Below are positions 1 through 33,920 of a stretch of DNA of 33,920 bases, one piece after another. Origin of the DNA: Vulcanimicrobiota bacterium (lineage in GTDB: Bacteria; Vulcanimicrobiota; Vulcanimicrobiia; Vulcanimicrobiales; Vulcanimicrobiaceae). The translations under genes were made by a program, and so were the position numbers. The DNA lies in NCBI GenBank assembly GCA_003135555.1, contig PLCF01000081.1, forward strand, positions 1 through 33,920, read 5' to 3'. The notes below the pieces were generated by a model that worked only from the letters and a program-made list of their open reading frames with translations, was not told where the DNA came from and made no database searches. Each line of letters opens with the position of its first letter. Within the stretch, counting starts at the first letter, position 1.

Positions 1-43
1 AGAAGCCACCAGCCTGAACAACACCGTCGTGATCAACAGCTAA
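1..43 (+). CDS. 3' end of an unidentified CDS (partial)
   Basis: Frame 2 reads EATSLNNTVVINS* with coding-like codons up to TAA at 41-43. Confidence 0.35.
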   Translation, partial: EATSLNNTVVINS

Positions 44-173
44 ATTTCGCTAAGTGTGCTGCCGCACAGTTCCGCTGCGATCGTGAGCGCATCATGGAAA
101 CTTATGGCGGACACTTTTATACGCCATACACGTCGACGTTCGATACCTAACTTATTTTCAATGGAGGAGCACC

Positions 174-386
174 ATGTCGCATACCAAACACGGAGCAAAA
201 GGACCGCATAAACAAGCTGCCATCGATCGCAAGGCAGCCGGGCATCATGATCAGGTTGCTGTTGCTGCCTATTTTCATGCCGAACATCGAGGCTTCAATG
301 GTGGTGATCCTATGGCGGACTGGCTGGCTGCCGAGATTGAAATCGATGCTGCGCTCAATAAGGGTGAAGACGCCAGCATCCACTAG
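174..386 (+). CDS. DUF2934 domain-containing small protein
   Basis: Motif VAVAAYFHAEHRGF...DPMADWLAAEIEI typical of DUF2934; GGAGGAG SD just upstream. Confidence 0.85.
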   Translation: MSHTKHGAKGPHKQAAIDRKAAGHHDQVAVAAYFHAEHRGFNGGDPMADWLAAEIEIDAALNKGEDASIH

Positions 387-489
387 CGTGCCATCCTTGC
401 GTTGCGGCATCAGCGGGAATAGGATTATCTTCGGCGAAGGAATAATTCGAGCCTAGCCTCTTTAGGAAGCTATGTATAAGCACAGAATA

Positions 490-575
490 CGGTTCGATAC
501 ATTTTGCGTTCCGCGAAACTTCGATCCCCGTTTGTCCTGAGTGCCGCAACGCAGTGTGTCGAAGGGTCAAACGGA
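490..575. repeat. REP-like mini palindromic element (TTCGA...CCGTTTGTCCTGAG...GTCGAAGG class)
   Basis: CCGTTTGTCCTGAG...GTCGAAGGGTCAAACGG: CCGTTTG/CAAACGG inverted arms plus TTCGA/TCGAA motifs in an intergenic region. Confidence 0.55.
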
Positions 576-579
576 AAAT

Positions 580-639
580 ACTGATAAAACCACCAGTCAT
601 CTGGCTAAGCCGCTAAAGCAGCAAGTCGGTGGTTATCAT
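580..639 (+). repeat. Palindromic peptide-encodable repeat, single copy (TDKTTSHLAKPLKQQVGGY)
   Basis: TGATAAAACCACC...GGTGGTTATCA inverted ends; similar to the minus-strand copies at 6486-6671. Confidence 0.7.
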
Positions 640-774
640 CGCGAACGGTATTTATGTAGAGCTTCCTTTAATCATCCACCGATTCACAACCCCAGCCTGC
701 GCAATTAATTTGTATTCGAGCCTGAGCTATTTATTTCCAGCTCAACAGCCAATGGAAATCAGGGTGAATCATAA

Positions 775-792
775 TTTGAATATACATTCAAA
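775..792. promoter_or_regulatory. Perfect 7-4-7 inverted repeat, possible transcription factor site
   Basis: TTTGAAT-ATAC-ATTCAAA in an AT-rich region ~145 bp upstream of the OmpA/MotB gene. Confidence 0.3.
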
Positions 793-936
793 AGATGCTT
801 GAATACGTTTGCACACCGGTGATTAAATATCTCATCATTTGTATTTAAGCTGAGTAACCAAATCAACAAATGAAAACCGGGAATGTCATGGATCAATCCA
901 TGATAATCTACTGCAAGGACAACGGAGGAAATAAAC

Positions 937-1689
937 ATGACCAGGAAAATTCACATCGGTATTGCCGTTCTCGCGACGGCATTCATCGCGAGCGGTTGCG
1001 TCAGCACCGGCACGTTTGAAAAGATGGAAGCAGGGAAGAATGAAGAGATCAAGTCTCTGCAGCAACAGAAGACCGCAGTGGAGCAGGACAACACCGCATT
1101 GAAGCAACAGATTGCGTCTCATGAGCAGCAGAACACGGCCATGCAGCAGCAGGTCGGTTCCCTGGAGCAACAGAAGGCTGCTTTGCTCACAGCCAGCCAG
1201 CAGCGGCAGCAGCAGTACGATGCGCTGGTGCAGGGCCTGTCGAAGGAAGTCGAGAAGGGCCAGCTCCAGGTGCGGCAGTACAAGGACATGCTGGCAGTGG
1301 ATCTGGCGGAACAGATATTCTTCGATTCAGGCAAGGCGACGCTGAAGGAGGGCGGCAAGGATGTATTGAAAAAGGTCGGCGAGGCACTGAAAGGGTATGA
1401 GAACAAAGTCATCCGGGTCGTAGGCCATACGGACAACGTGCCGCTGGCCAAGTCCCTGCAGGGTACGTTCCCGACGAACTGGGAGCTTTCGGTCGCGCGG
1501 GCGACCAACGTGGTCCGCTTTCTGCAGGAAGTCGGTATACCTCCCGAGCGCATGGTGCCGTCTGGGCGGAGCGAATACGATCCCGTGGCCACGAACGACA
1601 CGCCGGAAGGACGCAAGAAGAACCGCCGCATCGAGATCATGCTGATCGACAAGAGCTTGGAGAGCGAAATGACCAGGCCGGCCAACTGA
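937..1689 (+). CDS. OmpA/MotB family lipoprotein with coiled-coil region
   Basis: Lipobox-like IASGC, Q-rich coiled coil, C-terminal OmpA-like motifs GHTDNVP, NWELSVARA, NRRIEI; GGAGG SD. Confidence 0.9.
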   Translation: MTRKIHIGIAVLATAFIASGCVSTGTFEKMEAGKNEEIKSLQQQKTAVEQDNTALKQQIASHEQQNTAMQQQVGSLEQQKAALLTASQQRQQQYDALVQGLSKEVEKGQLQVRQYKDMLAVDLAEQIFFDSGKATLKEGGKDVLKKVGEALKGYENKVIRVVGHTDNVPLAKSLQGTFPTNWELSVARATNVVRFLQEVGIPPERMVPSGRSEYDPVATNDTPEGRKKNRRIEIMLIDKSLESEMTRPAN

Positions 1690-1750
1690 TGCCCGTATCC
1701 GCAGCGGGTTCATGAGCAGGCATTGACGTAGCGTGTAGCGCGAGATGATA

Positions 1751-1784
1751 TGGGGCCTACGTCCCCGTATCACTCGTATCACTC
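1751..1784. repeat. Junction motif variant with 9-bp tandem duplication
   Basis: TGGGGCCTACGTCCCC mini-palindrome followed by CGTATCACT x2 (1766-1774, 1775-1783). Confidence 0.5.
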
Positions 1785-1867
1785 ATAGCAGGGTTAACAG
1801 CGCACCACGAATTCCTCAAAAGCTTGCAACAACGATCATAAACTGGAGATGCCCAAGCGGTTGGGCA

Positions 1868-2083
1868 CTACAAATTATCCTGATGAATCACATGCAAGCC
1901 CGTAACATCCGCTCTGAACACCAAGGCCTCCCGTTTCGTTAATACCCGTTTTAATTTTACGTCGAAGCACACAAGTTTCTTGGTTTCCTTGTTCACCATA
2001 CAAAGCACCCGATCTCCCTCCGGATTCTTGAATTGTGTATAGAGATGCTCCCAGCATCCTTCTGCCCTATCAAATATATCCAT
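1868..2083 (-). CDS. Small hypothetical protein (71 aa)
   Basis: ATG at 2083 preceded by AAGGAG SD; hairpin TGCCCAA-GCGG-TTGGGCA right after the stop. Confidence 0.6.
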   Translation of the reverse strand: MDIFDRAEGCWEHLYTQFKNPEGDRVLCMVNKETKKLVCFDVKLKRVLTKREALVFRADVTGLHVIHQDNL

Positions 2084-2260
2084 GAACCACTCCTTCCGCT
2101 TAATGAAGACCTGCACCAGCAACGTGTGGAGAAATTAGCAGAAAGTATTCACATCCCCAAACCCATTCAGCGTTTTTGCGGATTCGGGGATGATTGGTGC
2201 AAAAACAAGTATGAACGGTATGAAAAAAGGAACAGAAGGCTGAGCGGGTTGGCACTAAAG

Positions 2261-2298
2261 CCGCTCAATTACTGCAAATTATTTGAACGGACCCCTTT
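2261..2298. repeat. Junction motif (GAACGGACCCCTTT) with degenerate left arm
   Basis: CCGCTCAATTA...TATTTGAACGG inverted pair followed by ACCCCTTT, 28 bp past the methyltransferase stop. Confidence 0.6.
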
Positions 2299-2326
2299 GG
2301 CCATTCAGGCAGCACAGATACCGCTG

Positions 2327-3133
2327 TCAGACCTTGATGGCCCGTGTCAGCAGGTACTCGTGACGGACAACATTGTCATGCAGATATTCGCTCAACATTT
2401 CTTCCATTTCATTCCGCCACGATTCGAGTCTTGCGGGGTCATGCTGCAAAGCCTTCACAGTCTGGATGAAAGGGCCCGTCTTGGCTTCCAGGAACAGGCG
2501 CAAATGCCGGGGGCTGAGCGACGGGATACCCATGATGCCCCGCTCGGAGTGCAGGCGTTTCACGCCGTCCCCCAGCCGTTGCCGCACGATAGCGACATCG
2601 CCCCACTGCACCGGCGAAGCAACGCCCGGCGGCGGCGGGACATACTTGGCGTTCAGGCTGAACATGCGGCCGATCAATTGCTCGCCGGGCCAGGTGGCGA
2701 AGGCGATGATGCCGCCGGGTTTCAGGACGCGCAGCATCTCGCTCACCGCAACCTCGGGCCGTGGCGCGAACATATGTCCGAACTGGCTCAACACGACATC
2801 GAAGCAAGCATCCGGAAAAGGCAGCGCCTCGGCATCTCCTTCATGCCAGTCAATATCGTCATGACCGGCCACCGTGGCGCTTTCCCTCGCTTGTGCGAGA
2901 AGCGCAGGAGTCAGGTCAAGTCCGGTCACCCTGGCACCCACACGCCGCGCCGTGATCGCAACCACGCCGGTTCCCGTCCCCACATCCAGCACCACCTGTC
3001 CGCCCGTCACCCTGGCATAGCGAACCAGATGTCCGGCCACGGGAGTCGTGAAAACGGCCATGTCGCCGAAATTTCCCAGTGTCCAGGTTTCACGTTGTTT
3101 GGATTTGAATGCCTCAATAGGATCAGTGTTCAT
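2327..3133 (-). CDS. Class I SAM-dependent methyltransferase (UbiE-like)
   Basis: VLDVGTGTG SAM motif, GDAEALPFPDACFDVVLSQFG, RVLKPGG; GGAGG SD before ATG 3133. The longer ORF extension overlaps KTSC and was not used. Confidence 0.92.
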   Translation of the reverse strand: MNTDPIEAFKSKQRETWTLGNFGDMAVFTTPVAGHLVRYARVTGGQVVLDVGTGTGVVAITARRVGARVTGLDLTPALLAQARESATVAGHDDIDWHEGDAEALPFPDACFDVVLSQFGHMFAPRPEVAVSEMLRVLKPGGIIAFATWPGEQLIGRMFSLNAKYVPPPPGVASPVQWGDVAIVRQRLGDGVKRLHSERGIMGIPSLSPRHLRLFLEAKTGPFIQTVKALQHDPARLESWRNEMEEMLSEYLHDNVVRHEYLLTRAIKV

Positions 3134-3170
3134 GTTTACCTCCATGGAAGAACAAATTAACAAATCGGGC

Positions 3171-3434
3171 TCAAGGTTTCCGGAATAAATCGTCGAGCGG
3201 GTTCTTGCCTGCAGGGGCGCCTCCGGAAACACGCTTCGCTGCGAACTCCTCCTCGATGTTGTCGCGATAGTAGCTCCAGGCCGCCCCCGAGCTGCTGAGA
3301 CTGCGCCAGGTATCCTCGCCAACGCCGCCGTACTGCAGCGTGCTGCCGTCGTCGAGCTGAACCTGCAGCATCCGGGCACGGGCATCGTAGCCAATGGCGC
3401 GCAACCTGCCCGAATTGATCTTCTTCATTTCCAT
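3171..3434 (-). CDS. KTSC domain-containing protein
   Basis: SGRLRAIGYDARARMLQVQLDDGSTLQYGGV...SSGAAWSYYRDNIE matches the KTSC pattern. Confidence 0.9.
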   Translation of the reverse strand: MEMKKINSGRLRAIGYDARARMLQVQLDDGSTLQYGGVGEDTWRSLSSSGAAWSYYRDNIEEEFAAKRVSGGAPAGKNPLDDLFRKP

Positions 3435-3456
3435 GGTGGCATCCGGGAACTCTTTA

Positions 3457-3475
3457 GAGCCTGGCCCATTTGATT
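3457..3475. repeat. Junction motif GAGCCTGGCCCATTTGATT
   Basis: Near-identical to 4364-4382; lies between the hypothetical gene stop and the KTSC start. Confidence 0.7.
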
Positions 3476-3491
3476 ATTTAGTTTCGGCTTG

Positions 3492-4340
3492 TTACGGCTT
3501 GCACATCGTATTTACTTCTTCCAATGCATTTTTCAGTCTTGCTGCATCGTCTAATGAATTGACGATGAGAAGTATCCTGATCTTATCCGTGGCCACAGTG
3601 CCCCAACCAGTATCTTTCGTATATCCATACTCATCCGCTATCCACAAATCGTCGCGAGGCGTATCCCAGTATGCAGACGGCCCATGTGATGTGTATTTTG
3701 CATAGCCATCATTTCTTAGATTAAGCACCGATATGGAAATATTATTGCCGCCCTTGCTCTTGCGCTCCTCAAAATAGACAGCCGCCGCACTAAAATCGCC
3801 CCCTTTAGAAGTTATTTTTCCCAATACACCGAATTCTTCCCGATTGATATTCTGGAAATCAATAACAGAGTTGATCTTGAAATCCTTCCACACTGAAAAG
3901 AGATTGCCGTTTTGGATGTGTAAATTCTCGTCAACAACCAATCGGCATCCGTCAAATTTTGCAGTCCTTGCTATGCCTTCAGGGTTTCTATTCAATGGGG
4001 TCGTTGTTTCAACAGGCTTAGCCAATAAATCAACGATCCATTTCTGGGTTTCTTCGAGCTTTGAACGGCTTGTAGCATCACTGGGGGGCGGCTGATTCCC
4101 GACTGTATTTCCATCAACTGGCTTGAGCACAACTCCTGAAGCCGAAGAAGTTGGAGAAGTTGGAGAAGCCGCTTCGTTTACGGGTGCGCCCCCTTCCATC
4201 TTGCAAGCATCGGCAGGAAGTTGAACTACTGTCCCACCCTTGAGCCTGCAATCGATCGCCATATCCGCTGCATGGCCGACGCCGAGCGGCGCGAGGGCAA
4301 GCAATATCAAGATAGCGGGGCGCAACATTTTCGTTAACAT
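3492..4340 (-). CDS. Hypothetical exported protein
   Basis: AAGGAG SD before ATG 4340; signal peptide PAILILLALAPLGVGHA; Cys pair near the N-terminus; visibly more AT-rich than the flanking KTSC copies. Confidence 0.8.
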   Translation of the reverse strand: MLTKMLRPAILILLALAPLGVGHAADMAIDCRLKGGTVVQLPADACKMEGGAPVNEAASPTSPTSSASGVVLKPVDGNTVGNQPPPSDATSRSKLEETQKWIVDLLAKPVETTTPLNRNPEGIARTAKFDGCRLVVDENLHIQNGNLFSVWKDFKINSVIDFQNINREEFGVLGKITSKGGDFSAAAVYFEERKSKGGNNISISVLNLRNDGYAKYTSHGPSAYWDTPRDDLWIADEYGYTKDTGWGTVATDKIRILLIVNSLDDAARLKNALEEVNTMCKP

Positions 4341-4363
4341 GCTTGATCTCCTTGAGTTGTTTT

Positions 4364-4382
4364 GAGTCTGGCCCCATTGATT
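4364..4382. repeat. Junction motif GAGTCTGGCCCCATTGATT
   Basis: Abuts the truncation point of the second KTSC copy. Confidence 0.75.
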
Positions 4383-4540
4383 CATGCCGCCCCCGAGCTG
4401 CTGAGACTGCGCCAGGTACCCTCGCCAACGCCGCCGTACTGCAGCGTGCTGCCGTCATCGAGCTGGACCTGCAGCATCCGGGCACGCGCATCGTAGCCAA
4501 TGGCGCGCAACTTGCCCGAATTGATCTTCTTCATTTCCAT
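4382..4540 (-). pseudogene. 3'-truncated KTSC gene copy
   Basis: 4386-4550 matches 3280-3444 with 5 mismatches in 165 bp; ends at SSGAA* and lacks the last ~35 codons. Confidence 0.85.
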
Positions 4541-4764
4541 GGTGGCATCCTGAATAGCGGTCATTCAAAATCATGGCTATCTTAAACCAAGAATAAAATC
4601 CATCATCCATTTTTCTGCATTGCCAGATTTCAAGGCGTCAGTGGTAAGCGTCAGCTTATCGCCAAATAACGATCGAAACTATTTTCAGAAAATGTGCTAC
4701 ATTTTCAACAGGAATGAAATTGATACTCAAGAGTCATATTAAATTAATAAGGTATTAGTCAATC

Positions 4765-5802
4765 ATGAAAAGAATCAGAGCAAAATCTCCCCGTGCAGAG
4801 CAGGCTTACACACTGGTGTGTGATCTACAGCAACGCTTTGTGACCAAGCTGAACACGATCAGCAAAAAATACGGTCGCGGCAAACCTTATGTGCCCACTG
4901 AATGGTTTCGTGATGAAGGCAAGCATGGCGGTGGCGTTCGATTCATGGCGACAGACGAGTCGCTATTCAATCGCGCATCGGTCAATACCTCCCAGGTTCA
5001 ATATGACGCTGATGATACAAAACAATTGGCATCCGCTTCCGCCATCTCGACGATCATTCATCCCAAAAACCCGCTGTCGCCATCGGTACACATCCATATC
5101 AGCTGGACAGAATTGAAAAATGGCAGCGGTTACTGGCGTGTCATGGCAGATCTCAATCCCGCCATTGAAAATAATGAAGACAAAGCCGAGTTCGCAAAAA
5201 AACTGAAGCAAGCAGCACCACAACAATATGCCGAAGCTGCGGCGCAGGGTGACTGGTATTTTTATATTCCCGCGTTAGGGCGCCATCGGGGCATCACGCA
5301 TTTCTACCTGGAAAATTATTCCAGCGGAAATTTTGATGCTGATCTGAAAATGGCCAGGACGGTGGGTGAAGCTGCAATCGATACTTACTGCGACATTCTG
5401 GCATCGGCAATCGAGAAACGTACTTCACCAACTGAAGCCGATTACAAAAAGCAGCTGGACTACCACACGCTCTACTTCTTCCAGGTCTTGACGCTTGATA
5501 GGGGCACCACATCGGGTTTGCTGGTTCACAACCAGAATGACGTTGGCATCCTGGCTTCGCTGCCCTCGCACATCAACCGGCCTTTGCTGGCCTCATGGAA
5601 ACAAAAGATGGCAGCGCCCCAGGATATGCTGCTGGAAAAGATGATCGCTTGCCTTACAAACGAAGAGGTGTGTCCTGTAGAAGACGATACCAAACAGGCA
5701 TTGGCCAATTGCGTGAGAAAGCACTATCAGACACATCCCGAGGCGATCGATATGCAAGCCAGCGGCAACACTGTACCTCCTACCGTAAATAATCATATTT
5801 AA
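4765..5802 (+). CDS. hemF: Oxygen-dependent coproporphyrinogen III oxidase-like protein (HemF family, divergent)
   Basis: W-x-R...GGG, FNRASVNTSQV, ISTIIHPKNPLSPSVH, ADLNP, YFYIP, LTLDRGTTSGL, ILASLP motifs. Confidence 0.8.
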   Translation: MKRIRAKSPRAEQAYTLVCDLQQRFVTKLNTISKKYGRGKPYVPTEWFRDEGKHGGGVRFMATDESLFNRASVNTSQVQYDADDTKQLASASAISTIIHPKNPLSPSVHIHISWTELKNGSGYWRVMADLNPAIENNEDKAEFAKKLKQAAPQQYAEAAAQGDWYFYIPALGRHRGITHFYLENYSSGNFDADLKMARTVGEAAIDTYCDILASAIEKRTSPTEADYKKQLDYHTLYFFQVLTLDRGTTSGLLVHNQNDVGILASLPSHINRPLLASWKQKMAAPQDMLLEKMIACLTNEEVCPVEDDTKQALANCVRKHYQTHPEAIDMQASGNTVPPTVNNHI

Positions 5803-5825
5803 TCTATAGATTAACGGGTAACCGT

Positions 5826-5846
5826 TCGGGCGTGAATTGCGCCCGA
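5826..5846. repeat. REP-like hairpin
   Basis: TCGGGCG-TGAATTG-CGCCCGA perfect 7-bp inverted repeat after the hemF stop. Confidence 0.5.
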
Positions 5847-5869
5847 TTCAATGCCTGCATTCAAAAACG

Positions 5870-5897
5870 TAAATAGCCGGAACGCTCCGGCTATTTA
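5870..5897. terminator. Probable bidirectional terminator
   Basis: Perfect 12-bp inverted repeat TAAATAGCCGGA-ACGC-TCCGGCTATTTA between convergent genes. Confidence 0.65.
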
Positions 5898-5904
5898 GAA
5901 GGTT

Positions 5905-5962
5905 GGGGGCAAGTCTACAAAGGTTGCGTATTGCGGTGTGCCACTAAGCTAGACCCGACCCC
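5905..5962. repeat. Two-armed form of the junction motif
   Basis: GGGGGCAAGTCTA (5905-5917) ... TAGACCCGACCCC (5950-5962), imperfect inverted pair with a 32-bp spacer. Confidence 0.7.
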
Positions 5963-6255
5963 GTGTTTTCTGCAAAGTCTTGAACAGCCTCCTCATCTCC
6001 GACTATCCACTCGCCATGCATTTTGATCTCTTCGTGCATCGCATCCGGTGCAAGGTCGAGATCACCCGGCCATGTGACTGCACCATCAACCACCGCAACC
6101 TCTCGAAATTTAGCCGGATCGTTCAGGTGCGAAAACACGCCAAGAAAAAAGTCTGGTGAAAAACGTACAACGCCTTCGATGCCATCGGTAAAGCGCACCC
6201 GAATAGCATGATCATCCAGAACATGAACCTCAGTGATTCTCCAGTAGGCCGCCAT
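5944..6255 (-). CDS. DUF2442 domain-containing protein
   Basis: IRVRFTDG...GVFSHLNDPAKFREV...GAVTWPGDLDLAPDAM pattern. Confidence 0.85.
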   Translation of the reverse strand: MAAYWRITEVHVLDDHAIRVRFTDGIEGVVRFSPDFFLGVFSHLNDPAKFREVAVVDGAVTWPGDLDLAPDAMHEEIKMHGEWIVGDEEAVQDFAENTGSGLA

Positions 6256-6261
6256 GATGCG

Positions 6262-6471
6262 CTACCGCTTATTTGCTTCATCTCGATTGAAGCGGAAGCC
6301 ACAAGTAGTGATGGTCGCGGCTTGGAACAAACGGGCGACTTCATCATTTCCCATCTGATCGAAATCGTCCGGGACTGTAAACTCGCCCTGCATGAAACCA
6401 AGGCGATGCGAAGTATCACACCGTGTTTCAGGATGGATGCTGCACAACTTCTGTTTGGTTGATTTGCTCAT
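6262..6471 (-). CDS. Antitoxin-like small ORF, probably a mosaic of fragments
   Basis: RLGFMQGEFTVPDDFD resembles Phd/DUF2281-type antitoxin C-termini; the FRFNRDEAN tail resembles another antitoxin C-terminus; GAGGAG SD. Confidence 0.55.
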   Translation of the reverse strand: MSKSTKQKLCSIHPETRCDTSHRLGFMQGEFTVPDDFDQMGNDEVARLFQAATITTCGFRFNRDEANKR

Positions 6472-6485
6472 CGTCTTTACTCCTC

Positions 6486-6671
6486 AGTGATATAACCAAT
6501 GACTTGCTGCGGCTTTTGCAGCTTAGTCAGATGGCTATAACCAACCACTTGGCAACTGTCTTGTGGTTGCTTATAACCAGCCACTTGGCTGCCGTCTTTT
6601 GGTAGCCTAGTGGAATGGCTAGTAGTTCCATCAGTGGGATGGCTAGTTGTTTCACCAGTAGTCTTATCAGT
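6486..6671 (-). repeat. Nested/tandem palindromic peptide-encodable repeats (TTSH x2, QVxGY x3)
   Basis: 36-bp and 24-bp period imperfect repeats; core hairpin at 6572-6623; related to 580-639. Confidence 0.75.
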
Positions 6672-6702
6672 CGCAGATTACCACGCGACTGGGCTGCCCA
6701 TC

Positions 6703-7035
6703 TCACCGCGCTAATCGACCGAGCAACACCGTCTGCAAATCGCGTCGGCTATCCAATACTGCCATAATTAAAACCTGCCGATTTTCAACGCGGTAAACGA
6801 TGCGCCAAGGCGCGCTGACGAGCTCTCTGTATTGCGAGATGCCGGTATGCAACAACTCAGGCACGATACGGCCGCGATTGGGCAATGTAACCAAGAGCGC
6901 GGCTTTGGTTTCCAACTTTTGCAAGATCGCCAGCGCATCGGCTATGCTGTCCTGAGCGATGTAATCTATGATCTCGGTCAAATCCTGTTGTGCCGTGTGA
7001 GTCCACAACACCTGATAGGACTTGGTTTCAGCCAC
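6703..7035 (-). CDS. Type II toxin, RelE/ParE family
   Basis: YQVLWTHTAQQDLTEIIDYIA...PNRGRIVPEL...YRELVSAPWRIVYRV...AVLDSRRDL; overlaps the antitoxin stop. Confidence 0.9.
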   Translation of the reverse strand: MAETKSYQVLWTHTAQQDLTEIIDYIAQDSIADALAILQKLETKAALLVTLPNRGRIVPELLHTGISQYRELVSAPWRIVYRVENRQVLIMAVLDSRRDLQTVLLGRLAR

Positions 7036-7309
7036 GTTGTTTTTTCTGCTTCAGCAAAGACGCGCGCATGGAATCGAACACTTTGCCCTGCGCTGTGACA
7101 CGGTTCTTTTGTGTATCAGCCTCGCCCTGAACCATCAGCTTCAACATCAAAAAAGCATCCTGCTGGGCGCGGTAGGTTGCATAGTCCTGCACCACCGCAC
7201 TCGCCGAACCGTTCTGCGTCAGAATGATATTCGCCCCACCGCGAGTCTCCTGTAACAAACGGCTCGCAGAAGTCTTGAAATCGGTCAGACTAATGATTTG
7301 CTCTTGCAT
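7028..7309 (-). CDS. Type II antitoxin, Phd/YefM family
   Basis: ISLTDFKTSASRLL...IILTQNG...AVVQD motif directly upstream of the toxin. Confidence 0.9.
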   Translation of the reverse strand: MQEQIISLTDFKTSASRLLQETRGGANIILTQNGSASAVVQDYATYRAQQDAFLMLKLMVQGEADTQKNRVTAQGKVFDSMRASLLKQKKQRG

Positions 7310-7368
7310 GACAGGTCACCGAATAAAGATTGAATACGGTCATTCTATCGGGAGAGGGGGAAAAGGCA

Positions 7369-7448
7369 AGTTGAATTTATTGCAATGGCGACGCGCTAGA
7401 AAAAATTCGACTCCGGTACCTTTAGCTACACACGGTACCTTTAGCTAC
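7369..7448. repeat. Junction motif variant with left arm and 16-bp duplication
   Basis: AGTTGAATTT / AAATTCGACT inverted pair, then GACTCCGGTACCTTTAGCT; CGGTACCTTTAGCTAC at 7414-7429 and 7433-7448. Confidence 0.7.
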
Positions 7449-7457
7449 GCAGGGAAA

Positions 7458-7486
7458 ACTATTGTGATGCTGACCCCATTAGCTCC
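7458..7486. repeat. Junction motif, direct repeat of 9031-9058
   Basis: ACTATTGTGATGCTGACCCCATTAGCTCC versus ACTATTGCGATGCTGACCC-ATTAGCTCC. Confidence 0.85.
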
Positions 7487-7536
7487 TCATAGTTACCTTC
7501 GAAGAACGGCCATTATTCCCATCGTCGCAAGTTGAC

Positions 7537-8022
7537 TCAATACCGCCCATTCGTCTTGTTGATGTAGTTGGTCAGTTGCTCGGTCTCCTGACTCATGCGT
7601 GCAAGGTTGGCGTGGGTTATGCGGAACAGTGCGCACATCACTTTGAAAGCCACGCGAGGGTGGTCGTCGAGTAATTTTTCCAAATCTTCCGGTGAGAGGG
7701 TATAGGCAGTCGTCGCACCTACGGCGCGCAGCGTCGCTCTGCGCGGGGTGTTTTTGACAAAAGCGCGGGTGCCTGCGCATTCGCCGACTTTCATGGTGTA
7801 GACCCTCTTTTCTTCGCCTTGCAAGTTCAGACTGGTGACGGTGAGTTGGCCCTCGGCGAGCAGAAACAGGGAACGGTAGATATCGCCTTCCTTGACCAGA
7901 AACTCGCCATCCTGAAAATGCCGTACGGCCATGCGAGCAGCCAGTTGACGGGCTTCTTCCTCGGTCAGTTCGCCTCCCAATGATGAATTACGAACAATTT
8001 TGTAATCTGTAGCATCGCTCAT
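7537..8022 (-). CDS. Stand-alone cyclic nucleotide-binding domain protein
   Basis: GEFLVKEGD...LFLLAEG...GECAG...PRRATLRA cNMP fold pattern with no C-terminal HTH; AAGGAG SD. Confidence 0.88.
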   Translation of the reverse strand: MSDATDYKIVRNSSLGGELTEEEARQLAARMAVRHFQDGEFLVKEGDIYRSLFLLAEGQLTVTSLNLQGEEKRVYTMKVGECAGTRAFVKNTPRRATLRAVGATTAYTLSPEDLEKLLDDHPRVAFKVMCALFRITHANLARMSQETEQLTNYINKTNGRY

Positions 8023-8136
8023 CGTTTAATCTCCTTGGTTAAATATTCAGTGTGCAAGATGATACCTCATAACCATGTTGGCAATGTTGCGGGGTATCCT
8101 TCATCAAGCCCCGCAAGGTTGATGGTTCAGTTTTGC

Positions 8137-8155
8137 GAGCCTTGCCCCTTTAATT
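8137..8155. repeat. Junction motif GAGCCTTGCCCCTTTAATT
   Basis: 1 bp from the methyltransferase stop codon. Confidence 0.7.
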
Positions 8156-8156
8156 C

Positions 8157-8975
8157 CTAGATTTCTACAGAGACAACGTGCGCCTGTATCTTGCCGGAGA
8201 CCTGTCCGCTTCCAAATCGCCTGGCAATGGCGCGCTCCGCAATATCGGTCGCCTCGCCGAGACGGGACTTGTCCCGAGCTTCGATCTCATTGCGCAGCGG
8301 TGTTCCCTGGCAGTAAGCCAGTGCGGGAATCCTTGCCGATGCGGCGATACTTTGCACTGCTAGGGTATCTACCAATGGAGTCGTGACGAAGCCACCGTTG
8401 CGCAGATCCCGTTGTATGGTTGCGATATCGTGGTAGCCATGCGGCGTACGCGCCAAAAAACGCGGCGGGTCATCGGGAAAGACCGATTCGAGAGAGGCTA
8501 TAACGACATCGGCAAATTCATTGTCCTCGATCCGGTCCCATACGTTAAATAGCAGCATGCCGCCAGCCTTCATGACCCGGCGGGCTTCCGAATAGGCTTT
8601 GGACTTGTCGGGAAAGAACATCGCCCCGAACTGGCACACCACCGCGTCAAACGATCCATCTTCAAAGGGCAGTTGCATGGCGTCTGCCTGCCGCCATTCG
8701 ACAGGTCGCGCCGTACCCAACTCGGCGGCCAAGTCCAGCATGGGCTGATTCAGGTCAGTGGCGATTATGGAAACATCTTCCGGTAGCACAGATGCCAAGT
8801 GCCGGGTGACCACGCCAGTGCCGGCGGCAATCTCGAGAACCCGTGCAAGCCTTCGCGTAGCCAGACGTTTTGCAATATCTTCAGCGTACGGCTCAAAGAT
8901 CAGAGGAACGATATATTCCTCGTAAAACTTTGCAACTGAACCGTCGAAGACTTTGTCGGATTGGAGGCTGCTCAT
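8157..8975 (-). CDS. Class I SAM-dependent methyltransferase
   Basis: VLEIAAGTG, TDLNQPML, ADAMQLPFEDGSFDAVVCQFG; AAGGAG SD. Confidence 0.92.
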   Translation of the reverse strand: MSSLQSDKVFDGSVAKFYEEYIVPLIFEPYAEDIAKRLATRRLARVLEIAAGTGVVTRHLASVLPEDVSIIATDLNQPMLDLAAELGTARPVEWRQADAMQLPFEDGSFDAVVCQFGAMFFPDKSKAYSEARRVMKAGGMLLFNVWDRIEDNEFADVVIASLESVFPDDPPRFLARTPHGYHDIATIQRDLRNGGFVTTPLVDTLAVQSIAASARIPALAYCQGTPLRNEIEARDKSRLGEATDIAERAIARRFGSGQVSGKIQAHVVSVEI

Positions 8976-9030
8976 TGCGAACTCCTTTCAGATAAAACAA
9001 TTGCGAAGCTGGCTACCTATACATCCTGAC

Positions 9031-9065
9031 ACTATTGCGATGCTGACCCATTAGCTCCATTAGCT
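9031..9065. repeat. Junction motif with 9-bp tandem duplication
   Basis: GATGCTGACCCATTAGCT; CCATTAGCT at 9048-9056 and 9057-9065; 3 bp from the DUF4435 stop. Confidence 0.85.
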
Positions 9066-9068
9066 ACT

Positions 9069-9986
9069 CTACGCAGGCTGGAGGATTGCCGGATAGTCTC
9101 CAATTATTTTTTCTTTTAATGAATTCAAGTCCGCTAGATTCAAGTGAGACAATACACGTAGATATAATTCACGTGTATCCATTGATTCAATATCAACATT
9201 TAAACGCGATTGCACGTATCTAACTAAACACCTAAACATATGCTTGCCGTTCAAGTGATCTGTTAGATTATTTGTGAGTGCCACAGAACCATTTTTTGGG
9301 ACAAACGCATTGTGCAATTGAATGTCCAACTGAACATCATCATCTAGCCAACTAGTCTCTCTCTCATGACAATTTTGCTTCAACATCCTTCTGTAATTTG
9401 CGCACCAATTATCCGTAGGAACTGGGAATTGTTGGTCAGCGCCCTCCAAAAGAGTATCAACTGACATCTTGGTTGTTTCCATTCTTTGAATTCCATACTT
9501 TCGAATAACCAAAAAAAGCCTTGTGACTTTTTCATAGGCATCATGGAGGCGATTCAGAAACAATACTTTGTCACCCATCAAACGATTCGCTCTGTCATTA
9601 GTTAAAGCCAATGGGTTTTCTTCTACACAAATTAATTTCAAAGCGTCAATATTCAGGAAATAGTTTTCAAAACAATGTTTCTCCAAGTAATACAACCCAT
9701 TTATACTCTGCGTAAGTCCAAGTAGATCATCAAAATCCTTGTCCGCAATAAATATGGATATACGGCCTGCAGCCCTAGGCTCTCGAGCCTTAGAAATTAG
9801 TTGAGACTTCCCTCCCAAACAAACGACAGCAAACCTACGGAGATTTGGAATTAACTTTTCAAGCAACCGCTCATAAACAGATTCGTGCGCGTCATCCTCA
9901 AAATAGAAAATAGTAGAAACGCTATCCATTACGAAGAGATCTAATACTCCTCTCGCCGCAAAAGAATATTCAGGAAAGTCCTTCAT
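9069..9986 (-). CDS. DUF4435/TOPRIM-like nuclease (PARIS AriB-like)
   Basis: YFED (TOPRIM Glu), LGGK, IADKDFD (DxD), HCFENY motifs; directly downstream of an ABC ATPase; low GC. Confidence 0.75.
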   Translation of the reverse strand: MKDFPEYSFAARGVLDLFVMDSVSTIFYFEDDAHESVYERLLEKLIPNLRRFAVVCLGGKSQLISKAREPRAAGRISIFIADKDFDDLLGLTQSINGLYYLEKHCFENYFLNIDALKLICVEENPLALTNDRANRLMGDKVLFLNRLHDAYEKVTRLFLVIRKYGIQRMETTKMSVDTLLEGADQQFPVPTDNWCANYRRMLKQNCHERETSWLDDDVQLDIQLHNAFVPKNGSVALTNNLTDHLNGKHMFRCLVRYVQSRLNVDIESMDTRELYLRVLSHLNLADLNSLKEKIIGDYPAILQPA

Positions 9987-10003
9987 AATTGATGGTAGTA
10001 AGC

Positions 10004-11446
10004 TTAATTTTCAGCTTGCGGCAAGTAACTTGGCCTTAATATCTTGCAGTTTTGTTTCGCTTGCCCAGCAATTTCTGGTGAATGAGTTGCCAAAATAATT
10101 TGACAGCTTTCAGGCCGTAATGCGGTGAGCGCGCCTATTAATTCTCTTTGCCACTCTACATGTAGCGAAAGCTCGGGCTCATCAACAACAAATATTGACT
10201 CCTTACCTGCAAGAAATGCTAGGTACGTTAGCACTATAAGTACTTGCCTCTCACCAGATGAAAGTTCTCTGACAGACCTAACTTTCTGAGGGCTAGCAAT
10301 CTCAGCCTCATCAACCACCTCCGTTTGTATCGACTTTGTAATGACAAACCCAAGCTCAAGATTTTCCGGAGAGAATTTAAGAGTTTTGCCACTATCATTC
10401 AAAAAACTTGCAGCAACATCCAGATATCTGCTTATAGGCAAATAAGCCTTAGCTGTTTCTTCTTGTTCACGATCAAATATTCTCAGAAGCTCAGTAATTT
10501 GATGTTCCTTAATACCTATCATTACCTCAACAGTCTCTTCATGCAGTGTTCTTCTACCGGTTTTCTTTTGTTGAGGGCTTTTAGGAAATGCGTGGTCAAG
10601 CAACAATTCAAAGTCACCAAAGAATTTTGTAATTACGCCTGCAACATCTGACGCATTACCTATTAAGGGAGAGCCGGTAACTCGGGTTTTGAGCTCCTGT
10701 AATTTGGTACGCAATTGCCTTTCTGTTGCTGTCCTACCCTTCGGCATGGCAGGTGGTGAAAAATGAAGTTTGATAAATTCACTCGATGCGATTCTCTGAA
10801 TTCGGTCAGCAGCTCTTCGAAATGCAAGTTGATTACGTCGCATAACTTGTATGACGTCCTCAATTGGGTCTTTAGGAGAAGAGGTTGTCTCATACCGCTG
10901 CTGCTTAGGTGAAATTCCACTGTCATAGGAAGTAGTTCCTTCAGCGTCAATTGCCAAAATTGACCTATCTAATCTCACAAATGTGAATTTGATATTCTTT
11001 TTCACATCCGCGATATGTTTTAACCACTCACTTCTTTCTGATAAGACTGCATCTATTCTGCGAACTGTGCTTGGATGTAAGTCTGAATAAGGCCTTCGAT
11101 GCTCCATTTCCATGCCGTAACGTAGCAGCCCTTGGGGTAAATCAAGTGCAATCTCTACCGGCTCCGCGTTATTGATAATCAGGCTAATTTTTTTACTTTC
11201 TAATGTATTAGTAGCTTGAATGCAGACTTTACCTAACGATTTGTCATTAAGGGAGATGGTGGCTTTTGCAAAGTTAGTTTTCCCGATTGCCTCAATATCT
11301 AGACGAATTAAATGCGACATGAGTTCCAATACACTTGTTTTGCCGGAGCCATTTCGGCCAACAATAATGGTCAAGTCTTCGAAAAAGTCCAAATTGGCGT
11401 CAACAAAACCATGTAATCCCTCAACCGAGAAACTATCTATTCGCAT
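10004..11446 (-). CDS. AAA_15/AAA_21 ABC-type ATPase (PARIS AriA-like)
   Basis: Walker A GRNGSGKT, signature LSSGERQ, Walker B VVDEPELSLH, ATHSP. Confidence 0.85.
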   Translation of the reverse strand: MRIDSFSVEGLHGFVDANLDFFEDLTIIVGRNGSGKTSVLELMSHLIRLDIEAIGKTNFAKATISLNDKSLGKVCIQATNTLESKKISLIINNAEPVEIALDLPQGLLRYGMEMEHRRPYSDLHPSTVRRIDAVLSERSEWLKHIADVKKNIKFTFVRLDRSILAIDAEGTTSYDSGISPKQQRYETTSSPKDPIEDVIQVMRRNQLAFRRAADRIQRIASSEFIKLHFSPPAMPKGRTATERQLRTKLQELKTRVTGSPLIGNASDVAGVITKFFGDFELLLDHAFPKSPQQKKTGRRTLHEETVEVMIGIKEHQITELLRIFDREQEETAKAYLPISRYLDVAASFLNDSGKTLKFSPENLELGFVITKSIQTEVVDEAEIASPQKVRSVRELSSGERQVLIVLTYLAFLAGKESIFVVDEPELSLHVEWQRELIGALTALRPESCQIILATHSPEIAGQAKQNCKILRPSYLPQAEN

Positions 11447-11530
11447 TTTTACTCTCCATTACAGTTGTTGCCGCTCTTAATCTAGAATAAATAAATTTCC
11501 AGAATCTTTGTCAGTTCAAACAAATGGCAT

Positions 11531-13195
<1,665 letters not shown>

Positions 13196-13273
13196 CGGGA
13201 CCTGGAATAGCGGCTCGGCCCAGCGTTTCCTGCGCGCTTCGACGGGGCTCACGCCTCAGCGTGACAATGGAAT

Positions 13274-13987
13274 TTATGCCACCCGGCGGCTGAGCTTGCC
13301 TAACGCGCGAGCCAGAAGTTTGGAGACGTGGCTTTGCGACAAGCCGAGGCGTTCGCCCAGTTCGGACTGGGTGAGTCCGGCGCCGTAGGTGCCGATCACG
13401 ATCATGCGCTCGCGCTCCGCGAGCTCGTCGACGGCGAGCGTCAGCGCGATGCGTTCCTCGAGCGCGATGCCGGTCACCGGGTCGGCGAGCAGGTCGATCC
13501 GTTCGGGACCGTCGGGCGAGTCGGGCTCGGGTAGCGGCACGTGCTCGATCCGGCGCAGCCCGCGCAGCTCGGCGACCGTCTCGAGGGTCACGCCGAGGGC
13601 GGCCGCGAGCTCGGCGGTGCTCGGTTCGCGCTGGTGCGTGACGGTGAACGCTTCCCAGGCCCGGGCATACCGCTTTTCGAGCACGAGCAGCACGCGCGGT
13701 GCTCGCACCATGCGCTCGTGATCCCGAACGTAGTGCATGAGCTCGCCGACGATCATGATCCAGGCGTAGGCTTGGAACGGCGTTTGCATCTCGGGCCGGT
13801 AGTTCATCGCCGCCTTGATCAGTCCCAACGCCGCGACCTGCTCGAGGTCGGCGCGGTCGTTGTGTGCCCGTTTGAACTTTCGCGCGCCGCGCACGCACAG
13901 ATGGCGGTGAGCATCGACGACGGCGTTACGCCGTTCGATCGTCCGTTCGGTACAGTAGCGCGCCACGACGGCTTCGCGTGGAGTCAT
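13274..13987 (-). CDS. RNA polymerase sigma factor, SigB/SigF/SigG family
   Basis: DLEQVAALGLIKAA, FQAYAW.MIVGELMHYVRD...VRAPR, region 4 TQSELGERLGLSQSHVSKLL. Confidence 0.9.
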   Translation of the reverse strand: MTPREAVVARYCTERTIERRNAVVDAHRHLCVRGARKFKRAHNDRADLEQVAALGLIKAAMNYRPEMQTPFQAYAWIMIVGELMHYVRDHERMVRAPRVLLVLEKRYARAWEAFTVTHQREPSTAELAAALGVTLETVAELRGLRRIEHVPLPEPDSPDGPERIDLLADPVTGIALEERIALTLAVDELAERERMIVIGTYGAGLTQSELGERLGLSQSHVSKLLARALGKLSRRVA

Positions 13988-15210
13988 TTCGAAACGCTTC
14001 CAATCAATGAATAGAGGGGGATGAACACCGAGAACACGATGAAGCCGACGACGACGCCGAGCATGCCGATGAGCGCCGGCTCGAGGACCGCGCCCAGCGT
14101 CGCGATCGCCGCTTCGACGTCGGTCTCGAAGTACGCCGCGATCTTGAGCAGCATCTCGTCAACCAGCCCGGTCTCTTCGCCGACGCGCACTAGCGCGACG
14201 AGCAACGGGTCGAAGAAGTTCGTCGCGTCCAGCGTCACCGCGAGCGGATCGCCGGCGCGCAGCGACGCGGCCACACCGCCCAGCGCTTCCGCGTAACGCG
14301 CGCTTCCTGCCACCGGGCGCACGACCTCGATCGCGCTGACCAGCTCGATTCCCGAACGCAGCAGCGTCGCGAGCATGCGGGCGATGCGCGCCGTGATTGC
14401 CTTGCGAAGCAGCGGCCCGACGATCGGCAGCCGCAAGCGCACGCCGTCCACCACGACGGCACCGCGCGCCGTCCGCGCCGCTACGATCAGCCCGGTGACG
14501 AGTGCGGCCACGGCGGTTGCGCCCGCGATCCAGGTGCCGGGCGCCTGAAGCGCCGCGCCCGCGGCGAGCAGCAGCTGCGTCGACGCCGGCAAATCGATGT
14601 GAAACGCGTCGAACATCTGCGCGAACATCGGAACGATCCGTGCGATGAGGAACAGGACCAGCACGAGGGCCGCGCTCACGACGATCGCGGGATATGCCAG
14701 GGCGGAGCGGACCTTCTTGCGCAGATCGGCGTCGCGTTCGAGGAAGGCGGCGAGCCGCTCGAGCACGTCATCGAGGATACCGCCGGCCTCGCCGGCGCGC
14801 ACCATTGCGACGTACAGCGGGGCGAACGTGCGCGGGCGACGTGCCAGCGCATCGCTGAGCGCGCTGCCCTGCTCGATCTCGGCCAGGACCGAGCGTAGGG
14901 ATTCGCGCAGCACGGCGTCCGCGGCACGTTCGATGGTCACCTCGAGCGCCCGGCGCATCGGCACGCCCGCCCGAATGAGCGTCGAGAACGACCGAAAGAA
15001 GGCCAGCAGCGATCGGCGCGCCGGCGCCCCCAGGCCCAGCGGGCGGCCCAGCGTCCGTGCCAGCGCGGTCTCGCGGTCGACCGCGGTGGCGTACAGGGCC
15101 CGCGTACGCAGGCGCGACAGGACCGCTTCCACCGAAGCTGCCTCCATCGACCCCTGCACGCGTTCCCCGTCGACGGAGCGTGCCGCGTAGCGGTAGACGC
15201 CGGCGCTCAT
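13984..15210 (-). CDS. pilC: Type IV pilus/T2SS platform protein (PilC/GspF)
   Basis: YVAMVRAGEAGGILDDVLERLA, VRSALAYP, VGEETG, LEPALI. Confidence 0.92.
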   Translation of the reverse strand: MSAGVYRYAARSVDGERVQGSMEAASVEAVLSRLRTRALYATAVDRETALARTLGRPLGLGAPARRSLLAFFRSFSTLIRAGVPMRRALEVTIERAADAVLRESLRSVLAEIEQGSALSDALARRPRTFAPLYVAMVRAGEAGGILDDVLERLAAFLERDADLRKKVRSALAYPAIVVSAALVLVLFLIARIVPMFAQMFDAFHIDLPASTQLLLAAGAALQAPGTWIAGATAVAALVTGLIVAARTARGAVVVDGVRLRLPIVGPLLRKAITARIARMLATLLRSGIELVSAIEVVRPVAGSARYAEALGGVAASLRAGDPLAVTLDATNFFDPLLVALVRVGEETGLVDEMLLKIAAYFETDVEAAIATLGAVLEPALIGMLGVVVGFIVFSVFIPLYSLIGSVSK

Positions 15211-16286
15211 ACCGGCACTCGCTCGAAGGTTCGCACCTCGCTCGGCCGCGTCGTCACCGCTTGGGCATCGACGAGCGAGACCTCGCCGCGCGTCACCAGC
15301 TCGCTGAGATGACCCTCAAGCGTTTGCATGCCCGCCGCGCGGCCGGTGACGATCGTATTGCGCAACTGGTGCGTCTTGCCCTCGCGGATCAGTGCGCGCA
15401 CGGCATCCGTACCGACCATGATCTCGGCGGCCGCGCGGCGCCCGGGTTCGCCGCGGCGCGGCAGCAGCCGGAGCGCGACGATCGCGACGAGCACCGAGGC
15501 GAGCTGCGAGCGCACCTGAACGTGCGCGTCGGCCGGAAAAGCGTCGACGATGCGGTCCACCGTCTGGGCCGCGTCGTTGGTGTGGAGCGTCGCGAGCACG
15601 AGATGCCCGGTCTCGGCGGCCGTCAGCGCCGCGCCCATCGTTGCTCGGTCGCGCATCTCGCCGACGAGGATGACGTCGGGGTCCGCGCGCAAGAAGCCGC
15701 GTAGCGCCTCCGCATAGTCCGCCACGTCGCGACCGATCTCGCAATGCGTTACCAGCGAACGGGCCGGGGCGTGCACGTACTCGACGGGATCCTCGACGGT
15801 GACCACGTTGCGTTCGCTGCAGCGGTTGATCCGGTCGACGAGCGCCGCCAGCGCGGTCGTCTTCCCGCTCCCGGTCGGACCCGTGAAGAGGACCAGGCCG
15901 GCCGGGCGCTGAGCGAACACCTCGAGACTGCTTGGCAAAGCCAACTCGTCAAGGGTGGGGACGCGCTCGGCGAGCAACCTGATCGCGACGCGAATGCCGC
16001 CGCCGTGGCGATACGCGTGCACGCGATAGGGCGCGCCCTCGGCGTTGCGCTCGGCGGTACCATCGGCAGCCCCGCGCGCGTCGAGCCGTGCGGTCTGCTC
16101 GGCGCCCAGGACGCGCGCGAGAAACGCGCGTACGGCCAAAGGGTCGGGCGGAGGTACGTCGAGCGCTGCAAGGCGGCCGTCGATCCGCAGTGCCGGGCGA
16201 TCCGCGCCGCCGAAATGGAGGTCCGTCGCGCCGCGCCCGCGAGCGCACCGGACGAGGTCGTCGATCCGAACGGCGTCGAGGTTCAT
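15207..16286 (-). CDS. pilT: Type IV pilus retraction ATPase PilT
   Basis: GPTGSGKTT, TVEDPVEY, DPDVILVGEMRD, AAETGHLVLATLHTN, AVRALIRE (AIRNLIRE-like), GMQT. Confidence 0.92.
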   Translation of the reverse strand: MNLDAVRIDDLVRCARGRGATDLHFGGADRPALRIDGRLAALDVPPPDPLAVRAFLARVLGAEQTARLDARGAADGTAERNAEGAPYRVHAYRHGGGIRVAIRLLAERVPTLDELALPSSLEVFAQRPAGLVLFTGPTGSGKTTALAALVDRINRCSERNVVTVEDPVEYVHAPARSLVTHCEIGRDVADYAEALRGFLRADPDVILVGEMRDRATMGAALTAAETGHLVLATLHTNDAAQTVDRIVDAFPADAHVQVRSQLASVLVAIVALRLLPRRGEPGRRAAAEIMVGTDAVRALIREGKTHQLRNTIVTGRAAGMQTLEGHLSELVTRGEVSLVDAQAVTTRPSEVRTFERVPV

Positions 16287-17713
16287 CGCTCGGGCGTCCA
16301 GGCGACCGTTCGGGTCAACTCGTCGAACGACGTCACCCCAGCGAGGACCTTGTCGACGGCGTCGTAGCGCATCGGACGGTAGACGCCACGTGTCGCGTGC
16401 TGCGCGACGTTCACGCTCGACGCACCGGTCGCGATCATGTCGCGCGCCGCATCGTCGATTTCCATGATCTCATAGACCCCGGTGCGGCCGAGGTATCCGG
16501 TCCCCGCGCACGCGCCACAGCCGACGGCCGCGAACCACTCGTCCTGCGCGGTCCGCAGGGCCTCGCGCAGCCGCCCGGGGATGTGCGTGCGAACGCGGCA
16601 CTGCTCGCACAAAGCTCGCACGAGCCGCTGCGAAACGACCGCGGTGAGCGCGGCCGCGAGGGAGTGGCGCGCGACGCCGAGCTCGACGAGCCGGTCGATG
16701 GTGCGGGGCGCGTCGTTGGCGTGCAGCGTCGCGAACACGGTTTGTCCGGCCAGCGCCGCGGACACGGCAACCGCCGCGGTCTCTCCATCGCGCAGTTCGC
16801 CGACCATGACGACGTTGGGGTCCTGGCGCATGAATGCGCGCAACACCAGCGGGAAGGTCAAACCGGCGCGCGGGTTCACCTGTACCTGCGAGACGCCGCT
16901 CAATCGCATCTCGACCGGATCCTCGACCGAGCACACGTTGCGCGAGCGCGCGTCGAGCTCGGCGACCGAGGCGTAGAGGGTCGTGGTCTTGCCGCTTCCC
17001 GTCGGGCCCGAAACCAACGTGAAGCCCCACGGCGCGTGGACGGCGGCACGATAGCGTTCCAGGACCGGCGCCGGCATCCCCAGCGTGTTCAGACTCGGCG
17101 TTGCGCCGTACCGGTCGAGCAGGCGGATCACGAGCTTCTCACCGTCGAGCGTCGGCACCGACGCGACGCGCGCGTCGATCTCGCGCCCTTCGAACGGAAT
17201 GCCGCAACGCCCGTCCTGGGGTTGACGGCGATCGGCGATGTCCATCCCAGCGAGCAGCTTCACGCGCGAAGCGAAGGCTGCGAAGAGCTCGGCCGGGATG
17301 GGCTCGAGGTCGCGCAAGATGCCATCGACGCGCAGCCGCACCCGCCCGCCTCCGCCCGGGCTTGGCTCGATGTGGATGTCGCTTGCATGCGCAGCGACGG
17401 CGCGGGCAAAGGTTAGGTCGACCGCGCGAACCGCGGGCTGATCGCCGTTCCGATCCGCGGCATCGCGCGCTGCCGGTGCTCCGCCGTACGCGACGCGGAG
17501 GTTCTGCCGGATCGCCTCGCGCCCCATGGGGAGCGGACGGACCCGCATGTGTGTTGCGGCGCAGACGGTGTCGATCACCGTCGCGTCGCTAGGATCGCTC
17601 AGCGCCACCGCCAGGACACCGTCGGCGATGCTCAGCGGCAAGACGTCGTAGCGGAACGCGATGGCGCGCGGCACGCGCGCGATCGCTTCGGGATTGGGAG
17701 CAAAGGTCGCCAT
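16283..17713 (-). CDS. pilB: Type IV pilus assembly ATPase PilB/GspE
   Basis: ASDIHIEP, MDIADRRQPQDG, GPTGSGKTTTLY, RQDPNVVMVGELRD, CEQC...CGAC zinc motif, GRTGVYE. Confidence 0.9.
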   Translation of the reverse strand: MATFAPNPEAIARVPRAIAFRYDVLPLSIADGVLAVALSDPSDATVIDTVCAATHMRVRPLPMGREAIRQNLRVAYGGAPAARDAADRNGDQPAVRAVDLTFARAVAAHASDIHIEPSPGGGGRVRLRVDGILRDLEPIPAELFAAFASRVKLLAGMDIADRRQPQDGRCGIPFEGREIDARVASVPTLDGEKLVIRLLDRYGATPSLNTLGMPAPVLERYRAAVHAPWGFTLVSGPTGSGKTTTLYASVAELDARSRNVCSVEDPVEMRLSGVSQVQVNPRAGLTFPLVLRAFMRQDPNVVMVGELRDGETAAVAVSAALAGQTVFATLHANDAPRTIDRLVELGVARHSLAAALTAVVSQRLVRALCEQCRVRTHIPGRLREALRTAQDEWFAAVGCGACAGTGYLGRTGVYEIMEIDDAARDMIATGASSVNVAQHATRGVYRPMRYDAVDKVLAGVTSFDELTRTVAWTPER

Positions 17714-17758
17714 GCGTGACGGATCGCCAAATCCGACGCCGAAAAAGAGGCAATATTT

Positions 17759-17792
17759 CGGGAGCTAGCTTAAACTTTCTTAAGGGCTCCCG
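17759..17792. promoter_or_regulatory. Stem-loop/palindrome upstream of pilB
   Basis: CGGGAGC...CTTAAA-CTTT-CTTAAG...GCTCCCG, an AT-rich island in GC-rich DNA. Confidence 0.4.
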
Positions 17793-17865
17793 TTACGGCC
17801 GCGGTTGCCGACGCACGACCCGCAGCGTGCTGCAAAACACTGCTGTCACTGCGTCGTGCGCGCGT

Positions 17866-19455
17866 TTACGGTGGGCCGGCGCTCGTTACGGCGCTCGGAT
17901 CGACGGCCACCCCGGTGAAAATGCTGTGGCTGCCGGAGTCGACGGAGACGGCCCCCACCTGCCGTGCGTCGCCGGTCGCAGTCGGGGCGAAGCTCTGTAA
18001 TCCTGCCGAGCAGCAGACGTAGATAAAGCCCGTGGCATCGACCGCGATGAGCGGAGTGCCGACGTTCGCAGTCGGGCCGCTGATGATTCGGCTCGGCGAC
18101 GCCGCTCCTTGAGCGGTCGGCGGGTAAACCAAGATCGCGTTTTGCGTGAACAGCGTCCCGGTCACGTAAATGTTGTTGGCCGAGTCGGCCGAGACGCCGC
18201 CGCTGAACGTGATGCCGGAGGCAGGCGTGATCGTCCGCGTCGGCGTGACCGCCCCGGATGATTTGGGCGGGTAGACGGAGATCGTCGACGAGTTGAGCGA
18301 GATCACCTCACCCAGCGCATCGACGAAGATGACGGTCTGGTTCGTCGCCGCAACGTTCATCACGCGCAGCGGCGGCGTGGGGTCCGTCGCGCCGGGCGGG
18401 TACACCGAGATGTTCGCCGCGGTCGAGACGTAAACGTTTCCTCCGCCGTCCGTCGCGAGGGACGTCGGATTCGTGTTGGGATCGAACGAGCGCAGGAAGG
18501 TCAAGTCGCGCGCGAATGCGTTCACGTGTTTGCCGGTGTAGAACGTGCCGTCCGGCGCGACAGCGGCTGAGTCGAGGTCGTGCCCACCGCCGACTCGCTG
18601 CGGCGCTTGCACGACGCCGTTTTGGGCGAAGAATTGTTGGAGTCTCGGAAAAAGGTCGTTGCTGTCCGTAACGTACACGAACGTTCCCGTCAGGATCGGA
18701 ATCGAGGCGCTGTCGATCTTCGCCGCCGGGATCCCCGTAGCTGTTGCGGTGATCGTCACGGCGCTCGGCGCGGATGTCGACCCAGTGTAGCTTACCGTTA
18801 CGGGAGGCTGCGAAGCCGCCGTGACCTGCGTCGTCGAGAGCGTCACGGAACCCGTCGTGTCCGAATTCATCAGCGTGATCGGGCTCGGGTACGCAGCCGG
18901 CGGACCGACGATGACGTTGTTGTCGGCGTCGACCTCGGTGACCGTCAGTTGGATCGTGTCCTTCAGACCCCGCTGGAAAAAGGTGGGCGAGGCGCTCATC
19001 TTGATCGCGGCGGGGACCCCGACGAACGTGAGCGCCACCAGATTCAGCTGACCCTGAACGATCGTGAACGTCGTCGAGCCGCTCGAGAGAATGTTTCCGG
19101 TCCCATTCGGAGCATCGTAGAGGTTGACGGTGAAGGTGTCCGCGCCGACCGGTGCGTCGACCGTCGTCGTGCACGTGTTGGTTCCCGATTGACTGTTCAG
19201 CGCGCAATTGGCCGTCGAACTCGCGCTGCCGCCGCTACCTTGCGACGAAACGCTGACGATCATCGATTGCGTCGACGGCGAGACGTACCGCGGATTGCGC
19301 CCGGTCGACTGCGTGCGGCTGGGCACCACGACGGTAACGGTCGCCTTGACGGTCTCGACGGGGAGCTGTTTCGGCGCAATGGGTCCCGACGAGGCGCCGC
19401 CCGAGCATGCCGATAGCACGATGCAGAGGAAACAGAAATGTGCTCTCAAGCGCAT
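17866..19455 (-). CDS. Surface lipoprotein with Ig-like N-terminal region and NHL/beta-propeller-like repeats
   Basis: Lipobox LSAC, RYVSPSTQS, repeated ISVYPP...P.R.I and GNVYV/NNIYV/GFIYV units; SD GGAGG fits ATG 19455. Confidence 0.75.
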   Translation of the reverse strand: MRLRAHFCFLCIVLSACSGGASSGPIAPKQLPVETVKATVTVVVPSRTQSTGRNPRYVSPSTQSMIVSVSSQGSGGSASSTANCALNSQSGTNTCTTTVDAPVGADTFTVNLYDAPNGTGNILSSGSTTFTIVQGQLNLVALTFVGVPAAIKMSASPTFFQRGLKDTIQLTVTEVDADNNVIVGPPAAYPSPITLMNSDTTGSVTLSTTQVTAASQPPVTVSYTGSTSAPSAVTITATATGIPAAKIDSASIPILTGTFVYVTDSNDLFPRLQQFFAQNGVVQAPQRVGGGHDLDSAAVAPDGTFYTGKHVNAFARDLTFLRSFDPNTNPTSLATDGGGNVYVSTAANISVYPPGATDPTPPLRVMNVAATNQTVIFVDALGEVISLNSSTISVYPPKSSGAVTPTRTITPASGITFSGGVSADSANNIYVTGTLFTQNAILVYPPTAQGAASPSRIISGPTANVGTPLIAVDATGFIYVCCSAGLQSFAPTATGDARQVGAVSVDSGSHSIFTGVAVDPSAVTSAGPP

Positions 19456-19457
19456 GC

Positions 19458-20453
19458 TCATTGTCCTCCGACCTGCGTTACCGTCACAGACGTCGCGACC
19501 GAGGCGGTGTGGTTGCTGCTGTCGACGATCTTGAGCGTGCAGCTACCGGTTCCGTTCGGGGTTACCGTGAAGGACGTTCCCATCGCCGGCGAGACGCTGA
19601 CGACCGCCGCGCAATCATTGATCTGCGCGGTGAAGACGCCGGAGTATCCGGTCTCGGAAACCGTCAGCTGTTGCGCGTGCGAGGCACCCGTGCCCAGGAA
19701 CGACAAGCTGCAGGGCGCCACGGTGATGGTGCTTTGCGTGCACGGCGTCGGCGTCGCCGTCGGCGTCGGAGTGGGCGACGCCGTAGGCGTGGGCGACGGC
19801 GTGGGGGAAGGCGACGGTGTCGGTGTCGGTGACGGGGTCGGCAGAACCGCGCCCGCGTAGAGGGCGAAGTACTCGGGCTGGTTCGCGGTGAGCACGATCG
19901 AGCCGGTGGCCGGCGCAAAAGTCACCGTCTGGCCTGCGACCGAGCCCGGCCCGGCGAACGTCTGCCACGAACCGTTTTGATAGAACGCGAGATAGAACGA
20001 CTGGCTCGGGCTGACGCTCGCCGGAAGGGTGATCGTGAATCCGGGGATCCCATTGAGCGTGACCGTCGCGGCGGGGACGAACGTGAAATAAAGCAGCGGC
20101 GAGTTGACGGCGAGCGGACGGCGCTGGGTGCTGCTCAGCGCCGTGATCCCCGTCGGCGTCTGTGTCGACGTGGTGACGCTCGCCGTCGTGCTTGGCGACG
20201 CACTCGGGAGCTGGACGCTGGCGGAATAGCCGCCGGCGCTAGGCAAGGCGGCGGTCGAGGCCGTGGTGCCGAGGGCGATAGACCCGCTGGCCGTGATCGG
20301 ATTGCACGCCGGCGCGACGCCGGTAAATCCCGCAGGGCACGGCGTTGGGCCGCCCCCACCCGGTGCCGCGCCTCCGCCTCCGCCACCGCCACCGCAAGCG
20401 GAAACGGCAAGCGCTAGGCCGACGAGATACGGGAAGAACCGCAGGAGCGTCAC
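19458..20453 (-). CDS. Ser/Thr/Pro-rich surface lipoprotein
   Basis: Lipobox VSAC followed by poly-Gly; PT/PS linker; beta-rich Ig-like segments. Confidence 0.75.
   Translation of the reverse strand: MTLLRFFPYLVGLALAVSACGGGGGGGGAAPGGGGPTPCPAGFTGVAPACNPITASGSIALGTTASTAALPSAGGYSASVQLPSASPSTTASVTTSTQTPTGITALSSTQRRPLAVNSPLLYFTFVPAATVTLNGIPGFTITLPASVSPSQSFYLAFYQNGSWQTFAGPGSVAGQTVTFAPATGSIVLTANQPEYFALYAGAVLPTPSPTPTPSPSPTPSPTPTASPTPTPTATPTPCTQSTITVAPCSLSFLGTGASHAQQLTVSETGYSGVFTAQINDCAAVVSVSPAMGTSFTVTPNGTGSCTLKIVDSSNHTASVATSVTVTQVGGQ
19745..19840 (-). repeat. Coding (PT/PS)n low-complexity linker
   Basis: 6-bp period repeats encoding PTPSPTPTPSPSPTPSPTPTASPTPTPTATPTP. Confidence 0.85.
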
Positions 20454-20614
20454 GATCGCCCTTCGGTGTACGGCATCGGTGCGCTGCCTTCGCTGCCTCC
20501 CCGGATAGCCTTGTCAACCTTGTGCCGTATGGTTCGTTTCTCATCAAACAGCAACCGAGCCGCGGATGCCACCCGCGCGCTGACCTCGTGGAGGCGCCGT
20601 CGAACGACGCCGCG

Positions 20615-21049
20615 ATGGCCGAGCTGACGACGTATACCGACTACCTTACGATCACCACCGCGTCGCGCTATGAGATTCGCGACATCACCGACCGCATCGA
20701 GCGCGTGCGCACGGAGTCGGGCCTGTACGATGGCACGATCCTGGTCAGCACGATGCACATCACGTCGAGCGTGTTCGTCAACGACCACGAGCCCGGTTTG
20801 TGGAGCGACATCCTGGAGTGGGTCGAGAAGCTCGCGCCCGCGGGCTTGGACTACGCGCACCATCAAACCGGCGAGGACAACGGAGACGCGCACCTCAAGC
20901 GCATGCTGCTCGGCCATCAGGTGATCGTCCCGGTCACCGGGGGACGCCTCGACCTCGGGCCGTGGGAACGCGTGCACTACGGCGAGTTCGACGGGATGCG
21001 CCCCAAGCGCGTGCTCTTCAAAGCGCTGGGCGTGCGCGCACCCGCCTAG
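20615..21049 (+). CDS. yjbQ: YjbQ/UPF0047 family protein
   Basis: MHITSSVFVND.EPGL, YAHH..GEDNGDAHLK, LDLGPWE...YGEFDG.RPKR. Confidence 0.9.
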   Translation: MAELTTYTDYLTITTASRYEIRDITDRIERVRTESGLYDGTILVSTMHITSSVFVNDHEPGLWSDILEWVEKLAPAGLDYAHHQTGEDNGDAHLKRMLLGHQVIVPVTGGRLDLGPWERVHYGEFDGMRPKRVLFKALGVRAPA

Positions 21050-21825
21050 CCGATGCGGACGCTGAGCATCGAGATCGAACCGCCGTCGCCGCCCTCGACG
21101 GGGTAGCTGGTGCGTTCGCCCTGCCGCTGCGCGCCGAGAACGTAGAGCAGCGGCAGGTAGTGCTCGGGCGTGGGCACCGACAAGAGCGCGTCGTCCCCGA
21201 GGGCTTCGTAGTCGACCAGCGGAGCGTGCTCGCCGGCATCCATGAGCGCGCGTGCCCGCTGCTCGAAACGCGTCGCCCAATCGAACTGTTGCGCGGAATG
21301 GCGTCCCCACGCGTAGGCGTGCAGGTTGTGCACGATGTTGCCGCTCCCGGCGATGAGGATGCCTTCGTCGCGCAAGGGCGCGAGCCGTTGGCCCAGCGCG
21401 TAGTGGAACGCCGGCGGCTGCGTCTCGTCGATCGACAGCTGCACCACCGGGACGTCGGCGGCCGGGTACACGTGGGTGAGCACCGACCACGTGCCGTGAT
21501 CGAGGCCCCATCCGGTGTCGCCGGCGACGGCGAGCGGTGCCAGCAGCTCCTGCACGCGCTCGGCCAGCGCCGCATCGCCGGGCGCGGGATACTCGACCTC
21601 GTAGAGCTCGCGCGGGAAACCGCCGAAGTCGTGGATCGTGCGCGGATGCGCCGACGCGGTGACGTGCGTTCCGGGGACGTACCAATGCGCGGAGATGGCG
21701 AGCACCGCGCGCGGTCGCGGCAGCTCCGTGCCCAGCGCGGACCAGCGCTCCGTGTACGCGTTGCGCTCCAGAGCATTCATCGGGTTGCCGTGCCCGAAGA
21801 AGACGGCGGGGAGACGGTGCGACAC
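21046..21825 (-). CDS. ygiD: 4,5-DOPA extradiol dioxygenase (YgiD/LigB family)
   Basis: PAVFFGHGNPMNA, ISAHW, TIHDFGGFP, GLDHGTWSVL, GSGNIVHNL, PTPEHYLPL; GTG 21825 with GGAGG SD. Confidence 0.93.
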   Translation of the reverse strand: MSHRLPAVFFGHGNPMNALERNAYTERWSALGTELPRPRAVLAISAHWYVPGTHVTASAHPRTIHDFGGFPRELYEVEYPAPGDAALAERVQELLAPLAVAGDTGWGLDHGTWSVLTHVYPAADVPVVQLSIDETQPPAFHYALGQRLAPLRDEGILIAGSGNIVHNLHAYAWGRHSAQQFDWATRFEQRARALMDAGEHAPLVDYEALGDDALLSVPTPEHYLPLLYVLGAQRQGERTSYPVEGGDGGSISMLSVRIG

Positions 21826-21827
21826 GG

Positions 21828-22838
21828 TCAGACCTCCGAAAGCACCGGCGCAAGGACGAATGCGGCCGCGAGCAGCTCGTAGGAGCGCGCGCGCGACGCA
21901 TAGTCGGGCGTGATGGTGAGCAGCATCGCCTCGTCGGCCTCGTGCGCGCCGGCAAGCGTTTCGACTCGTTCGCGTACGCCGCGTCCAGTGCCTAAAGCGA
22001 GCCGGCGCCGGTTGTAGGCGATCTCCTCGCGCTCGTGTTCGTCGTACCGGTACTCCTGCGCATCGCGCAACGACGGCACCGGCAAATCGATGCCGCGCCG
22101 GATGCGCAGCCGCCACAGGTCGATCGTCGCTGCGAACCGCTCCGCTTCTTCGACCGTCTCGGCAGCGAGCGCGGCGACGCACAGGATGACGCGTGGTTCG
22201 CCGGCCCGAGCCGAAGGCTGGAAGTGCCGCCGGTAGGTTCGCGTGACCTCGGTCGCGTCGCCGCTGATGAAGTGCGCGAAGGCGAACGGCAGCCCGAGCT
22301 GGGCGGCGAGCGACGCGCTGTAGTCCGAAGAACCCAGCAGCCAGACCTCCGGCGAGGAGTCGCCGCTGGGCATCGCGATGAGCTTGGCGAACGGATGCTG
22401 CTCGGGAAGCGCGCCGTCGAGGAAGCCGAGCAGGTCGAGCACCTGGCGCGGAAAGTCGCGGATCTCCGCCGATTCGAGCGCCATCGAAACGCGCTGTGAG
22501 CCGCCCGGCGCGCGGCCGATCCCCAGGTCGATGCGTCCGGGCGCGAGCGCTTCGAGCATCCGGAACTGTTCGGCCACCTTGAGCGCCGCGTAGTGCGGCA
22601 GCAGCACGCCGCCGGTACCCACGCGCATCGACGTCGTCTCGGCGGCGATGCGCGCGAGCAGGATCTCCGGAGCCGGATCGGCGAGCCCGCGCATCGCGTG
22701 GTGCTCGGCGAGCCAGTAGCGAGCATACCCGAGCCGCTCGGCTTCGCGCGCCAGCGCGATCGTCGCAAGCACGGCCTCGCGCGGCGACGTCCCGGCGAGG
22801 ACGGGCGACTGATCGAGGATGCCGACGGGGAGAGCCAT
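21828..22838 (-). CDS. LLM class flavin-dependent oxidoreductase (luciferase-like)
   Basis: ILDQSP, RYWLAEHH, RVGTGGVLLPHY, PGRIDLGIGRAPG, WLLGSS. Confidence 0.93.
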   Translation of the reverse strand: MALPVGILDQSPVLAGTSPREAVLATIALAREAERLGYARYWLAEHHAMRGLADPAPEILLARIAAETTSMRVGTGGVLLPHYAALKVAEQFRMLEALAPGRIDLGIGRAPGGSQRVSMALESAEIRDFPRQVLDLLGFLDGALPEQHPFAKLIAMPSGDSSPEVWLLGSSDYSASLAAQLGLPFAFAHFISGDATEVTRTYRRHFQPSARAGEPRVILCVAALAAETVEEAERFAATIDLWRLRIRRGIDLPVPSLRDAQEYRYDEHEREEIAYNRRRLALGTGRGVRERVETLAGAHEADEAMLLTITPDYASRARSYELLAAAFVLAPVLSEV

Positions 22839-22931
22839 ACCTGCATATCAGAAGGCCCCGCCGTCTCGGTCGGATGCACCGAGGGGTTCGACGGACACCA
22901 GAGCGCCGGCGCGTGAGGTGCGGCCGAGCCG

Positions 22932-24560
<1,629 letters not shown>

Positions 24561-24669
24561 GAGCGTGCTCCTCGGTGACCGGCCGGGGGAAAGGGAATGA
24601 AAATTCGTTGCGCCTGAGCGGTCGCCTCGTAAGACCGCCCGCGGCGGGCGAACGGTTCGAAGGACCATA

Positions 24670-25932
24670 GTGCAAGAACTCTTCACGGTCTTGCCGCCGG
24701 CCGAGGCATTTGCGACTCTTGCGCGCGCTTGTTCCCCGATGCCGGGGGTGGAAACCGTTCCCTTGGATGCGGCGCTGGGCCGGGTTCTGGCCTCCGACGT
24801 GCGGGCGGCGGAGACGCTGCCGGGCTTTCCGCGCGCCACGATGGACGGCTACGCGCTGCGCGCGGCCGACTCGGCGGGCGCCTCCGAGCAATCTCCGGCC
24901 TACCTGCGCCTGACCGGCGACGTGCACACCGGCGTCGTTCCCGAGGTCCGCGTCGGGGCGGGCGAGGCGGTGCGGATCCATACCGGTGCGATGCTGCCCC
25001 GAGGGGCCGACGCGGTGATCATGGTCGAGCAGACGAACCTGCACGCCGCGACCGCCGCGCGCCCAGCGGAGGTCGAGGTGCTCGCGGCCGCCGCCGGCGG
25101 CGAAAACGTGCTCGCGATCGGGGAAGATGTGCGCACCGGCGCGATCGCGGTCCCGGCCGGCCGGCGCTTGCGCCCCGCCGACGCCGGCGGACTGGCCGCA
25201 TTGGGGATCGTGCGGGTTCCGGTGCGCGTGCGCCCGCGGATCGCGATCCTCTCGACCGGCGACGAGGTCGTGGCGGTCGGTGCGCGGCCCGCGCCGGCGC
25301 AGGTCCGCGATGTCAACGCGACCACCGTGGCGGCCGTGGTAACGCAGGCCGGAGGGTTCCCCGTAGCGTGCGGCATCGCACCCGACGACAGCGTCCAGCT
25401 CGAGCGCGCCCTGCGCGCGGCGCTTGCCGGGGCCGACGCGGTCGTCCTTTCGGCCGGGTCGTCGGTCTCGGTGCGCGACCTCACGGCCGGCGTGGTGTCG
25501 CAGCTGGGCGCGCCCGGCGTGCTGGTGCACGGGATCGCGATCAAGCCCGGTAAGCCGACGGTGCTGGCGGTCTGCGACGGCAAGCCCGTCGTCGGTCTCC
25601 CGGGAAACCCCGCCAGCGCGCTGGTCGTCGCCTGGCGCATCGTGCGCCCGCTGGTGCGCCTGCTCGGCGGCGAGCGGGTCGACGCGGACGGGTTGGACGA
25701 CGAGCGCGAGCGCAGCGCGATCCTCGACGTCCCGCTGCCGTCGCGGCCGGGCCGTGAGGACTACGTGCCCTGCGCGCTGGCGCGCGACGCCGACGGCGCA
25801 CTGCACGCGACGCCGCTGTTCGGCGCGTCGAACCTCATCTTCACGCTGGTACGTGCGGACGGCCTCATCGCCGTACCGCTCGACCGCAGCGGGCTCGACG
25901 CGGGCGAGCGTGTCCGGGTGATCGTCCCGTGA
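24670..25932 (+). CDS. moeA: Molybdopterin molybdotransferase MoeA (gephyrin-like)
   Basis: RATMDGYA, IHTGAMLP.GADAV, ILSTGDE, HGIAIKPGKP, GLPGNPAS. Confidence 0.93.
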   Translation: MQELFTVLPPAEAFATLARACSPMPGVETVPLDAALGRVLASDVRAAETLPGFPRATMDGYALRAADSAGASEQSPAYLRLTGDVHTGVVPEVRVGAGEAVRIHTGAMLPRGADAVIMVEQTNLHAATAARPAEVEVLAAAAGGENVLAIGEDVRTGAIAVPAGRRLRPADAGGLAALGIVRVPVRVRPRIAILSTGDEVVAVGARPAPAQVRDVNATTVAAVVTQAGGFPVACGIAPDDSVQLERALRAALAGADAVVLSAGSSVSVRDLTAGVVSQLGAPGVLVHGIAIKPGKPTVLAVCDGKPVVGLPGNPASALVVAWRIVRPLVRLLGGERVDADGLDDERERSAILDVPLPSRPGREDYVPCALARDADGALHATPLFGASNLIFTLVRADGLIAVPLDRSGLDAGERVRVIVP

Positions 25933-25942
25933 AGAGGGTGCG

Positions 25943-27886
25943 ATGAGGCAGATGTTCTTGCACGACGTCCCCCTCGAAGCGGCGCGGGCGCGCTTCGATG
26001 CGGCGCTCGAAGCGGCCGGCGTGACGATCGGCGCAACACAGACGCTCAAGCTCGACGACGCGCTCGACCGGGTGACGGCGCGGCCGGTGATCGCCCGGGT
26101 GTCCTCGCCGCACTACCATGCGTGCGCCATGGACGGCATCGCCGTAGCCTCGGCCCGAACGGTTGCGGCGCGCGAGACCGCACCGCTCGAGCTTGACGCC
26201 GGCGAAGCAATCGTCGTCGACACGGGCGATCCGCTCCCTGACGGCTGCGACGCGGTGATTCCGATTGAAGAGGTCGAGCCGCGAGCGAACGGACGCGTCG
26301 CGATTCGCGCCGCGGTCGCGCCGTTCGAGCATGTTCGCGCGATCGGCGAAGACATCGTCGCCAGTGAGGTGGTCGTCCCGGCGCTGCGGCGCCTGGTGAG
26401 CGCCGATCTGGCGGCGTGCGCTGCCGCCGGCGTGCTGCGCGTCGAGGTCGTTGCGCGGCCGCGTGTTGCCGTCATCACCACCGGCGACGAGCTCGTCGAC
26501 GTCGGCACCGAAGCGCCGCCGCCGGGTGCGATCTTGGACTCGAACGGGGTTTTGTTGCGCGCCTGCGCGCGCACGTACGGCGCCGAGGTCGTCTTCGCAC
26601 GCCGCGTCCGCGACGACGAGGCGGAGCTGCTCGCGGCGGTGGAGCACGCGATCGCCGCCGCCGATGTGGTCGTCGTCAACGCGGGTTCGTCGGCCGGTCG
26701 CGACGACTACACGGCGCGCACGTTTGCACGCTTCGGCGAGGTCGTCGTTCACGGTGTCGCGATCCGCCCCGGCCACCCGCTCGTTCTCGCGGTCGCGAGC
26801 GGCTCGGGGCGGGCTGTTCCGCTGCTGGGAATCCCGGGCTATCCGGTCAGCGCGGCGATCTGCGCCGAGTTGTTCTTGCGACCGCTCCTCGAGCGGCTGG
26901 GCCGGCGCGACGGGCCCGACGCGCGCGACATCGAGGTCGAGCTGACCCGCAAGCTGTTCTCGCCGTTGGGCGAGGACGACTACGTGCGCGCCGTTGCCGC
27001 GCGCGTCGACGGGCGTCTCGTCGCGACGCCGCTGCGCCGCGGGGCCGGTGCGATTACCTCGCTCTCGCGCGCCAACGTGATCCTCACCATCCCGCGCTTC
27101 AGCGAGGGTGCGCACCCCGGGACGCGCCTGCTCGCGCGCGCACTGCGGCCGCTCGCGCAGATCGAGCGCACGTTGCTGGCGGTCGGGAGCCACGACGTCG
27201 CACTGGATTTGCTTGCGGGAAGGCTGGCGAGCGGCGGCACCGAGCTGGTGTCAGCGCACGTCGGGAGCATCGCGGGGCTCGTAGCGCTGCGCGAACGCTC
27301 GGCCCACCTGGCCGGTACCCATGTGCTCGAGCCGCGCACCGGTACGTACAACGAGGATGCCGTGCGGCGGTACGGACCCAACGAGCCGGTCGCACTGATC
27401 CGGCTCGCGGATCGCGAGCAAGGCATCCTGGTGGCGCCCGGAAATCCGTTGGCGATCGCGTCGCTGGCGGACGTCGTGCGGACGCGCGCGCGCTACGTCA
27501 ACCGCCAGAAAGACGCTGGGACGCGGATTCTGCTCGACGCGCTGCTCGCATCCGCAGGCATTGCGGCGGAATCCGTCACCGGCTACGAACGGATCGAGTT
27601 CTCGCATCTCGCCGTCGCGCAGCTCGTCGCCGCCGGCAACGCCGATGCCGGTCTGGCGATCGGCGCGGCGGCGCGGGCGTTCGGTCTAGACTTCATCCCG
27701 GTCGCGTGGGAACCGTACGAGCTGGCGCTCCCGGCGCGAACGCTCGACGAGCCGCGCATCGCCGCGCTGGTCGCAATCCTGCGTGGCGCCGCGTTCCGGA
27801 GCGAGGTCGAGGCGTTGGGCGGCTACCGCTGCGCCCGCGCCGGAGAGATCCGAGTCGTCGAGCCGCTCGCCCTGGAGGTTCCGTGA
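25943..27886 (+). CDS. MoeA fused to a C-terminal PBP/LysR-type substrate-binding domain
   Basis: AMDGIAV, AGSSAGRDDY, IRPGHP, GIPGYPVSA; C-terminal GSHD, VGSIAGL, REQG, YVNRQ..AGTRILLD. Confidence 0.9.
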   Translation: MRQMFLHDVPLEAARARFDAALEAAGVTIGATQTLKLDDALDRVTARPVIARVSSPHYHACAMDGIAVASARTVAARETAPLELDAGEAIVVDTGDPLPDGCDAVIPIEEVEPRANGRVAIRAAVAPFEHVRAIGEDIVASEVVVPALRRLVSADLAACAAAGVLRVEVVARPRVAVITTGDELVDVGTEAPPPGAILDSNGVLLRACARTYGAEVVFARRVRDDEAELLAAVEHAIAAADVVVVNAGSSAGRDDYTARTFARFGEVVVHGVAIRPGHPLVLAVASGSGRAVPLLGIPGYPVSAAICAELFLRPLLERLGRRDGPDARDIEVELTRKLFSPLGEDDYVRAVAARVDGRLVATPLRRGAGAITSLSRANVILTIPRFSEGAHPGTRLLARALRPLAQIERTLLAVGSHDVALDLLAGRLASGGTELVSAHVGSIAGLVALRERSAHLAGTHVLEPRTGTYNEDAVRRYGPNEPVALIRLADREQGILVAPGNPLAIASLADVVRTRARYVNRQKDAGTRILLDALLASAGIAAESVTGYERIEFSHLAVAQLVAAGNADAGLAIGAAARAFGLDFIPVAWEPYELALPARTLDEPRIAALVAILRGAAFRSEVEALGGYRCARAGEIRVVEPLALEVP

Positions 27887-29019
27887 AGCTACGCCGACCG
27901 TTCGCGCTCGCGCTGGTGCTGGCGTGCAGCGCTGTCCCCGCCGCCGCCCGCACGCCCGTGCCGATCGGCAGCTTCGCCGCCGGGCCGCTGGACGGGATCA
28001 CCGACGTCGCCGGGATCCGCGTCGCGCACGTCACCAAGGTCGAAGGTACCAGCGTACGCACCGGTGCGACCGCGATCGTGCCGAACGACGACATCTGGAA
28101 CCAGCGCGTCGCCGCCGCGACCTTCGACCTCAACGGCAACGGCGAGCTCAGCGGCGCGCACTGGGTCGATCAGTCGGGCTTTCTCGAGGTGCCGATCGTC
28201 CTCACCGACACGCTCGACGTGGGGCGCGCTGCCGACGGGGTCGTGTCGTGGCTGATCTCCAAGCACCCGCAGATCGGCGTGCGCGAAGACGTTCCGCTGC
28301 CGGTCGTTGCCGAATGCGACGATCAAGGCATCAACGACATCGCGGGCCGTCACGTGCACCCCGAAGACATCGTCGCGATGCTCGACGCTGCCAAGCCGGG
28401 CGACTTCCCACGCGGCAACGTCGGCGCCGGAACCGGGATGCGCGCCTTCGGCTTCGCGGCCGGGATCGGGTCGGCGTCGCGCCTGCTGCCCAAGAACCTC
28501 GGCGGCTACACCGTGGGCGTGCTGGTCAACGCGAATACCGGCTCGCGCGGCGAGCTGCGCATCGACGGCGTCCCGGTCGGCCGCGCGTTCGCGCACGAGC
28601 TGCTGCCGGTGTATCCGCGCTCGGCGGGATATACCGCACCGACCCGCGGTCGCGCGGCCGACGGGAGCATCATTATCGTCGTAGCGACCGACGCGCCGCT
28701 CGATCATAACCGTTTGCACGACATCGCGAAGCGGGCCGGGATGGGTCTGGCCCGCGCCGGCGCAACCTCGCACGTCTCGAGCGGCGACCTGTTCATAGCC
28801 TTCTCGACGACGCACCGCTACCCGCGCGCCGGCGGGATCAGCGGCCCGGGCGTCGAGTCGGACGATGACCGCGTCGACGCGCTCTTCGCGGCCACCGTCG
28901 ACGCCACCGAGGCGGCGATCGACGACGCCCTCTTCAGCGCGCATACGGTGAGCGGCCGCAACGGCGTGACCTACTACAACCTCCCCTACGACCGCGTGCG
29001 CCCGCTGCTGGCGCGCTGA
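27883..29019 (+). CDS. P1/S58 family (DmpA-like) aminopeptidase with signal peptide
   Basis: ITDVAG, PVVAECDD, GNVGAGTGM, DGSIIIVVATDAPL, SSGDLFIAFST; GTG 27883 overlaps the upstream stop. Confidence 0.9.
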   Translation: MKLRRPFALALVLACSAVPAAARTPVPIGSFAAGPLDGITDVAGIRVAHVTKVEGTSVRTGATAIVPNDDIWNQRVAAATFDLNGNGELSGAHWVDQSGFLEVPIVLTDTLDVGRAADGVVSWLISKHPQIGVREDVPLPVVAECDDQGINDIAGRHVHPEDIVAMLDAAKPGDFPRGNVGAGTGMRAFGFAAGIGSASRLLPKNLGGYTVGVLVNANTGSRGELRIDGVPVGRAFAHELLPVYPRSAGYTAPTRGRAADGSIIIVVATDAPLDHNRLHDIAKRAGMGLARAGATSHVSSGDLFIAFSTTHRYPRAGGISGPGVESDDDRVDALFAATVDATEAAIDDALFSAHTVSGRNGVTYYNLPYDRVRPLLAR

Positions 29020-29029
29020 ACGGCGCGGA

Positions 29030-30916
29030 TCAGGTCCAGCTCGACGCGCGCGCCGGCACCCCGGCCGCGGCGGCCGCGGTCGCGGCGCGCAGCGCGCCCA
29101 GTTCCTTTTCGCCGGCCAAGTCGGCGGCGCGGTCGTAGACCGGCGCCGTCGCGGTCACGAAGCTCTGTCGCTGCGCGTCGTCTTGTTCGGTGACCTGCAT
29201 GCGGCGGCGCAGCTCGGCCAGCGCCTCGGCATCGAACTTCGCGGCATACTCGCGCTGCCAGGCGATCGCGCGTCGCGCCGCTTCCTCGACGAGTCGGCGC
29301 CGCGGGCCGAGCGCGGCCAGCAACTCGGGATTGGCGATGAAGATCTGCGGCGTGTACGTGTGCGCGGTGATGGTCAGGTAGCGCTGGTGCTCGTAGAACT
29401 TGGAGGCAACGATCGAGGGCAGCGGGCTGTCCTGTCCGTCAACGCGCTTTTCGCGCAACGCGTCCCCGAGCTTGACCAGCGGCATCGGAACGGGCGTCAC
29501 CTGGAGCGCGCCGGCGACGTAAAGATGGATAGGCCCCTCGAGGGTGCGCATCCGCAGGTCGCGGATGTCTTCGGCGACGCGCAGCTCGCGCACGTCGTTG
29601 GTGTAGTGGCGCACGCCGTTCTCGCTGTAGCCCAGAAACGCCAGCTCCACGCTGGCGCCGCGCGCCAGCAGCGCGCGGCCGTAGGCGCCGTCGAAGGTCG
29701 CAAAGGCGTGTTTGCGGGAGCGGAACAGGTACGGCAGCTCGAGCAGCTGCAGCGCCGGGAGCAGGCTGCCGATCAGCGACGAGTTCACCGGCGCCAGCGC
29801 GAGGTCGCCGGTGCGCAGGTCGATCAGCAGTTGCGTCTGGCGCTTCTCGTACGGGATGACGAGCTCGACGCGCAGCGCCCCGTCCGACAACGCCTCCAAC
29901 TCGCGCTTGAACTCGCCGAGCATGCGCGCCGGCAGCGATTGCGGCGCCGCGGCGACGCCCACGCGCAGCGCGCGGGTGGGAACGTGAACCGCCGGCGTCG
30001 CGGCGCGCTCCAGCGCGAGCTGCTCGTGGCTCTGGAACTCCAGGTTGCCGATCCATTGTTGCGTCTCGGCCGTGTCGGCGAAATGCTCGCGCACGCTGCG
30101 CAGCAGCGATCCGGCCGCCGAGCCGTATTGATCGCCGGCGGCGATCTCGCTGTCGATGAGGCGCTCGACCTCGGCGAACGTCGCCACCACTTCGGCGACG
30201 GCGCTCGAGATCGCGTCGAGAGCGGTGCGCGCGCCGCCGGCCGAGCTTTCGCTGCCGGCCACGGCGGCGTCGAGCGAATCTCCGAACGCGCTCGTCGATG
30301 CACCGCGCTCGGCGATCTGCCGCAGCAACTCATCCATGTCGCGGGTGGCCTCGCGCGTGGACTCGGCGAGTTTGCGGACCTCGCCGGCGACGACGGCGAA
30401 TCCGCGGCCGTGCTCGCCCGCACGAGCGGCCTCGATCGAGGCGTTGAGCGCAAGGAGGTTCGTCCGTTCCGAGACTTCGCGCACGAAGTCGACGATGCCG
30501 TCGATCTTCTGGGTGAGCGCGAGCAGTTCGCCGATCGATCCGAGCGCGCTCTTCGTCACCCCGGCGAGCTCACCCGAGGCCGTGGTCAACTCCTCGATGC
30601 GGCGCCCGGCCGAACGCAACTGCTCGTCGGCTTCGGTGGTGCGAACACGCGCGTTGGCGACCGTGCGCCCCGCGCCGCGAACGCGCTCCGCCGACGCCAG
30701 GGCCGTGCGCGCGATCTCCACGATGGCCGTCGTTTGGGCGATCCCATTCGCAGTGAGGCGGCCCGAGGCGGATCGCAGGCGTCCGATGGCGGCGCCCGTC
30801 TGCGTGCCAACTTCGCGCACGCGCGCCGAACGCACGGAATCCTCGGGCTGGTCACCCCGGCCGGCGCCGGTGGCGTCGGCCTCGGTACTCAAACTGAGCC
30901 TCCTCGGACGAGCCAC
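29030..30916 (-). CDS. Soluble methyl-accepting chemotaxis signalling domain fused to a TRAP DctP-type binding domain
   Basis: [34 protein letters not shown] plus DctP motifs [36 protein letters not shown]. Confidence 0.85.
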
Positions 30917-30975
30917 GTGGCTACGCTCGTCCTGCTCACCGGCCCGTTCCGTTCGAGCGACGCGCGGCCCTGGGC

Positions 30976-31004
30976 TTGACGCGAGCCGACTCGGCGCGTA
31001 TTAT
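30976..31004 (+). promoter_or_regulatory. Sigma70-type promoter of arsR-SRPBCC
   Basis: TTGACG (30976-30981), 17-bp spacer, TATTAT (30999-31004). Confidence 0.7.
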
Positions 31005-31037
31005 ACCGCTAGGTTATTTAACGAGATGGTTTCACAC

Positions 31038-31379
31038 ATGGCACCAGAACCTCTCAGCACGACCCTCGCGGCGCTCGCCGACCCGACGCGGCGCGCGATC
31101 CTGGCTCGCCTCGCCCAGGGCGAAACCTCGGTGACCGAACTGGCCAAGCCGTTCCGCATGAGCCTTCCGGCCGTGTCCAAGCACCTCAAAGTGCTCGAAC
31201 GCGCCGGCTTGATCGCGCGCGGCCGTGCGGCGCAATGGCGGCCGTGCCGGCTCGACGCCGGCCCGCTGCGCGAGGTCGCGGAGTGGGTCGACGGCTATCG
31301 CCGCTTCTGGGACGAGCGCCTCGGGCGCCTCGACGACTATCTCAGCGAATTGCAGACGAAGGAGAAGAACCATGGCTGA
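31038..31379 (+). CDS. ArsR/SmtB family transcriptional regulator
   Basis: ALADPTRRAILARL, MSLPAVSKHLKVLERAGLI, QWRPCRL. Confidence 0.93.
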   Translation: MAPEPLSTTLAALADPTRRAILARLAQGETSVTELAKPFRMSLPAVSKHLKVLERAGLIARGRAAQWRPCRLDAGPLREVAEWVDGYRRFWDERLGRLDDYLSELQTKEKNHG

Positions 31380-31845
31380 ACGCGATACCGCGCGCAGCGC
31401 GCGCCCCGACATGACGATCGTGCGCGTGTTCGACGCCCCGCGGCAGCTGGTCTGGAAGGCCTGGACCCAACCGCAGCACCTTGCGCGGTGGTTCGGCCCG
31501 CGGGACTTCACGAATCCGGTCTGCGAGGCCGACGTGCGCCCCGGCGGCACGTTGCGCATCACCATGCAGGGTCCCGACGGCCCGCTGTATCCGATGGTGG
31601 CGGTCTACGACGAGGTCGTCGAACCGGAACGATTGGTGTGGACCACCGACGTCGAGCACGACGGCAACGTTTCGTTCGAGATCCGTCAGGTCACGACGTT
31701 CGCCGAACGCGACGGCAAGACGGAGCTGACGCTCCATGCCTTCGTTGTGCGCTCGACGCCGGAATCGGCCGATGCGCTCGGCGGGATGGAGCAAGGCTGG
31801 AGCCAGAGCCTGGACAAGCTCGACGCACTACTCGCTCGCGGCTAG
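31372..31845 (+). CDS. SRPBCC (AHSA1-like) domain protein
   Basis: RVFDAPRQLVWKAWT, WFGP, DVRPGG, GMEQGWSQSLDKL; AAGGAG SD. Confidence 0.92.
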   Translation: MAERDTARSARPDMTIVRVFDAPRQLVWKAWTQPQHLARWFGPRDFTNPVCEADVRPGGTLRITMQGPDGPLYPMVAVYDEVVEPERLVWTTDVEHDGNVSFEIRQVTTFAERDGKTELTLHAFVVRSTPESADALGGMEQGWSQSLDKLDALLARG

Positions 31846-31956
31846 CGCAGAGCGGTCGGGGCCGGTAAGCGCGCCGTAAGCCCATCGTTCTACGCTAGCG
31901 GGTGGCTGGTTTGCCGGGAAATCGCGAACCGGCCGACTCTGACGAGGGAGATTGCC

Positions 31957-32388
31957 ATGATCCATTCTGTTCGCCGCGGGCTCATCGGGGCGCTTGCGCT
32001 TTTGGTCGCCGGTGCGCTGCCGGCGCCTGCTCAGACGCGGCTGAAGTTGTCCGACACGATAACGTTACGTGACGGCGCGTGCTGGCTCGTCTCCGACGCG
32101 ACCGACATCGAAAAGCCCCCGGAGCCTAAGGGCCCGCAGCACTGCATCTTCGCCGACTCGCCGAGCTCGCTGGCGCGTGTGTCGGTGCCCGGCAATACCG
32201 ACGAAACCACCGTGTTCGAGTACACGATTGCGGCGGACGGCACGATCACCGGCAAGGGGCGTGAAGGCCTCAACCAAGCCGCCTATCCGTGCACCATCAC
32301 CGGCAAGACCCGGCCGGGAACCAAGCACGGCGCCCTGCTCAAAGCCGGCGCGGTCATCCGGATCTGGGAGCTCCCCAGCGCGCCGTAA
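31957..32388 (+). CDS. Hypothetical exported protein
   Basis: GGGAG SD; N-terminal RR + hydrophobic signal ending APA; GC3-rich codons. Confidence 0.6.
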   Translation: MIHSVRRGLIGALALLVAGALPAPAQTRLKLSDTITLRDGACWLVSDATDIEKPPEPKGPQHCIFADSPSSLARVSVPGNTDETTVFEYTIAADGTITGKGREGLNQAAYPCTITGKTRPGTKHGALLKAGAVIRIWELPSAP

Positions 32389-32420
32389 CGCAGCACGGCG
32401 GCACGACCCGGGACGGAAAT

Positions 32421-32507
32421 CGGAGAGGGTGGGATTTGAACCCACGGAACCCTTGCGAGTTCGCCGCCTTTCCAAGACGGTGCCATAAGCCGCTCGACCA
32501 CCTCTCC
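32421..32507 (-). tRNA. tRNA-Ser(GGA), CCA not encoded
   Basis: Acceptor GGAGAGG/CCTCTCC, discriminator G, anticodon arm CCGTC-TTGGAAA-GGCGG, long variable arm, T arm GTGGG-TTCAAAT-CCCAC. Confidence 0.95.
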
Positions 32508-32609
32508 AAGCGATCCCGAGTCCTCAGTCGCCCCGGACGGCCGTAATCTCTTGGACTCGACCAGGCAGAAACCCCGTCAGGTCGCCGTTTCCACTGCCAT
32601 CCGTCGAAG

Positions 32610-32651
32610 CGCTTTCCAAGCGAGTGCATTCAACCGCTCTGCCACCTCTCC
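32610..32651 (-). pseudogene. Orphan 5' half of a second tRNA-Ser(GGA)
   Basis: GGAGAGG-TG-GCAGAGCGGTTGAATGC-A-CTCGC-TTGGAAA-GCG, then non-tRNA sequence. Confidence 0.8.
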
Positions 32652-32707
32652 GCGGCCGGACCCTGATTCACGCCGCACCGGGCGAACGCCTCGCCGGGGC
32701 GCTGCGA

Positions 32708-33571
32708 TCAGATGCCGGCGGGGTGCCAGATCGTCTTGAGCTCGGTGAACGCGAGCACGCGCTCCAAGTCGTCGTAGCCGCCGTCGAACCAGGCCTCGCG
32801 CGCCGGCGCGTCCTCGAAGCGGACGCGCTTGACGTTCTCGGCGGCGAGCTCGCCGAGCCGCTTCTCGGCGGCCCCATCGAGGCCGAACGCACCGAGCGCG
32901 TTGACGTTCATGTGGCCGGCGAGGACGGGCCCGAGCTCGGCACGCGTCCCGGTGAGCACGTTGCACGCGCCGGCGGGGAGATCGCTCGTCGCCAGACATT
33001 CGGCGAACACGACAGCGCTGCGCGGATCGCGCTCGCCGGCGACGAGGACGACCGCGTTCCCGCTCACCAGCACCGGCAGAACGGCAGTGACCAGGCCCAG
33101 CAGCACGGGCTCGTCCGGGGCGAGCAGCGCGACGATCCCGGTCGGCTCGGGCGTCGAGAAGTTGAAATGGGGGCCACCGACCGGGTTGCGCGTCGATGCG
33201 AGGGCAAGATATTTGTCGCACCACCCGGCATACCAGACGCAGCGATCGATCGCGGCGGTCACTTCGCGCTCGGCCTCGAGCGCGTCGACCGTGCCGCCGA
33301 CCACGAGCTGCGCGGCGAGCTCGGCCTTGCGCGCCTCCAACATCTCGGCCAAGCGGTACAATACGAGGCCGCGCAGCGCGGGCGTCTGTCCCGCCCACTT
33401 TTCGTGGGCCGTCCGGGCGGCGACGACGGCGTCGCGCACGTCCTTGCGCGACGCGTGGGCGACGTTCTCGCCGTCGATCTGATCGCTGCGCCCCGACTCG
33501 CTGCGCGTGAACGCGCCGTTGATGTAGAGCTTGTACATCTTGCGGATCGCGACGCGTCCGTTGCCTGGCAT
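32708..33571 (-). CDS. Short aldehyde dehydrogenase family protein (NAD-binding domain only)
   Basis: YKLYINGAF.RSESGR, WYAGWCDK, PEPTGIV, TSDLPAG..NVLTG, ELKTIWHP; 287 aa. Confidence 0.85.
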   Translation of the reverse strand: MPGNGRVAIRKMYKLYINGAFTRSESGRSDQIDGENVAHASRKDVRDAVVAARTAHEKWAGQTPALRGLVLYRLAEMLEARKAELAAQLVVGGTVDALEAEREVTAAIDRCVWYAGWCDKYLALASTRNPVGGPHFNFSTPEPTGIVALLAPDEPVLLGLVTAVLPVLVSGNAVVLVAGERDPRSAVVFAECLATSDLPAGACNVLTGTRAELGPVLAGHMNVNALGAFGLDGAAEKRLGELAAENVKRVRFEDAPAREAWFDGGYDDLERVLAFTELKTIWHPAGI

Positions 33572-33657
33572 CCCCGGAGTGTTCCGCCGCGGAGCGGCGG
33601 CTCCTCGGCGCCCTCCCCCGCGCGGAGGGAAGGCGAGCCGAGGCGAACGCGCTGCGG

Positions 33658-33920
33658 ATGGAGCTTCTCTGCGTCCGGCACGGGCGGACGGCTTGGAATG
33701 CGGACAAGCGGTTTCAAGGACATACCGACGTCACGCTCGACGACGAGGGCCGCGCGCAGGCGCGGGCGCTCGCCGCGCTGCTCGCGGGGGAACGGATCGA
33801 CGCGGCCGCGTCGAGCGATCTGGCGCGGGCGGCCGAGACCGCCCGCATGGTGCTGGGCCCGCGCGCCGTCGAGCTGCGCCTCGACCCCGATTGGCGCGAG
33901 ATGCGGTTCGGCGAGTGGGA
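33658..33920 (+). CDS. Histidine phosphatase family protein (partial, runs off the window)
   Basis: MELLCVRHGRTAWNADKRFQGHTD...SSDLARAAETA...REMRFGEW, with the RHG motif. Confidence 0.9.
   Translation, partial: MELLCVRHGRTAWNADKRFQGHTDVTLDDEGRAQARALAALLAGERIDAAASSDLARAAETARMVLGPRAVELRLDPDWREMRFGEW

Follow-up and report, generated by a model that had tools for sequence, protein, structure and literature searches.

Known Y1 HUH enzymes work on hairpins. IS200/IS605 elements, which belong to this superfamily, have two different hairpin ends and a fixed target tetranucleotide, and they show neither target duplication nor classical terminal inverted repeats. In integron cassette arrays and CALINs, the sites used by IntI are attC sites. 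SCC islands lie at the rlmH 3' end in staphylococci; their repeats form part of that gene end and serve serine recombinases. Each IS26 repeat encodes a DDE transposase of its own, and recombination at oriT serves conjugation. As for REP/RAYT systems, the part of PMC5581495 that describes them treats repeats flanking the RAYT gene as their hallmark. Here, we describe a 30-nt unstructured element, M1 (sequence AAAACTATTGCGATGCTGACCCCATTAGCT), which may mark integron-like yet integron-independent gene shuffling because it flanks a RAYT-type gene in related genomes and sits precisely where small accessory blocks change neighbours. In the window, the whole 33,920-nt stretch analysed, the features are:

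2283-2302, plus strand: doubtful M1-like string 3' of methyltransferase 1 (direct reading; no profile match)
2327-3434, minus strand: intact KTSC gene (3171-3434) and methyltransferase 1 (2327-3133) (Pfam)
3445-3481, plus strand: diverged M1 variant at the 5' edge of the intact KTSC cassette (positional homologue of canonical M1)
3492-4342, minus strand: exported protein of no known family, flanked by two M1 variants
4354-4382, plus strand: diverged M1 variant, tail abutting a KTSC gene cut after nt 168 (weak profile match 4368-4386, E 8.2)
4383-4564, minus strand: KTSC gene with truncated 3' end (4383-4550 repeats 3277-3444 at 96%)
4765-5802, plus strand: coproporphyrinogen-oxidase-like gene (Pfam Coprogen_oxidas, E 4e-30)
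5944-6471, minus strand: 69-aa ORF and DUF2442 protein (Pfam DUF2442)
6492-6660, plus strand: C2, a second junction element, three tandem copies, one partial (~62-nt hairpin; best copy 6569-6636)
6703-7309, minus strand: Phd/ParE toxin-antitoxin pair (Pfam)
7400-7448, plus strand: diverged M1 variant AAAAAATTCGACTCCGGTACCTTTAGCTAC, followed by its final 15 nt once more (out of the profile's reach)
7455-7484, plus strand: canonical M1, head AAAAC.., tail ..CCCCATTAGCT (profile match 7449-7509, E 3.7e-12)
7537-8022, minus strand: cyclic-nucleotide-binding protein (Pfam cNMP_binding)
8128-8156, plus strand: diverged M1 variant against the methyltransferase 2 stop (direct reading; no profile match)
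8157-8975, minus strand: class I methyltransferase 2 (Pfam Methyltransf_11)
8994-9020, plus strand: degenerate M1, head and core only (profile match 8972-9011, E 3e-3)
9031-9065, plus strand: canonical M1 (profile match 9021-9073, E 7.2e-9)
9069-9986, minus strand: AriB-like DUF4435 protein (PADLOC AriB, E 3e-12; Pfam DUF4435)
10004-11446, minus strand: AriA-like ATPase of the PARIS-like pair (PADLOC AriA, E 4e-33; Pfam AAA_15/AAA_21)
11531-11905, minus strand: ettA 3' ~375 nt, Gallionellaceae type (identity to ettA genes)
11906-13252, minus strand: ettA 5' part, type of the 68% GC genus (identity to same-genus genes)

Judged by composition and identity, window 1 to ~11,900, which has 48% GC and takes in the final ~375 nt of ettA, is Gallionellaceae DNA, and the array belongs to that family, not to the 68% GC genome where it is filed. 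GC stays at ~0.48 up to 11,500 versus 0.68 for the genome, and ettA switches type at ~11,880-11,910: its 3' part is 0.84-0.91 identical to 14 Gallionellaceae ettA genes vs 0.64-0.82 to nine same-genus genes, its 5' part mostly 0.81-0.93 to same-genus genes (low bins 0.65-0.79) vs 0.46-0.86 to Gallionellaceae. This stretch would be a piece of Gallionellaceae chromosome comprising the ettA end and the family's variable spot behind it. Since the join falls inside conserved ettA, it is probably an assembly chimera. A correct contig, in which the 68% GC organism truly gained the array through recombination within ettA, is the less probable yet still credible account and bears on context only. The submitted assembly does run unbroken over the join, ettA remains an open 573-aa frame and, in the probable source run X1, depth is similar across the join (14.5 for the array, 14-20 beyond it), which fits a true junction as well as a chimera. 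However, the switch falls where a universal gene is most conserved, and in run X1 one contig stops at 11,699 while the next listed begins at 11,885. Moreover, the array side shows no drift to host GC and matches Gallionella contigs at 82-93% identity, the order ettA-then-array is native in Gallionellaceae, M1 occurs in 0/43 genomes of the window's own genus and small contigs with similar content turn up in MAGs from unrelated phyla (loci L021, L030).

A first-pass annotation had listed nine co-oriented motif sites here, and direct reading finds all of its strings in place on the plus strand. This claim is partly confirmed, with the motif genuine at six to seven sites. The canonical copy at 7455-7484 has one mismatch to the 24-nt M1 core; that at 9031-9065 is one C shorter, with its last 9 nt (CCATTAGCT) duplicated. 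Our profile, built from relatives' copies, misses the diverged sites 3457, 4364, 8137 and 7409 save for the match at 4368-4386; these are supported by their position. The GACTCCGGTACCTTTAG variant seen at 7400-7448 is also present in loci L023, L034, L036 and L053, a variant resembling 8128-8156 in L037, and the bases following CATGGTGGCATCCTG are M1 or a graded variant in 11/13 KTSC-cassette contexts, window 3428 among these. Three of the nine sites do not count as true members: 2285 is weak, its M1-like string missing in relatives with the same methyltransferase 1 gene, 5952 falls within the DUF2442 ORF (5944-6255) and nothing supports 1757. Measured from where the motif ends, the next stop or break on the minus strand lies 0-1 nt away at 8137 and 4364, ~3 nt at 9039 (ahead of the AriB-like stop), ~11 nt at 3457, ~28 nt at 2285 and ~47 nt at 7466. 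As to local enrichment, CTG[GA]CCCC?ATT, a pattern picked after the sites had been seen, has four matches, all plus, in the window's low-GC part (C13:1-11500) vs three, on both strands, in the remainder of the genome. Over the whole 3.57 Mb genome the profile gives five matches at E<=10, the three window copies and contigs C58 (E 0.57) and C16 (E 9.7), and M1 was not found in the rest of this 68% GC genome.

M1 is conserved family-wide in Gallionellaceae. Its exact core occurs in 47 contigs among 185,579 species genomes searched, 24 of them titled as Gallionella, Gallionellaceae, Sideroxydans or Ferrigenium, with another 13 from beta- or other Pseudomonadota; the 24-nt core (<=3 mismatches) is present in 85/201 sampled Gallionellaceae genomes, the reversed control giving 0 matches. 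Gallionellaceae are iron-oxidising. Each genome has few copies (1-6 close ones), and these cluster between the core genes ettA and rsgA, lying <=50 nt upstream of rsgA in 5/6 loci that carry both.

In relatives, inverted M1 copies closely bracket a 243-aa RAYT-like Y1 HUH gene, heads inward and tails outward. Scanning near these genes, as had been suggested, places M1 2-40 nt ahead of the start codon, tail pointing away, at 17/18 gene starts and behind the stop of 10/13 full genes. The proteins carry an HVH motif, exceed the Pfam Y1_Tnp cut-off and match best, among NCBIfam families, the REP-associated tyrosine transposase NF047646, at 72-77 bits, where the cut-off is 80. M1 is present in 11/12 genomes that have a close RAYT (>=75% identity) vs 74/189 others (Fisher p 4e-4, uncorrected for kinship), and M1 appears to be the repeat belonging to this transposase. 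The interpretation of the first-pass annotation is partly supported, and its HUH/RAYT lead holds, but a close RAYT is missing in 74/85 M1-bearing genomes, complete genome G001 included, and RAYT-like genes taken as a whole show no association with M1 (33/88 vs 52/113). There is no RAYT gene in the window, nor in the ettA-rsgA arrays examined (106 ORFs, 5 loci).

As in REP/REPIN-RAYT systems, inverted copies of a short repeat bracket a Y1 HUH protein that matches RAYT best among families, and M1 is mostly extragenic and is also scattered elsewhere in the genome. Unlike REPs, M1 is not palindromic and has no hairpin (fold z +0.98 to -1.17), seldom forms doublets (an inverted partner <=150 nt away in 8/103 copies), comes in 1-6 close copies rather than tens to hundreds, and stands alone at each cargo border, in one orientation and with polar linkage; the RAYT-like gene is sometimes doubled or in partial tandem copies. 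M1 resembles IS200/IS605 and their transposase-less derivatives in the superfamily of the enzyme and in lacking both target duplication and classical terminal inverted repeats, yet it differs in having neither a hairpin nor a conserved flanking base among 103 copies.

In the arrays, single co-oriented M1 copies border small blocks, with the cargo on the head side. In the full element, the RAYT gene occupies this same head side. As proposed, the motifs delimit shuffled blocks of one to four genes, whose GC spans 0.39 to 0.65. The methyltransferase 2 cassette is common to the window and L035 (8170 to 9058), the KTSC and methyltransferase 1 block to L028, L019 and L022, and the Phd/ParE block (6702-7376) to L022, L044, L014, L054 and L042, with a different neighbour past the ParE stop in each; the cyclic-nucleotide-binding gene recurs in 11 other loci, neighbours differing. 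The exported protein, without Pfam or PADLOC match, keeps its arrangement between M1 variants in L006 and L051. The coproporphyrinogen-oxidase-like gene, the sole opposite-strand block, is joined to KTSC in L028 and L051; L028 has a single KTSC and no insert, representing the uninterrupted KTSC site.

Breakpoints between genomes coincide with the motif, as had been predicted, and they do so at one end. Although cassettes such as KTSC are counted repeatedly and loci come from related genomes, the alignment ends <=12 nt from the tail in 57/68 tail junctions with a homologue elsewhere (3/68 spanned), in contrast to 21/67 heads (35/67 spanned) and to control points 60-200 nt off (10-13 of 38-68 on the tail side, 4-15 of 51-65 on the head side). 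M1 pairs across different loci share the head flank only in 35 cases, the tail flank only in two and both in none. Truncated genes are joined to the tail: KTSC is cut after nt 168 at window 4382 and elsewhere in the gene in L047, additional pieces of the ettA 3' end, 33, 53, 75, 156 and ~160 nt long (the last in L009), lie immediately past an M1 tail, and RAYT itself is cut at aa 138, 111 and 203 (L088, L093, L097). No site with both flanks joined and M1 missing was found, nor was a circle or excision junction seen.

Homology breaks at one fixed site end are also a likeness to integrons and CALINs, as are co-oriented units of one site plus one to four small genes, toxin-antitoxin and defence cargo and no recombinase inside the array; M1 differs in that it is neither linked to IntI nor folded, lies mostly 5' of its gene and antisense, and forms arrays between two core genes. 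Composite SCC islands likewise stack modules behind one housekeeping gene with short direct repeats between them, many modules lacking their own recombinase, and contain copies of the gene's 3' end; M1, by contrast, does not belong to ettA, whose extra fragments range in length from 33 to 180 nt. A fixed end with a variable neighbouring stretch, direct repeats between cargo and adjacent deletions and duplications starting exactly at the element end are shared with IS26 units and with relaxase recombination between two oriT copies, but M1 is 30 nt long and non-coding.

In our best reading, to which we give a probability of roughly 0.55, a RAYT-type enzyme acting in trans cuts and rejoins cassettes of M1 plus cargo at the M1 tail; we infer its enzymology as follows. 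The HUH enzyme would nick single-stranded DNA at the tail's outer edge; nicks at two direct M1 copies would free a circle of M1 plus cargo, with the donor resealed, and the reverse reaction at another M1 would insert that circle. Joining of a tail to a stray 3' end could give the observed truncations and partial duplications, and repetition of these steps would build and reshuffle arrays. The lack of a hairpin in M1 counts against this reading, because known Y1 HUH enzymes act on hairpins. So do the low copy number, the NCBIfam score under its cut-off and the many M1-bearing genomes in which no close RAYT was found.

M1 might instead be a mere RAYT-dispersed repeat accumulating in dispensable intergenic DNA, at most a homology patch or fragile point, with RAYT never moving cargo and turnover left to ordinary transfer and homologous recombination anchored in ettA and rsgA. 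We consider this unlikely but a serious contender: arrays lie between two conserved core genes without a recombinase, most M1-bearing genomes lack a close RAYT, the KTSC and ettA duplications are compatible with Campbell-type homologous crossover and, in what PMC5581495 says of RAYT function, moving REPINs is the only role assigned to date. Homology patches should, however, break symmetrically, which neither the tail and head counts nor the flank sharing do, and cut genes join precisely at the tail edge at many different positions, the RAYT interior included. Also, 30 bases offer RecA little homology.

That M1 serves as a signal for transcription, either a promoter or a 5' leader, fronting each cassette, its polarity reflecting promoter-plus-gene units, seems improbable to us. 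In gene sense M1 does lie upstream of the next gene (neighbours are antisense to M1 in 41/64 cases on the head side and 52/69 on the tail side), ~35 nt upstream in the case of rsgA, and by our reading the reverse strand TGGGGTCAGCATCGCA has GG and GC spaced as in the sigma-54 promoter consensus. But some cassettes (DUF2281-PIN, others) bear M1 at the 3' end, overlapping the stop codon, M1 variants have lost the GC, no Rfam family matches M1 at E<=1, and the inverted copies around RAYT, the tail micro-duplications and the cut genes at the tail are left unexplained. An atypical integron array or CALIN, with M1 as an odd attC used by IntI, is very improbable. In its favour are a co-oriented array of small, integron-typical cargo including toxin-antitoxin pairs and an IntI common in the family (117/201 genomes over cut-off), but M1 forms no hairpin, IntI-adjacent arrays of genomes G001, G003 and G004 have other repeats (several with CCTAAC / GGGTTAG core-like ends) and no M1, and genome G002 has an array yet no IntI over cut-off. 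In keeping with the claim of integron independence, M1 is equally frequent with and without IntI (53/85 vs 69/116), no integrase or transposase Pfam domain is present in the low-GC part of the window and the 68% GC genome has no IntI over cut-off.

Beside the M1 arrays, C2 is the element that does fold (DNA fold -12.7 kcal/mol, z -3.3), with compensatory change in 5/10 pairs of its hairpin over 18 copies. Like IS200/IS605 elements it is inserted without target duplication, as seen in extra ettA fragments.

The GACCCC/GCCCC motif that the first-pass annotation placed at nine gene junctions of the window belongs to a longer element, M1, which an alignment of 103 non-redundant copies defines as AAAACTATTGCGATGCTGACCCCATTAGCT, with just 30 nt conserved and no conservation in the flanks and with two distinguishable ends, a head (AAAAC) and a tail (ATTAGCT). 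While the motif is real, it is longer than noted, and three of the nine sites (2285, 5952 and 1757) lack support and are not members. Profile matches in the window lie at 7449-7509 and 9021-9073, plus a head-only copy at 8972-9011; the rest of the window's genome adds two that are non-significant (E 0.57 and 9.7). The profile does not reach sites 3457, 4364, 8137 and 7409, which have diverged too far, and three iterations of a class-1 M1 profile still missed the variants at 3457, 4364 and 8137; all four occupy the position of canonical M1 in the same cassettes of other genomes, and graded intermediates exist. When the core of the two best sites was scanned against one genome per species (185,579 species), 47 contigs were positive; going by record titles, 24 of them come from Gallionella, Gallionellaceae, Sideroxydans or Ferrigenium and a further 13 from beta- or other Pseudomonadota, and the remaining ten are either small contigs whose content resembles that of Gallionella or single matches that lack the extended consensus. 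Among 201 Gallionellaceae genomes, M1 (at no more than 3 mismatches of 24) is present in 85, with 1-6 copies per genome, and profile matches per 20-kb locus number 8-12 at most. Most copies (69/87) fall outside crude ORFs and their neighbours are mostly antisense to M1, both on the tail side (52/69) and on the head side (41/64).

Gene calls, Pfam and PADLOC show the array region of the window to consist of small genes, almost all on the minus strand:

4765-5802, plus strand, coproporphyrinogen-oxidase-like gene among the accessory cassettes (Pfam match over residues 16-271 of 345)
6492-6660, three tandem copies of C2, a hairpin element of ~62 nt
7537-8022, minus strand, cyclic-nucleotide-binding protein of 161 aa, its cassette also in 11 other loci
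9069-11446, minus strand, AriA/AriB-like pair, PARIS-type cargo (PADLOC AriA E 4e-33, AriB E 3e-12; 17 nt between the genes)
array cargo, two class I methyltransferases
array cargo, Phd/ParE pair
array cargo, DUF2442 pair
array cargo, exported protein with no family match
array cargo, KTSC genes, one intact and one truncated

The cargo at 9069-11446 has an AriA ATPase beside an AriB DUF4435 protein, as a PARIS pair does. The 161-aa protein matches Pycsar-type effector models of PADLOC in their nucleotide-binding portion (E 3e-12) and lacks an effector domain. The coproporphyrinogen-oxidase-like gene, a haem-pathway-like gene as cassette cargo, accompanies KTSC in two further loci (L028, L051).

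Our findings suggest that this array does not belong to the organism under which it is filed. GC content is 0.39-0.65 up to position 11,500 and 0.63-0.76 thereafter, and nothing resembling the first 11.5 kb was found elsewhere in the window's own genome (3.57 Mb, 98 contigs, 68% GC, 84% complete). The cassettes share 82-93% identity with Gallionella contigs; near-identity searches with 1-11,500 returned from plasmids only a 240-nt methyltransferase piece (Cupriavidus) and from phages no match, and Rfam gave no match over 1-12,000 at E<=1. A tRNA-derived att site is ruled out, the window's single tRNA being at 32,420. At the edge of the array lies an ABC-F gene, ettA (11531-13252), which is a hybrid: from the stop to ~11,905 it is 0.84-0.91 identical to 14 Gallionellaceae ettA genes, as close as these are among themselves, and from ~11,906 on mostly 0.81-0.93 to nine same-genus genes, with Gallionellaceae identity dropping to the between-group level. 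This puts the switch at ~11,880-11,910, so that ettA ends in ~375 nt of Gallionellaceae type, the remainder being that of the 68% GC genus. Gallionellaceae arrange this region as P-type ATPase, ferritin-like gene, ettA, variable array and rsgA and, judged by its ettA type and this native gene order, the left part of the window has the appearance of native Gallionellaceae chromosome. In same-genus genomes, ettA does not adjoin the gene at 13,274-13,987. In the metagenome runs examined for the join, all of which consist of contigs, the probable source run has one contig that spans 9,000-11,699 and stops and a next listed one that begins at 11,885, with similar depths on both sides and, among the matches listed, none bridging 11,700-11,884; in three other runs (X3, X5, X6) no contig aligned with 9,000-11,391, an absence of cover that proves nothing in itself, and near-identical contigs begin at 11,891-11,900. 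We think it probable that the window's contig is an assembly chimera through the conserved ettA gene. A true island, where the 68% GC organism genuinely carries a Gallionellaceae array, seems less likely to us. No second copy of a host-type ettA end was found in the window's own, 84% complete, assembly. The idea that the motif array is a property of the filed host does not hold: its DNA is of Gallionellaceae type and none of 43 same-genus genomes carries M1. On the chimera reading, the window illustrates that a conserved gene like ettA can fuse sequences from two phyla within a single MAG contig, a fusion that would falsely suggest horizontal transfer. Short contigs with Gallionellaceae-type ettA and M1 are also filed under unrelated phyla, in a Sedimentisphaerales MAG (L021) and a Geobacteraceae MAG (L030), which looks like mis-binning of such regions.

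In Gallionellaceae, M1 marks where neighbouring genes change, and does so with a clear polarity. Compared between loci, alignments end within 12 nt of the M1 tail at 57 of 68 junctions and span it at three, while at the head they end at 21 of 67 and span 35; control points 60-200 nt away gave ends in 10-13 of 38-68 on the tail side and in 4-15 of 51-65 on the head side. This agrees with the earlier expectation that breakpoints between genomes coincide with the motif. Among M1 pairs in different loci, 35 have only the head flank in common, two only the tail flank and none both; kinship inflates the cassette counts. Such asymmetry of flank homology points to a unit made up of M1 and the cargo at its head, which exchanges partners at the M1 tail; the left half of a RAYT element (see below) is laid out likewise. 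Linkage of the tail to its tail-side neighbour is rejected: the ParE stop is followed by differing tails or by C2. M1 as a mini-element that inserts itself is unsupported, since the search found no locus where the two flanks meet without an M1 between them.

Genes cut at the tail provide further junctions. The window's second KTSC copy breaks off after nt 168, precisely at an M1 tail; the same site is uninterrupted in locus L028, and in L047 KTSC is cut elsewhere. Arrays also contain extra 3' fragments of ettA (33-180 nt), of which those of 33, 53, 75 and 156 nt and one of ~160 nt (L009) begin directly after an M1 tail. Tails often come with tandem duplications of 8-21 nt, two of them in the window (CCATTAGCT doubled and GGTACCTTTAGCTAC doubled). 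The ettA end (GCCGATTAGTC) resembles the M1 tail (CCCCATTAGCT) in 8 of 11 bases, possibly by chance.

When Y1 HUH genes were surveyed across Gallionellaceae, some matches adjoined M1 matches. The gene next to M1 encodes a protein of 243 aa with an HVH motif in its translation and a Pfam Y1_Tnp match above cut-off; its best NCBIfam match is NF047646, REP-associated tyrosine transposase (RAYT), at 72-77 bits and so below the cut-off of 80. Of 18 RAYT-like gene starts, 17 have M1 2-40 nt upstream of the start codon, and 10 of 13 full genes have it just 3' of the stop, with the head of either copy toward the gene and the tail outward, i.e. as an inverted flanking pair. The HUH/RAYT link proposed for the motif is therefore borne out in relatives. 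Of the 12 genomes that carry a close RAYT (>=75% identity), M1 is present in 11, versus 74 of 189 others (p 4e-4, kinship ignored), an association confined to this close subfamily and not seen for RAYT-like genes generally (E<=1e-30). RAYT copies themselves are cut, at aa 138, 111 and 203, each being joined to an M1 tail and twice followed by a full copy; the differing ends of the partial gene, aa 138 in one and aa 111 in a second genome, suggest independent duplications starting at the M1 tail. Tandem partial and full RAYT genes, each copy preceded by its own M1, are found at L088 5367-6539 and L093 2000-3100.

M1 around a RAYT-like gene shows the RAYT-plus-repeats layout which, in an excerpt of PMC5581495, defines REP/RAYT systems; the same excerpt has RAYTs and their repeats as widespread and the moving of REPINs as the sole function so far assigned to RAYTs. 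REP repeats differ from M1 in being imperfect palindromes, usually arranged as REPIN doublets and present in tens to hundreds of copies, whereas M1 is non-palindromic, rarely doubled and low in copy number. We class the M1 system with REP/RAYT, as a variant that behaves like cassettes. The mechanism that we infer starts from the HUH reaction, a nick in single-stranded DNA after which the enzyme remains bound to the 5' end. Were two direct M1 copies nicked at their outer tail edges, M1 plus cargo would leave as a circle and the donor would be resealed; run in reverse, the reaction would place the circle next to another M1; and a bound tail passed to a stray 3' end would produce the truncations and partial duplications that we observe. 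In a wider model, to which we assign a probability of roughly 0.3, a RAYT-type HUH enzyme may drive a second, integron-independent platform that uses one unstructured 30-nt site per cassette, nicks at tails and reinserts circles at other sites, so stacking defence, toxin-antitoxin and other accessory genes in the space between core genes (for example ettA and rsgA). Besides the kinship-inflated counts, three points speak against a RAYT mechanism, namely that M1 has no hairpin, that most M1-bearing genomes, including the complete genome G001, have no close RAYT, and that no intermediate was seen. Its main rival sees M1 as a passive repeat and cargo as moved by ordinary recombination between ettA and rsgA, a scenario that leaves the head/tail polarity unexplained.

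Were the RAYT-driven platform true, RAYTs, whose benefit to the host is open, would gain a role in gene capture, bacteria would have an integron-like way of capturing genes in which both the enzyme and the type of site differ from those of integrons, and search tools based on attC or integrase would overlook such arrays. A RAYT-linked repeat at exact shuffling points and with clear polarity, in turn, makes what RAYTs do a testable question. Our literature search found no description of the M1 cassette system in print; for RAYT with cassette or hotspot it gave general REP/RAYT papers only and for 12-nt strings of the M1 core no relevant paper among main texts, the matches listed being unrelated primers or sequences.

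C2, the second junction element, is distinct from M1 in being folded (-12.7 kcal/mol, z -3.3), with compensatory change in 5 of 10 pairs among 18 copies. It recurs in L009, L028, L054 and L090, tail micro-duplications included, and within extra ettA fragments of other genomes it sits at two positions (GGCG^GAAGG and GGCGAA^GAGGG) without target duplication, as expected of a single-strand HUH-type element. No RAYT flanked by C2 was found.

That the array is independent of integrons, as first proposed, is supported on several counts. In the window's genome no IntI (integron integrase) exceeds the cut-off, and in the 201 family genomes IntI shows no association with M1 (53/85 with M1, 69/116 without). 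M1 as an attC or hairpin site with paired R and L boxes is rejected, its fold energy being no better than that of shuffles (z +0.98 to -1.17) and only 8 of 103 copies having an inverted partner within 150 nt. Among five array-bearing Gallionellaceae genomes, four carry IntI, but it is distant from the M1 arrays (~100 kb in G001, with other repeats alongside) and adjoins repeats other than M1, several of which end in CCTAAC / GGGTTAG core-like sequences. Xer modules use dif-like sites of 28 nt, two inverted arms around a 6-nt centre, while the 103-copy consensus of M1 lacks such dyad symmetry. An IS91/ISCR Y2 HUH enzyme is rejected, with PF04986 in one of five array-bearing genomes and not near the array. 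A chance motif is dismissed on the results of genome enrichment, species scan, profile and family census, and a six-codon mini-ORF on the M1 reverse strand was dropped as variants do not keep the reading.

The integrons of this family merit a few observations of their own. IntI is over the curated cut-off in 117 of the 201 sampled Gallionellaceae genomes, and our literature search found no paper combining gene cassettes and integrons with Gallionella. In at least 13 Gallionellaceae genomes (G095, G141, G147, G149, G151, G182, G193, G194, G201, G212, G213, G222, G228) a RAYT-like paralogue, 47-57% identical to the M1-linked RAYT, lies 0.3-5 kb from an IntI gene; we are not aware of any described link between a Y1 HUH gene and IntI. 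Beside the IntI of genome G004 (L068 16,945-18,654), three repeats of 200-209 nt, 99-100% identical and ~0.7-0.8 kb apart, may represent the ends of cassettes whose conserved sites are unusually long.
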